Notes under the pieces: generated by a model
Told to the model about the DNA's origin: nothing
What the model saw: the letters and a program-made list of their open reading frames with translations, nothing else
Database searches by the model: none
Source of the DNA: Sedimentisphaerales bacterium
GTDB taxonomy: Bacteria > Planctomycetota > Phycisphaerae > Sedimentisphaerales > SM23-30
DNA length: 64,000 nt
Direction: 5' to 3' (one strand)
Assembly (NCBI GenBank): GCA_963666285.1
Contig: OY762711.1
Shown: one piece after another, positions 1 through 64,000 of the stretch
How positions within the stretch are numbered: position 1 is the stretch's first letter
Layout of the letters: each line of letters opens with the position of its first letter
Position numbers and translations under genes: made by a program

Positions 1-785
1 TGCTTGTTGTTATTTCCATTATTGCTTTGCTGGTCAGCATCCTTATGCCAGCACTGACTCGCGCCAAACAGCAGGCCCAGTTTGCCGTATGTAAGGCAAA
101 TTTGAGACAGTATGGTATTGCTATGAATTTATATCTCCAGGATAGCGATGACAGATTCCCGGAAGCTCATACAAGTCTCTTTCGGGGGATAAGGTCTGAA
201 TGTCAGTGGCATGATGCCCGCAATGATTATGAAGCGGATACAAGTGTTCGTGGCCCGATGTTAAAATATCTAAGTGATATGGATGTGCATTTATGCCCGA
301 CTTTTATGCGTTTTGCAGCACGAGTGGGAGAACAGCATCTCGAGCCTTTTGGTAGAACTTGTAGTGTACCGATGGATCCTCAATATAGTTATAGTCAGAA
401 TAAATACCTGGGCGGGACAAACTCAAATGGGGAATATGTTGGAGTTTCCAGGCTAACTCAGATAAAGAACCCGGGAGAGGTTATTTTCTTTGTTGAAGAA
501 ACTATGTGGATCATTCCCGGTCAGTCATCGCATATGCTTAACGATACCTGTTTCTGGTCCCGCCATCCACACGATTCGGTAGGATACTTGGGTGATAGTA
601 TTGCGATGTATCATAATACTACCAAGAAGGATGAGGGTAACGGTAACACTGTATTCGCCGATGGCCATGTTGATTTGAGTAATGTATTTGAAGAATTTGC
701 TTATTCCTGGGGTAAAGTAACTAGCAGTTTCAAGAAGTCATGGCCAAAGGGTAAAATACCAGAGATCTGTCCATATCAAAATTGA
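1..785 (+). CDS. Prepilin-type N-terminal cleavage/methylation (DUF1559-like) protein with H-X9-DG-type C-terminal motif; 5' end outside window
   Basis: Frame open from the window start: [35 protein letters not shown] (pilin-like helix); C-terminal HNTTKKDEGNGNTVFADGHV. Confidence 0.88.
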   Translation, partial: LVVISIIALLVSILMPALTRAKQQAQFAVCKANLRQYGIAMNLYLQDSDDRFPEAHTSLFRGIRSECQWHDARNDYEADTSVRGPMLKYLSDMDVHLCPTFMRFAARVGEQHLEPFGRTCSVPMDPQYSYSQNKYLGGTNSNGEYVGVSRLTQIKNPGEVIFFVEETMWIIPGQSSHMLNDTCFWSRHPHDSVGYLGDSIAMYHNTTKKDEGNGNTVFADGHVDLSNVFEEFAYSWGKVTSSFKKSWPKGKIPEICPYQN

Positions 786-941
786 TCATAATAGTATTTT
801 GTATGTCTGTATAGTTTTTAATGTCAAAGTAGAAGTTGCAATTGATATTAGAAGTGTGTGTTATTGCGTTTTGATCTAATAAATGGCTGCCTGAATTGTA
901 CGAGCAGCAGAAAATTAAACCTTGTATAAGAGGAGATTCAA

Positions 942-2918
942 ATGAAAAAAATAGGTATCTTAATTGCATGTATTTTCATGTCAGCCGTCTGGGGAAAAGC
1001 CGACCTGATAACGAATGGAGATTTTGAAGAGGGAGGAGACTGGAAATCTCAATACGGTCAGTCTCCATCAGGCTGGACAAGCAGTTCTGCTGCAGTTTAT
1101 ACAGAAAGTGAATACGGTGAGATAATCGATAATCTCGATACCCGCCCGGCATGTATGATGGCAGGTATCGGCAATTATTATCAGCAAGTATTATCCAATG
1201 TTAATGCTGGTTCTGGCAGTACTTACAAGGTAACCTGCGACTATGGAGCCAGAAGTCATAGTGAATATAATCCCTACGTGTCGGTTGGCCATGAATATAT
1301 ATTAAGATTTTCTCTTTGGGATACAACAGATAATGTAGAGCTTGTTGGTGTTGATCAGACATTCGGATATCCAGGTGGTCATAATGACAATTTCCTGACA
1401 CCGGGTGAATATATTTTAACTTATGATAATTCTGGTTTATATGGACATGAACTTGCATTGCGCATTACACATAATACCCAGCCTCCTTCAGGTGCGCCCA
1501 AGTCTGTCTGTACTTCCATGATAGATAATGTAACTGTTGATATACAAAATGTTGCGAAGCTTGTTTCACCTTCTCCTAGCGGCATGACGGACCTAAAGGT
1601 CGAAACTATACTGGAATGGGATTCTCCTTCAAATTTTACTCCTACAGAATACCGCGTTTACTTTGGTACAACAGAACCTAATATGTTGTTTGATGATTAC
1701 GGCCTGACAGAACTGACAGCGGATCAGGAGCCATATACCTCGACAACAATCACACCGGTACAATGGCCGTTAGAATATCTTACTACTTATTATTGGGTAG
1801 TTGACAGCTATGATAATGATGTGCGTCACAAAGGTATGTTCTGGAGCTTTACAACAATAACAGCCAATGCGGTATTGAACAAAGATTCTGGCCCGTTTGA
1901 CTTGCTTGTCGCACCTGGAGATGAAGCCGTATTTACCGTTGCGGGTGAAAATATCGACGTGTATAAATGGTATGGTCCTAATGGTCTAATTGCTGGTGCA
2001 AATACCAATACATTGACATTAACTGATGTTCAGGCTGATGGTGAAGGTTATTATTATTGTGTAGTCGACAATACAGTCAACCCTAAGACCGAAAAATCAA
2101 GAGAAGCATATCTGCTGACAGAGCGTGTTATATCTCACTGGGAATTAGAAGGTAACCTATTGGATTCAGTTGGCGAAAATATCGGCTCAGAACCTGGTCC
2201 GAGATATGCAGCAGAAGGCATTGTTGGCACAATTTCCCTTGATGTTACACCAAATGATCCTAATACTTATGTTAGAGTGTCAAATGTTGATGAATTAAAT
2301 AATGGTATTAGCTTCACTATTGAAGCTTGGATCAAACCTGAAAATATCAATAATTACCATGCTATAGTCAGTAACCGCGGCGGCACAGTTGAAACTGGTG
2401 TTGATGGTGGCTACGTCCTTTATCTCTTGAGTAATGGTGGTATAGGTTTCTGGATTCACAATGGAATAGGTTTTAATAATACCACTACTGGCGGCGAACT
2501 GGTTACAATCGGTGAGTGGAATTATGTTGTCGCTATTTTTGATTCCGGTACCGCTACTGTATATGTAAATGGTGAACTTGCAGCAAGTGCTAAAGATCGG
2601 GTAATCAAACGAAATACAACTACCGACCTATATATTGGCGCAGGTGCTAATGATGAAGACCAGGCAGGATTTTACTTTGATGGCCTGATTGATGATGTTA
2701 CAATATGTAGCGGTGCCGCTCTAGATGCTTATCAAATAGCAGAAAATTATGTTACACAGTTTCCTGAAGCTGATATTTGTGTTGAGCAGGAAGGTATCGC
2801 ATATGATCTGGATAATGACTGTGATGTTGATCTGGCAGATTTTGCACTGCTGGTATCTGAATGGTTAAATTGTAATCGTGTAGTAGGTGAAAACAGTCTT
2901 TTGAATGATTGTAATTAG
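942..2918 (+). CDS. Secreted multidomain protein: CBM-like N-terminus, Ig-like domain, LamG-like jellyroll, C-terminal dockerin-like motif
   Basis: RBS AGGAG; signal peptide; LITNGDFE; YYWVVD; DGEGYYYCVV; FTIEAWIK..WNYVVAIFD..FDGLIDDV; DLDNDCDVDLADFALLVSEWLNC. Confidence 0.85.
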   Translation: MKKIGILIACIFMSAVWGKADLITNGDFEEGGDWKSQYGQSPSGWTSSSAAVYTESEYGEIIDNLDTRPACMMAGIGNYYQQVLSNVNAGSGSTYKVTCDYGARSHSEYNPYVSVGHEYILRFSLWDTTDNVELVGVDQTFGYPGGHNDNFLTPGEYILTYDNSGLYGHELALRITHNTQPPSGAPKSVCTSMIDNVTVDIQNVAKLVSPSPSGMTDLKVETILEWDSPSNFTPTEYRVYFGTTEPNMLFDDYGLTELTADQEPYTSTTITPVQWPLEYLTTYYWVVDSYDNDVRHKGMFWSFTTITANAVLNKDSGPFDLLVAPGDEAVFTVAGENIDVYKWYGPNGLIAGANTNTLTLTDVQADGEGYYYCVVDNTVNPKTEKSREAYLLTERVISHWELEGNLLDSVGENIGSEPGPRYAAEGIVGTISLDVTPNDPNTYVRVSNVDELNNGISFTIEAWIKPENINNYHAIVSNRGGTVETGVDGGYVLYLLSNGGIGFWIHNGIGFNNTTTGGELVTIGEWNYVVAIFDSGTATVYVNGELAASAKDRVIKRNTTTDLYIGAGANDEDQAGFYFDGLIDDVTICSGAALDAYQIAENYVTQFPEADICVEQEGIAYDLDNDCDVDLADFALLVSEWLNCNRVVGENSLLNDCN

Positions 2919-2956
2919 ACTGTAATTTGTATATTTTGTTAGTCAAATAAAATTCT

Positions 2957-2997
2957 ATGCAGTTGGGTCTGACGATCGTTGGATCCAACTGTATTTT
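2957..2997 (+). terminator. Hairpin, probable intrinsic terminator
   Basis: CAGTTGGGTCTGACG pairs with CGTTGGATCCAACTG (with G-U pairs), followed by TATTTT. Confidence 0.55.
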
Positions 2998-3713
2998 GCT
3001 AAAATGTCTTCATCAAAAATAGATCTGAGGCAAAATTCACCTAGGATTTATGATTATCCGAAAGAAATTTGCTCTTTGAATAGTTGATATTGCCGGCGGA
3101 GGATGCTGAAAATTCAGAAAGATTTCTTAAAGAAATAATTGATTATAAATGGAACTTATTCTTATAGCTTAGTTTGTTTGGAACCTTGTCTTGCCAGGGG
3201 TAACCATCTCTGTGTGCGCAGTATGCATTTGCAGTCTGCTATTCATATTTACCAGGTTACCTTATCTTGTTAACCCGGGAGACAATCAAGAATATTATCT
3301 AGAGAACCATTAATAAGCAAATAAGAACCCTATATATATTAAGTGGAAATGGGTTGCGACAAGTACATGCATGATATTACCTCAGATTAGTTTTTGAGGT
3401 GGACAGATAATTTTTCACTTAAAAAATCGTCTTCCAGTTTTCTCTGAAACCACCAATTTGCGACTTAATTACCAATCGGTTTATCTGGTAAGCCCAACAG
3501 GGGAAATAGCCGTTTTATCCAAAAATTACTCTTCGCCGCGCTAGCTCCGCAGACGTCCGCGCCCGTTTACAGCCTTTCGCTGCCTGCCGCGCTGCCTCCG
3601 TTCGACGGCGTTTTCGCCGGAAAAATCAACTTTTCGCCAAATACTGTCTTATTTGAAAATTTCTTGCATACAATTCGGCCCGTTTGGGCATTCCATTTCC
3701 GCCGATATTGAGT

Positions 3714-3743
3714 TTGCCCGCTATACCCGGCATTGTGTATAAT
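3714..3743 (+). promoter_or_regulatory. Sigma70-type promoter of uvrC
   Basis: TTGCCC-N18-TATAAT, ending 7 nt before the ATG at 3751. Confidence 0.55.
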
Positions 3744-3750
3744 ATCAAAC

Positions 3751-5079
3751 ATGACCGGCAAATCAGACAACAGGCTCGAGGCTGTACGCTCTCGCATACG
3801 CGAATTCCCCGCCGCGCCAGGCGTGTATATGATGAAAGACAACGCCGGCATTGTACTATACATCGGCAAGGCCGCCAACCTCCGCGATCGCGTCATGAGC
3901 TACTTTCAACCCTCCGCAGACCTCGCCAATAGCAGGGGGCCAAAGATCGTCGAGATGGTTTCTAAAGTCTGTGATGTAACGTATTTAGAGTGTGATAGCG
4001 AGGTCGACGCCATCCTCCGGGAAGCTCGTCTCATCAAAGATATCCACCCGCCGTACAACACCCGCCAGCTCGACGACAAGACCTTTCCATACATCGAGAT
4101 TACCCGCCAGGACGACTTTCCCGCGGTATATATTACCCGCGAACCGCACAAAAAGAGCAAGCTCTACGGCCCGTTTACATCAGTCAGCGAGCTGCGACGC
4201 GTCGTACAGGTCCTCCAGCGTATCTTCCGTTTCCGTACCTGCCGCCAGGAGATCCTCGCAGACGATCCCAAGCTGCGTTTCAACCGCCCGTGCATCCTTT
4301 ACAGCATCAAACAGTGTACCGGCCCGTGTGCTGGCAAGATCGATGCAGAATCGTATGCTGTTGAAATAAAACGACTTAAACAGTTCCTTGAATCCAAGCG
4401 TTCTACTCTGCTCCGCCAGCTGTACAAGGATATGACACAAGCCTCCCAGGACCTGAACTTCGAAGAAGCTGCCCGCCTGCGAGATGAAATCAAGGCCATA
4501 GAGGCCCTCAACGACCGCGGCAAAGTCGATGAACACGTTCAGCCCGAACTCTTCCAGATCGACCCGGCAGAAGGTATGCGTAACCTCGAGCGAATACTTA
4601 ACTTACGAGAAAACAGCCTTAGGGTTATCGAAGGTTATGATATCGCACATATACAAGGTACCAACACCGTCGCATCACAGGTATGTTTCATCGACGGCAG
4701 ACCGTTCAAAAACGGTTACCGTCGCTATAAGATCAAAACTGTCAAGGGGATAGACGATTTTGCCTCCATGAACGAGGTTATGTCGCGTCGATTTGCCAAG
4801 GCCGATCCAGACGATGAACTTTTCCCCAACCTGGTCCTCATCGACGGCGGACTCGGACAGCTCAACGCCGCCCTGGAGATCGTTTCCCAGATTCCGCTTA
4901 ACCGCCCGGCAATAATATCTTTAGCGAAGCGTGAAGAAGAGGTTTACATACCCGGCAAAGACACACCCATCCGTATTAGCCGACACGACCCGGCATTGAG
5001 AATTCTACAGCATATTCGTGACGAGGCGCACAGATTCGCTCAACACTACTTCCACATTCTCCAGCATAAAAACGTATAA
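3751..5079 (+). CDS. uvrC: Excinuclease ABC subunit C (short form without C-terminal HhH domain)
   Basis: GIY-YIG (PGVYMM..LYIGKA), Cys cluster, UVR domain (LNFEEAARLRDEI), RNase H-like domain (IEGYDIAH, LIDGGLGQL, RDEAHRFA). Confidence 0.93.
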   Translation: MTGKSDNRLEAVRSRIREFPAAPGVYMMKDNAGIVLYIGKAANLRDRVMSYFQPSADLANSRGPKIVEMVSKVCDVTYLECDSEVDAILREARLIKDIHPPYNTRQLDDKTFPYIEITRQDDFPAVYITREPHKKSKLYGPFTSVSELRRVVQVLQRIFRFRTCRQEILADDPKLRFNRPCILYSIKQCTGPCAGKIDAESYAVEIKRLKQFLESKRSTLLRQLYKDMTQASQDLNFEEAARLRDEIKAIEALNDRGKVDEHVQPELFQIDPAEGMRNLERILNLRENSLRVIEGYDIAHIQGTNTVASQVCFIDGRPFKNGYRRYKIKTVKGIDDFASMNEVMSRRFAKADPDDELFPNLVLIDGGLGQLNAALEIVSQIPLNRPAIISLAKREEEVYIPGKDTPIRISRHDPALRILQHIRDEAHRFAQHYFHILQHKNV

Positions 5080-5146
5080 TTACTACCTAAATTATTGGTT
5101 TCTATACCTTTAAGTCATAAATCGACCAAAAAAATAAAATTAACTT

Positions 5147-5175
5147 TTGACAAATAAAACCTTTTTTGATAGCAT
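5147..5175 (+). promoter_or_regulatory. Sigma70 promoter of tRNA-Cys
   Basis: TTGACA-N17-TAGCAT about 40 nt upstream of the tRNA. Confidence 0.65.
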
Positions 5176-5213
5176 TTTCCTCTCTTGGAAAAAGCCTCAA
5201 CGGCACCTCCAAC

Positions 5214-5287
5214 GGCGACGTAGCCAAGTGGCCTAAGGCAACGGTTTGCAAAACCGTCATTCGTGGGTTCAAATCCCACCGTCGCCT
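5214..5287 (+). tRNA. tRNA-Cys (GCA), CCA not encoded
   Basis: Acceptor stem GGCGACG/CGTCGCC; anticodon arm ACGGT-TTGCAAA-ACCGT; T arm GTGGG-TTCAAAT-CCCAC. Confidence 0.96.
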
Positions 5288-5657
5288 TTTCTTTTTTGAG
5301 CTGAAATTGAGGTTTTAGGACAATTCTTAGAACAATTCACTATTTCTTTGTAATAATTCTTCCAAATTTCTTATTGCTGATTTTGTCAGTTTATTATTAT
5401 TTGGAGACTTATTTTTGTGAAAAAAGGTCGAAAAGCTAGATATATTGAAATAAATGGCAGAGAGATTGAGGGTAATGCCAGGATACAGTATTATGAACTC
5501 AAAGTTGGTGTATAACCCACCGAACAGATGCTACTAATATCATTTAATTCGGTTTCTGCTCTGTATTTCTTGCAGTGCTATTGTCTGGATATGTATTTCC
5601 TACGGCAATAGATTTAGACTTCCGTAGTATATAATTACTGATATATTTTCAACTTAA

Positions 5658-6056
5658 CTAAATTTCTTCTCTTGCGTTTTCTACCCAACCGGTTTGGGCG
5701 GTATATTCTTTCAATATATCTAAATCTTTTTTAATTTCGTTTATTGCATTACTTATATTGCCGGTATTGCCGTTATTAACTTCATTTTCCAATGTTGCAG
5801 CCTTTTGAGACAATGCAATTGCCGCCATATTGCTTGCTATCCCTTTTATGGAATGTATCAGTCTTGATACCAATGAAAAATCAGAATCTATACCGGTTTC
5901 TTTGATTGTATTTATATGTGAAGCAATGCTTCTTATACTATCTTCTACAATTTCATATAAAAACTCATTTTCTATGTCTTTACCAAAGCGGTCTATAAGG
6001 TCTGCCATTTCAATAGGTAACGAGTTTTTATTTGATTCTGATTTGAAGTTGTCCAT
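5658..6056 (-). CDS. Hpt (histidine phosphotransfer) domain protein
   Basis: LIHSIKGIASNMAA..LSQKAATLE motif; directly downstream of the hybrid kinase. Confidence 0.85.
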   Translation of the reverse strand: MDNFKSESNKNSLPIEMADLIDRFGKDIENEFLYEIVEDSIRSIASHINTIKETGIDSDFSLVSRLIHSIKGIASNMAAIALSQKAATLENEVNNGNTGNISNAINEIKKDLDILKEYTAQTGWVENAREEI

Positions 6057-6089
6057 TTTTGTTATCCTTTTACTTGCATAAAATATGTA

Positions 6090-8903
6090 TTATGCTCCGG
6101 CATTTACATGTTCTTTTTGAGCCCACTTTTTGATGCTTTTCAATACTAGTTCTCGTTTTAATGGCTTAGATAGAAAATCATTCATGCCTGCTTCAATACA
6201 TTTTGAACGATCGCTTTCAAACGCATTAGCTGTTAAAGCGATAATTGGTGTATGTACTCCTTTTTGCCTTAATATTGTTGTCGCTTCCAGGCCATCCATA
6301 ATAGGCATCTGCATATCCATAAGAATCATATTAAATGACTCTTTTTGAGCTTTGGTGACTGCCTCCTGGCCATTATTGGCGATTGCGACTTTGCATCTGG
6401 TTTTTTCCAGCATCTTAGATGCTAATTTTAGATTAATTTCATCATCATCAACTAATAATACGTGGAGGTGACTAAAATCTATTTCATTTACATTATCATC
6501 TGTTGGTAGATTATTAGTAGTTATTGTTTTTTGTATTCCTTTGCTTGACAATGGTAGTCGTATTATAAAATAGAACGTACTGCCTTTACCTTCTTCGCTT
6601 TCAACCAGCAGTTCTGCATCCATAAGCTTTATAATTCTTTTGGAAATTGCCAAACCCAGCCCGGTTCCACCATATTTGCGAGTTGTCGAACCATCTGCCT
6701 GCTGGAATACATCAAAAATATGTTTTTGCTGTTCTTGGGATATTCCAATTCCTGTATCTCTAATTGCAATTTCTACAGTTGCTTCAATATCGTCTTTCCG
6801 TATACACTTGATTTCTGCTTCAATTTTTCCATTTTCAGTAAATTTAGCGGCATTGCCAAGAAGATTTATCAGAACCTGCCTTAATCTGCATGGATCTCCT
6901 TTTACCCATTGTGGCATTTTATCATCTATTATGCAGTTTAATTGAACATTTTCTTTAACTTTAGGTGTGATTATTTCGCATACGTCCTTCGTCATTTGAA
7001 TGATATCAAAATCGACGATTTCCATATCCATTTTGCCTGCTTCAATTTTGGATAAATCTAATATATCATTTATCAGTGCCAGAAGGGCGTTACCGCTGCG
7101 ATTAATAGTTCTTACTATATCTAAATGTTCGTCGTTAAGGTCTGCTTCCATGAGCATCTCACTGAAGCCAAGAATACTATTCATAGGAGTTCTAATCTCG
7201 TGGCTCATGTTTGCTAAAAATTCACTCTTGGAATGGTTGGCAATTTCCGCTTTTCTAGCCATCTCATTTGCGTTTCTTGTTGCCAGTTCAAGCTGTTTAT
7301 TCATTATCTCAGCTGCTTCTTTGGCGCATCTTAATTCAGCTGTATATTTTGCCTGCTCAGCTTCTGCTTCTTTGAGCTTGCTTATATCGACAAATGATTC
7401 AAGGTAGCATTTTTCTCCATTCAGTTCGATTCGCATGACCGTTTTCAAGATTGCCAGCTTTTCACCGCTTTTAGTCAGTAGTACTCTTTCTGAGTTCTCA
7501 ATCTTGTTATTAATGTCTGACATTGGGCAATTACCCTTAAAGTTAGGGCAAACATAGTTATAGCATACCTTATCGATCATTTCATCTATTGTTGTTTGAC
7601 ACATTGTAGCGGCAGCATTATTTGCGAATACTATTCTATGGTTTTCTTGTGAAATAACAAAAATACCTGCCTGTACTGAATTGAGAATAGATTTTAGATT
7701 CTGCTTGTTTTTCTGAAGTATTATTTCATTTTCTCTTTGCTCGGTAATATCCCTTGCTATTTCAACTGCTTTATCGACTGTACCATCTGTATTTGGTATC
7801 GGAGCCGCCAGGATCTCTAATATCCTGCCGCTTGATGTTGTTGTCTCTATTCTGCATACTTTATTGGTTTTTACAGACTCTTTTACCGGACATTCATTAC
7901 ATGGTGAATTGTGTTCTATGAACCTTTGATAGCATGGATGAGTTTTTTCGTTGCCGAATATTTCGTCCAGGACTATATTTTGATAATATACCTCATGGTT
8001 TATGCCCACTATACTAATGCCGATATCGGCGGAGGCTAAACCATCTATTAATGATTGTAATTTGTCTTTTTCTGTTCTTAATTCATTTTCAGCTTCTGCT
8101 CTCCTCTTAATGATTGCATCTATTTGTCGATATATCTTTAGAAATACAAATGAACCAGTTGCAATTATAAATATAAAGGTTATTATCCTTATTATTCGAA
8201 TTTTGGCAGTAAGTTGTGCGTTGTATTCTTGTAGCTTTTGTATGTCTTTGTGACTTTCATAAAATATTTTAGTAGCACTTTCGCTTGTTCTGATTATATA
8301 TGTATTAATGCCTTTTGAATAAGTAAATAGCTTGCTTCTATCTACATCCTGGGCTTTATTAGCATCACTTAGATGATTATGGACTTCATTAAAGAAACTT
8401 TGGGCTAACATTTCGATATCGATAATTTTTGGCCTTATATCTATGATTTCTATTTGATATCTGGATTTTTCATTTTTAATATATGAATATTCCTCAGTAA
8501 TCGAATCAGCGTCATTGATATTTGATGCTAAGATATCTGTAAAAGTACCGCCATTCTGTAAGGTGTCCAGTGCAGAATTGATAATTGAAATCGATTGAGC
8601 GACACTGTTTTTATAATAATCTATCATTCTGGAATCTTCAGATGCGATAGCCTTTGATATGTTTTTTTCAATAGTTATCAATTCGCGAATTATGACTCTG
8701 CCCAGCCTGCGATGTGCCATTTGATTATATATTTCGCTCTCGCTTTTTTCATCGCAGTAGTTTGAATAGATATCCAGGGTAATTATTGCTATCAGTAAAA
8801 CGATTGCAATTGCTGCCAGAGAAATTAGTTTTCGTTTAATTTCTTCATTGCAGCGTTTATGAAATATACTTTTAATCTTTGTCAATATCATTAAAATTCT
8901 CAT
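6090..8903 (-). CDS. Membrane-bound hybrid sensor histidine kinase (2 TM, 2 PAS, HisKA, HATPase, receiver)
   Basis: FLANMSHEIRTPMN H-box; NLLGNAAKFT; DTGIGI; GGTGLGLAI; receiver ILMDMQMP..KP. Confidence 0.95.
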   Translation of the reverse strand: MRILMILTKIKSIFHKRCNEEIKRKLISLAAIAIVLLIAIITLDIYSNYCDEKSESEIYNQMAHRRLGRVIIRELITIEKNISKAIASEDSRMIDYYKNSVAQSISIINSALDTLQNGGTFTDILASNINDADSITEEYSYIKNEKSRYQIEIIDIRPKIIDIEMLAQSFFNEVHNHLSDANKAQDVDRSKLFTYSKGINTYIIRTSESATKIFYESHKDIQKLQEYNAQLTAKIRIIRIITFIFIIATGSFVFLKIYRQIDAIIKRRAEAENELRTEKDKLQSLIDGLASADIGISIVGINHEVYYQNIVLDEIFGNEKTHPCYQRFIEHNSPCNECPVKESVKTNKVCRIETTTSSGRILEILAAPIPNTDGTVDKAVEIARDITEQRENEIILQKNKQNLKSILNSVQAGIFVISQENHRIVFANNAAATMCQTTIDEMIDKVCYNYVCPNFKGNCPMSDINNKIENSERVLLTKSGEKLAILKTVMRIELNGEKCYLESFVDISKLKEAEAEQAKYTAELRCAKEAAEIMNKQLELATRNANEMARKAEIANHSKSEFLANMSHEIRTPMNSILGFSEMLMEADLNDEHLDIVRTINRSGNALLALINDILDLSKIEAGKMDMEIVDFDIIQMTKDVCEIITPKVKENVQLNCIIDDKMPQWVKGDPCRLRQVLINLLGNAAKFTENGKIEAEIKCIRKDDIEATVEIAIRDTGIGISQEQQKHIFDVFQQADGSTTRKYGGTGLGLAISKRIIKLMDAELLVESEEGKGSTFYFIIRLPLSSKGIQKTITTNNLPTDDNVNEIDFSHLHVLLVDDDEINLKLASKMLEKTRCKVAIANNGQEAVTKAQKESFNMILMDMQMPIMDGLEATTILRQKGVHTPIIALTANAFESDRSKCIEAGMNDFLSKPLKRELVLKSIKKWAQKEHVNAGA

Positions 8904-8934
8904 CCCTGCCTATTGTTCGACATTCAGTAATTTA

Positions 8935-9756
8935 TCAATGTTGCTTAACTGGGATTTTGTTATTCAGTTTTTGATTTGTATTATCTGCAAGTCCATATTT
9001 TAGAAATATTGCGTGTCCTTTATCAGAACTTGCATAATCAAGAAACTTCTTTGCAATCTCAGGGTATTTGCTTGTTTTTAAGATAGCTAAAACCAGCTTT
9101 TTCTTATTCGCATATTTTTCATCTATTTCCAAAACGTCAACATATGGAGCATTTTCCTGCCATACAGCACATGCATACCAATTAATTACGATGTCTGCCC
9201 TTTTTTCCTTTAACAAGGTAATAAGCCTTTTGGAGTCTGTTGTTAATTCGCTGGCATTTTTTTGAACCTCGTCAAAGATTCCCTTCTTGTCGAGAATCTT
9301 TTTGGTTTCTTTACCGATACTGCCTGTTGTGTGGTTACAGATTACGACATACAGGTCATCTCTTATTAAATTGTCAAGGTCGGCTGTTAGATTCTTAGGA
9401 TTTCCCTTTTGTACCATCAAGGCAGCTTTGTTATAGCCAACATGCGATGATTCTGTTATAAGATCTTCTTCTATACATGTATTGATATAGCTGTCTGAAC
9501 CAGGTAAATATAAATCGCCTACTTTATTTACTTTAATAGATTTAAGTAAGTTTCCCGAGCCGCCTTTTGTGATTATTATCTTACAATTTTCTTCTTGTTC
9601 AATGATCCTGGCAATTTCAGCCATAGGTTGTATCATTGTTATGCCGCAGTAAACCAACAGCTCTTTTTTGTTTTCTTCCTTAGTTGATTCTTTACAGCCG
9701 GTTAATGATATCAGTATGCAGACTAATATGGAGATGATAATATGAGACTTATTCAT
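8935..9756 (-). CDS. ModA-like (molybdate-type) solute-binding lipoprotein
   Basis: Lipobox LTGC; LLVYCG, GGSGNL, GDLYLPGS, VQKGNPK, AKKFLDY motifs of ModA-like binding proteins. Confidence 0.75.
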   Translation of the reverse strand: MNKSHIIISILVCILISLTGCKESTKEENKKELLVYCGITMIQPMAEIARIIEQEENCKIIITKGGSGNLLKSIKVNKVGDLYLPGSDSYINTCIEEDLITESSHVGYNKAALMVQKGNPKNLTADLDNLIRDDLYVVICNHTTGSIGKETKKILDKKGIFDEVQKNASELTTDSKRLITLLKEKRADIVINWYACAVWQENAPYVDVLEIDEKYANKKKLVLAILKTSKYPEIAKKFLDYASSDKGHAIFLKYGLADNTNQKLNNKIPVKQH

Positions 9757-10019
9757 TTTTATTACCCACTTAAATTCGTTTAATATGTGTTTTCAAAGCC
9801 AAACCTGTATATAGCAAAACTATTGAAAAATCGTGTAATTGCTTTTCTACAAAAATCTTATCGGGTAGTTCATGCTGCTTAATAACTTTGACCTTTAATC
9901 GAAAACAGGTAAAAGTGCTGAAGGTGTATAATTGTTTTTAGAATAAGGGTTTACGTTAAGGGATGTTTGGTGTGTGTATTGTAGATTGTAATTGTAGAGA
10001 TTTATTCGGACCTTAAATA

Positions 10020-11643
10020 GAGTTTTCTCAACAAATCCTAAGTTATTATTTGCAAGATTGTTAAGCTTTAAATAGAATGTTTCAAGTGAAAGATAAGTTA
10101 TCGATATTGCCCAAAACCCTTGCACCTGGAGTATTTTATGTATCGTCGCGAGCCAAAAAATCAGCTAAAATTTGAAGATTTTTACCTGCCTTTTGGCGGT
10201 CAGCTTAACCCTGAGAATCGCTGGGTAATTTTGGCTAAAAAGATAGACTGGGATCTGATAGAAGAGCTATATGTAAAGAACTTCCCCAATCCGGAAGTAG
10301 GTAATCCTGCCAAAGATTCCCGTATAGCTTTTGGCTCATTGATCATCAAAGAACGTTTGAATTTATCAGATGAAGAGACAGTAAACCAGATCAGTGAGAA
10401 TCCATATTTGCAATATTTTATTGGCTCACATGAATATGAAGATAAATGTCCTTTCGGTGATACTTCGATGGTATATTTTCGCAAACGATTTACCCGGGAA
10501 GATTATGGAATGATCAATGCAAAGATAATATCAGATTCATATGACAAACAGAATGATAGCCAGGACGATGATACAGATAAGCCAAACAGTGGCAAATTGA
10601 TTGTAGATGCTTCCTGCTGTCCTTCAGATATTACCTATCCCACAGACCTGAATCTTCTTAATGATGCTCGCGAAAAAACAGAAAAGATGATAGATGTGAT
10701 GCATAAGCCATCAATAGGCTTAAAACGCAAGCCCAGGACTTATCGTAAAAAAGCACGCAAAGATTATCTTGCCGTAGCTAAGCAGAAAAGCCCGGGTAAA
10801 AATAAGCTGCTAAAAGCTATCCGTAAGCAACTTGGCTACCTGCAGCGAAATCTCAAGATTATTGCCCAGATGGCAAGTGAAGGTCTTTTGTCTTTGCTTG
10901 ATAATATTCTTTATCGCAAACTGCTTGTTATTAGTGAGTTATATCGTCAGCAGCAATACATGTATAACAATAAGATACACACCGTATCAGATCGTATTGT
11001 AAGTATCTCCCAACCACATATACGCCCAATAGTTCGCGGTAAAGCCCGTAATAAGACTGAATTTGGAGCCAAGATATCTATCAGTTTAATAGATGGTTTT
11101 AGTTATCTTGATACTATTTGCTGGGATAATTACAGTGAATCAACAGAACTGATATCGCAAATAGAAGCTTATAAAGACCGTACTGGTTGTTATCCTGAGT
11201 CAGTCCATGCAGGCAAGACATACAGGAATCAGACCAATAGAGAGTTTTGTGCTAAAAATGGCATAAGACTATCAGGTCCGGCATTAGGTCGACCGCCTAA
11301 AGATAAGGAAAAGTCAAAAGCGATTCGAAAGCAGCAGTATAAAGATGAGATAGACAGAATACCGGTTGAAGGAAAGTTTGGTCAGGGTAAAAGGCGATTT
11401 GGTCTCGGCTTGATAAAGACAAAACTGATTAAAACAGCTGTTAGTTCAATCTCACTGGCATTCATCGTGATGAATTTAGAGAAAATCCTTAAGAATATTT
11501 CTCTTTTTGCGAGTTTATTGTGGAACATGCTGGTTGCCGGTATGCTAATTAGACGTCTAATGCCAGGCATTATAAGATTGCAGCCCAACAGTAACGCCGG
11601 GCTGCAATTGAAAATCGAAAATTATTGATTATTGAGGAAACTC
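10020..11643 (+). mobile_element. IS5-family insertion sequence with about 15-bp inverted repeats and 6-bp target site duplication TAAATA
   Basis: Left end GAGTTTTCTCAACAA vs reverse complement of right end GAGTTTCCTCAATAA (13/15); TAAATA at 10014-10019 and 11644-11649. Confidence 0.88.
10138..11628 (+). CDS. IS5-family DDE transposase (second catalytic Asp apparently changed to Gly)
   Basis: RBS GGAG before ATG 10138; FGGQLNPENRWV, LSDEETV..ENPYLQYF, IVDASC, RPIVRGK..EFGAK, VEGKFGQGKR. Confidence 0.9.
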   Translation: MYRREPKNQLKFEDFYLPFGGQLNPENRWVILAKKIDWDLIEELYVKNFPNPEVGNPAKDSRIAFGSLIIKERLNLSDEETVNQISENPYLQYFIGSHEYEDKCPFGDTSMVYFRKRFTREDYGMINAKIISDSYDKQNDSQDDDTDKPNSGKLIVDASCCPSDITYPTDLNLLNDAREKTEKMIDVMHKPSIGLKRKPRTYRKKARKDYLAVAKQKSPGKNKLLKAIRKQLGYLQRNLKIIAQMASEGLLSLLDNILYRKLLVISELYRQQQYMYNNKIHTVSDRIVSISQPHIRPIVRGKARNKTEFGAKISISLIDGFSYLDTICWDNYSESTELISQIEAYKDRTGCYPESVHAGKTYRNQTNREFCAKNGIRLSGPALGRPPKDKEKSKAIRKQQYKDEIDRIPVEGKFGQGKRRFGLGLIKTKLIKTAVSSISLAFIVMNLEKILKNISLFASLLWNMLVAGMLIRRLMPGIIRLQPNSNAGLQLKIENY

Positions 11644-12569
11644 TAAATACGAGTTTTATACTTGATTTGCACCTGCTGTCTATTAAGTTTTTTGATCTGC
11701 TTTGCGGTTTTGTTTCGTCGGAAAAGAATCAATTGTATGTGTTTATGATAAGCTTCCATTTATTTCTAATCACTTTTTTAACTCTGATGTTTTCCTATAG
11801 AATCAGCGCATATTTGCATAACCCAAATAGTTAAAATAATAAAATTCCCCAAAACGTATCCCATTTATTGCTAACTAATTATGAATTTCCAGCCCATCCA
11901 TTGTCTAAAAAATATCAGCGCACTTTTTACATATCGTCCAAGTGTAGAGAACAAAGATAAATTAGCTTTCATTATAACTTGAATAACGATGAAAAGATTA
12001 TTTAGATTATTGATTTTGCTCTTTGAAAAGTTAATAAACCTTGTCAAATTTTGTTTGGATTTGTGTGTCCAGAAGCTAATCGATGGCAAGATAGCTGAGA
12101 AATAACACAAACACTGGCTTTTGCAGACACCAAGCTTTTTGTTATTGTAGTGTAAGTGAAAAAAATAAATAGCAATGTATTCTGTTTAATAGAAGTGGCT
12201 CACTAGATTTTTACTGATCCTATGTGTGAATTATGTAAGAGTTATGCCTGAAATAAATGTAGTACGATTATACCATTCATGCTTACTTTCTTAGTTAATA
12301 TGGTATCATTACAAGTCAATAATTATATCCAATGGCTGTTATCCGGCAAAGCAAATATGATACTATAGACAATAAGTTTTTGTGTAATATCAGCCATTTT
12401 TGTTGTCTAAAATAGAAAGATGAAGTCTTACGTGTTGATTGGGTTGTAAGTGTTTGTATTAGTTGTGTTTATGTTTTAGGTCTGGCTGCTGAGTTTTGTG
12501 ATTGTAGCAGGGTATGCCGACCTGACGAAGTTGGAATAGATTGATCCTAATTGTCCAAATATGAACTTT

Positions 12570-12635
12570 TGCGCGAAATAGGCGATTTTAGTACGCAATA
12601 TAGCCTTGATGGTTTTGTTCCTATAGATTTATAAT
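12570..12635 (+). promoter_or_regulatory. Promoter with tandem upstream operator-like repeats
   Basis: TGCGCGAAATAGGC (12570) and TACGCAATATAGCC (12592), then TTGATG-N18-TATAAT. Confidence 0.5.
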
Positions 12636-12801
12636 ACAATTGTCTAATTGAATAGAGGAATTTTCAGAGAAAATCCAGTCTATTATTTGAATTCAGAATA
12701 TATAAATCACTAAGTCAAAACTTCTAATTAATTTGTAAATGTGAGCACAGGTATATATCTGTGAAAGTATAAGAATTATGTTTCTTTTTGGAGGATCTAA
12801 C

Positions 12802-14904
12802 ATGCAGATTAAATTTGTAAGGACAGCGATATTGTGTTTACTATCGCTGGCGAGTATTTCCTTGGCGGAGTATACAATTACTTCTGCCGACGGTAATGGA
12901 GCTGACACCGGGTTACAGAATGATAACCAAAGAACAACCAGCTATGCAAATTCTACACACGGTTCAGAGGGCTCGTCTGAAATACGATATTGGGAAAATG
13001 TTCGAGCCAGATGTATTATGCTTCGTTTTGATATTAGCGATGGTATTGGCGGAGATGTTTCAGGAGCGATATTGTCTCTTACTGAAACTGTAGGTAACAG
13101 GGGGCGTGATCTTACAGTATATGGACTTAATGATGGCGAAGGAGATAACTGGGACGAAAGTACGATCAGTTATGATACAACACCAGGTTTATTACCGCCA
13201 TATGTTTATACCAGCACAGATCCAAATGCTTTAATAACTGTTGATGAAACTGTTTGGACAGTAGTTGAAACTTTTCCGTTTCTAGATATTTATGAAGATT
13301 GGGACGGTTCTGGTTCTAGCTATGATCAACCTACAGTTATCTCCAGTTCAGGCTCAGAAGATCTTGACAATTTTATAGCCGCTGACACAAACGGCCTGTT
13401 GTCATTTCTTATTGTTTTGCCGGCTGATTCTGCTCCTGATTACTATGTAGCAATGAAAGAAAATACAGATGGTTATGCTATCCCGTCTCTTGTTTTTCCA
13501 AATGCAAGATTTGCAACTAACTCGAGTCCAGAAAATCATGAAACTGTACTTATTTCTCATGACACTTTGAGCTGGACAAATACCGCTCCTGAAGGTGCGG
13601 GTCCCATTACATGTGATGTATATCTTGGCATGAATGAGCCAAACTTTGCTAATCCTGATTATGATCTTACAAAAATAGCAGAAGGTAAAACCGAGACATC
13701 ATTGACTATCCCCTTTGCTTTAAGCGAAGGCAAATATTACTGGGTAGTTGATTCTTATGATGCAGGTACATTTTTGGGTAACGGTGCAGTGTGGACCTTT
13801 GATGTAACAGCTGCTCCTCAAGTCACAACAAGCCCATCTGACCAGATTATAAAACCTGGAGAAACGGCAGAGTTTTCTGTTGCAGTTGAAAGTGTGTCTG
13901 CTGTGACATATACCTGGTATCAAAGTGCAGATAATGCAAATGATACACCTGCTGATGATATTGTTGTTCGTATTGGTTCAGAAATGCTTTCAATTGCCAA
14001 TGTCACCGTTTCTGACGAAGGTTACTATTATTGCAAAGCAGTAAACAGTTCCGGAGAAGCGATGGCGGCATATTCTGATGTCGCTCGTCTGGTTGTGCAG
14101 CGTCAGGTAGCTCACTGGACAATGAATGAACTAGTTGATGGTGTTTTAGTAGATACCAGCGGTGAAGGCAATGATGCAACTCCTTCGAGTGAAGCGATTG
14201 CTTTTGCAGATGGTGTTAACGTACTAATGACAGGTCAGGGTTCTGTATTTGCAGATTCTATCTATGCCCAGGCCGGTACATATGACCCAACAAGCATTTC
14301 AGGTGAATTTACAATATCGTTATGGCTCAGATTGGACTCAATTGATGGTTCAACAGGTATTATTTGCAAACACAATGGATGGGATGCTAATACAACCCTT
14401 TGGCAGTTTGGTACATCATCTGGCAGGGGATTGCGTATTTTCCGTGCAGGTAACAGCAATGTTATATATGGTCAGACTCTGACACTTGGTCAATGGTATT
14501 ATGTTGCAGTTACCTTTGATGGTGCAACTGCTAATATTTACTCTTTCGAGGTTGGTAGTGATGACATTTCATTTGATCTTGGTTCCGGAGCGTTCTCTCT
14601 TGGTGGTATGAACGATGCTGATTTCAATATTGGCTGTGCGAATATTGATTCTGAAACAGGAGAACCTGCAGAATTATTTAATGGTATGTTGGATGAAATC
14701 CAGGTATTTAATTATGCTAAGTCAGCAATAGAAATTGCAGATTTGTATAATGAAGCCGTTGCCCAGGATTTCTGTCTGCTGGAATACGGCAGTTCTGAAT
14801 TTGATCTGGATGTAAATGATAACTGCAGAATTGACCTGGTTGATTTTGCAGATCTGATGCAGACCTGGCTGGAATGTGGATTGTATCCTAATTGTCCTCA
14901 ATAA
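12802..14904 (+). CDS. Secreted DNRLRE/CBM96-like + Ig + LamG + dockerin-like protein
   Basis: RBS GGAGG before ATG 12802; signal peptide; ADT..LRFDIS..GAILSL..WDESTISY; YYWVVD; DEGYYYC; FTISLWL..WYYVAVTFD..FNGMLDEI; DVNDNCRIDLVDFADLMQTWLEC. Confidence 0.83.
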   Translation: MQIKFVRTAILCLLSLASISLAEYTITSADGNGADTGLQNDNQRTTSYANSTHGSEGSSEIRYWENVRARCIMLRFDISDGIGGDVSGAILSLTETVGNRGRDLTVYGLNDGEGDNWDESTISYDTTPGLLPPYVYTSTDPNALITVDETVWTVVETFPFLDIYEDWDGSGSSYDQPTVISSSGSEDLDNFIAADTNGLLSFLIVLPADSAPDYYVAMKENTDGYAIPSLVFPNARFATNSSPENHETVLISHDTLSWTNTAPEGAGPITCDVYLGMNEPNFANPDYDLTKIAEGKTETSLTIPFALSEGKYYWVVDSYDAGTFLGNGAVWTFDVTAAPQVTTSPSDQIIKPGETAEFSVAVESVSAVTYTWYQSADNANDTPADDIVVRIGSEMLSIANVTVSDEGYYYCKAVNSSGEAMAAYSDVARLVVQRQVAHWTMNELVDGVLVDTSGEGNDATPSSEAIAFADGVNVLMTGQGSVFADSIYAQAGTYDPTSISGEFTISLWLRLDSIDGSTGIICKHNGWDANTTLWQFGTSSGRGLRIFRAGNSNVIYGQTLTLGQWYYVAVTFDGATANIYSFEVGSDDISFDLGSGAFSLGGMNDADFNIGCANIDSETGEPAELFNGMLDEIQVFNYAKSAIEIADLYNEAVAQDFCLLEYGSSEFDLDVNDNCRIDLVDFADLMQTWLECGLYPNCPQ

Positions 14905-14939
14905 TTCTAAATCATAAATACAAACTTGGAGATATAGTC

Positions 14940-16979
14940 ATGAAAAAAATATTAGCTTTAATTTTATTAATGATGGTTATGGGTTCTACCCATGCCGAAA
15001 CGGTTACGATGACAAGTGATGCCGATACCTGGCTTCGTGGAGGCCAGAGCCCAAAAGGTTCAGATGGTTATTTGGACATAATGGGTTACTATGACTTTAG
15101 CGGTATATATCGATTTGATTTGTCAAGTCTTGGAGTTATTTCTATTTCTGATGCTTCGTTAACTTTAACTGTAACAGGTGACTGTTGGAGAAGAAATGAT
15201 ACTTTTACAACAGGTCGTTTAGCATTATTTGGCATGAATAATGTTGAAGGTAACACCCCACAGGATTGGGACGAAGCTACATTTACTGCAGATATGTCAG
15301 GTGCCGAGTGGACAGGCGTGATGCCGATGGATGATTCTGTTGCAAACGGCAGAGTTGTTAATCTGGATGCAGACAATGGAGCTAATACTGTTGAAACTGG
15401 TGGCGGTTCCGCTGCTGCCGGAACCAGTATTACTCTTTCAGGAGATGATCTAGTTACTTTCCTTCAAAGTCGTGTTTTTGATGGTGGTTTAGCCTCATTT
15501 TTTGCAGGAAATCCTCTAAATGAGCAAAGAGGCTATGGCTTAGCTACCAAAGAGTATGCTGTAGCAGAATATCACCCTGTTTTAGAAATTACATATGAAC
15601 CTATCGCATATGCATATTTGCCTCAGCCCGAAGATGAAGCATCTGTTTCTTTGGATATAAGTGAATTATCCTGGAGTTATCCTCCATCAGAAGGTACAGT
15701 AACCTGTGATGTATATTTCGGTACTGAAGAACCAAATGCTCTTCTGGAAAATTATGGTTATGACGGTCCGACTTTAACTGGTGTTCTTGCGGCAGATTTG
15801 CCAATTGCTATTCCTGTAACAGTTCAGCCATCAACTACTTACTACTGGGTTGTTGATTGTACAGATTCAGCGACAGGTGTAACAACTCCAGGTAAGAAAG
15901 TATGGTCATTCTATGTTTCCGGTGCTCCTGAATTAGTTACCGATCTTGCAGGAACTGCAGAATTTGAAGGGACTACAGCAGTTTTAAGTACCTCATTTAC
16001 TACTGATGCTGCTTTAGTTTCCGGTTCGCCAAAGTGGTATATGGTTGGTGAAACCGATACAGAAGTTTCAGATTCAGATGCAGATATTACTATCAGCCTT
16101 ACAAATGACAGCGGTGTTTATACTTCTGCTTTAGAGATAGCTAACTTGGATGCTGCTGATGAAGCTGAATATTATTGTGTAATTGAAAACTCAAATGGTC
16201 CAACCCAGACATCAACTGTTAAGCTGATTGTCAAGCGTGAGCTGGCTCACTTTACTTTTGATACAGATCCTAACGATGTACTTGGTAATTTTACTGGTCA
16301 AACTACAGGAAGTCCTACGTACGAAACCGGTAAAGTTGGCAATGCAATTGTTTTCGATGGTGAGGAAGATTATATAACTCTGTCTGAAGGTTTTGAAGAT
16401 TTTACTGCCGGTATGACAATTTCTGTTTGGGCATATCCTACAGCTGTTAATAACTGGGCCAGATTTATTGATTTTGGTACAGGCAATGGTAATGATGATC
16501 TATTATTTTCTCGATATGGTACAACTAATACATTGTCACTTCGCTTCAATGATTCTGAGGCTGTTTTGATTGGAGATTTTGGTTCCGAAGATACTCTTGA
16601 ATTGAATGTGTGGCAGATGTTTGTTGTTACCATTGATGCGGCCGGCAATATTATCATTTATAAAGATGGTTTACCAGTTCTTGATGGTGCCTTAACTGAT
16701 ATGCCAACTGTTGCTGTTCGTACAAGTAACTTCATAGGCAAGAGCAATTGGGAATCAGACTCTCTGTATGCCGGTATGATGGATGATATGCATATCTATA
16801 ACTATGCAATTACAGATGATGATGTCGCAGATATGTATGCTGCGGTAGAAGGTGATTTCTGCCGTGAAAGGCCGGAGTATGATCTGACAGGCGATTGCAA
16901 GGTTGATGTTTACGATCTGTCATACCTGGTGTCTTACTGGCTGGACTGTGGATTCTATCCAAATCCTGCTTGTGAATAA
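14940..16979 (+). CDS. Secreted DNRLRE/CBM96-like + Ig + LamG + dockerin-like protein (paralogous architecture)
   Basis: RBS GGAG before ATG 14940; DADTWL..YRFDLS..ASLTL..WDEATFT; YYWVVD; DEAEYYC; MTISVWAY..WQMFVVT..GMMDDM; DLTGDCKVDVYDLSYLVSYWLDC. Confidence 0.83.
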   Translation: MKKILALILLMMVMGSTHAETVTMTSDADTWLRGGQSPKGSDGYLDIMGYYDFSGIYRFDLSSLGVISISDASLTLTVTGDCWRRNDTFTTGRLALFGMNNVEGNTPQDWDEATFTADMSGAEWTGVMPMDDSVANGRVVNLDADNGANTVETGGGSAAAGTSITLSGDDLVTFLQSRVFDGGLASFFAGNPLNEQRGYGLATKEYAVAEYHPVLEITYEPIAYAYLPQPEDEASVSLDISELSWSYPPSEGTVTCDVYFGTEEPNALLENYGYDGPTLTGVLAADLPIAIPVTVQPSTTYYWVVDCTDSATGVTTPGKKVWSFYVSGAPELVTDLAGTAEFEGTTAVLSTSFTTDAALVSGSPKWYMVGETDTEVSDSDADITISLTNDSGVYTSALEIANLDAADEAEYYCVIENSNGPTQTSTVKLIVKRELAHFTFDTDPNDVLGNFTGQTTGSPTYETGKVGNAIVFDGEEDYITLSEGFEDFTAGMTISVWAYPTAVNNWARFIDFGTGNGNDDLLFSRYGTTNTLSLRFNDSEAVLIGDFGSEDTLELNVWQMFVVTIDAAGNIIIYKDGLPVLDGALTDMPTVAVRTSNFIGKSNWESDSLYAGMMDDMHIYNYAITDDDVADMYAAVEGDFCRERPEYDLTGDCKVDVYDLSYLVSYWLDCGFYPNPACE

Positions 16980-17033
16980 TGCTATTCAGATGAAAGTTTT
17001 CATTCTTAAATAGTTAAATTATTTATATATTTT

Positions 17034-17070
17034 AAGCACCTGTATTATTTTGATGCAGGTGCTTTTTTTT
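17034..17070 (+). terminator. Intrinsic terminator
   Basis: AAGCACCTGTATTA/TGATGCAGGTGCTT hairpin with a run of Ts. Confidence 0.8.
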
Positions 17071-17204
17071 ATGATTTCAACTATGGATTAATTAATAATC
17101 GTTTTCAATACTATTATGCTATGCCTTAGGTAAAGGCTATTTTAATGGTTATAAATACTATAAATGATGTTTATTCTGCCCAAAGCGCAGCTATTTAAGG
17201 GGAG

Positions 17205-17246
17205 TGCACAAAATGACGTATAATAATGCGCAAAATCGACTTGTTA
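17205..17246 (+). promoter_or_regulatory. Tandem operator-like repeats abutting a -35-like hexamer
   Basis: TGCACAAAATGAC (17205) and TGCGCAAAATCGAC (17227), then TTGTTA; same geometry as 12570-12611. Confidence 0.45.
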
Positions 17247-17612
17247 AAAACGAGTAAATTTACGATAGTAGATATATTCTGATTAATATTAAAAATGCAA
17301 TTGTGTATTATTAGCATTCACTTAATGTTATTAATTGTGTTTGTTGTGTGAAAGATATATTTAGCTTGGATGAAATTTATAATTGTTGAGCATATTGTAA
17401 ATTTCATTAAATAGTACCCTCATACGGTGGATTTTCTTTAAGCCTATGTGATTTTATTTGAAGTAAAGTTTATTTGTAATTTTCTATTTATTTTAAAATA
17501 TGGATATCTGGGTTCAATTGTGAACCGTTTGTGTTTGGTGTTTCGAGTAGCATTACTATAAATGATAATGTGCTTTAAAGTATAATTTTGTGTTTAATAG
17601 GAGAATTTAATT

Positions 17613-18554
17613 ATGTTTTATTATGGTTCTAAAAAAGGTAAAGGATTTACCTTAATTGAATTATTGGTTGTAATTTCAATTATTGCTTTGCTGGTTTCAA
17701 TATTGATGCCATCGTTGAACAGGGCAAAAGACAATGCAAAAAGAACAGTATGTGCCAGTAACCTTAAAAGTATCGGCCAGGCTATTATGATGTATGCTGG
17801 TGACAATGGGGATAAGTTACCTAGAAATATGGATGCTCTTAATGACAGCAGTCCTTTAGCAAATCAGGAGTATAATGAGACAGGAGAAGGTTCACCTCAC
17901 AGATCATATATGATGTTTGATATCGCCGGTAACCGCAGTCTTAGCATAAAACCCTGGGATCGAATAAAGTATAGATACGGTATGGGTTATTTAATGAAGA
18001 AGTATATAGATATTCCAGAAACTTTTTATTGTGAAGGTATTCCAAGGAAGAGGCAGGGTGGCAGTGGAGATGAATTCTCATTAGCATTCAGGTTTGATGA
18101 TTATGATGCCATAGGAGGTTATCCATGGTCGCCGGATGACATGATTAACAACAATCTGATTCGTAGCAGTTTTAACTATATTCCTCAATCTCGTAAGAAA
18201 AAGGTTGCTGTAGCTTTAGACGTGCCAGGATCTTCTTATGATATGACGCAAGCGCAAGCTGATGGAGGGGTTTTTAAAGGAGGAGTTGAGTATTTCCCTG
18301 AAATAGCTACTTCTACATCAGAGTTGTATGGCGATTATTCTATAGTATCAGGTCTTATTCACAATATCGCATTTTTGCCTCATAGAATGGGTAGTGGTAA
18401 GAATGCGGCTTCTGGTATAAATGTACTCTTTGGTGATTGTAGTGTTAGATTTGGCAATGATTTACGAGCAGCACAAAGTGATCTGTGGGATACAGAAAAT
18501 TTGGGTGTGCATGAATATGCGGTTAGAAAGCTTATCTCACTTTTTGAAAAATAA
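17613..18554 (+). CDS. Prepilin-type N-terminal cleavage/methylation (DUF1559-like) protein
   Basis: [36 protein letters not shown]-terminal [13 protein letters not shown] variant of the H-X9-DG motif. Confidence 0.9.
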
Positions 18555-18635
18555 GAATATATTTTATCAGATGTAAGTATCTGTAATATAGATAGTTAAT
18601 GTGTGATTGCATTTTGAATTGTGTTTTCAAATATA

Positions 18636-18672
18636 GAGGTGTCTGACGATTTGATTGTCAGGCACCTTTTTT
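18636..18672 (+). terminator. Intrinsic terminator
   Basis: GAGGTGTCTGACGAT/ATTGTCAGGCACCT hairpin followed by a T-run. Confidence 0.78.
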
Positions 18673-18792
18673 GTTGGTTTGTTAAGGTGTTATGGAATAT
18701 GTATTTAAGTTGATAGCGTGGTTGGAGATATTGGGAAATTATAAATATGGGGCTTCAAAAAAGCTATAATAGTATGTATTATAGGAAGATAT

Positions 18793-19473
18793 ATGAACGA
18801 GCAAGATAAGCACAATCGAAGAAAACTGCTGAAAAACATGGCCAGGGCGGGTGTGCTGGCAGGTTTGTTTTCGGTCGGATATGTCGCGGCAAAGCCTGGA
18901 AGTGCCAGGTTTGTTAGTTCGTTGGCAGAAAGTGACGGTAATGGAGCTAAAAACGGCGGGCTACGGCGGGCTACGGAGGCTGACGGAGCAGGTACGGATG
19001 GTGACGGAGGTCGTGCGGCGGGCAGCGGCGGGCTACGGACGCTATGGCAGATTGACCCTGAAAAATGCACGTATTGTGGTAAATGTTCGGAGATGTGTGT
19101 ACTGCACCAATCGGCCGTAAAGTGCCTTCACAAGTCTGATATCTGCGGTTATTGCGATTTATGTACCGGATATTTTTATCCGGAGCCTTCCAATTTGGAC
19201 ACGGCGGCGGAAAATCAGGTATGCCCAACTGGCGCTATTGCCAGACGGTTTGTTGAGGAGCCATATTTCCAGTATGCGATAGATCACGATCTTTGCATCG
19301 GGTGTGCTAAATGTGTTGAAGGGTGTAGTAAATTCGGGAATGGTTCGCTGTACCTGCAGATCATGCATGACAGGTGTCTGAACTGTAATGAGTGTGCGAT
19401 AGCGGTGCAGTGTCAGTCGAGTGCGATAATACGTGTGCCAGAGGACAGGCCGTATTTTTATAAGACAGTTTAA
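18793..19473 (+). CDS. Polyferredoxin-like 4Fe-4S protein with Tat-like N-terminal anchor
   Basis: NRRKLLK plus hydrophobic stretch; CTYCGKC..C, CGYCDLC, CPTG, CIGCAKC..C, CLNCNEC..C. Confidence 0.82.
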   Translation: MNEQDKHNRRKLLKNMARAGVLAGLFSVGYVAAKPGSARFVSSLAESDGNGAKNGGLRRATEADGAGTDGDGGRAAGSGGLRTLWQIDPEKCTYCGKCSEMCVLHQSAVKCLHKSDICGYCDLCTGYFYPEPSNLDTAAENQVCPTGAIARRFVEEPYFQYAIDHDLCIGCAKCVEGCSKFGNGSLYLQIMHDRCLNCNECAIAVQCQSSAIIRVPEDRPYFYKTV

Positions 19474-19697
19474 CTGAAGACTGAAGGCTGAAAAGAGATA
19501 ATCGAAGAAATTAGAATTAATAATTAAGGCAAAATGTGTTCTTCCTCAGCTAAGGCTATGGAGGATATGTTGCGAGGTTGAAAAGAATTGCCTGGTGACG
19601 AGTGAGTTAGAATATGAGTAGTTGAGAGTGAGGGAGTATGTTTGTTTGAGATAGTGTTGTTAATCTAAGTTTCCATATAATATTAAAAAGGTGTCTG

Positions 19698-21152
19698 ATG
19701 AAAATGAAAATTGGTATGTGTTTGTTGTCGCTGGTGCTGCTGGTCTCATTTACAGGTTGTAAGAAGGAAGAGCCGGAAACGGCAGAGTCCGGGAAGGTTT
19801 CAGCTATCGTGCCGGAGGTGTCGGGGTTTGACAGGCTTAAAGAATCTGAGGGCAGCAGTGTTTTCAGCCTGGAGCGGAATCTGTCGAAAGAGGGCAGTCT
19901 CGACCTGGGTTTTGGAACGTGTCAGTGGCTGCATCCGCTGGATAAGTGTGAGGAGGAGCTGGCAGCTGAACCGGAATATGGTTCGGAAAATGTGGTATAT
20001 TACGCGGCGGGTTATGGCGATTCGACGGTTGACAGGATGCATACCTTTGTACTGGATGAGAGCGGCGGGACCGGCAGCGGTTATGATACGGTATATTATG
20101 ACCGGGATAATGATAACCGGCTGGATGGCGAGAATGAGCGGGTGAGTGTAGCAGTGGGTGACCCGGGACATTCAGACCCGGTGAGGATTGAGCTGCAGGT
20201 CGAGGTTGAGGGTGAGCGGTATCCATATTTTGTGAATTTGAGTGCGTTTACCTATAAGGATGAGAATAACCCGGTTGAGAAGGTGCATATGAACCTGCGG
20301 AACAGCTCTTATTATGCCGGGAAGGTGACACTTGATGGTAAAGAGTATGCTTTTGCGGTGGGTGATCTGGATAGTAACGGGATGTATAATGATTACGAGG
20401 AGCGAGTGTTTCGGGGTGACAGGCTGTTTGTTGACCTGAACGGGAACGGAAGTTTTAAAAGTGATGATGAGGGTGTGCCGTTCAGTCAGTATGTAAAGAT
20501 CGCCGGTAAATGGTATGAGGCTGCGATGAAGCCTTGCGGTGATGAGATAGCATTTATGCCGTATGATGGCACATTTGGGACATTGAAGGGCAGTAAGGAA
20601 TATTCGACGGTCAAGCTGTTTTCGGGGAAATTGAACCAGAAGGTTGATTTCCACGAGGGCGTGGGGCAGGTGCTGGTGGATGAATATAAACTGGTGCAGG
20701 TTGAGCTGGTTAGTATGGATGGCGATGGAAAGAGCTGGAAGATGAGGGGTGATTTTCGAGATGAGAAGCCGGAGGTGGCGGTTGTAGAAGATGGTCAGGT
20801 GGAGATGCCTAAGCTGCTGCCGATGGAGATATCTGTTACGGTGAAGGAGAATGAAAAGGGTGAACTTGAGATTGAGCATAATCTGGCCAGTGCGGCGGGC
20901 GGAGTGTTTCGGTGTCCGCGAATTGATGGCGAGAGGCCTGAAGGAAGTTTTACAATCGTAGATGAGAAGGGGCAGGTTGTACTTGAAAGCAAGTTCGACT
21001 ATGGTTGAGGCGATTTATGCGAGTACTCGTGGCGAGTACCAAGTGATCTGACCGGTAAATTTGTAGTTAAGCCTAAGATCGAGATGGGCGGTTTTGAGTT
21101 CAAGGTGATTGATACTGAGATCGAGCTTAAAGGCGGGAAGATTGTGCCGTAG
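19698..21152 (+). CDS. Lipoprotein of unknown function; probable selenoprotein with in-frame UGA at 21006-21008 (484 aa if read through, 436 aa if UGA is a stop)
   Basis: Lipobox FTGC; after FDYG-UGA the frame stays open for 47 codons (GDLCEYSWRVP..KIVP-TAG); SECIS-like hairpin at 21023-21039. Confidence 0.72.
21009..21040 (+). promoter_or_regulatory. Candidate bacterial SECIS element
   Basis: GTACTCG-TGG-CGAGTAC perfect 7-bp stem; G-containing loop about 21 nt after the UGA. Confidence 0.62.
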
Positions 21153-21490
21153 AGGGGCTTTAAAAGTATCAAGTATGAATTATAAAGTATAAAAAGAAAG
21201 GTGCTACGAATATAGGTAAGATGTAAAAGGTAAGAATTGTGGTGTTCTTGCACCGTACGGTACAGGACCTTATTTTAAATCGCCTGCGGCGAGATTACCC
21301 CTTACTGCTGTGCGTGGCTCTGACAATCTAATGCGATGTCGGGGTAATTTGAAATATTATAGAAAGGTATTGTAGTAAATTGTATAATATGAATAGAGCA
21401 AGCAGGACAATTGAGACAGTTAGAAAAAGATTTATATTCATCATGAAGGGATTGAAGGTAGTGAAGTTGAAATAAAGGATGTTGTTTTGT

Positions 21491-22825
21491 ATGAAGAAAT
21501 ATTTATGCAGTTTAATTTTAATTTCGTTTCTAACTATTACAGGTTGTGAGAATCATGATATTAATAGTGAATTTCATACGGCTGTTTTACAATCAAATGA
21601 AGAAAAAATAATTGAAATACTCGATGAAGGTTTTGATGTAAATAGCCTCGATGGTAATACAGTTGGCCGTAATGTATTACACAGTGTTTATGATCTTAAT
21701 ATTGCAAAATTATTAGTTGCCAGAGGAGCAGACCTGGAACAGCGTGATAAAGAAGGGGCAACTCCTCTTTGTACAGTCTTGCGTTTTGGCCAGGGTCATA
21801 TTGCTATGTATTATATAGACCAGGGGGCTGATATTAATGTGACCTGTTCGGCGGGAAGAACTGTTATGTATTTTGCATGCATGGGAGGAGAACCGAAAGC
21901 ATTACAATATCTTATTGACAAAGGCCTTGATGTGAACGCGAAATGCCATAATAAAACATATCCTATATTTGTAGCAATTAAATACGGAAATTATCATGCA
22001 GTAAAATGCCTGCTCGATAATGGGGCTGATTGTTTTGTTACCCATACAATTGCTGATCAATTCGATATATATCCAATACAGCAAGCGATAATAGCATATA
22101 ATAGTAAATTAAAAAACGCTAAACTGATAATTGAATTGTTGTTAAAACATATGGATATGTCACGCAAACTTAACGGAGATTGTACTTTTATACATTATGC
22201 AGTAGGTAACGATTTTTATTATGAACATGATTACATATATGATATAGCTGAACGTTCAGATATAAATTCTTTAAATTCAGAAGGGTGGTCGGTACTTGAC
22301 AGAATGGAATTGCTGAAAAATAAGAGTGAAAAACACAGGCAGTTTTATGAATATTTGCTGAAGAATGGAGCTAAGTCATTAAGAGTAAAAGGGGAACATG
22401 AGCATGATTTTATTGGAGGTGAGATTAATGAGAATAAAATTACAGCTGAGCAGGCTACATTATTAGTTGAGCAGATCATTGAAAATAAATATTCTCTCTT
22501 TGAAGATAAAGTATCAAACTATTATGCTGTTACGTGGTGTGATAAGTTGATTAGGCAAAAATATTCTGATCAATCTATAAGACTATTGGATTATCTATAT
22601 GATAATGCAGTGGATGATATTAAATTTCAAAAGTATTATTTTAGTTCGCGTGCATTAATAATGGCAGCATCTGTTGATAACGAAAAGGTATTTGACCATT
22701 TAATTAAGTTAGGGGTAGATCCAAATTCAAAATCAATAACAGGGAAAACCTTTTTTGAGTATGCAAAGGAAAAACTTAGTCCAGAGCTATGTAATAAGTA
22801 TTTAGAGCGGTTAAGTCAGGAATGA
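21491..22825 (+). CDS. Ankyrin-repeat lipoprotein
   Basis: Lipobox ITGC; repeats GRNVLH..LLVARGAD, GATPL..GADIN, GRTVM..GLDVN, LLDNGAD; AT-rich relative to its neighbours. Confidence 0.85.
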   Translation: MKKYLCSLILISFLTITGCENHDINSEFHTAVLQSNEEKIIEILDEGFDVNSLDGNTVGRNVLHSVYDLNIAKLLVARGADLEQRDKEGATPLCTVLRFGQGHIAMYYIDQGADINVTCSAGRTVMYFACMGGEPKALQYLIDKGLDVNAKCHNKTYPIFVAIKYGNYHAVKCLLDNGADCFVTHTIADQFDIYPIQQAIIAYNSKLKNAKLIIELLLKHMDMSRKLNGDCTFIHYAVGNDFYYEHDYIYDIAERSDINSLNSEGWSVLDRMELLKNKSEKHRQFYEYLLKNGAKSLRVKGEHEHDFIGGEINENKITAEQATLLVEQIIENKYSLFEDKVSNYYAVTWCDKLIRQKYSDQSIRLLDYLYDNAVDDIKFQKYYFSSRALIMAASVDNEKVFDHLIKLGVDPNSKSITGKTFFEYAKEKLSPELCNKYLERLSQE

Positions 22826-22872
22826 CCAGTTAGTTTTTGCCAGTAATTTTATTGTAATTATATTCGTTACGA

Positions 22873-23334
22873 ATGGCAATTAAAATGATTATGCTAATTA
22901 GATACATATTGGTAAAAAAACTTATAGAAAAAGCCTGGTTTATGCTTGGAGTTTTATGTGTGGGCCTATATCCAATGTTTTCATTAAGACTTTGGAATAA
23001 TATTGATATGTATCTTGTATTATTGATTATCGTTATTTCAGGGATTATTGGCTTTTTGTTAAGTAGAATCTTAGGTGAAATAATTGTATTCCCTGTTTTG
23101 CTATTGTTAAATTATTTAATAGAATTAGCAGACGGCGGTGAACTTGGTTACAATGATAGAGTTGTGGTAGTAATAGGAAAACATAAGGGTAAAGTCGGTA
23201 CAGTACGTAGTATTTGTGATACGTATAGAGAGGTTAAAGTTTATCTAGAGATAAATGAGAATCAAAGCAACTCTGAAGTATTTGATTTTGCTGCTGTTAA
23301 GATTATTGAGAAGGCCGTCAGAAATGATATTTAA
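22873..23334 (+). CDS. Small membrane protein with C-terminal KOW-like motif
   Basis: Hydrophobic N-terminal helices; DRVVVVIGKHKGKVGTV. Confidence 0.6.
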   Translation: MAIKMIMLIRYILVKKLIEKAWFMLGVLCVGLYPMFSLRLWNNIDMYLVLLIIVISGIIGFLLSRILGEIIVFPVLLLLNYLIELADGGELGYNDRVVVVIGKHKGKVGTVRSICDTYREVKVYLEINENQSNSEVFDFAAVKIIEKAVRNDI

Positions 23335-23719
23335 GGCGTCGCTGACGCGAGTATATTTTTAATGGCTATGCCGAAGAAAATAAAAAAAACACTATGAGAT
23401 CAGAGATCAGGTTGCCGGTTTCTGGGCGCAGGGAAGGAAAGCGGATATAGGTAAAAAGTAAAAGGTAAGAGGTAAGAGGTGTCTGTGTCTGGTCCTGTGA
23501 TAAGTTGACACATAAATATTTAATGTTTAGCCAAATTACAGGAGCTAAAAATTATGAAAACACGCAGGATCCTGGTTGTAGTTGATATTGCGAAATAACC
23601 CTTCTGGCGGCATTTTTGCATTATCATACTTATATATTTTTGCTTTCTTTATTTTATTATTTTATCTGTTATAATTATCTCTTAATATATATGTATAGAT
23701 AATAAAGGAGATATTTATT

Positions 23720-24703
23720 ATGAATAGGGCAATAGGTGTATTTCTAACGGTTTTATTTGTTTTTGTGGCAACAGTATTTGCATCTGAGGAAAAGGGAGGT
23801 TTTTTATTTGTTACGTTCAGGGGTGAAGGCTCGCCGATGACCGAGCAGATATATTTTATGGTCAGCCGGGACGGTAGCGAATGGAAGGCACTTAATAATG
23901 GAGAGCCGGCACTGGTGAGTACTGTAGGTGAAAAGGGGGTGAGAGACCCGTATATTATCCGCAGTCATGATAACAGTAAGTTTTACCTGATCGCAACTGA
24001 TCTTTCGATGCATTTTAAACGAGATTGGGGTAAAGCTGTGACGGTTTCCAGTAAATGTGTTGTTATCTGGGAGTCGGAGGACCTGGTGAAGTGGTCCGAG
24101 CCGAAGCTTGTCCAGGTTGCACCTGACGATGCGGGCTGTGCGTGGGCGCCGGAAATAGTTTACGATCAGGATAAGAAGCAGTACATGATATTCTGGGCGT
24201 CAACAACCGGCAGAGATGAGTTTAAGAAGCATCGTATCTGGGCTGTTAATACCTCAGATTTTGAGACTTTCAGCGAGCCATTTATCTATATCGAAAAGCC
24301 GACGACGATTATTGATACGACCATCGTTAATGATAACGGCACTTATTACCGGTTCACAAAGGATGAGAAGTATAAAGCTATTACCATGGAAAAGAGCAAG
24401 CATCTTATGGACGGCTGGGAGGGGATAGAGCAGTTTTCGCTGTCACAGATGAAAGGCTATGAAGGACCGGCATGTTTTGTTATTGAGCCGGCAGCGGGGG
24501 GGAAGTCTGCCAGGTGGTGTTTGCTGCTGGACTGGTATGCTCGCGGGAAGGGGTACCAGGCGTATATAACTGAAGATCTCAGTAAAGGTAATTTTGTCGA
24601 AGGAGAAGCAATGAAATTTCCGTTTCATCCGGTTCGTCATGGTTCAGTTATGCCGATTACATGCCAGGAGATGAACCGGCTATTGTGGAATGAGATGGAA
24701 TAA
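23720..24703 (+). CDS. Secreted glycoside hydrolase family 43 (five-bladed propeller)
   Basis: Signal peptide; GVRDP, AWAPE, IDTT, YEGP, RHGSV motifs. Confidence 0.88.
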   Translation: MNRAIGVFLTVLFVFVATVFASEEKGGFLFVTFRGEGSPMTEQIYFMVSRDGSEWKALNNGEPALVSTVGEKGVRDPYIIRSHDNSKFYLIATDLSMHFKRDWGKAVTVSSKCVVIWESEDLVKWSEPKLVQVAPDDAGCAWAPEIVYDQDKKQYMIFWASTTGRDEFKKHRIWAVNTSDFETFSEPFIYIEKPTTIIDTTIVNDNGTYYRFTKDEKYKAITMEKSKHLMDGWEGIEQFSLSQMKGYEGPACFVIEPAAGGKSARWCLLLDWYARGKGYQAYITEDLSKGNFVEGEAMKFPFHPVRHGSVMPITCQEMNRLLWNEME

Positions 24704-24940
24704 AAAAACAGGTATTAGGTATTAGTTTTTAGGTGTTAGGGAATGATTGCCGCAGAGCGGCAGGCTTGTTTTATGTAAAAAAATGAGGTGTTCGTCTATC
24801 CTTCGACTAGCTCAGGACAGGCCGACTCATAACTTAGTTTGAAGGACAAATACGGACGGACACGGATGAGAAGAAATTGTATGAAGGATGAAAAATATAA
24901 GGCAGCAGTTTGGAAAATGTAATTTTAAGGGTATTGCAGC

Positions 24941-27900
24941 ATGAAAGATAAGTATCGAAGAAGTATTGTGAAGTTATCGGGTATTGTCCGGGTGGTAATG
25001 CCGGGATTGTTAGCTATAATTGCCGGTTATGCGGGAGCCGGCAGCGTAGATCAGATAGCGAGAGAATTTGAGATGCCGCCAGATTCGGCCCGGCCGGGAG
25101 TGTACTGGTATTTTATGGACGGTAATCTGAATGGCGAAGAGATGACCGCTGACCTGGAATCAATGAAGGAAGTCGGGCTAGGCAACCTGGTATTTCTGGA
25201 GGTAAATGTAGGAGTACCGCGCGGTCCGGTCGATTTTATGGGTGAAAAATGGCAGGATCTGTTTGTTCATGCAGTTCGCGAGGCTGAGCGGCTGGGGATT
25301 GATATTACGCTGGGAGCGGGGCCAGGCTGGACTGGCAGCGGCGGTCCGTGGATAAAGCCGGAGCAGGCGATGCAGCACCTGGTGTTTAGCGAGACCGAGG
25401 TAAAAGGTCCGGGCCGGTTCAATGCCGTGCTGCCAGTGCCGGAGCAGCGTCCAACGCCCTGGGGCAATATGCGAAGTGATTTTTGTGAGGATGTGGCGGT
25501 GTATGCTATTGCCAAGTGTCCGGCGGTAATTGCTGATATAAACGAAAAGGCACTATACAACCGAGATCCGTACACTTCCAAGGCTGGTGTGAAGGCGTAT
25601 CTGCCGGCATTGGCAGAATATCCAGAGCCGGGCGAGGGGGCGGTAGTCTCGCTAGATGAGATGATAGATCTGGCCGGATATATGCAGCCGGATGGTCGTT
25701 TGGCGTGGGATATTCCTGAGGGTGAATGGACGATAGTGCGTATGGCCCGCCGAGCGACTTGTGCCAATACCCGTCCGGCACCGCAGCCGGGAGTGGGGCT
25801 GGAGTGTGATAAGTTTGATCCGGCAGCGTTAGATGTTCAGCTGGCGAATTATTATGATAAACTGCTGAAGAAAACAGGGGCAAGTCGAGGAAAGCATGGT
25901 TGGAAGGCGGTCCACCTGGACAGCTGGGAGATGGGGGCACAGAACTGGACGGGATCGTTTTTGGCTGAGTTTGCGGCAAGGCGCGGCTATGATGCCAGGC
26001 CGCTGCTGTTGGCTTATACCGGCCGGGCAGTAGAAAGTGTGGAGATATCTGAGCGGTTTCTGTGGGATGTTCGGCAGACATGCCAGGAGCTGGTATTGGA
26101 GAATTATGCCGGTTATTTGAAGGAATACGGAGCTAAAAACGGCTTTGAGCTTTCGATTGAGCCGTATGATATGAACCCGACAGCAGACCTGGACCTGGGA
26201 GCGGTTGCAGATGTGCCGATGTGTGAGTTCTGGAGTGCGGGGATGGGGTATGACAGTTCTTTCAGCTGTATTGAGTCGACGTCGGTTGCTCATACAATGG
26301 GTCGGTCGATTGTCTCGGCGGAAGCGTTTACCGCAGATTACGGCAGTGAAGGATGGCGTCAGTATCCATATTCGATGAAGAACCAGGGTGACTGGGCTTT
26401 TTGTATTGGGATTAACCGATTTGTCTATCATACCTTTGCCCATAGCCCGCTGGGCGGTGAGTATCGGCCTGGTATGACGATGGCGGGTTATGGTGTGCAT
26501 TGGGACAGGGGGCAGACGTGGTGGCCGATGGCGGGAGAGTATCATAAGTATATCAGCCGCTGTTCGCATCTTATGCGGCAGGGAGTAGGAGTTTCGGATA
26601 TATTGTACCTGACGCCGGAAGGAGCTCCGCATGTGTTTAGGGCACCTGCTAGTGCGCTGGCAGGTTCAGGGCCGCTGGCAGATAAGAAGGGTTATGGTTT
26701 TGATGGTTGTTCTCCGAATATACTGATGGCAAGGGCCGAGGTAAGTAAAGGGAAAATCGTGTTTCCCGGGGGGACAGCGTATAGTGTTATGGTATTGCCG
26801 GATGTTAAGACGATGACGCCTGAGCTATTGAAAAAGATCGAGAAGCTGGTAAAGGCGGGAGCGACGGTTATCGGTTCGCCGCCGGTGAAGTCGCCGAGTT
26901 TGTCGGGCTATCCGGACTGTGACGGGGAGGTTCGTAAACTGGCGAAGCGGATGTGGGGAAGTATGGAGTCGCCGAAAGAGATATTAAAGCGTCGATATGG
27001 GCTAGGGAAGATATACTGGGGCGGAGAATTGTCCATGACGGCAGATAGAGAAGCCAAGACGATTTTAGCCGGGAGCAGGTGGGTATGGTACCCGGAAGGT
27101 AGCCCGCAGGTTTCGGCACCGGTTGCAGAGCGATATTTCAAGCGAGTTGTAGAGGTGGATGCCGGTAGAGAGCTTGTTTCGGCGCGGGCGGCGTTGACAG
27201 CGGATAATTCATTTAAGCTATTGGTTAATGGTGAGCAGGTCCTGGAAGGAGATAATTTCAATATTATCCAGGAGTCGAATATCAAGAGATATATGCAGGT
27301 GGGAGAAAATGTAATAGAAGTTGCAGCGGCTAATGTCGGGGATGGTGATAATCCTGCGGGTCTGATCGCTGCGATAGAGCTTAGGTATAAAGACGGCAGC
27401 AGCGAGATGATCTATACTGACAGTTCATGGCAGGCGGGTTTGGGTAGAGAGTCAGAATTGAAGCCGGTGGTGGAATTGGGCGAGTTTGCGATGGGTCCTT
27501 GGCGTCTGTCAGCAGATAAGGCTATGCCTGGATTGTACCCGGAGTATAATATAACGGCTGATATACTGGCAGAGAATAAAATTGAGGAAGATTTCAGGTC
27601 TGATGGTCCGATCCGTTACGGCCATCGCAGAAGCAGGGAAATGGAGCTGTATTTTGTGTCTAATAAGACAGAAAACGAAGTGCAGGCGGAATGCCGGTTC
27701 AGGACAGGACTGGGCGGGCCGCAATTGTGGGATCCGGTGACAGGGGAAATGCGTCAATTGCCGCGATATAAAGTTGAGGATGGGGTAACGACTATACCGA
27801 TGGAGTTTTGTCCGTATCAGAGCTATTTTGTGGTATTTCCACGTTCCGGTGTGAAGGTTGCTGATGAGTCGGTTGGGGAGAATTTTCTGAGGGCGGCAGC

Positions 27901-28429
27901 CTTTGCGAAACTAGAAGGAGCGTGGGAAGTGAGCTTTGATCCGAAATGGGGCGGACCGGGGAAAGTGGTGTTTCCGGAGCTTTATGACTGGACAGAAAGT
28001 CAGGAAAGAGGCATAAAGTATTATTCCGGGATAGCGACTTATAGTAAGAAGTTTGATTGCGTAGAGGATGCTGCTCCAGGAGCGAGAGTGTATCTTGATC
28101 TTGGAGTTGTGCATGATATGGCTCGTGTAAGGCTGAATGGTGAAGAGCTTGGTGTTGTATGGTGTGCGCCGTGGCGTGTGGAGGTTACTGGAGTTTTGCA
28201 GGGTGGTACAAATACCCTTGAAATCGAAATAGCGAATCGCTGGCCTAACCGTATGGTAGGCGATAAGCAGGAGCCGGATGCAAATGTCAGGACAGTTCAG
28301 TGGCCGGAAGGGTACCTGGAAAAGAAGTCGTTCAAAACCGGTCGATATACGTTTGCAACATTTCAATCGTATGACAAACTGCTGCCGTCCGGTTTGCTGG
28401 GTCCGGTGCGGCTAATGGCTGAAGAGTGA
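24941..28429 (+). CDS. GH106-like alpha-L-rhamnosidase
   Basis: PPDSARPGVYWYFMDGN, GPGWTGSGGPW, HLDSWEMG, PMCEFW, SAEAFT, WDPVTG, LDLGVV..ARVRLNG, PSGLLGPV. Confidence 0.88.
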   Translation: MKDKYRRSIVKLSGIVRVVMPGLLAIIAGYAGAGSVDQIAREFEMPPDSARPGVYWYFMDGNLNGEEMTADLESMKEVGLGNLVFLEVNVGVPRGPVDFMGEKWQDLFVHAVREAERLGIDITLGAGPGWTGSGGPWIKPEQAMQHLVFSETEVKGPGRFNAVLPVPEQRPTPWGNMRSDFCEDVAVYAIAKCPAVIADINEKALYNRDPYTSKAGVKAYLPALAEYPEPGEGAVVSLDEMIDLAGYMQPDGRLAWDIPEGEWTIVRMARRATCANTRPAPQPGVGLECDKFDPAALDVQLANYYDKLLKKTGASRGKHGWKAVHLDSWEMGAQNWTGSFLAEFAARRGYDARPLLLAYTGRAVESVEISERFLWDVRQTCQELVLENYAGYLKEYGAKNGFELSIEPYDMNPTADLDLGAVADVPMCEFWSAGMGYDSSFSCIESTSVAHTMGRSIVSAEAFTADYGSEGWRQYPYSMKNQGDWAFCIGINRFVYHTFAHSPLGGEYRPGMTMAGYGVHWDRGQTWWPMAGEYHKYISRCSHLMRQGVGVSDILYLTPEGAPHVFRAPASALAGSGPLADKKGYGFDGCSPNILMARAEVSKGKIVFPGGTAYSVMVLPDVKTMTPELLKKIEKLVKAGATVIGSPPVKSPSLSGYPDCDGEVRKLAKRMWGSMESPKEILKRRYGLGKIYWGGELSMTADREAKTILAGSRWVWYPEGSPQVSAPVAERYFKRVVEVDAGRELVSARAALTADNSFKLLVNGEQVLEGDNFNIIQESNIKRYMQVGENVIEVAAANVGDGDNPAGLIAAIELRYKDGSSEMIYTDSSWQAGLGRESELKPVVELGEFAMGPWRLSADKAMPGLYPEYNITADILAENKIEEDFRSDGPIRYGHRRSREMELYFVSNKTENEVQAECRFRTGLGGPQLWDPVTGEMRQLPRYKVEDGVTTIPMEFCPYQSYFVVFPRSGVKVADESVGENFLRAAAFAKLEGAWEVSFDPKWGGPGKVVFPELYDWTESQERGIKYYSGIATYSKKFDCVEDAAPGARVYLDLGVVHDMARVRLNGEELGVVWCAPWRVEVTGVLQGGTNTLEIEIANRWPNRMVGDKQEPDANVRTVQWPEGYLEKKSFKTGRYTFATFQSYDKLLPSGLLGPVRLMAEE

Positions 28430-28493
28430 GAGTGGTTTCCGAAAATTTTATCCGAAATTGATGATAGAGCAATATTAAAGTGTTCTAATAAGA

Positions 28494-28535
28494 AAAGCCA
28501 ATATCAGCCGTAATAGCAGGGCCGATATTGGCTTT
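28494..28535. terminator. Bidirectional terminator between convergent genes
   Basis: AAAGCCAATATC/GATATTGGCTTT inverted repeat. Confidence 0.7.
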
Positions 28536-28558
28536 GTTTAGTTTGGTTTCAGGTTAAA

Positions 28559-30775
28559 TTACCAGTTTATGCTGATAATTTGCCTGTTGTTGATTTCAGG
28601 TGAGTGGAAGAAAACCGTTTTGCTTTTTTGGTCCCAGTTGTAGTCGCTGAAATCTTTGCCGTCGATCACCATTTTTGTTGGTTTTTTCGGCAGTTTAATT
28701 CTTGAAACGATATTGACACCTTCTGTGCCGGTGAGCTCGAATTCAACGCCGCTGTCGATTTGTTTCCAGGTTTCAATTCTGCCGGCGGAAGCGATAGGCT
28801 CAGCTATGCCGGGGGTGAGCTTGTTGATATCCATGAGCCATGCACGCTGACCGGGTTTGACAGTAACGTGTTCGAGTACGGAAAGGTTGGCGTCAAAAAT
28901 ATCGACAAACAGGCCATCAAGTTCGAGCGGTTCATTAGAGAATGATTCTTCGAGGCAAGCGGCAATTATATATGGACCGCGGTTGAGCCATAGATAGTTG
29001 TGTTCCTGATAGTTGAGTCCGGCAGATTGGGCGGCTTTGCTGATGATGCCGCGATAGTGATCGGCCGCCTGCTGGGAACGGGTATAATAAGCGGGGTGAT
29101 TTCTATCGACGATAACACGACCGCTGCCGTAATTATACTCACCGGAAGCTGCTTTTGGTTCCAGGCCGAGTGACGCAAACAAATGCTGAGCGGGAGTATC
29201 GTATTTATTATCGCCGCTGTTCCACCAGTGTGAGACATAGTTGAACGGGTCGGTATCGGCACCGACATAAACCAGAGTACCGCCCCTGGATACCCAGTCG
29301 GCAACGGCCTGGTTGATAGCTGGTACCTGTGGGTTCATGAACTCGTAGCTAAGGATAAGTACCTTGAAATCGTTGAGGTAGTTAGCGAACCTGATAGTAT
29401 TGTCTAGCTGAACGGGCTGGACAGGTATGCCATGTTTGAGCAGCGGCAGGCTGAGTCCGTAGAAAGCCGAGAAGTTGACAATGTCAGCGTCTTCGGCTTT
29501 GGTAGGGTCGTTCCCTTTGCGTTCAGCGAGTTTGTATGCCGGCTGGGCACGCTGGAACATAGCGGAGTCGGCCATAAGGACGCCTATGCCGCTGGTTTCA
29601 TTTACCCATTTTGAGTCTGGCTGTTCCATGTCCCTGAACTGGTTGAATACTGTACAGAGAATAGTAGCGTAATCGCCAGGAATACGTGTGGCGTCCGGAG
29701 AGTTTTGCGGGTATTTGCCATGCATAACTCGTGACGGCCACGGGCATATTTCATAATGCCAGACTTTCGGGTGCAGGAGTGATGCTATTAGAGTAGCCTT
29801 GTAGTTGTAGCGATAGTCGTTCCAGTCATGGCGAGCGTTATCTTCGATCGGGTCGTTGAGGAACCACATGCGGCGGTTAGTATTGCGAACAAGTTCTTGC
29901 ATAACACCATATTCGAGGAAAGCCGTTTCGAAGGTTCTTTCCGCACGTTTGCCCTCGTAAACATTTTGGGTACGAGATGTACCGGTCCATACCTGTGCAA
30001 TACAGCCGTCAATGACATCTGAATCGATAAGGGAAGATTGAGGAGATACAATACCCCAATGGGTATAGTTTACCAGGCTGTGGGTGGGCACATAGAACCT
30101 TATTTTGCGATTGTATTTCTGCTGGGCGTATTCCTTGCACTCTTCGGCAACTCTTCGCAGAGCACGGCTGTAGAGGTAGTATTTGAGGCGGCTGGCCTTG
30201 TATTGGGCATCGGCGGAGGTGTCTGGTCTGACAAAGGGTTCATCGTAAAAGAGCTGCCATTCACGCTGGAAGGCTTTTGAGAAGCCAGTATAGGCCCAGA
30301 ATTCTGGTTCTTCGAGGTGGATAGCAACTACTCCGGCGTCGATAACGGTTTTGAGTTTTTCGGCCATATAGTCGGCAAACTCAACAGAAGGAACGATATA
30401 GGGAGTGCGATAGCCGTGTCCCTTTTCGGCACCGCTGGCTTCAACTTGTATTAGTGACATAACATCGTTGCCGTTGATGTCGCGGAAATCGGCATAGCGT
30501 CCCCATGCGATACCGGTCATAAGGTGTGGTACATAGTCTTTGTCGATCCATGTCTGGATGTTTTCAGGTGCTTTAGGGTCGTCTGCACCATACACCATTG
30601 CGAAATCATTGCGAAAATCGCATTTAGGGTCAAATGGCCGAGCGTCCTGAAACCCGGTAAGTTCCAGTGATCGGTCGGTGACGAGCCGAACGGAATTATC
30701 AGCTACGGCTTTAGTGGAAGAAATTGAGATTATTAATGCTAAACATGCCAGTAACAATACTTTAAGATTATTCAT
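28559..30775 (-). CDS. Secreted hypothetical protein, possibly a TIM-barrel glycoside hydrolase with a GATase-like middle domain
   Basis: Signal peptide; HLEEPEFW; FKVLILSYE..VADWVSRGGTLVYVG resembles the beta-galactosidase trimerisation domain. Confidence 0.6.
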   Translation of the reverse strand: MNNLKVLLLACLALIISISSTKAVADNSVRLVTDRSLELTGFQDARPFDPKCDFRNDFAMVYGADDPKAPENIQTWIDKDYVPHLMTGIAWGRYADFRDINGNDVMSLIQVEASGAEKGHGYRTPYIVPSVEFADYMAEKLKTVIDAGVVAIHLEEPEFWAYTGFSKAFQREWQLFYDEPFVRPDTSADAQYKASRLKYYLYSRALRRVAEECKEYAQQKYNRKIRFYVPTHSLVNYTHWGIVSPQSSLIDSDVIDGCIAQVWTGTSRTQNVYEGKRAERTFETAFLEYGVMQELVRNTNRRMWFLNDPIEDNARHDWNDYRYNYKATLIASLLHPKVWHYEICPWPSRVMHGKYPQNSPDATRIPGDYATILCTVFNQFRDMEQPDSKWVNETSGIGVLMADSAMFQRAQPAYKLAERKGNDPTKAEDADIVNFSAFYGLSLPLLKHGIPVQPVQLDNTIRFANYLNDFKVLILSYEFMNPQVPAINQAVADWVSRGGTLVYVGADTDPFNYVSHWWNSGDNKYDTPAQHLFASLGLEPKAASGEYNYGSGRVIVDRNHPAYYTRSQQAADHYRGIISKAAQSAGLNYQEHNYLWLNRGPYIIAACLEESFSNEPLELDGLFVDIFDANLSVLEHVTVKPGQRAWLMDINKLTPGIAEPIASAGRIETWKQIDSGVEFELTGTEGVNIVSRIKLPKKPTKMVIDGKDFSDYNWDQKSKTVFFHSPEINNRQIISINW

Positions 30776-31134
30776 TGCATTTCCTTTAACTTTTGATACT
30801 TTTCTAATTTGTTACATCCTGAATTTTGTCAGTAACGCATATGGTACATATATTTAGAGAAAAATCAATAATAAGGAAAATGTGTCTGATAAAAAGTGTC
30901 TCCATTAAGTGAAAAATAAATAGTGAAACAATTTGGATCAGGTTTACAGGTTCCGGTGGGGCAGTGCAGGTTTGCCGCGGAGTGGCCAAGTTATACCAAC
31001 TGGAAAAAAACAAAATTAACGGATGATGAGAAGAAGTATTTTAAGGTATTGTGATGTAAGTTTGTTTTTATAAACAATTTACGTCAGGTAGCCTGTTTTG
31101 TTTTTTGTTCAGAGTTAATTAGTATCGTGGATAG

Positions 31135-31163
31135 TTTACTTTTTCAACATATTTTGTTATAAT
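31135..31163 (+). promoter_or_regulatory. Sigma70 promoter of ribBA
   Basis: TTTACT-N17-TATAAT with TG extension. Confidence 0.55.
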
Positions 31164-31279
31164 ACCGCGTTACCTGTCATTAATAAAAACGCGGCAGGCC
31201 AGATTAGAAAACACAAAACAGCGACATTCCTATAAAGTATTGGGGATATTAGTTTTACAATAGAAAGAGTGAAAGAATA

Positions 31280-32515
31280 ATGGAATTAGCATCCATACCG
31301 GAAATATTAGAAGAGCTTAAATTTGGCAGAATGATCGTGCTGGTTGACGATGAAGATCGTGAAAACGAGGGCGACCTGGTCTGTGCATCTGAGAAGTGTA
31401 CGCCTGAGATAATCAACTTTATGGCCACATATGGCCGCGGTTTGATCTGTGTCTCATTGCCAAGTGATCGTTGTGACATATTGAACCTTCATCCTCAGTC
31501 TGCCAATAATACAGCGCCGCTGGGAACGGCATTTACCGTTTCGGTTGATGCCGCTCATGGCATAACTACGGGCATCAGTGCCGCCGATCGTAACCTTGCA
31601 GTGCATGAGCTGCTGAGGGACGATGCCAGGCCTCATGATTTAGCACGTCCAGGCCATATATTCCCGCTTCGTGCCAAAGATGGCGGTGTTCTGGTCCGAG
31701 CCGGTCAGACCGAGGGCTCTTTGGACCTTGCCAGGCTTGCCGGTCTAAAACCTTCAGGTGTGATCTGTGAGGTAATGAATGATGATGGTACAATGGCGCG
31801 TGTTCCGGATTTGAAGAAATTCTGTGAGAAGCATGGCTTGAAGATGACCAGTGTTGCCAAGCTGGTAGAGTATCGGATGCAGAAAGAAAGCTCGCTGGTA
31901 AAGAGGGTCGAAGAGGTTGAGATGCCAACCGATTGCGGAATGTTCCGTTTGATCGGATATGAGACAATGGTAGACAATCATCTGCACCTGGCATTATGCA
32001 AAGGAGATGTCGGCCTGATGGACGAATCAGGTCGTGTAATCGAACAGAAAGAGACCGTGCCGATACGTGTGCATAGCGAATGTCTGACAGGAGATATATT
32101 CCATTCGATGCGTTGCGATTGCGGTAACCAGCTTCATGAAGCGATGCGATATATAGAGAAGCATGGTAAGGGTGCGGTTATTTACCTAAGGCAGGAGGGT
32201 CGAGGAATCGGCCTGGCAGCGAAATTGAAAGCATATAAGCTACAGCAGCAGGGAATGGATACAGTGCAGGCAAATGAGGCATTGGGCTTTAATGCCGATA
32301 AGCGAGACTATGGTCTGGGAGCGCATATATGCCGTGATCTAGGTATAAGCAAGGTTGTGAATCTAACGAATAACCCGATCAAGACCGAACGTCTTAGAGT
32401 TTATGGTATAACAGTGGAAGAGCAGATACCAATCGAATTTCCGCCGAATGAACATAACTATAGATATATGAAGACTAAAAAAGATTTGATGGGGCACTGC
32501 CTCAGGCATATATAA
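31280..32515 (+). CDS. ribBA: Bifunctional DHBP synthase / GTP cyclohydrolase II
   Basis: DDEDRENEGD, TAFTVS, RPGHIFPL, GQTEGS; RVHSECLTGD..RCDCG, QEGRGIGL, LTNNP. Confidence 0.96.
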   Translation: MELASIPEILEELKFGRMIVLVDDEDRENEGDLVCASEKCTPEIINFMATYGRGLICVSLPSDRCDILNLHPQSANNTAPLGTAFTVSVDAAHGITTGISAADRNLAVHELLRDDARPHDLARPGHIFPLRAKDGGVLVRAGQTEGSLDLARLAGLKPSGVICEVMNDDGTMARVPDLKKFCEKHGLKMTSVAKLVEYRMQKESSLVKRVEEVEMPTDCGMFRLIGYETMVDNHLHLALCKGDVGLMDESGRVIEQKETVPIRVHSECLTGDIFHSMRCDCGNQLHEAMRYIEKHGKGAVIYLRQEGRGIGLAAKLKAYKLQQQGMDTVQANEALGFNADKRDYGLGAHICRDLGISKVVNLTNNPIKTERLRVYGITVEEQIPIEFPPNEHNYRYMKTKKDLMGHCLRHI

Positions 32516-32573
32516 AATCCGTTTGTCCAGGGTAAAAAATGGGCAAATGGTAAAATATTTTGAATATAGCGAT

Positions 32574-32615
32574 ATCAGGTTTCCTAATAGTTTTAAGGGA
32601 ACCTGATTTTTTTTT
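32574..32615 (+). terminator. Intrinsic terminator
   Basis: ATCAGGTTTCCT/AGGGAACCTGAT hairpin followed by a T-run. Confidence 0.78.
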
Positions 32616-32901
32616 GCATTTGGTATGTCCATTTGGCTAAAAATATGATTTATTGGTATTGGTAGCAATATATTCTTGTAAAGTGCGGTTTTAAATATGA
32701 CGATTTAATAGAGGAGGAGTGAAAAGGGCTTAAATTAGTTTGTTGAGGGAAAACAGCTATGGTATTGGATTTATGTGTTTGACGGTATCTATAGTGTAGT
32801 TAGAATGACGAATATATCCATTATAGATAATTAAGAACGCACTTAAATTTGTTAATACATTAAATATTCAGATAATGTGAGATCTAAAAGGAGATGTACT
32901 A

Positions 32902-33519
32902 ATGTCAAGATGTTTTGCTTTGGTTCAGGTGTTTCTAGCCTGTTTGTCTGTTTCTCTGGATGCTGCAATAATCGATTTTGAAGATTTGTATGCAGGCATG
33001 GATAAAGATAGTACAGATATGATGGCGATCCCTGTGGGCTATCAGGGCTTAAACTGGAGTGACAACTTTGGAGTATATCCGGTAGATCAGGTTTCAAATA
33101 TAACTGGTGAAGGTTATGGAAATGGTTTGATAGGCAACGCTGCAGTGTCAACGCAAGGCCCGGAGAGTGGAAACCAGGTAGTCATTTCGTCTGAGTATGA
33201 GTTTGACTTCAATGGAGCGTATATAACATCAGCATTTAAAGAGAATCAGGATGTCTGGGTATTTGGCTATAAGGGTGATGTGCTGCTTTATTATGAGATA
33301 GTATTTGCAACTTATCTTCCAACTTCCAATCCATTCACTTTTGATTTCCAGGGGATTGACAAGTTGGTTATCACGCCCGGTTTTGGCGGAAAAAGCTATC
33401 AATCAGATCTGTTTAATAATCATATTATTATTGACAATATTGACATCTATGTGCCGGAGCCGATGGTGCTGTCTATGCTGTCAATTGGCGGATTCCTCAT
33501 ATTTAGACGGCAGAGGTAA
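32902..33519 (+). CDS. PEP-CTERM sorting domain protein
   Basis: Signal peptide; C-terminal VPEPMVLSMLSIGGFLIFRRQR. Confidence 0.9.
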   Translation: MSRCFALVQVFLACLSVSLDAAIIDFEDLYAGMDKDSTDMMAIPVGYQGLNWSDNFGVYPVDQVSNITGEGYGNGLIGNAAVSTQGPESGNQVVISSEYEFDFNGAYITSAFKENQDVWVFGYKGDVLLYYEIVFATYLPTSNPFTFDFQGIDKLVITPGFGGKSYQSDLFNNHIIIDNIDIYVPEPMVLSMLSIGGFLIFRRQR

Positions 33520-33555
33520 TATCTATAATTCAAAAAAGTATATGAAAAACAATAT

Positions 33556-33586
33556 AACCGGTGGGTAAAACCATCGGTTTTTTTTT
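33556..33586 (+). terminator. Intrinsic terminator
   Basis: AACCGGTGG/CCATCGGTT hairpin followed by a T-run. Confidence 0.8.
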
Positions 33587-33744
33587 GTGAGATTTCAAAG
33601 ACGGAACGCCGGTTTCATATGTGAAATAGAATTTATTTGTGTATCTCCACGTTAAATATTTATTTGTCAAATTTGTGGTAGAGTGCTAAAATAATGCTAT
33701 AGGTTTGGCTATATGAGTGACTATTTTGATGAGGAGATTAAACC

Positions 33745-34992
33745 ATGAAGCGTCTGGTATTTGTGTTAGTACTGTTATTTTCTTTCGTTTCTTTTGCTGA
33801 TGAGTGGCTGGATCCGACGAATGTTCGGGTTTCATCTTATAGCTCAAGTGCAAATTTACCGAGGTATGCGGTAAATGGAGCCGGTTTAGCTACCGGTTTA
33901 GATAATCATAGTATGAGCTGTCCGGAGACGATGTGGAAGACAGCGTTTGCGGCAGGTAATTGGGCCGGCTGGTTTGAGGTAGATTTGGGTGAGGTATGTG
34001 ATCTTAGTACTATGGTGTTATATAATTTTAATGATAAGTCTACCGATATTGACGCGACAGATGTTGGAGTTGGCCCGTTTCAGGTGCTGGTATCTGATAA
34101 TGGCGTGGACTATGTTCCAGTGGATGGAGTCTGGGTAGCAGCAAAATCACCCGGTAAAGATACCGAGGAGCCTATAGTTTACGATACTGGTTGTCCGCCG
34201 CAGGAGTTTCCATTAAATATTACAGCACGTTTTATCAAACTTGATATATTTGATAATCACGGTTACAGGCATACAGTAAATGGGGTGGTAGGTTTGTCCG
34301 AGCTGCGATTTTATGGAACGGCAACCGGTACAGGCAGAAATATTTCACCATCAGAGTTTACCGTAACGGCATCTTCAACGACAAGAGGAGATGTTCAATA
34401 CCTGGTTGATGGTACCGGATTATTGGAGGGGACTTACGGTGGGCATCAATGGCATAATGGTACTGGTGATGGTGAAACAGGTTGGTCCGGTAGTAAAGAT
34501 GTTGACGGTAAGGTAACACTAACGTTTAATTTTAATAATCCAACTAACCTAGCAGCAGTACAGATATGGAATCTGGCAATGTGGTTTGGTGGAGGCGAAG
34601 CGACAAAGGAATTTCGATTACAGGTAAAACAGGTTGGGCAGTCGGATTATGTAGAGGTAGTAAACGGTTCCATAGAGGGCGGTTCAGTAACAGATTATGA
34701 TTATTCCAAGATGTTTGCAATTAACACAACGGATGTAGTATCGGCCAAGTTGGTAGTAGATTCAACCTGGTATGAAGGAGCGGCGACGGCAGCATTATCA
34801 GAAGTACATTTTGTCGAGATGCCGGTGCAGGCTATGCCATATGTTAACCTGGAAGAATTTGAGGTTATAGCCAGATACTGGCAGATGACAGGTTGTGATT
34901 TAACCCAGCCGTGTGTGGAAGCAGACTGGTATTATGACGGTACAATCGATATTCTGGACCTGCAGCAGCTGGCGGTAAACTGGCTGAAGTAA
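33745..34992 (+). CDS. Secreted protein with two discoidin (F5/8 type C)-like domains and a dockerin-like tail
   Basis: WFEVDLG..YNFN..ARFIKL..GLSELRF; second repeat ending ALSEVHF; ADWYYDGTIDILDLQQLAVNWLK. Confidence 0.75.
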   Translation: MKRLVFVLVLLFSFVSFADEWLDPTNVRVSSYSSSANLPRYAVNGAGLATGLDNHSMSCPETMWKTAFAAGNWAGWFEVDLGEVCDLSTMVLYNFNDKSTDIDATDVGVGPFQVLVSDNGVDYVPVDGVWVAAKSPGKDTEEPIVYDTGCPPQEFPLNITARFIKLDIFDNHGYRHTVNGVVGLSELRFYGTATGTGRNISPSEFTVTASSTTRGDVQYLVDGTGLLEGTYGGHQWHNGTGDGETGWSGSKDVDGKVTLTFNFNNPTNLAAVQIWNLAMWFGGGEATKEFRLQVKQVGQSDYVEVVNGSIEGGSVTDYDYSKMFAINTTDVVSAKLVVDSTWYEGAATAALSEVHFVEMPVQAMPYVNLEEFEVIARYWQMTGCDLTQPCVEADWYYDGTIDILDLQQLAVNWLK

Positions 34993-35201
34993 TGGTTCAA
35001 ATTCAGGCAGGCTTTGTTGTCAGGTCATACATCAAGTGAAAACTATGTGCTGCGAGCAGCTATTTTGCTTGTCAGGAATAAAGAATATCGATTCGACTTT
35101 TAACGAAATACCGGATACAATTATGCAGTTCAATGTGTGAATGAAATGTCAGGCAACTTTCAGAGGTTGCGAATATTTTTTGCAGGATTGTATACGCATC
35201 T

Positions 35202-36722
35202 ATGGATAATAAGTTATTAAAGCTTCGGTCGATATTGAAGAATATCTCTGTTTTTGAGTCGTCAGTGGGTTTGTTATATTGGGATCAGGCAACACATATG
35301 CCTTCGGGAGCGGCCAAATCCAGGGCAGAGCAGTTGTCGCTGCTGGAGAATCATATTCATTCTTTGTTTACTTGCGATGAGGTAGGCGAGCTGCTGGAGG
35401 GATTGAAAGATTACCAGAAAACACTGCCGGAAGATAGTGATGATTATTGCCTGCTGCGAAATTTGGGCAGGTTGTACAAGCAGAAGCGGGCAGTACCTTC
35501 AGATTTTGTAAAGAAGTTTTCCAGGCATGTTTCCAGTTCTTATAATGCATGGGTAAAAGCCCGGAAAGAGAATGATTTTTCCGTTATGGTTCCTTACCTG
35601 GAGCAGACCCTGGAATACAGCAGGGAGTGGAGTAGTTTTTTTGATGGATATGGCCATGTAATTGATCCACTTATTGATGTTCATGATGAAGGGATGACGT
35701 TTGAAAGCGTAAGCAAGTTGTTTTCCGATTTGAGAGAAAAGCTCTTACCGCTGGTACATGCCGTATGTGAGCAACCAGAAATAGATAACAGGTGTTTGTA
35801 TCAATATTATCCTGCGAAACAACAGATGGAGTTTTCCAAGCATGTGGTAAAAAGGATGGGTTTTGATTTTAAACGCGGCAGCCTGGATATAAGCCCTCAT
35901 CCGTTTATGGCAAATGTAGCGTGTGGAGATATTCGATTAACGACCAGGGTAGAAGAGAACAGGCTGGATGAATGTCTGTTTAGCACAATTCATGAAGCGG
36001 GCCATGGAATGTATGGCCAGGGCATAAACCGCAAACTGGTATTTACCCCGCTTGATAAAGGGGTATCGAGCGGTGTGCATGAAAGTCAATCGCGGCTATG
36101 GGAAAATATAGTTGCCAGGAGTTTTGACTTCTGGAAATATTTTTATTCTCAGCTCAAGAAAACCTTTTCTGTGCAGCTGGCAGATATTACCCTTGAGGAT
36201 TTTCATCGTTCAATTAATAAGGTGTATAAATCCCTTATCCGGACGGATGCAGATGAGTTGACGTATAACCTGCATGTGATTATCAGGTTTGATCTTGAGG
36301 TAGATCTTTTGGAAGGGCGGTTGGCAGTGAAAGACCTTGCTGATGCCTGGAATGCAAGGTATGAATCTGATCTGGGGGTAGTTCCAAGTAATCATTCAGA
36401 GGGTGTGCTTCAGGATGGTCACTGGTATGACTGGCATATAGGAGGTGCTTTCCAGGGTTATGCTATAGGTAATATAGCCAGTGCCCAGATATACAGGTCG
36501 GCGTTAAAGGCAAATCCTGATATTCCAAACCAGATTTCGCAGGGTAATTTTAAGGTGCTTCACAGCTGGCTGGTTGATAATGTTTATAGTCATGGCAGTA
36601 AGTTTTCCCCAGATAATCTCATAAACAGGGTGACTGGTAGATCGCTGGAGACGGCGGACTATATAAATTACCTTGTGGAAAAGTATAATGTTATATACCC
36701 AGAACTGAAATGGCAGATTTGA
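35202..36722 (+). CDS. Carboxypeptidase, peptidase family M32 (Taq-like)
   Basis: HPF, DIRLTTR, HEAGH zinc motif, HESQS, IRTDADELTY. Confidence 0.94.
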   Translation: MDNKLLKLRSILKNISVFESSVGLLYWDQATHMPSGAAKSRAEQLSLLENHIHSLFTCDEVGELLEGLKDYQKTLPEDSDDYCLLRNLGRLYKQKRAVPSDFVKKFSRHVSSSYNAWVKARKENDFSVMVPYLEQTLEYSREWSSFFDGYGHVIDPLIDVHDEGMTFESVSKLFSDLREKLLPLVHAVCEQPEIDNRCLYQYYPAKQQMEFSKHVVKRMGFDFKRGSLDISPHPFMANVACGDIRLTTRVEENRLDECLFSTIHEAGHGMYGQGINRKLVFTPLDKGVSSGVHESQSRLWENIVARSFDFWKYFYSQLKKTFSVQLADITLEDFHRSINKVYKSLIRTDADELTYNLHVIIRFDLEVDLLEGRLAVKDLADAWNARYESDLGVVPSNHSEGVLQDGHWYDWHIGGAFQGYAIGNIASAQIYRSALKANPDIPNQISQGNFKVLHSWLVDNVYSHGSKFSPDNLINRVTGRSLETADYINYLVEKYNVIYPELKWQI

Positions 36723-36799
36723 AGCCAGGCGGTTTTGAGAAAATATTAAAGGAATAAAACTTTTCATTTATTGGAGTTTTTTCTTGAATGATGTTTGCG

Positions 36800-36821
36800 T
36801 ATTTGGCAAAATAAGCAAATA
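36800..36821. promoter_or_regulatory. Probable ArsR-type operator palindrome
   Basis: TATTTG-N10-CAAATA just upstream of the ArsR gene, overlapping the putative -10. Confidence 0.55.
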
Positions 36822-36849
36822 GTTAAATATTGATAATAATGCATAAAAA

Positions 36850-37164
36850 ATGGATAACGTTATAAACAGCAACAATTTAGATCAGGAAGTGGCAGTATTT
36901 AAGGCACTTGCACATCCTACCCGTTTAAGGATAGTTCAGGAACTTTCTGAGAGCAGCAAGTGTGTGAACGAACTGCATAATTCAGTGGGGAATGATGTGT
37001 CAACAGTATCAAGGCATATATCTGTTCTAAAGAATGCCGGGATTGTAAGCGGAAACAAGATCGGTTTGCAGGTATTTTATTCACTGGATATGGCTTGTGT
37101 AATTAATTTTATTAGCTGTATTGGTGATAAGTGTGTACAAGACGGTGAAGGCTGCTGTGAGTAA
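36850..37164 (+). CDS. ArsR/SmtB family transcriptional regulator
   Basis: FKALAHPTRLRI..CVNEL..STVSRHISVLKNAGIV; Cys-rich tail GCCE. Confidence 0.93.
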   Translation: MDNVINSNNLDQEVAVFKALAHPTRLRIVQELSESSKCVNELHNSVGNDVSTVSRHISVLKNAGIVSGNKIGLQVFYSLDMACVINFISCIGDKCVQDGEGCCE

Positions 37165-37178
37165 CAGGAAGGTTTATA

Positions 37179-37409
37179 ATGAAGATACAGATATTAGGAA
37201 CAGGATGTAAGAAATGTAATAACCTGGCAGATGCGGCCGATGCGGCAGCAAAAGAGCTTGGTATCGATTATGAGCTGGAAAAGGTAACCCAGCTTGCTGA
37301 TATAATGGCAATGGGGGTAATGAATACGCCGGCCCTGGCGATTGATGGAGAAGTGAAGCTGACAGGTAAGGTGCCTTCAGTTGACGAACTCAAAAAGATC
37401 TTAGGTTAA
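37179..37409 (+). CDS. Small redox-active disulfide protein (MTH895-like thioredoxin)
   Basis: MKIQILGTGCKKC..GVMNTPALAIDG. Confidence 0.92.
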   Translation: MKIQILGTGCKKCNNLADAADAAAKELGIDYELEKVTQLADIMAMGVMNTPALAIDGEVKLTGKVPSVDELKKILG

Positions 37410-37420
37410 GGAGTATTATC

Positions 37421-37792
37421 ATGGCTGATTGTTCTGTAAAAAGCGGAGAAAGTGCAAAGCTTATATTTTCATGCAGTGGTGCAGCAGATGTTGGCGAGTT
37501 GTCCGATAAAGTTGCACGCGGACTAACCAAAGATGGCGTAGGTAAGATGTTTTGCCTGGCAGGAGTTGGCGGTCGTGTGCCGGGAATAATGAAGATGACA
37601 GAATCGGCTGGTGATATCCTGGCGATTGACGGCTGCGAACTTCATTGTGTGGCAAAATGCCTGAAAGAGGCCGGCTTTGACAGTTTTAAGCATGCGGTGA
37701 TAACTGATATGGGAATGTCAAAGGGTAGTACTTCGGTTGACCAGGAAAATATTGATAAAGTATCGTTTAAATGTAAAGAGATAATGCAATAA
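37421..37792 (+). CDS. DGC-domain putative zinc-binding protein
   Basis: CSGAADVG..MFCLAG..AIDGCELHC. Confidence 0.88.
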   Translation: MADCSVKSGESAKLIFSCSGAADVGELSDKVARGLTKDGVGKMFCLAGVGGRVPGIMKMTESAGDILAIDGCELHCVAKCLKEAGFDSFKHAVITDMGMSKGSTSVDQENIDKVSFKCKEIMQ

Positions 37793-37797
37793 AGGAA

Positions 37798-38304
37798 ATG
37801 CTAATGAATAATGTATTTTTGAAACTATCGATTATTGTCTGTCTGTTGTTTGCGATAGGATTTGTTGTTGCAAAAAAGAACAGTTCTTCTTGTGGAGATG
37901 AATGTGTTACAGATTCTACAGTAAAAGAGAGTTGCTCTTCTTGTGCCGGTTGTGCGGCAGGCGGCTGTGGGGATAAAAAAGTTAATCTGGACGATATCGA
38001 TCTCCTTTCAGACTTAGCCGAAGAAGGTTTGCCGAAGATGATTGATTTTGGCAAAAATGAGTGTATACCCTGTAAGATGATGGAGCCTGTTCTGGAGAGT
38101 ATGCGAAAGAACTATGCCGGGAAACTGGAGGTAGAGTTTATCAATACCGAACTAGATCCAGCATCGGTAGAGAAATTCAATATAAGAGGCATACCTTGCC
38201 AGGTTTTTCTGGATGAAGCAGGGAATGAGATATTTCGTAATGTAGGTTTCTTGCCAGAAGAAGATATTATGGCAAAATGGAAAGAGTTTGGTTTTGAGTT
38301 TTAG
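37798..38304 (+). CDS. Membrane-anchored thioredoxin-family protein with Cys-rich linker
   Basis: DFGKNECIPCKMM..IPCQVFLD..GF. Confidence 0.88.
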   Translation: MLMNNVFLKLSIIVCLLFAIGFVVAKKNSSSCGDECVTDSTVKESCSSCAGCAAGGCGDKKVNLDDIDLLSDLAEEGLPKMIDFGKNECIPCKMMEPVLESMRKNYAGKLEVEFINTELDPASVEKFNIRGIPCQVFLDEAGNEIFRNVGFLPEEDIMAKWKEFGFEF

Positions 38305-38318
38305 AGAGAATTTGTTTT

Positions 38319-39017
38319 ATGCTGGAGCAGTTATTTACCGACTTGACAAACTGGATTGAAGGTGCGTGGTATATCGCATTGCTGGTATCGTTTGCCTGGG
38401 GAGTGTTGAGTGTAATATTGAGTCCCTGCCACCTTGCGAGTATACCGCTAATTGTCGGTTTTATTGACGGGCAGGGTAAGTTGACTACAGGTCGTGCGTT
38501 TGGCATATCGACAGTATTTTCAGCAGGTATTCTGTTAACTATTGCTGCAATAGGTATTATAACATCTTTTGTTGGCGGCATAATAGGTGATATTGGAAGT
38601 TGGGTGAACTACCTGGTGGCAATATTGTTTTTTGTATTTGGCCTGCATTTACTGGAGGTTTTTGAGTTGCCATTTAGCGGTCCTGGTCAAGTCGGGTTTA
38701 AAGGTAAGGGGATTTTGGCGTCATTTATTTTGGGTCTTGTATTTGGCCTGGCACTTGGTCCTTGTACATTTGCGTTTATGGCACCGGTATTGGGTGTTGT
38801 GCTTAAGCAAGGAACAGAGAATATAATATTTGGTGCAATGTTGATGCTTTTATATGGTATTGGTCATTGTTCGGTAATAATTTTTGCAGGCACATTTTCT
38901 AATGTAGTTCAGGTATATTTAAATTGGAATGAGAAAAGTAAAGGTGCGATTATTATCCGGCGATTATGCGGTGTGTTGGTACTGGTTGCCGGTCTTTGGA
39001 TGATTTATATTGCATAA
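38319..39017 (+). CDS. ccdA: CcdA/DsbD-type transmembrane disulfide reductase
   Basis: ILSPCHLASIP and LGPCTFAF motifs; multiple TM helices. Confidence 0.85.
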   Translation: MLEQLFTDLTNWIEGAWYIALLVSFAWGVLSVILSPCHLASIPLIVGFIDGQGKLTTGRAFGISTVFSAGILLTIAAIGIITSFVGGIIGDIGSWVNYLVAILFFVFGLHLLEVFELPFSGPGQVGFKGKGILASFILGLVFGLALGPCTFAFMAPVLGVVLKQGTENIIFGAMLMLLYGIGHCSVIIFAGTFSNVVQVYLNWNEKSKGAIIIRRLCGVLVLVAGLWMIYIA

Positions 39018-39222
39018 ATATGCTATTTTGTAGATTATTATAGGACCTGTTGTTGAAAAGAGCAGTTTTGTTATTTTATCTCAATCGATGAGTGTTTTTG
39101 GTCGAATTATCATATAGTATCAGCTTATATGCAGGTATTTGAATACGAGTTGTGTTTTTTTTACATGAAGTTTAATTTGATATAAAAGTTGTTCATAATA
39201 ATTTCTTCTATTTGGAGATAGT

Positions 39223-40128
39223 ATGATCTGGAGCAAAATAAAGAGTTTCATTATTTGCCTGTTTATAATTGTTTCTATGGCAATTCGAGTAAATGCGCAC
39301 GAGCCAGAAGAAATCAAGTTCGGTATAATCCCACTTGAATCTTCAAGGATAATGTACTATCAGTTTTTGCCCCTGTCAAAATATCTAAGTGAAGAGCTGG
39401 GCGTAAATGTTAAGCTGGTTGTCGGTTTAAACTATCAGGATACAATGGATGCCCTGGGCAAGAATGAAGTTCAGATTGCATATTTGACACCAACGACATA
39501 TCCGAAGTGTGAAAAACAGAATCCAGATGCAGGTATTAAACCTATTGTTCGATTTCAGTTAAACGGAAAAGGCACATACCGTTCCTGCATAATTGTACCG
39601 ACAGAAAGCAAGATAGATGAGCTGTCAGACTTGAAAGGTAAAACATTTGCGTTTGGCAGTACTAATTCGACCTCATCGCATCTTATGCCAAGGGCTATGC
39701 TGGTTCAATCGGGAATTGATATTGATAAAGATCTGGCATCGTATAAATATCTGGGCAGTCATACGAATGTGGCAATTGGCATTAAGTGGAGCAAATACGA
39801 TGCCGGCGGAGTAAAAGAATCGGTAGCAGAGAAATATCAGAATGCAGGGACATGTAAGATAATTGCGAAGTCTAAGGATATCCCAGAGTTTCCCATATGT
39901 GTAAATAAGTATGTGGATGTCGAAATGGTTGAAAAGATTGAGAAAGCACTGTTGGAATTGAAAGTAATGGATTCTGATGACTGTGTTGACAATATAGTTT
40001 TACAGTCAATTAATAAAAAATATACAGGCTGCGAGCCGGCACGAAGTAAAGATTATGACTCTATCAGGGATATGATTGCCGATATATACGGTGACGATTT
40101 CTACAAGCGTGATATCATCCACGATTAA
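39223..40128 (+). CDS. PhnD-like phosphate/phosphonate solute-binding protein (orphan)
   Basis: FGIIP, YLSEELG, DLKGKTFAFGSTNSTSSHLMP, GSHTNV. Confidence 0.82.
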   Translation: MIWSKIKSFIICLFIIVSMAIRVNAHEPEEIKFGIIPLESSRIMYYQFLPLSKYLSEELGVNVKLVVGLNYQDTMDALGKNEVQIAYLTPTTYPKCEKQNPDAGIKPIVRFQLNGKGTYRSCIIVPTESKIDELSDLKGKTFAFGSTNSTSSHLMPRAMLVQSGIDIDKDLASYKYLGSHTNVAIGIKWSKYDAGGVKESVAEKYQNAGTCKIIAKSKDIPEFPICVNKYVDVEMVEKIEKALLELKVMDSDDCVDNIVLQSINKKYTGCEPARSKDYDSIRDMIADIYGDDFYKRDIIHD

Positions 40129-40154
40129 ATGACTTAGCCATTTTAAATTCGGTA

Positions 40155-41204
40155 TTATTTTCCGAGTATGTCTACAATTCCTTGAAGAAGAGCATTGTTT
40201 TCTTCCGGGGTACCGATGGATATCCGCACCTTATCACGCAGGCCGTCAGCGTCGAAATACCTAATGTAAATTTCATTTTCTACAAGTCTTTCGTAGATGA
40301 ATTTTGCGGCAGGTTCTTCTATTTTAGCCAGCAGGAAGTTTGTGTGACTGTCGGGAACATCAAAGCCCAGGTTACGCAAGGCCAGGGTGACTCTTTCCCG
40401 TTCAGATTTGATTTTTGCTACATTATCCAGGAAGTAGTCCTGGTCTGTCAAAGCGGCGATAGCGGCTTTTTGGGTGGCAATATTAACATTATAAGAGTCT
40501 TTGACTTTCAGCAGTGCGTCAGCGATTAACCTTGAGGTAAGGAGGTATCCGAAGCGCATACCAGCCATAGAATATCCTTTGCTGAAAGAGCGAAGGATGG
40601 CAATATTCTCAAAGCTGTTAAGCAGTCTGATGCAGTTATCTTCGGCGAAATCGGCATAAGCTTCATCGATGAGCAGGACACCGTCGAATTTTTCGGCAAA
40701 CTCGGCAATTTTTTCGGGGGAAATAAAAGAGCAAGTCGGAGCGTTAGGGTTGCAAATAATCGCCAGTTTAGCACCACAGGTTGCCAGGGTATCGGGTATG
40801 CTGTAACCAGTACTCCATGGAATTTCAATGATCGGGCAATTCTGGATGTGAGCCAGTACCGGGTATAAAGAATAAGTTGGAGTAGGATACGCCAGTGGTC
40901 TGTGACTGTCGCAACAGGCTCGAACCAGCATTGAAAGTAATTCGTCACCGCCGTTGCCGCAGATGATCTGGTCCGGTGATACTCCGTGCAGTTCAGAAGC
41001 GACTTTTCTGAAGCCTTTCCAGGTGAAGGGGGGGTAGACTTTCAGGTCTTTGGCGGTGAGGTTGGCCAGGGCTTCAAATACTTTAGGCGAGGCGGGATAG
41101 GGATTTTCGTTGGTGTTCAGCTTGATAGCTGAAGGTGAATCGGGCTGGTAGCCCGGTGTATAGCCTGCCATTTTGCGTATATTGTCGTTAAATAAGAAAT
41201 TCAT
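40155..41204 (-). CDS. hisC: Histidinol-phosphate aminotransferase
   Basis: KLNTNENPY, GNGGDE, CNPNAPT, IDEAY, RSFSKGYSMAGMRFG. Confidence 0.95.
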   Translation of the reverse strand: MNFLFNDNIRKMAGYTPGYQPDSPSAIKLNTNENPYPASPKVFEALANLTAKDLKVYPPFTWKGFRKVASELHGVSPDQIICGNGGDELLSMLVRACCDSHRPLAYPTPTYSLYPVLAHIQNCPIIEIPWSTGYSIPDTLATCGAKLAIICNPNAPTCSFISPEKIAEFAEKFDGVLLIDEAYADFAEDNCIRLLNSFENIAILRSFSKGYSMAGMRFGYLLTSRLIADALLKVKDSYNVNIATQKAAIAALTDQDYFLDNVAKIKSERERVTLALRNLGFDVPDSHTNFLLAKIEEPAAKFIYERLVENEIYIRYFDADGLRDKVRISIGTPEENNALLQGIVDILGK

Positions 41205-41599
41205 AACTTTCCTTAGTACCTATTGCTTAGAACACGGTTCATTGATCGAGAAAACTATATTTTATCATTTTGCGACTCAATTTTATATATTTGGGAAGGG
41301 AATAGCAAGGTGCAAGCACTATGAAATTTTTAAGAAATATACATAGGCCTGAAGAAGTAGGGGTGTTCAAGAGTAATTATTGCAATAGTTACTGTAAAAT
41401 ATGAGGTTTATGTTGTTGTTGTTAAAAGGCTTACATTGATAATCCATTAAAGATGGAATAGTGTTTGTCTTGACATGATACATGATAATTTGATATGATT
41501 TAATGGCTTTATAATGTTTGGAGTAAAGAAGGGTGTTCTTTTCGGGGCTTTTCCTTTTTTATTGCATTTGAATTATTATATTACTTAAGAGGAATTGGA

Positions 41600-42466
41600 A
41601 TGAAGAATTTATTGGTATTAGTATTATTGAGTATGTGTTTAGTTACCGGTGCTGTATCTGCGGCTTCCATTCGTGGTATTGATATTGATTTTGTGGCTAT
41701 CAATAATCCGGGTAATGAAGCGGACAGTTCCGGCTTTGGTGCAGTTGATTATACCTATCAGATGGGTAAGTATGAGATAACTAATGCCCAGTGGGATGCG
41801 TTTGTATCAGCAGCTGGTACACCTATCGGTAATCCGGAAACTGCATATGATACAAGTGCTTACTGGCCGGAAGCGAGCGTGCCGGTCAATGGAGTAAGCT
41901 GGTATGAAGCTGCTCAGTTCTGCAATTACCTGACTAGTGGTGATAAGAGCAGGGGAGTATATCAATTCAGCGGCACGAATGCCAATCCGGGAGATTTTGT
42001 TGGGATAGACAGGACACTAGCAATCTCTATCTATGGCACAGCTTATGTTATCCCTACCGAGGATGAGTGGTATAAGGCTGCTTATTATAAGCCTGATGGC
42101 AGCGGATATTCGCTTTATGCCAATGGGCAAGATAGTATTCCTGTGCCCGATAATGGCTGGAACTATGATGGCGGTGCTTACAATTCACCGTGGAGTGTCG
42201 GAACAGGGACCGAAGAGCAAAATGGCACCTATGACATGATGGGCAATGTATGGGAGTTAAATGAGAATGAGATCGATTCCAGCCGCATTGTTCGCGGCGG
42301 CTCCTTCAGTCCTATGGACAAGCTTCTAGGAACTTCCGTTCGGGCCGGTATTAGCCCAGTCAATGAGTATGGCTTTGTTGGCTTTCGAGTTGCAGTTGTT
42401 CCTGAACCGTGCAGTCTGGTATTGTTTGGTTTAGGCGGATTGGTTTTGCGTTGTAGAAAAAGGTAA
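41600..42466 (+). CDS. FGE/SUMF1-like domain protein with PEP-CTERM tail
   Basis: GKYEITNAQ, PVNGVSWYEA, PTEDEWYKAA, YDMMGNVWE, RGGSF, GFRVA; VPEPCSLVLFGLGGLVLRCRKR. Confidence 0.9.
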   Translation: MKNLLVLVLLSMCLVTGAVSAASIRGIDIDFVAINNPGNEADSSGFGAVDYTYQMGKYEITNAQWDAFVSAAGTPIGNPETAYDTSAYWPEASVPVNGVSWYEAAQFCNYLTSGDKSRGVYQFSGTNANPGDFVGIDRTLAISIYGTAYVIPTEDEWYKAAYYKPDGSGYSLYANGQDSIPVPDNGWNYDGGAYNSPWSVGTGTEEQNGTYDMMGNVWELNENEIDSSRIVRGGSFSPMDKLLGTSVRAGISPVNEYGFVGFRVAVVPEPCSLVLFGLGGLVLRCRKR

Positions 42467-42653
42467 AAAACTTATACCAATCCGTAAAACGGATGGACTA
42501 TTTATTTGGTGATGCTACACATTATTCACGACGGAAAAAGTGTAACAGTCCTATAACTATTTGTTAAGTGTGGATGGCGGTTTTAGTATGCTGTCTGTAA
42601 GATGTTGATTATCAGTATTTTAAGAAAAAGTGATGTTTTTTAATTCTTTATGG

Positions 42654-42802
42654 TTGACATATTTGCTAAAAGGTTTATAATTTCTCTCCCTTGTCCAGAT
42701 AAGATTTTGGACAACCCGCTGGGGCTGAAATACTCCGAAATATTTGAATAAAAATAAATTATTGAAATTAAGAGTTGACAGTTTCAGAAAAAAAGCTATA
42801 AT
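42654..42802 (+). promoter_or_regulatory. Tandem rRNA promoters P1/P2
   Basis: TTGACA-N16-TATAAT at both 42654-42681 and 42775-42802; boxA-like GTTCTTTGACAA near 42849. Confidence 0.85.
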
Positions 42803-43085
42803 TATGCGTCTCAACATTGGGCGAGTAAGTCAGATGTTGAGAGCAAAAGTTCTTTGACAATTAAACAGTGACATATGCTTTATAGCGAGAATGTGATCTT
42901 TTACCGGGAACTATGAGTCCTGGTAAGAGTTAAACAAATAGCGGGTTACGACCCCGCATTTGGTGTAAAAAAATTGGTAACTTTCCTACCCGGGAAGGTT
43001 ACTATTCAACATTCTCAATCATAGGTGAGTTTTTGTTGAGCCATCAATCGTAAATATCATAACTTCGGTTATGACAACGATAAAT

Positions 43086-44630
<1,545 letters not shown>

Positions 44631-44721
44631 GGGATACTAGACCGTTGGTGGATTCATTTCTACCAATGAGTATCGTCAGCACATTTTCGCTGGCATTTTG
44701 TCACTGTTTTTTGAAATATCT

Positions 44722-44754
44722 AAAGTCCTGTACCATACGGTGCAGGACTTTTTT
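44722..44754 (+). terminator. Terminator after the 16S rRNA gene
   Basis: AAAGTCCTGTACC/GGTGCAGGACTTT hairpin followed by a T-run. Confidence 0.8.
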
Positions 44755-44832
44755 GTGTTTAAAGGGGAATATTTGTATTAAATTAAATATTCTGTCGATA
44801 ATGTTTTTATTATTGATTAACCAGGTTATTGA

Positions 44833-46242
44833 ATGTTATTTAATACATTTACATTTATATTTTTCTTCGTGGTAGCTGTTACAATGTCAAGAGCTATCAA
44901 ATCATGGTCGTTGAATAAATTATTCCTTTTGCTCATCAGCTATTTATTTTATGCATCATGGAATCCCCCATTTGTTATTTTGCTTTGGATTTCTACAATA
45001 GGAGACTGGTATTTTGCAAAATTGATTTTTAATACTGCAAGTATATCCAGGAAAAAAGTTTATTTATTCGGTTCATTATTATTGAATCTTGGTATGTTAG
45101 GATATTTTAAGTATGCTAATTTTGTGTTGGAGAATTTTGTCTTTTTATTGTCATCATTTGGAATTAGCTGGCAGCCCCATCCACTAGATATTATCTTACC
45201 GGTTGGCATCTCATTTTATACATTTCAGACTTTGAGTTATACTATAGATGTGTATAGGGGTAATATGCCACCTGCAAAAAGTGTATTGGATTATGCTTTA
45301 TATGTGACATTTTTTCCGCAACTGGTAGCAGGTCCTATTGTCAGGGCGGTAGATTTTATTCCGCAGTGTGTTAAGTCAAAAAGAGCAACAGTAGACCAGT
45401 TATCATGGGGAGTAACTTTATTTATTTTAGGGTTATTTTACAAAGTAGTGATTGCGGACGGTCTAATGGCAGGAATAGTCGAGACCGGTTTTAGTTCAGA
45501 AGGTACTCCCGGATTTTTAAATGCGTGGGGAGCAACATTGAGTTTTAGTACCCAGATATTTTGTGATTTTGCCGGATATTCAACATGTGCAATTGGAATT
45601 GCATTATGTTTCGGCTTTGCTCTGCCTGATAATTTCAGGTTTCCTTATGCCGCATTAGGGTTTTCTGATTTCTGGCGAAGATGGCATATATCATTGTCTT
45701 CATGGCTGAGAGATTATTTATATATATCCCTGGGAGGTAATCGCAGAGGCAAGTTATTAACATATAGGAATTTGTTATTAACAATGTTTTTGGGAGGACT
45801 TTGGCATGGGGCCAGCTGGAATTTCGCTATATGGGGCCTTCTGCACGGTTTGTTTTTGATATTCGAACGTTCAGTATATATTATTTTGCCGCATTGGAGG
45901 TCCAAAACAAATATTCTATTTCAATTATTCTGGGGCGGAATTACTTATATATGTGTATGTTTTGCCTGGGTGTTTTTCAGAGCTAATAGTCTTGATGGAG
46001 CGGTAACTATTATTTCCGGTATGCTGGGTTGTCATGGTATGGGACATATTAATCGTAAGATAGCATTTATTGTCCCAATTTCTTTAGTTATTTTTCATTG
46101 GTTGATGCGAGATACGACAATAGAAGATGCTGCTGTAAAGATGCCATATTGGTTAAAATCAATAATAATTTCGATATTTATATTTTGTATTATATTGTAT
46201 TGGGGAGGTGAAGATCGTGCCTTTATCTATTTCCAATTCTAA
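44833..46242 (+). CDS. MBOAT family O-acyltransferase (AlgI/PatA-like)
   Basis: LPVGISFYTFQ, FFPQLVAGPI, FWRRWHISLSSWLRDYLYI, GLWHGA, FIYFQF. Confidence 0.93.
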   Translation: MLFNTFTFIFFFVVAVTMSRAIKSWSLNKLFLLLISYLFYASWNPPFVILLWISTIGDWYFAKLIFNTASISRKKVYLFGSLLLNLGMLGYFKYANFVLENFVFLLSSFGISWQPHPLDIILPVGISFYTFQTLSYTIDVYRGNMPPAKSVLDYALYVTFFPQLVAGPIVRAVDFIPQCVKSKRATVDQLSWGVTLFILGLFYKVVIADGLMAGIVETGFSSEGTPGFLNAWGATLSFSTQIFCDFAGYSTCAIGIALCFGFALPDNFRFPYAALGFSDFWRRWHISLSSWLRDYLYISLGGNRRGKLLTYRNLLLTMFLGGLWHGASWNFAIWGLLHGLFLIFERSVYIILPHWRSKTNILFQLFWGGITYICVCFAWVFFRANSLDGAVTIISGMLGCHGMGHINRKIAFIVPISLVIFHWLMRDTTIEDAAVKMPYWLKSIIISIFIFCIILYWGGEDRAFIYFQF

Positions 46243-47317
46243 TTTACGTTTGCCGACAGGTCATTGCAGGAAACAATGGCTATTAGTAATAGTATTTACC
46301 GTTATATTAGTTGTAATATTTGAGTTATATTTACGTTCATTAGGATGTATGCCACAGGTAAAAGATTCTTCCAGTTTGTGGGGATATTATCGTCAAGAGT
46401 GCGATAGAGCTGAAACATCGAATATGCTGGTATCTATTGGCGGCTCTCGCCCACAGGCAGGGTTAAACCCATTCCTGGTAGCCTCACGAACAAATTATTC
46501 AAATGTAGTATTGCTGCATCAGGCGGGATCATCGTTTATTCCAACTTTGCGAGATATAGCATATAACACAGATTATTCCGGGATGATAATATGTTCGTAT
46601 CATCCATTATATTTTTTGTATAGTATGGAAGAGCAACAGGCCTTAGTTGATTTCTATCATGCGAAATACAATAATTCTATATTAACATCATTGTTGACAA
46701 ATATAGATACATATTTAAATCTACAGTTATCTTCTTCGCTTGTTATTAACAATATTAATGGTATTTCCGGTATCGCTTCAAAAATCCTGTCATCTAAACG
46801 CAGTAATATGAAGAAATATCCTAACAGGTTTATGATAAGTGAAACCAGTCTCCTGGAAGCTATGTCAAAGGAGCAGTTGTCGCAATATAAAAAGGAACGT
46901 GCGGTAGCAGGAGTTAGATTTATTGTTGGAAATGATGTGTCAATTGAAGATTTACCCGTAGATCATGATAAGTGGTTTGCATGTTTTAGAGAGGTCCTGC
47001 AGCTGGCAAAAATTATAGAGGATCGGGGCGGTAAATTTATATTTGTTCGCTACCCGATATCTGATGATTGCCGCAGATACGAACAGGAAAAGTTTCCAAA
47101 AGAATTGTATTGGGACGAGGCGGCAAGAATGTCACCAGTATTGATGCTACATTTTCAGGATATACCAGGTTGTGAAAATTTAAGCTGCTTTGACGGCTCA
47201 CATTTGAGTGAAGAAAATGCAAATATATTTACAAATCGATTGATCGAAGAATTGATAAAAACGGGTGTTATGGAACCAAAGCTTAAGATAGAGAATGATA
47301 AGGCCCAAGGCAGATAA
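46217..47317 (+). CDS. SGNH-like periplasmic partner of the MBOAT (AlgJ/PatB-like)
   Basis: GTG start with GGAGG RBS overlapping the MBOAT end; N-terminal TM; GGSR and FDGSHL (DxxH) motifs. Confidence 0.7.
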   Translation: MPLSISNSNLRLPTGHCRKQWLLVIVFTVILVVIFELYLRSLGCMPQVKDSSSLWGYYRQECDRAETSNMLVSIGGSRPQAGLNPFLVASRTNYSNVVLLHQAGSSFIPTLRDIAYNTDYSGMIICSYHPLYFLYSMEEQQALVDFYHAKYNNSILTSLLTNIDTYLNLQLSSSLVINNINGISGIASKILSSKRSNMKKYPNRFMISETSLLEAMSKEQLSQYKKERAVAGVRFIVGNDVSIEDLPVDHDKWFACFREVLQLAKIIEDRGGKFIFVRYPISDDCRRYEQEKFPKELYWDEAARMSPVLMLHFQDIPGCENLSCFDGSHLSEENANIFTNRLIEELIKTGVMEPKLKIENDKAQGR

Positions 47318-47549
47318 CTGAACCAATTAAGTCTATTGTGATTGTGTAAGAATCGTATAATCATTTCAAAGCGTGATTTTTGTACAAAATATATATGTGG
47401 TTTACTCTCATTGCAAATTTTCAGTTCAAATTAAGGAATTTATCTGAATAATTTTCCATTGGACAGGGTTTTGGATTGGCGATATCATATTAGGTTTATT
47501 ATTAGTTAATAGATAAGACTATAGAAACAAACACTTTATATGAGGTTTG

Positions 47550-48566
47550 ATGATGAGTGAAGTACAGTTGAAGGTAACAGGTGTCGGTTCGCCGATTATG
47601 GATTTGCTGGCACATGTATCTGATGATTTTGTAAGCACTTATGCCGGTGAGAAGGGCGGCATGGAGCTGGTAGATGCAGAAGTAATGAGTAAAATGGTGG
47701 AAAATCTGCCGGATACTCCTAAGCTCGCGGCCGGCGGTTCAGCAGCGAATACAGTATTTGCGATGGCAAGATTGGGTATGCCATGTGGTTTTGTCGGAAA
47801 GGTCGGCAGGGATAGCCATGCGGAACAATATCTCGGCCTGTTCCAGAAATACGGGGGTGAGATATCCCGGTTTAAATATAATGACCAGGTGCCAACGGCA
47901 TTATGCTTAAGCCTGGTAACGCCGGATTATGAGCGAACAATGCGTACCTTTCTTGGTGCGGCAGCCACTCTTGCACCAGATGAGATTGTTTCTGAGGATT
48001 TTGCGGGTTATGCTCATGTGCATGTAGAAGGTTATTTATTGTTTAACCAGGAGTTATTGCTGGCGGTACTTGACCGAGCCACAAAAGCGGGATGTACAAT
48101 CAGCCTGGATCTGGGTTCGTTTGAGATAGTTAATGCATTTAAAGATTTGATTAATGATATACTCGAAAAGTATATAGATATTGTTTTTGCAAATGAGGAT
48201 GAATCAAAAGCATTTTGCGGCTCTGAAGATCCAGAGGTTGGTTTGGCAGCTTTAAGTGAGAAGTGTTCAGTTGCTGTAGTGAAACTAGGAGCAGAAGGAT
48301 CGCTGATCCAGGATGAATTAGGAGTTAGTAAGGTGTCTGCCAATATGGTAGAAAATGCAGTTGATACTACCGGTGCCGGTGACTATTGGGCTGCCGGATT
48401 TTTGCATGGATATTTGAACGGATATACGATGGGTGCTTGCGGGCAAATGGGTTCAATCCTGGGAGCAGAAGTGGTGCAGCAGCTAGGAGCAGAGCTGCCG
48501 GAAGAACGCTGGGAAGCGATACTGGAACAGTTTGAAAATATTCCTGAAGACGAAGAAGAAAATTAG
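47550..48566 (+). CDS. PfkB family carbohydrate/adenosine kinase
   Basis: GGSAANT, ERTMRT, FANEDE, DTTGAGD. Confidence 0.92.
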   Translation: MMSEVQLKVTGVGSPIMDLLAHVSDDFVSTYAGEKGGMELVDAEVMSKMVENLPDTPKLAAGGSAANTVFAMARLGMPCGFVGKVGRDSHAEQYLGLFQKYGGEISRFKYNDQVPTALCLSLVTPDYERTMRTFLGAAATLAPDEIVSEDFAGYAHVHVEGYLLFNQELLLAVLDRATKAGCTISLDLGSFEIVNAFKDLINDILEKYIDIVFANEDESKAFCGSEDPEVGLAALSEKCSVAVVKLGAEGSLIQDELGVSKVSANMVENAVDTTGAGDYWAAGFLHGYLNGYTMGACGQMGSILGAEVVQQLGAELPEERWEAILEQFENIPEDEEEN

Positions 48567-48751
48567 TACGTGAGAAAGTAGTGCGGTATCGCACTTTTGA
48601 CTGTTCAGCATTATACGCAAAGTCCGTAACAGGGCCAATTAAGTGAAAAATGAATAATGAAAAGTGAAAAATTCAGGTGTTCGACTATCGTCTTACACTT
48701 TGTTTTAAAAAAGCGTTGCAGGAAGGCTCTTTTAGGCAATTTACCAGAGGC

Positions 48752-48791
48752 ACTTCGTTATTGCAACTTAAAAACTGCAAAAGTAAACTAA
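48752..48791 (+). repeat. 40-bp direct repeat, copy 1
   Basis: ACTTCGTTATTGCAACTTAAAAACTGCAAAAGTAAACTAA; 37/40 identical to 50334-50373. Confidence 0.85.
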
Positions 48792-48808
48792 ATAGAGAGA
48801 AAATATAT

Positions 48809-50191
48809 ATGAAGATGAAAAATGTTAGTTGGCAGGAGCGATATCATGCTCCCGAGATATTTACGTTGATATGCCGGCTTGAAGATAAACCTGGAATGCT
48901 GGGCAGGGTAATCTCTGCAATAGGTGAGAGTAATACGCATGTCGGTTCGATTCTAACAATTGGAGTGGATTCCAGTCATAAGGTTCGCAAGATTCGAGTA
49001 TTTTGTTCGGATCAGGAGCATTTAGCAGAGGTAGTTTCGATCATAGAAGCAATTGATGGCGTTGAGGTTCTTGAGGTTATTGATGAGGTGATGGAGATTC
49101 ATCGACGTGGCCCAATTGAGACAGTGAGCAGGGTAAAGATAGATCGGATCTCAGATTTGAGAATGATTTACACCCCCGGAGTAGCGTCGGTATGTAAAAA
49201 AATCGAATCTGACCCGGAAAGTGCGTATGAGATAACCGGTATTTGCGATCGGGTAGCGATAGTGACAAATGGCACAGCCGTTTTGGGGCTGGGCGATATC
49301 GGAGTACTTCCTTCGCTTCCGGTGATGGAGGGTAAGGCGGCAATTTTTGCCGAGTTTGCTAATATAAGTGCGGTTCCAGTTTTAATCGAGTCCAAGGATA
49401 CAGACACTATAGTTGATACTGTTATCAGGATAGCCAAGTCTTATGGAGCGATTCAGTTGGAAGATATAGCAGCTCCGGAATGTTTCGAAATTGAAAAACG
49501 TCTGCAAGATGCCCTCGATATTCCCGTATTGCATGATGACCAGCATGGAACGGCAACAGTAGCTTTGGCAGCTCTTATAAGCTCATTAAAGAGAACCGGC
49601 AGAACAGCAGAAAATTGTTCTGCAGTTATTCTTGGTGCCGGAGCAGCCGGTGTCGCGATAACAAAGATATTGCTGACATATGGCATAAAGGATATCGTCG
49701 TATATGATTCCTGCGGCGCAATTTATCGCGGCAGAACCGAGAAGATGAATTCGGTTAAACAGGAGCTGGCAGAGATAACGAATCCAGATAATCTCCAGGT
49801 TTCACTTGAGGAAGGTTTTAAGGGCAGGGACATCTTTATTGGTGTGGCTCGCCCGAATATGGTTACAAAAGATATGGTAAGGAGTATGGCGAAAGATTCC
49901 ATAGTCTTTCCTTTAAGCAACCCGGTTGGTGAGATTGATATTCGTGACGCAATGGAAGCCGGAGCAGCGATAGTTGCAGATGGGCGAACTTTGAATAATG
50001 CCCAGGCATATCCGGGATTGTTTAGGGGGGCATTGGATGCGAAAGCACAGGACATAACACCTGAGATGCAGTTGGCGTGCGCCCTTAAACTGGCAGAAAA
50101 AGCAGAGGAACCATATTTATTACCAGACATGCTTGACCGTGATATTCACAAGGAAATAGCAAAGGCGGTTGCTGAGGCATCCCGGAAATAA
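48809..50191 (+). CDS. NAD(P)-dependent malic enzyme with N-terminal ACT domain
   Basis: DKPGMLGRV ACT motif; YTPGV, TNGTAVLGLGDIG, PVMEGK, LEDIAAP, HDDQHGTA, GAGAAG, LSNP. Confidence 0.92.
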   Translation: MKMKNVSWQERYHAPEIFTLICRLEDKPGMLGRVISAIGESNTHVGSILTIGVDSSHKVRKIRVFCSDQEHLAEVVSIIEAIDGVEVLEVIDEVMEIHRRGPIETVSRVKIDRISDLRMIYTPGVASVCKKIESDPESAYEITGICDRVAIVTNGTAVLGLGDIGVLPSLPVMEGKAAIFAEFANISAVPVLIESKDTDTIVDTVIRIAKSYGAIQLEDIAAPECFEIEKRLQDALDIPVLHDDQHGTATVALAALISSLKRTGRTAENCSAVILGAGAAGVAITKILLTYGIKDIVVYDSCGAIYRGRTEKMNSVKQELAEITNPDNLQVSLEEGFKGRDIFIGVARPNMVTKDMVRSMAKDSIVFPLSNPVGEIDIRDAMEAGAAIVADGRTLNNAQAYPGLFRGALDAKAQDITPEMQLACALKLAEKAEEPYLLPDMLDRDIHKEIAKAVAEASRK

Positions 50192-50333
50192 TTGAGAAAA
50201 ATCAAATTTTCATGCCTATAATCATCTTAGAGAGTATTAAATAATATAAGATGAGGCAGATAAATAAATAAAAATTGGTATTAAGTATTTAAAAAATGAG
50301 TGTAGTTTGTGCTTCATATCATATGCCGGGTGT

Positions 50334-50373
50334 ACTTAGTTATTGCAACTTAAAAACTGCGAAAGTTAACTAA
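50334..50373 (+). repeat. 40-bp direct repeat, copy 2
   Basis: ACTTAGTTATTGCAACTTAAAAACTGCGAAAGTTAACTAA. Confidence 0.85.
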
Positions 50374-50472
50374 TTTAAAACTCCAAATATTATTGTTTTT
50401 CGTGTATATACTATATATTACTATTTGTGTTTTATGAATTTGGTGAAGAAATACGTTAATGTGAGGTTAGGC

Positions 50473-53310
50473 ATGAAATTCAGGTTTTTAATTATAATGT
50501 GTGTATCGGTTGTAAATATAAGCTCTTATGGGAAAGTGCTATATACCGAAAACTATTCCGGGATAGGGGATTATGATAATGTAACAGCCAGGTTGGAAGA
50601 GGGGAGCCTGGATTATAAATATCATAAGGAGTCGGGAAACAGGCTTAAGATCATAGACAATGAAGCAGGTGTATCGTATAAGTTGGGAAATATGGTCGAT
50701 ACAAAGCAGATTGAAGCAGCGGGAGGTGAATTATATCTTAGCTTTAACATGAGATGTTTGTCGGGCAGCAATAAGGATAAGTATGCCGGAGTAGTATTTT
50801 ATAATAAATCAGGAGAAGAGGTATTTGGAATAGGAAATGACTGGCAGTCTGAATATTACAGTTTCTGGCAGCAGGGTGATCAGCCGCAAACAATAGGTGA
50901 TGTCCCGGTTTTGATCGATAATGACGTGCATATGATCGTAATGCGGGTAAAGTATAATCAGTCCGGAAAAGAGATGGTTTCGGTCTGGCTGGACCCACTT
51001 TGCCTGGTAACGGAGAAAGAACAATATAAACACATAATGACAGAATTCGAATGTGAACTGCATTTTAGTGAAATACGGCTGCGTTCCGGGAAAAAGGATA
51101 ATGTATGGGAGTTTGATGAGATTGTTTTTGGAACTACCTGGCCTGATGTAACAGATTTTGATAGAGCTCATGGTGAGAATATTAAAAAGATACTTGCCGG
51201 AACTGGTTCTTATGGCAAAAAAGAATTAGTAGGCGATGGTGTTGTTCGTTTTTGGCCGCAAGATTGTGATATTGCCAAGGTTCCACCATCGTTATTTTCA
51301 AATAAACCATTGAAGACGGGCGGGATGGTGCCTAGCAATAACGATGTTATACCTCGATTCGGAATTGTTGACGGCAAAAAGACAGCATATATTAGTCTAT
51401 CACCTTTATTCGATTTATACGGTACCGGTGAGGTTACCGGTTCGCTTTTGCGAAATAACTACAAGATTTCATTGTTTAATACGGACTGTTACGGTTATAA
51501 GATACCGGGCCAGCTGTATCAATCACATCCCTGGGTGTTAGGTGTTCGGCCAGACGGAAGTGCTTTTGGAGTGATTTTCGATTGTACCTGGAAAGCCGAG
51601 CTGAACTTGAGAAATGGAATACTCTTTACTACAGTAAAAGAGGCGAATGATTTTCCTGTTATAGTGATCGAAGGAGATTGTCCGCAAGACGTGCTGTTGA
51701 AGCTGGGAGATATTACGGGTACTATGCCAATGCCGCCGAGATGGGCACTAGGTTTCCAGCAGTGCAGGTATTCATATTACCCAGATGCGCGTGTACGCGA
51801 GGTGGTGGATACATTCCGCAGTAAGCGAATACCTTGTGATGTTCTCTGGTTTGATATCGATTATATGGATGGCTTCAGGATATTTACTTTTGATAAGAAT
51901 CATTTTCCTGATCCTGCAGACACAAACCGATATCTGCATAATCTTGGATTTAAAAGTGTCTGGATGATCGATCCTGGAGTGAAATATGATAAGGATTATT
52001 TTGTATATCAAAGTGGTACAGCAAATGATGTTTGGGTGAAGTCTGCCGGTGGAGAGCCGTTTGTCGGTCCGGTATGGCCGGGAGATTGTGTGTTTCCTGA
52101 CTTTACAATGCCGGCCACTCGTCAATGGTGGTCAGGATTGTATAAAGCTTTTATGGCTAAAGGAGTGGATGGTGTCTGGAATGATATGAATGAGCCATCT
52201 GTTTTTGATGAGAAACTGGAAGGGACAATGGCATTGGATTGTGTTCATCGCGGCGGTGATGGTTTGCCCAAAGGGGAGCATGTCCAGTATCATAATGTTT
52301 ACGGCATGCTTATGGTAAAAGCTTCTCGAGAAGGAATTTTGAAAGCGAACCCGGATAAACGTCCATTTATACTTTCACGGTCCAATTTTTTGGGTGGGCA
52401 TAGATATGCCGCTACCTGGACGGGTGATAATAAGGCAACCTGGGAGCATATGGAGATGTCAATTCCGATGACGTTGAACCTTGGTCTTTCGGGACAGCCG
52501 TTTAACGGTCCGGATATCGGAGGTTTTATAGGTGATGCGACTCCAGAGCTTTGGGGGAACTGGATATCTATCGGGGCGTATTTCCCATTTTCAAGGGCAC
52601 ATACCGCCATTGAAACCAGGAACCAGGAACCGTGGGCGTTTGGCAGTAAGACCGAGGATGCTTCGCGGGTAGCCCTGGAGCGTCGGTACCGTTTAATGCC
52701 GTATATTTATACCTTGTTCAGGGACTCTCATACAAGCGGCTTGCCTGTAATGAGGCCTGTATTTTTTGCAGATCCGGCAGACGGGGCATTGCGTCAGGAA
52801 GATGAAGCTTTTATGCTAGGAGAAGATTTACTGATTGTGCCGGCCTGGGCAAAGAGCCCGGCATTGCCGAAAGGTATCTGGCAATCATTTAAGCTTACAG
52901 CAACAACCGGTTTATCTGATGATTATCAGAGCACTTTGAAGATAAAGGGGGGGAGTATTGTTCCTGTCGGGCGTGTAGTTCAGTCGACCAGCGAGATAGG
53001 TGAAAATGAAAAGCTTACTTTAATAGTTGCCCTGGATAAAAACGGAAAAGCCAGCGGTAAATTGTATGAAGATGATGGCGAAGGTTTTTCATTTAGAAAT
53101 GGAGACTATTGTCTGTCGGGATTTTCAGCTGAACTTAAAGGCGGTAGAGTCTATGTAACTGTTTCAGGTATGGAAGGTGATAAAAAATATAATAGTCGTT
53201 TGGTATCTGTAGCGGTAATTGATGAGAATGGCGTTAGCAGCGGTTACGGTGATATTGTAGAAGGTGTAAATGTGGTGTTAGACCCGCATGATATTTGTAT
53301 ACCACAATAA
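50473..53310 (+). CDS. GH31 alpha-glucosidase with an extra N-terminal domain
   Basis: PPRWALGFQQCRYSY, DIDYM, WNDMNEP nucleophile, WTGDN, GPDIGGF, LYEDDG. Confidence 0.92.
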   Translation: MKFRFLIIMCVSVVNISSYGKVLYTENYSGIGDYDNVTARLEEGSLDYKYHKESGNRLKIIDNEAGVSYKLGNMVDTKQIEAAGGELYLSFNMRCLSGSNKDKYAGVVFYNKSGEEVFGIGNDWQSEYYSFWQQGDQPQTIGDVPVLIDNDVHMIVMRVKYNQSGKEMVSVWLDPLCLVTEKEQYKHIMTEFECELHFSEIRLRSGKKDNVWEFDEIVFGTTWPDVTDFDRAHGENIKKILAGTGSYGKKELVGDGVVRFWPQDCDIAKVPPSLFSNKPLKTGGMVPSNNDVIPRFGIVDGKKTAYISLSPLFDLYGTGEVTGSLLRNNYKISLFNTDCYGYKIPGQLYQSHPWVLGVRPDGSAFGVIFDCTWKAELNLRNGILFTTVKEANDFPVIVIEGDCPQDVLLKLGDITGTMPMPPRWALGFQQCRYSYYPDARVREVVDTFRSKRIPCDVLWFDIDYMDGFRIFTFDKNHFPDPADTNRYLHNLGFKSVWMIDPGVKYDKDYFVYQSGTANDVWVKSAGGEPFVGPVWPGDCVFPDFTMPATRQWWSGLYKAFMAKGVDGVWNDMNEPSVFDEKLEGTMALDCVHRGGDGLPKGEHVQYHNVYGMLMVKASREGILKANPDKRPFILSRSNFLGGHRYAATWTGDNKATWEHMEMSIPMTLNLGLSGQPFNGPDIGGFIGDATPELWGNWISIGAYFPFSRAHTAIETRNQEPWAFGSKTEDASRVALERRYRLMPYIYTLFRDSHTSGLPVMRPVFFADPADGALRQEDEAFMLGEDLLIVPAWAKSPALPKGIWQSFKLTATTGLSDDYQSTLKIKGGSIVPVGRVVQSTSEIGENEKLTLIVALDKNGKASGKLYEDDGEGFSFRNGDYCLSGFSAELKGGRVYVTVSGMEGDKKYNSRLVSVAVIDENGVSSGYGDIVEGVNVVLDPHDICIPQ

Positions 53311-53324
53311 AATATGAGGTTGAT

Positions 53325-55811
53325 ATGAAATTTGTTTTTTTTGTTTGTTTACTTTTTACTGCAATTAGTTTATTTGCTGACAGTTTCAGTGATGAAAAAA
53401 ATACCGCAGAAATTACTTTTTCAACAGCAGGCGATGTGCGTCAATACACGTTGAGAACAACGGCTGATCTGAGAGATAATCAGCCGGCGGATAAAACCAG
53501 GATATTTTCTGAGCAGAAGAATATGCCGTACCTGCGCAGCGGCAGTGTTATGTTTGACGGTCTTTATGCGATGGCCCTGGACGATGCCCGGTTAAATGCA
53601 GTGGATAAGATACGGGATGGCAGTTTTACGCCAACAGCTATGTTTGACCTGCCTTATTATCAAACCGGAGAGAAATGGACTCATGTATGGACGAGGGATG
53701 TTTCGTATGCCGTGGATCTGGGGCTTGCAACTTTAGATCAACAGCGTTGTATCAATTCACTCTTGTTTAAGACGGCATATCTGAAGCCGGGCATAACCGG
53801 TGGATTTTCCAGACAGATAGTTCAGGATACCGGTTCCGGGGGCAGCTACCCGGTTTCAACTGACAGGGTTGTCTGGGCATTTGCTGCTGAAGAGCTGTTG
53901 AAATACCTGGATGGTGCCGATAGGGAGAATTTTATAAATGATGCCTGGGAGATAATTAGAAATACTATTGAACATGACAGGGTAGTGATTTTTGACGAGA
54001 CAGATGGTTTGTACAGGGGCGAGCAGTCTTTTCTTGACTGGCGGGTACAGAGCTACCCGATAAGGACGGGAAAGGATGTGGTTCTTATTGCACAGTCAAA
54101 ATCACTATCTACTAATGTTGGTCATTACTGGTTAATAAAAACCGGAGCCAAGCTGGCAGCTTATAAAGAAATGGCAGGGTATGAGAAGAAATATCTTGCC
54201 TGGGCCGATAAGCTCAAGGGAGATATAAATAAAGCGTTCTATATGGAAGATGAAGGTCAGTACAGTTCGCTGCTTTTGGAAGATTATTATCCTGTGAAGG
54301 TGAAAAGATATGATACTCTTGGCCAGTCACTTGCGATAATATATGGTGTTGCTGATGAAGGACAGGCGTCTCGAATTATCTCGAATTACCCGCATGGCAA
54401 ATATGGTCCAGCAGTTATCTGGCCGCAGGATAAAAATGTTCCAATATATCATAACCAGGGGATATGGCCTTTTGTTACTGCATACTGGCTGAAAGCAGCC
54501 AAGCAGGTCGGTAATTCAGATTCAGTTGAATTGTCAATGTATTCACTGGTTCGAGGGGCAGCTTTGAACTTGTCTAATATGGAGAATTTTGACTTTGTAA
54601 CCGGGAGAGCTTATGCGAAATCCAATGGAATAGAAGGGCCGGTAATTAATTCACAAAGGCAGCTCTGGTCAGTTGCCGGATATATATCGATGGTGCAGGA
54701 TGTATTATTTGGAATGGAAACCAGTTGGGATGGTATCAAATTTTTGCCATTTGTCACTCCGAATATGCGTTCTGATTATTTCGATGGCAGTAATATACTT
54801 GAGTTGAATAATATAAATTATCATGGTAAAAAGATAACGGTAAAGATTTATTTACCAAAGGTGCAATCAAATCTTAATGTTAAATATTTAATAGATAAGA
54901 TTGTGCTGAATGGAAAAGAGATTGATGATGATTATGTTTCTAACGCTGTCCTTGAAAAAAGCAATAAATGGGAAATCTATTTGAAGGGGAGTAAAAAAGA
55001 AAGAAAATACAGTGTTAAACTGCTTGAAAAATATAGCGGCTCAGCAATATTTGGTCCAGAGGAGCCAGGCTTGCAGTTGAAACAGGTGCCTGGAAAGCCC
55101 GAATTGATTATCAGTTCCGATGAAGCCGGAGAAGCTTGCTTTAGGATTTATAAGAATGGCAGGCTTGCTAAAGATAAAATAAACTCAAATACCTGGAAGG
55201 ATAAAGCCGATAGTTTTGATTCGGGAGCAGTATTTTATGCAGCTGAGGCGGAATGTCGTGAAAGTGGCAATGTTTCATTTATAACAAGTACTAAGCCGAT
55301 ATTTGAGCCAGGTGATTATTATGAATTAACAGCAGCCAATATGAAAAATACCGGTGGTAATCTTGTTGGTAATCATCATTTTGAAAACTGGGGTCTGACC
55401 TGGCATACATTAGAGATTGACACCTTAAAAATCGATAAGGATGGAGATTATTTTGTTAATGTTGAATATTCAAATGGGTCAGGCCAGATATATACGGGTG
55501 TGACTTGTGCGGTCAAGCGAATCGATATTATTGATGCAGCTACAGGCAGCTTAGTTAAGAGTTCGTACCTGATTATGCCAGAAACTGAACCTGATGACGG
55601 AAGCAGTAGCGGCTGGGAGGTATATAGAGATTCGACCAGGTTTGTCGTTTCTTTACATGCAGGTACTGTTTATAAGGTGCTTATATCTGAGGATGAAAAA
55701 GCACGAAATATGAGCTATTTTGATCATTACATCCCTTACAAACGTACCGGCGGCGGAGAAAAACCATATAACTATGTAAATATCTCAAAACTGAAGTTAT
55801 TGAGAAAATAG
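53325..55811 (+). CDS. Secreted six-hairpin glycosidase-like protein with C-terminal CBM-like domain
   Basis: TGEKW..WTRD, QDTGSGGSYPVSTD, GEQSFLDWR, YHNQGIWPFV, NMENF, QLWS. Confidence 0.72.
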   Translation: MKFVFFVCLLFTAISLFADSFSDEKNTAEITFSTAGDVRQYTLRTTADLRDNQPADKTRIFSEQKNMPYLRSGSVMFDGLYAMALDDARLNAVDKIRDGSFTPTAMFDLPYYQTGEKWTHVWTRDVSYAVDLGLATLDQQRCINSLLFKTAYLKPGITGGFSRQIVQDTGSGGSYPVSTDRVVWAFAAEELLKYLDGADRENFINDAWEIIRNTIEHDRVVIFDETDGLYRGEQSFLDWRVQSYPIRTGKDVVLIAQSKSLSTNVGHYWLIKTGAKLAAYKEMAGYEKKYLAWADKLKGDINKAFYMEDEGQYSSLLLEDYYPVKVKRYDTLGQSLAIIYGVADEGQASRIISNYPHGKYGPAVIWPQDKNVPIYHNQGIWPFVTAYWLKAAKQVGNSDSVELSMYSLVRGAALNLSNMENFDFVTGRAYAKSNGIEGPVINSQRQLWSVAGYISMVQDVLFGMETSWDGIKFLPFVTPNMRSDYFDGSNILELNNINYHGKKITVKIYLPKVQSNLNVKYLIDKIVLNGKEIDDDYVSNAVLEKSNKWEIYLKGSKKERKYSVKLLEKYSGSAIFGPEEPGLQLKQVPGKPELIISSDEAGEACFRIYKNGRLAKDKINSNTWKDKADSFDSGAVFYAAEAECRESGNVSFITSTKPIFEPGDYYELTAANMKNTGGNLVGNHHFENWGLTWHTLEIDTLKIDKDGDYFVNVEYSNGSGQIYTGVTCAVKRIDIIDAATGSLVKSSYLIMPETEPDDGSSSGWEVYRDSTRFVVSLHAGTVYKVLISEDEKARNMSYFDHYIPYKRTGGGEKPYNYVNISKLKLLRK

Positions 55812-55831
55812 TTCTAAAGGAGAAAATCTGT

Positions 55832-56959
55832 TTATGGCAGATAGTCCAATAGAGCCCTGTTGTTTTTCTGGGTTTTAATAGCCTTGATAAGCATTTCGAT
55901 ATCCTGGCCCGGTGCCATGCCGCTGAGATGTCTTCTAAGCCGGTGGAGTTTGTCCAGATCTTGTTCCTTGATGAGAAGTTCTTCTTTCCTGGTACCAGAC
56001 TCACCCAGGTTTATGGCTGGATAGATTCGCATATTTGCCAGGTTTCTATCAAGGACGAGCTCCATATTACCAGTACCTTTGAATTCGTTAAAGATAACTT
56101 CGTCCATACGGCTGCCGGTTTCGATAAGAGCTGTGGCGATTACGGTAAGAGAACCGCCATTCTCGATATTTCTGGCAACACCGAAAAGTCTTTTCGGTAT
56201 TTGCAATGCACCGGCATCGATACCACCCGACATAACACGACCAGTTTGCATGCCGGATTTATTCCAGTTATTATAAGCACGGCCCAAACGAGTAAGTGAA
56301 TCAAGCAAAACAACAACATCTTTGCCTTTTTCAAGCAATCTTTGGGCACGGGCAAATCCAAGTCTACCCATACGAACATGACTTTCAACCAGTTTGTCAT
56401 TTGAGGAAGCAAAGAATGTCGCTTCAAATGAACGAGTCATATCGGTAACTTCTTCCGGGCGTTCGTCAATCAGCATTCCGATAAGTTCAGTGTCGGGATG
56501 ATTTGTTTTGATAGCATGAGCCATTTGCTGAAGAATAATAGTTTTACCGGTTCGAGGAGGAGCAACAAGCAGAGCTCGCTGGCCTTTACCTATCGGGGTA
56601 AACAGGTCAATGATTCTTGTTGTATAGACATTTGAATCAGTTTCCATTACCAATTGCTCTCGTGGATCGATAGCAGTAAGTTCCTCAAATTTTGGGATAT
56701 AATGGTACTCATTTAAGCTCAGACCATCTACCGACAGGATTTTGTCAACTTGTGGAGTAGGTCCTTTTTTCTTTTTGAACGTAGCGGTAATATACTGCCC
56801 TTCGCGAAGGTATTGGTCCTGAATGATATTTCTGGATAAAAATGCATCAGTACCTGTAGCCGACCAGAATGGCGGTTTTTTTCTAAGGAATCCGCCTTTA
56901 CCTTGAACCAATTCCAATAATCCTTCAACTGTTTTGCTGTTTTTTTGTTCTTCTGTCAT
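55832..56959 (-). CDS. rho: Transcription termination factor Rho (short form)
   Basis: [70 protein letters not shown]. Confidence 0.95.
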
Positions 56960-57397
56960 GCTCCACCAAATATTAGGGACTTCTTCTGTGCTTGCTGGCT
57001 GGAAGTTCTTAAGTAAACAGGTATATTTAATAATTGAATATATACCTTATAAATGTGCGGCAAAAGTCCGTTATTTAGCTTAAGTTGTTAAAAATAAGCT
57101 ACTTACGTGTATTTATCTCTCTATCTTAATGACGGACATATTAAATTGTGATTGTTATCACAATGGTTTAGCCAGGAAAAACTTTGGGGTAATACATATC
57201 GGTATCAAAAAACCGAAATATTGGGCAGCCCACAATGCTGCACTATTCCTGGTCCGACCTGTTCAGCAAGTTTAATTATATTAGAAAATGCTGAAAAAAG
57301 AAATATTTTTTTGATTTTCACAGGGAAAAATGAAAAATAAACTCTTTGTAAGTTTGTATATATATACTTAACCGGCATAAAAAGAAAGATAATTATA

Positions 57398-57598
57398 ATG
57401 ATAAATATTATGTTAAATGGAGAACCGCAAGAGCTTTCTGAGGGTATTGATGTCAGTAAGCTTTTGCAAGACCTGAAGATAACAGTACCATGTGCCGTAG
57501 AAATGAACAAGAAAGTGGTGCCGAAAGCTTTGCATTCGGCCACAATTATCAGCGATGGAGATGTTATAGAAATAGTTACTATTGTAGGTGGCGGTTGA
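57398..57598 (+). CDS. thiS: Sulfur carrier protein ThiS
   Basis: 66 aa ending IEIVTIVGGG; adjacent to thiG. Confidence 0.92.
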   Translation: MINIMLNGEPQELSEGIDVSKLLQDLKITVPCAVEMNKKVVPKALHSATIISDGDVIEIVTIVGGG

Positions 57599-57678
57599 GT
57601 AGAAAGTTAATAAAATTGTTTTTACGCATAAATAATAATAACAGCATATATGTTGCTAAATGAAAGGTGTTAATAGAA

Positions 57679-58464
57679 ATGGCAAATTTTAGTGAGCCTT
57701 TGAAGTTGGGTCCATATGAATTTAACAGTCGGTTGTTTGTAGGAACCGGTAAGTATGAGACATTTGAGCTAATGCAGGAAGCCCTTGAAGCTTCCGGTTG
57801 TGAAGTAGTTACTGTAGCGGTCCGTCGTGAGCGTTTATATGATAAACAGGAGCGGAATATCCTGGATTTTCTAGACCGCAGCAAATATACCCTCTTACCT
57901 AATACAGCCGGCTGCTTTAATGCCGAAGATGCTATTCGCACCGCTTTGCTAGGTAGGGAACTATTAGATATTGAATGGGTGAAACTGGAAGTTCTGGCAG
58001 ATACCAAGACTTTGCTGCCAGACCCGTTAGGAACTCTAGAAGCAACAGAGAAGCTGGTCAAGGAAGGTATGACCGTACTGGTTTATACCAATGATGATCC
58101 GGTGATGGCCAAGAGACTTGAAGAAGTCGGTGCCACCAGTGTTATGCCAGCTGCAGCGCCTATCGGATCAGGCCAGGGTGTATTGAATGCCAATAATATC
58201 AAAATAATTCTTGAGCGTGCCAATGTGCCGATTATCGTTGATGCAGGTGTTGGAACAGCCAGCGATGTGACAGTTGCCATGGAACTTGGTGCCGAAGGTG
58301 TTTTGCTTAATACCGGAATTGCATCAGCAAAAGATCCTGTTCGTATGGCGGTTGCTATGAAGCATGCAATGGAAGCCGGGAGACTGGCAGCGAAGGCCGG
58401 TCGTATACCTCGTAAACTGTACGCGACAGCATCAACGACAATGGAAGGCAGGATTAACGCATAG
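57679..58464 (+). CDS. thiG: Thiazole synthase
   Basis: [40 protein letters not shown]. Confidence 0.96.
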
Positions 58465-58487
58465 AGTATGCTCCTGAAGAGATTTTA

Positions 58488-59714
58488 TTGAGCAAAATAG
58501 TACATATAATAACACGTTTGATTCTTGGCGGCGCTCAGGAGAATACCCTATTTACTTGTGAAGGTCAGCATGCAGCAGGACATGATGTGACTCTGATTTC
58601 GGGTCCGACCTATGGTCCCGAAGGTCAGATGCTGGATAGAGTAAAAGCCGGCGGATACCGGTTTATTGAAATTCCAGAGTTGTTGCGTGACCCGGTCCCG
58701 CTGAAAGATTTGAAATGTTTGATGAAGCTGAAGAAAGTATTGTCTGAGCTTGATGCCGATATAGTGCATACCCATTCGGCAAAAGCCGGGGTAATTGGCA
58801 GGGTGGCAGCCGGCCAGTTGCGTCGGAAATCTCTTGATTCCTGCTGCGGTCGAGTAAGTAAGTTTCTTGAAGCCCAGGCAGCGTGTAAACGCCCGCATCC
58901 GCTTATTGTTCATACCTGGCATGGAATGCCGTTTAATGATTTTCAGCCGGCAATCAAAAGGAAGCTTTCGATTCGGCTTGAAAAATGGGCGGCAAAATAT
59001 ACCGATGCCTTTATCAGTGTAGCAAATTCGATGAGCCAGCAGGCTATAGCAGCCGGGCTGGGCAGTCCGGAAATGTATACCAGGGTATTTTCTGGCATGA
59101 TTTTGAAAGACTATATAAATCGGCCTTCCGATAATGATATTGCAGCTATAAGAGATAAATATAATATTCCCCAAGATGCGGTGGTAGCTATTACCGTTGC
59201 ACGAATATCTAAAATCAAGCATCATGAATACATAATAGAGTCGGCAAAGACTCTTGCAAAGGAATTTCCAAATGTTCGATGGATGTTTGTTGGTGATGGT
59301 AATGTTTTTGACCAGCAAAAGGCCCTGATAGAAAAGTATGGTTTAGAAGACAGGTTTATCCTCACCGGCATCGTGCCGCCGGAAGAAGTTGGGCTATATA
59401 TTCATGCCGCTGATCTGCTGGTTCATACATCATTTTTGGAGGGTCTGCCTCGTGCGGTGCCGCAGGTTATGCTGGCAAAGAAGCCGGCGATAGCTTTTGA
59501 TGTTGATGGAACGAGCGAGGTGATAAACGAGAATACCGGAATTCTGGTAAAGCCAAGAGATATGGATGGTCTTATACAGGCCCAGAGAAAGTTGTTTGCT
59601 GATGCCGGTTTGCGAAAGCGAATGGGACAGGCCGGTTATGACTATTGCAGTAAAGAGTTTGGCCATGATATTATGGTTGACAGGATTCAGAAAGTCTATG
59701 ACAGGTATCTATGA
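58488..59714 (+). CDS. Glycosyltransferase family 4
   Basis: ITRLILGGAQEN, VHTHSAKAG, VARISKIKHH, EGLPR. Confidence 0.9.
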   Translation: MSKIVHIITRLILGGAQENTLFTCEGQHAAGHDVTLISGPTYGPEGQMLDRVKAGGYRFIEIPELLRDPVPLKDLKCLMKLKKVLSELDADIVHTHSAKAGVIGRVAAGQLRRKSLDSCCGRVSKFLEAQAACKRPHPLIVHTWHGMPFNDFQPAIKRKLSIRLEKWAAKYTDAFISVANSMSQQAIAAGLGSPEMYTRVFSGMILKDYINRPSDNDIAAIRDKYNIPQDAVVAITVARISKIKHHEYIIESAKTLAKEFPNVRWMFVGDGNVFDQQKALIEKYGLEDRFILTGIVPPEEVGLYIHAADLLVHTSFLEGLPRAVPQVMLAKKPAIAFDVDGTSEVINENTGILVKPRDMDGLIQAQRKLFADAGLRKRMGQAGYDYCSKEFGHDIMVDRIQKVYDRYL

Positions 59715-60367
59715 TTTTGAATGAATTACAACTTATAATTGATCCTCCGCAGAGCGGCAGTATTAATATGGCAGTTGACCAGGACATACTCAATGCAGTT
59801 GATGCCGGAGAATCCGGTCCGGTTTTGCGTTTTTATCGCTGGAATGAGCCGACGATCTCGCTTGGTTACTTCCAGAAAGATATTGAGTTGGAAGAACTGG
59901 ATAGTCAGCTGCAGGCATTGCCAGTTGTAAGAAGGATTACCGGTGGCGGCGCTATTCTGCATGATAAAGAGCTGACATATTCGCTGGTTTTGCCTTTGGA
60001 GAGAGCATTGGTTGGCGGTAATGTAAATGATCTATACAGCCTTGTACATGATATCATGATAGAGCTGTTTATCCAGTCAGGTATAAAGGCATCATATCGC
60101 GGTTTTACAGATCCAGGCAATTCCCAGCGTGGCCCTTTTTTTTGTTTTGCCAGGAATCACAGCCTTGATATTGTAACACCTGACGGGAAACTGCTTGGCA
60201 GTGCTCAGCGTCGTTTGAGAAATGCGGTTTTGCAGCATGGTTCGCTTATATTGGAGAAGCGATTTTCTCAGCAGCCGGGGGCATGTACCGGAGCCGACTT
60301 TGATTGCGGTGGTTTTGTAAATGGTTTATATGCCGAGCTGAAAAATAAGCTAAATCTAAACGGTTGA
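59711..60367 (+). CDS. Lipoate-protein ligase family protein (LplA/LipM-like)
   Basis: NMAVD, LRFYRW..TISLG, VRRITGGGAILH, KLLGSAQ, LQHGS. Confidence 0.88.
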   Translation: MILNELQLIIDPPQSGSINMAVDQDILNAVDAGESGPVLRFYRWNEPTISLGYFQKDIELEELDSQLQALPVVRRITGGGAILHDKELTYSLVLPLERALVGGNVNDLYSLVHDIMIELFIQSGIKASYRGFTDPGNSQRGPFFCFARNHSLDIVTPDGKLLGSAQRRLRNAVLQHGSLILEKRFSQQPGACTGADFDCGGFVNGLYAELKNKLNLNG

Positions 60368-60371
60368 AAAT

Positions 60372-62732
60372 ATGAAGCAGGAAGATAAACAAATAGCAGA
60401 TGGTATTCTCGATAGATCGGGGCGTGATAAAAATCGCCTGATACCTGTGCTACAGGCAGTGCAGGCTGAGTGGGGATATCTGCCAGATGAAATTCTTGTT
60501 TATATAAGTCAAAACAGCGACTTTACTACGGCGGATATTGAAGGAGTTTCAAGTTTCTATTCTCAGTTTCGCCGCAGTCCTGTTGGTGAGCATATAATAA
60601 GTGTATGTAATGGTACGGCATGTCATGTAAAAGGAGCGGAATCTGTTTATAATGCGGTCAAAAAAGTGCTAAATATTGCACCGGGTGACGATACAGATGC
60701 TGATAGGAAATTTACTATCGAAAAGGTAGCCTGCCTTGGATGTTGTACGCTTGCTCCTGCTGTACAAATTGGCGATATAACTTACGGCCACCAGACGGCC
60801 CAAACCGTTTCTGCTATGCTGGATGATTATTTACTTTCTCTGCAGAATAAAAAAGGTAAAAAGCCCCATAGGCTCGCAGAGACCGGTGATTATGCCGGTG
60901 AAGTCAGGTTAGGGCTTGGTTCCTGCTGTATCGCTCGCGGCAGCGGCAAGTTGAAGGAAGCCTTTGAAGATGCAATTGAAGATCTAGGCTCTGCTGTCAA
61001 ACTTAAGCATGTGGGGTGTGTGGGGATGTGTCATCAGACGCCATTGGTTGAGGTGGTAACGTCAAGCGGGAAGTCGTTTTCTTATGCACAGGTTCAACCG
61101 CAGGATGCAGAAGCTATTATTGCTCGTCATTTTAAGGCGGGGAGCTGGCATAAAAAATTGAAAGGCACTTTATCGCGTGCTTTACGAGATATGGTAACAG
61201 ATGTTTGCAGTCAGCCTGTGACCAGGTATTCGCTGGATTTTCGTGATGGTCATGTACACGATTTTCTCAGCAAGCAGCAGAATATTTCAACAGAACATTG
61301 CGGTTTTCTAAGTCCAGTTGATCTTGATGAATATATTAGTAAGGGTGGTTTTGAGGCACTGAAGCATGTTCTTACAATGGAACCGGGAGATATAATTGAT
61401 ACTGTTGTAAATGCCGGTTTGCGTGGTCGCGGCGGAGCAGGTTTTCCGACAGGGACGAAGTGGGCACTTGTTGCTAAAGCTTCTGGTGATGAAAAATATA
61501 TATTGTGTAATGGCGATGAGGGTGATCCCGGCGCTTTCATGGATCGAATGCTGCTGGAGTCCTATCCGTACAGGGTGCTTGAAGGAATGATGATTGCTGC
61601 CAGGGCGGTGGGAGCCAAAAAAGGATATTTATATATTCGGGCAGAATACCCGCTAGCGGTTAAGCGGGTGAGAGAAGCAATTGCAAAGTGCAAAGATAAC
61701 AACATAATTGGTGATAATATACTGGGTAGTGATTTTGGTTTCGATCTGGATATTATGGAAGGCGCCGGGGCTTTTGTTTGTGGTGAAGAGACAGCGCTTT
61801 TGGAGTCGCTGGAAGGTCGTCGAGGTAATCCGCGATTAAGGCCGCCATATCCAGCAGTTTCAGGATTGTTTGGTAAGCCGACACTTGTAAATAATGTTGA
61901 AACATACAGCCAGGTATCCTGGATATTTAGAAGTGGTGCAGAAAAGTATCAGCAGCTTGGTACGGAAACGAGCAAGGGGACCAAAGTATTTTCACTTGCC
62001 GGCAAGATCAATCGAGGCGGTTTGATTGAAGTTCCCATGGGTTTAACAATCGCAGAGGTGGTAAATGAAATTGGCGGCGGAGTACCGGAGGGTCGAACGT
62101 TTAAGGCTGTTCAGATTGGCGGGCCGTCCGGCGGTTGTATCCCGGCGGATATGGCACATTTGCCGATAGATTATGAAGCGTTGACTGCCAAAGGTGCAAT
62201 TATGGGTTCTGGCGGTCTGGTTGTTCTTGACGATACAGATTGTATGGTTGATATAGCCCGTTATTTTCTCGAGTTTACCCAAGAGGAATCGTGTGGTAAA
62301 TGCACTTTTTGCAGGGTCGGGACACGCAGGATGATGGAGATTCTGGATGAGTTTCGCGAGGGCAGGGGAAAGATGGCTATGCTGGATGAGCTGGAGAGCC
62401 TGGCGATAGAGGTAAGTGCCGGGAGTTTATGCGGTCTTGGTCGTACCGCCCCCAATCCGATCATTACTACCCTGCGGTTTTTCAGGGATGAGTATATTGC
62501 ACATATAAACGGTTATTGTCCAGCCGGTAAATGTGCGGCACTGATTAGATATGAGATTACGGATAAGTGTACCGGCTGTACCAAGTGTGCCCAGGCGTGT
62601 CCGGTGAATGCAATCACGGCAAAGCCTTATCAAAAGCATGTTATCACTGATGATTGTATTAAATGCGGCGGGTGTAAAGCGATATGTCCGTATGAGGCAG
62701 TTGAAATTGTTGCAAATAATGTTAAGCAATAG
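60372..62732 (+). CDS. Fused NuoE-like + 2Fe-2S + NuoF-like + 2x4Fe-4S diaphorase (HydC-HydB-like)
   Basis: CNGTACHVKG, CLGCC, GSCC..CVGMC, GLRGRGGAGFPTG, DEGDPGAFMDR, CGEETAL, GGPSGG, CGKCTFCR, two CxxCxxCxxxCP. Confidence 0.9.
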   Translation: MKQEDKQIADGILDRSGRDKNRLIPVLQAVQAEWGYLPDEILVYISQNSDFTTADIEGVSSFYSQFRRSPVGEHIISVCNGTACHVKGAESVYNAVKKVLNIAPGDDTDADRKFTIEKVACLGCCTLAPAVQIGDITYGHQTAQTVSAMLDDYLLSLQNKKGKKPHRLAETGDYAGEVRLGLGSCCIARGSGKLKEAFEDAIEDLGSAVKLKHVGCVGMCHQTPLVEVVTSSGKSFSYAQVQPQDAEAIIARHFKAGSWHKKLKGTLSRALRDMVTDVCSQPVTRYSLDFRDGHVHDFLSKQQNISTEHCGFLSPVDLDEYISKGGFEALKHVLTMEPGDIIDTVVNAGLRGRGGAGFPTGTKWALVAKASGDEKYILCNGDEGDPGAFMDRMLLESYPYRVLEGMMIAARAVGAKKGYLYIRAEYPLAVKRVREAIAKCKDNNIIGDNILGSDFGFDLDIMEGAGAFVCGEETALLESLEGRRGNPRLRPPYPAVSGLFGKPTLVNNVETYSQVSWIFRSGAEKYQQLGTETSKGTKVFSLAGKINRGGLIEVPMGLTIAEVVNEIGGGVPEGRTFKAVQIGGPSGGCIPADMAHLPIDYEALTAKGAIMGSGGLVVLDDTDCMVDIARYFLEFTQEESCGKCTFCRVGTRRMMEILDEFREGRGKMAMLDELESLAIEVSAGSLCGLGRTAPNPIITTLRFFRDEYIAHINGYCPAGKCAALIRYEITDKCTGCTKCAQACPVNAITAKPYQKHVITDDCIKCGGCKAICPYEAVEIVANNVKQ

Positions 62733-62918
62733 AATAGAACTTGTTCTAATTTGTTTGTAAATAGCGGTTTGTATAAAGTTTTACAGTTTGGGAAAATCTT
62801 TTCTTGACCATATATCTCCAAGGTTTATATAAATTTACAGAGAGAATCAAAGATTGACATAAACTGGATATTATGATATAATTTCCTTTCTATAAATACT
62901 TTAAGTACTGGAAAAATA

Positions 62919-64000
62919 ATGAGATACGCATTTATAATAATGGATGGCGCAGCCGATGAGCCGCATGAGCAGTATGGAGGTTTGACCGCTTTGGAAAAAG
63001 CCGACATTCCTAATACAGACTGGATAGCAAAAAACGGCAGACTTGGGCTGGCTCGCACTGTTCCGGCAGGTATGTATCCCGGCAGTGATGTTGCCAATAT
63101 GAGCCTAATGGGATATAACCCAAAGAGCTACTATACAGGTCGGGCTCCGATCGAAGCGGCGGCGTTGAGTGTTCCGGCAGGTCCAAAGGATTGTATCTTT
63201 AGATGTAATCTTGTTACCATTGCTGACGGCATAATGCTGGATCATTCTGCCGGTCATATTGAAACAGTTCAGTCGCATGAATTGGTCAAAGATCTGAATG
63301 ATCATATAGCCTCCGATGAATTTATATTTTATCCTGGTACCAGCTATCGACATATCCTGGTATGGAAGAATATGGAATACAAAGAGCGGATGGCAGCTCC
63401 TCATGATATCCTCGAGCAGGAAGTGTGCAAATATATGCCCAAGGGTCGCCCAGGGAAAAAATTAGTTGAGCTTATGGAAGAAGCAGCAGATTTCCTGCAT
63501 AAGCATGAAATTAATCAGGTCCGGGCGGATTTGGGTGAAAATATGGCGGCTCATATCTGGCTGTGGGGGCAGGGCACTTTGCCTAAAATGGACAGTTTTA
63601 AAAAGAAGTATGGCAAGTCGGCATCTCTTATCACAGCTGTTGATTTATTGAGAGGGCTGGCAAAGCTTACCGGGATGAAAGTTATTGAGGTTGAGGGAGC
63701 GACCGGTTTTTATGATACAAACTTTGCGGGCAAAGGTAAGGCTGCTATCGAGGCATTATCTGAACGTGACCTTGTATTTGTTCATGTTGAAGCTCCTGAT
63801 GAGTGCGGTCATGCCGGAAATGGCCAGAAAAAAGTCGAATCAATCGAAAATATCGATAAGCATATCGTAGGACCTATGATTGAATATCTCAAAAGTACAG
63901 GTGATGATTGGCGAATTATTGTTATGCCTGATCATCCTACTCCTATGTGGAATCGTACTCATACCATGGATCCGGTCCCTTTTTGTATGGCCGGGAAGGG
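62919..64000 (+). CDS. apgM: Cofactor-independent phosphoglycerate mutase, ApgM type (runs off window end)
   Basis: MRYAFIIMDGAADEP..TALEKA..PGSDVANMSLMGY..YTGRAPIEA..HVEAPDECGH..PDHPTP; absent from the ORF track because it has no stop in the window. Confidence 0.92.
   Translation, partial: MRYAFIIMDGAADEPHEQYGGLTALEKADIPNTDWIAKNGRLGLARTVPAGMYPGSDVANMSLMGYNPKSYYTGRAPIEAAALSVPAGPKDCIFRCNLVTIADGIMLDHSAGHIETVQSHELVKDLNDHIASDEFIFYPGTSYRHILVWKNMEYKERMAAPHDILEQEVCKYMPKGRPGKKLVELMEEAADFLHKHEINQVRADLGENMAAHIWLWGQGTLPKMDSFKKKYGKSASLITAVDLLRGLAKLTGMKVIEVEGATGFYDTNFAGKGKAAIEALSERDLVFVHVEAPDECGHAGNGQKKVESIENIDKHIVGPMIEYLKSTGDDWRIIVMPDHPTPMWNRTHTMDPVPFCMAGK

Follow-up and report, generated by a model that had tools for sequence, protein, structure and literature searches.

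An apparently undescribed selenoprotein domain family with an in-frame UGA and a conserved bacterial SECIS hairpin in a Sedimentisphaerales bacterium and its relatives

A gene that ends on TGA in a frame which stays open beyond it raises the question whether this TGA is a stop codon or is recoded as selenocysteine (Sec). Within the 64 000-nucleotide stretch of a Sedimentisphaerales bacterium genome that was analysed here (contig OY762711.1; hereafter the window), a 436-aa open reading frame (19698–21008) terminates with FDYG-TGA, the TGA occupying positions 21006–21008, and the same frame continues for 47 sense codons to a TAG at 21150–21152 (Table 1). This arrangement was present as the initial annotation, made from the letters of the DNA alone, had described it, and so was the gene-like coding style claimed for the extension: in a dicodon model, the extension scores 0.32 per dicodon, the gene body 0.29 and the DNA after the TAG −0.39. 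One of 226 comparable post-stop stretches, a set which includes the extension itself, reaches the score of the extension. Heptamer repeats likewise begin only 3′ of the TAG, with a period-7 repeat starting at 21163. An assembly error as the origin of the TGA was ruled out, since contigs from three runs (two samples of one study), two of which may be the source of the assembly, cover it with zero differing letters. Within positions 17000–24000 of the window no Rfam match was found, and a scan for promoters and terminators gave counts near chance, with no terminator between the stop codon of the upstream ferredoxin gene and the selenoprotein gene.

Table 1. Coordinates of the gene, its predicted protein parts and its recoding signals in the window
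Feature	Position	Strand	Remarks
Shine-Dalgarno-like AAGGTG	19688..19693	+	5′ of the ATG; from sequence
Full gene, 484 aa, U437, ending with TAG	19698..21152	+	
Signal peptide with lipobox-like F-T-G-C21	19698..19760	+	Assigned by eye
All-beta N-terminal region; three putative calcium loops (residues 135, 223, 246) resembling Dx[DN]xDG	19848..20567	+	pLDDT 91; loop motifs conserved in alignment A4; boundaries from structural match ranges
Middle beta domain, residues ~291–373	20568..20816	+	Weak structural matches, Z 6.0–6.4
Sec-bearing Ig/macroglobulin-like beta-sandwich domain, residues ~375–484	20820..21149	+	UGA in mid-domain
In-frame TGA, probable selenocysteine U437	21006..21008	+	TGA at 94/102 homologous sites
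Cys441, +4 partner of U437	21018..21020	+	Cys in 81/94 TGA sites and in 23/24 rows of A4
Bacterial SECIS hairpin, 7-bp stem, UGG loop	21023..21039	+	Possible extension to 21015–21046

Downstream of the UGA lies the hairpin GTACTCG-TGG-CGAGTAC (21023–21039), with an energy of −9.5 kcal/mol, a stem of 7 bp, a G at loop position 2 and a loop that is spaced 21 nt from the UGA. When these values are compared with the published criteria of the bSECIS consensus model, in the form in which the legend to Figure 2A of PMC13188914 sets them out, the hairpin agrees with every one of them. A 60-nt region folds no better than its shuffles (z −0.26), and z is −2.35 when a 33-nt window is selected around the hairpin. 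Of the 2972 TGA-ended frames of the chromosome, 11 combine an open extension with a stem of this kind, six of them in members of the family described below and five in non-family genes. The single site alone is not decisive and could arise by chance. Chance was removed as an explanation because the UGA, the extension and the hairpin are conserved across homologs.

A protein database search in which 7999 candidates were scored yielded 13 matches, all of which end at the same Y-G, the protein's own entry being among them and the others being 25–75% identical; every gene caller had terminated the homologs at this TGA. A family profile was built from 13 read-through domains and, compared with 301 genomes of the phylum, gave 90 matches in 36 genomes with up to nine copies per genome; 76 of these matches contain one TGA and 14 contain none. 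Seven of the 25 family-level genomes were positive, with a TGA in 32 of 32 matches. A full-length profile detected at least 47 metagenome loci, and two scans of genome contigs gave 0 and 1 locus. Pooling 97 loci and removing duplicates and rows gapped at the site left 102 distinct sites, of which 94 carry TGA, three a Cys codon, four an Arg codon and one a Glu codon; because Sec-form queries were used and the sites are mutually related, 94 of 102 is not an unbiased census. Wherever a stop codon occupies the site it is TGA (94/94), never TAA or TAG.

The motif around U reads [YF]-G-U-G-G-x-C-x-Y-S-W-R; among the 94 TGA sites, 93 have Gly at −1, 79 Gly at +2 and 81 Cys at +4, and alignment A2 combines an overall domain identity of 17–33% with an invariant motif and similarity on both sides of the UGA. 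The U-x3-C motif that the initial annotation had pointed out is hence present here and in most relatives, but its second Cys is not found in all of them. Sense-codon homologs read straight through the site. Those with Cys are a minority (three Cys codons among the 102 sites; proteins P0023, P0024, P0027, P0037 and P0038), and loss of Sec often leads to Arg, Gly, Ser, Trp or Glu instead; in database homologs, for which the protein entries give the residue only, the U position holds G, W, C, R or S. The conservation across the UGA, with UGA or Cys in its place, that would mark homologs of a selenoprotein was borne out by these sites. A homolog from Tepidisphaeraceae is among the relatives, and tandem small paralogs of the domain that lack Sec, motif and hairpin were seen at G166:C442 (L112) and G068:C26 (L113), in two genomes with TGA forms elsewhere.

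The hairpin was compared across homologs in the same way. Over 14 aligned sites, pairing in the 7-pair stem amounts to 95.8%, with 56% at most in slid controls, and four of the seven pairs show two-sided changes; the paired fraction and the covariation score were reached by none of 500 shuffles and the count of two-sided pairs by six of 500, figures for which the stem structure was derived from one of the 14 sequences and in which kinship inflates the shuffle test. With a one-base shift allowed, all six outer stem pairs are present in 88 of the 94 TGA sites at a fixed distance from the UGA, and four of the 94 have a weak hairpin with four or fewer of the six pairs. The codons flanking the loop are TCG for Ser+7 in 57 of 78 and CGA for Arg+9 in 66 of 79 sites; in the source genome (G000), TCG makes up 9% of the Ser codons and CGA 12% of the Arg codons, shares that will differ in other genomes. 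The stem is retained where the encoded amino acids change, and the full stem occurs in none of nine divergent non-TGA paralogs, even with five shifts allowed. The covariation across homologs and the agreement with the bSECIS model corroborate the earlier interpretation of this perfect hairpin, with its G-containing loop about 21 nt from the UGA, as a SECIS element.

The hairpin is also retained in three of the eight sense-codon sites (one TGT, two CGA), which are read as recent losses since both codons are one base away from TGA. The loci that combine a sense codon with an intact SECIS are L101, L096 and L097 (CGA) and L029 (TGT), and their sense codons are probably recent point losses. Decoding of a sense codon as Sec is a reported phenomenon and may be an alternative for these four loci; tRNA-Sec was not found in the genome of L029.

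The source genome encodes selA, selB, two copies of selD and a tRNA-Sec, that is, all of the machinery which the proposed recoding presupposes. It holds seven paralogs of the family, all with TGA and hairpin, one of which ends just upstream of selA. A molybdopterin oxidoreductase or formate-dehydrogenase-type enzyme was not found in this 97%-complete genome by a search that was positive in 11 of 14 controls. Heuristic selenoprotein scans of the genome were noisy and missed the second selD, so that they cannot define its selenoproteome. A strong selA is present in 32 of the 33 genomes with a TGA form, and for the two genomes with Cys forms only, selA is absent from the matches listed and no selB exceeds the cut-off; the exception, G085 (410 contigs), has TGA forms and a selB over the cut-off, with no strong selA and no tRNA-Sec found. 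As selA exceeds the cut-off in 225 of the 301 phylum genomes and related genomes are not independent, the phylum-wide co-occurrence is weak alone. It is sharper within the taxonomic family, where five of the 25 genomes have both selA and the domain, two the domain only and 18 neither; G015 and G021, which are 78% complete, have TGA forms without selA. The genes are also physically linked: by comparison of coordinates, a gene of the selenoprotein family lies within ~10 kb of selA in no fewer than 11 of the 33 genomes, 14 of the 47 metagenome loci listed contain selA, selB or selD, and selD lies in the fetched flank of eight of the 14 closest orthologs, tail-to-tail where mapped. The picture that the initial annotation had set against recoding, with homologs ending at FDYG or bearing Trp, an unconserved extension or a genome devoid of Sec machinery, did not emerge.

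One of the paralogs belongs to a Sec island (G000:C1:4437894–4448400, L009), where it lies with selA and selB on one strand, and the opposite strand carries a SaoX/SaoP-like ABC importer, a selD fusion and tRNA-Sec, followed by an ORF that looks integrase-like by eye. This selD combines a Cys-rich N-terminus with a C-terminal AhpD/CMD domain, a fusion that recurs in many loci; in L027, L060 and L063, double-cubane-like and activase genes lie immediately 5′ of it. The second selD (G000:C1:1953363–1954280, + strand; L008) has an in-frame TGA of its own near the N-terminus. In the class of G000, selA exceeds the cut-off in just three of 18 other genomes and in none of three same-genus genomes, which suggests patchy gain or loss of selA in this class. 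Further candidates for Sec were seen as well. A deiodinase-family gene present as two ORFs beside a family array (L098:8271–9962) is probably another split selenoprotein, and an exported protein of 411 aa that has U-x-C-L and a hairpin (G000:C1:4495783–4497015, + strand; L117:1284–2516, L119) is a candidate for a second selenoprotein family. Homologs of it were detected in 14 of 151 phylum genomes, six of six loci checked have TGA at this site, and neither Pfam nor NCBIfam gave a match.

We consider it very probable that the TGA at 21006–21008 is recoded as Sec (U437) and that the family exists; UGA, extension and hairpin are conserved, the machinery is present and the genes are linked to it, all in line with the read-through first proposed. 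From established SelB/SECIS biology, Sec would almost certainly be inserted at the UGA: SelB loaded with Sec-tRNA(UCA) would bind the hairpin 21 nt downstream of it, and insertion of Sec would yield a 484-aa exported all-beta protein, here probably lipid-anchored, while RF2 would otherwise terminate the chain midway through the last domain. That the TGA is instead a true stop or a nonsense mutation, followed by a non-coding extension, is how all gene callers treat it, and the five non-family cases illustrate that chance can produce one site of this kind. This explanation is barely credible given that the stop codon is TGA at 94 of 94 sites, that the extension is conserved at 17–33% domain identity with an invariant motif and that sense-codon homologs pass the site. 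The residues G, W, C, R or S of database homologs would fit a UGA read as Trp, Gly or Cys via an alternative code or a suppressor tRNA, but we regard such decoding as very unlikely. TGA terminates 438 of the 2520 long ORFs in G000 and RF2 is encoded, so that the genetic code is the standard one and an alternative code was rejected; furthermore, the sole tRNA with a UCA anticodon is called as tRNA-SeC and adjoins selD, and a genome-wide change of code would need no site-specific covarying hairpin.

In AlphaFold2 models the protein is nearly all-beta (pLDDT 84 for the domain and 91 for residues 51–484), and U437 is predicted to lie mid-domain in a glycine-flanked loop between strands. As four strands follow U437, a stop at the UGA would leave the C-terminal domain unfinished. 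The best structural match of the domain has a Z of 8.5 and an rmsd of 2.7 over 94; the fold searches returned no specific relative and the PDB sequence searches 0 and 3 weak rows. The resemblance of the modelled fold to Ig, FnIII and macroglobulin domains is generic, and no catalytic relative was found. The ~110-aa domain is mobile and carried by varied exported and membrane proteins: in a protein of 178 aa it follows a membrane anchor as the only domain, in one of 373 aa it precedes a multi-pass membrane region, and in one of 964 aa F5/8 and LamG domains and an anchor come after it; it also occurs in tandem arrays of four to five genes. The Cys forms P0017 and P0024 are fused to AhpC/TSA-redoxin domains. 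Of the 484-aa exported lipoprotein that had been proposed, the exported 484-aa protein stands, but the lipid anchor is not family-wide: the two closest homologs (P0003 and P0004) retain the lipobox Cys21, which is missing from many other orthologs, and many orthologs have a plain signal peptide without lipid anchor.

An extracytoplasmic redox module formed with the polyferredoxin encoded upstream had also been suggested. This idea found no support: the ferredoxin has no tblastn match in 92 related loci, the flanks of which span ~1.5 to 5 kb and in some cases do not reach upstream of the gene. As conserved partners, the ferredoxin, the downstream ankyrin gene and the prepilin gene were rejected, with 0, 0 and 1 (N-terminal motif only) of the 92 loci. 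The ferredoxin gene (18793–19473, + strand) encodes a 4Fe-4S protein with a twin-arginine-like N-terminus and has no obvious partner after it. Period-7 repeats flank the selenoprotein gene on both sides (19473–19492, 21163–21193 and 21216–21280), the last of them matching many other contigs and resembling a dispersed repeat element. Elsewhere in the window, a 502-aa ORF (10120–11628, + strand) looks IS transposase-like by eye, and there is a weak DUF1559 match. In the related loci, a NapH-like membrane polyferredoxin is encoded near the family gene in seven of 92, and a SaoX/SaoP-like ABC importer beside family genes in two (L077 and L033); for SaoX and SaoP, the binding protein and permease of the importer in G000 give the highest or nearly the highest scores, which lie below the cut-off. 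A recurrent neighbour combines carboxypeptidase-regulatory-like repeats with a thioredoxin-like domain without CxxC (L010:7863–9185, L027:14530–17031, L083:2127–4718 and L085:614–2998).

For the function of the domain we tentatively favour a redox role. U437 may plausibly be an exposed selenol nucleophile that cycles with C441 through a selenenylsulfide outside the cytoplasm and would have oxidants, disulfides or selenium compounds as substrates. This reading is favoured because no partner is better kept than the +4 Cys and because redoxin fusions and the NapH-like polyferredoxin recur. Against a simple redox role count the absence of the +4 Cys from 13 of the 94 TGA sites, the non-thiol residues that often result from Sec loss and the generic beta-sandwich fold, for which the searches returned no relative with catalytic activity; in addition, the neighbouring thioredoxin-like proteins lack CxxC in five of five cases checked, which weakens a redox relay through them. 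The retention of U at the same 13 sites speaks for the selenol being a surface ligand of soft metals or selenium compounds, serving capture, detoxification or delivery to an ABC importer, and not a redox catalyst. It would also agree with the SaoX/SaoP-like importer in the Sec island of G000, which recurs in L077 and L033, with the double-cubane and activase-like genes that adjoin selD in L027, L060 and L063, and with up to nine paralogs on different scaffolds, which suit a binding module; Haft and Gwadz (10.1101/2022.07.06.499078) have put forward that CU/CC motifs bind metals. Nevertheless, we think such a ligand role rather unlikely, as the importer occurs in just two of 92 loci, the Cys alone is conserved among possible further ligand residues, and the structural searches gave no specific metal-binding Ig match, with CopC and superoxide reductase as weak rows (E >0.01).

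Alternatively, the UGA might act as a selenium-dependent switch or sink, such that the domain and the anchor or sugar-binding domains downstream of it are completed only with selenium. In several paralogs an anchor, F5/8 and LamG domains or a multi-pass region indeed follow the UGA, the linkage to selA, selB and selD is tight, and non-redox residues replace Sec in sense-codon forms. A pure switch is improbable all the same, because it would not need a loop under selection (of 94 sites, 93 keep the −1 Gly and 81 the +4 Cys), and because co-transfer of a client with its machinery gives the same linkage. It is possible, if doubtful, that the mobile Ig-like Sec domain, displayed as many copies at the cell envelope, is the main reason for which the Sec machinery has been retained and that it forms, with the adjacent selD fusion, the ABC importer and the double-cubane genes, an extracytoplasmic selenium or metal pathway.

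The family adds to the selenoproteins a large group whose close database entries, as far as examined, are all truncated, and its recognition corrects the annotation of many split genes. It is unusual for selenoproteins in being a shuffled beta-sandwich, and not a thioredoxin or a molybdopterin enzyme, that is extracytoplasmic, present in up to nine copies and encoded near sel genes, and it may answer why the Sec trait persists in a genome without detectable formate dehydrogenase. The ~90 natural covarying SECIS variants provide a test set for the rules of SelB recognition.

When compared with described families, neither the protein nor 13 domains came near the cut-off of any family in NCBIfam 20.0, seven further read-through members gave only a LamG-region match there, and no Pfam family reached its cut-off for the domain or the protein. 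No such family was seen in the available part of Table 1 of PMC13188914, a 2026 list of 119 families, in which the nearest motifs are GUxG (NF049953), UGC (DUF1573) and LULAxC (TsoA) and which contains, as far as its available rows go, the families of Haft and Tolstoy 2025, where checked present in NCBIfam as well. In the accessible text of the four deep-Sep supplements (PMC12013277), YGUG and UGGTC occur 0 times, and G-U-G-G among the matches listed belongs to HesB-like and DG proteins; the BSepDB supplement (PMC13326102) is, in its accessible part, a genome list, and zero counts there carry little weight. Full-text literature searches returned no paper on the family, and its novelty may be affected by the supplements of Haft and Tolstoy 2025 and of Deng et al. 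2026. For the sources compared, the initial statement that the protein cannot be assigned to a known selenoprotein family thus stands.

With bacterial SelB/bSECIS genes the family has in common the in-frame UGA, the hairpin inside the coding region, the sel genes and tRNA-Sec; the recoding mechanism would be identical, but the protein family is a different one. The DUF1573 selenoprotein (PF07610; motif UGC in the available rows of Table 1 of PMC13188914) is likewise exported and has G-U-G and a nearby Cys, whereas the Cys of our family is at +4 and not at +2, which is Gly in 79 of 94 sites. No match to PF07610 was found in 13 domain sequences or 24 full-length ones; a DUF1573 selenoprotein sequence is present in the deep-Sep supplements. 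DUF1573 is an Ig-like beta-sandwich. The HesB-like selenoprotein and the 'hypothetical protein DG' (NF049953) share the tetrapeptide G-U-G-G, but these small proteins differ in sequence, continue as G-U-G-G-P and lack the +4 Cys. TsoA (NF045695; LULAxC in the same part of Table 1 of PMC13188914) shares the U-x3-C spacing. Neither NF049953 nor NF045695 has a match in G000 or the family members.

The fold is similar to that of MG2 (PF01835), with Z values of 7.4–7.8 to alpha-2-macroglobulin domains (4u48, rmsd 3.2 over 92; 2p9r, rmsd 3.0 over 89) and weak Pfam MG2 matches in three of 13 domains and nine of 24 members (best E 0.0025); however, beta-sandwiches in general commonly give such Z values, and the available parts of the selenoprotein lists compared contain no Sec form of MG2. 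Thioredoxin-fold UxxC selenoproteins are unlike the family, in which the Cys is at +4 and the domain model has no helix. The alpha-2-macroglobulin-type thioester motif is C-G-E-Q. Thioester chemistry, prompted by a Y-G-C-G look-alike and a weak Foldseek thioester-adhesin row (TM 0.13), was rejected since there is no Gln at +3, where the six commonest residues (T, S, L, V, F and G), none of them Gln, cover 86 of the 94 TGA sites. In the N-terminal domain of DsbD and in ScsB-alpha, a hairpin of the Ig fold carries a catalytic pair of Cys. They do not appear among the top 50 structural rows and have no PDB sequence match; the likeness is taken as one of analogy, namely an extracytoplasmic Ig fold with a redox pair in a beta-turn. 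Set beside these systems, the proteins appear to form an undescribed, widespread and multi-copy selenoprotein domain family.
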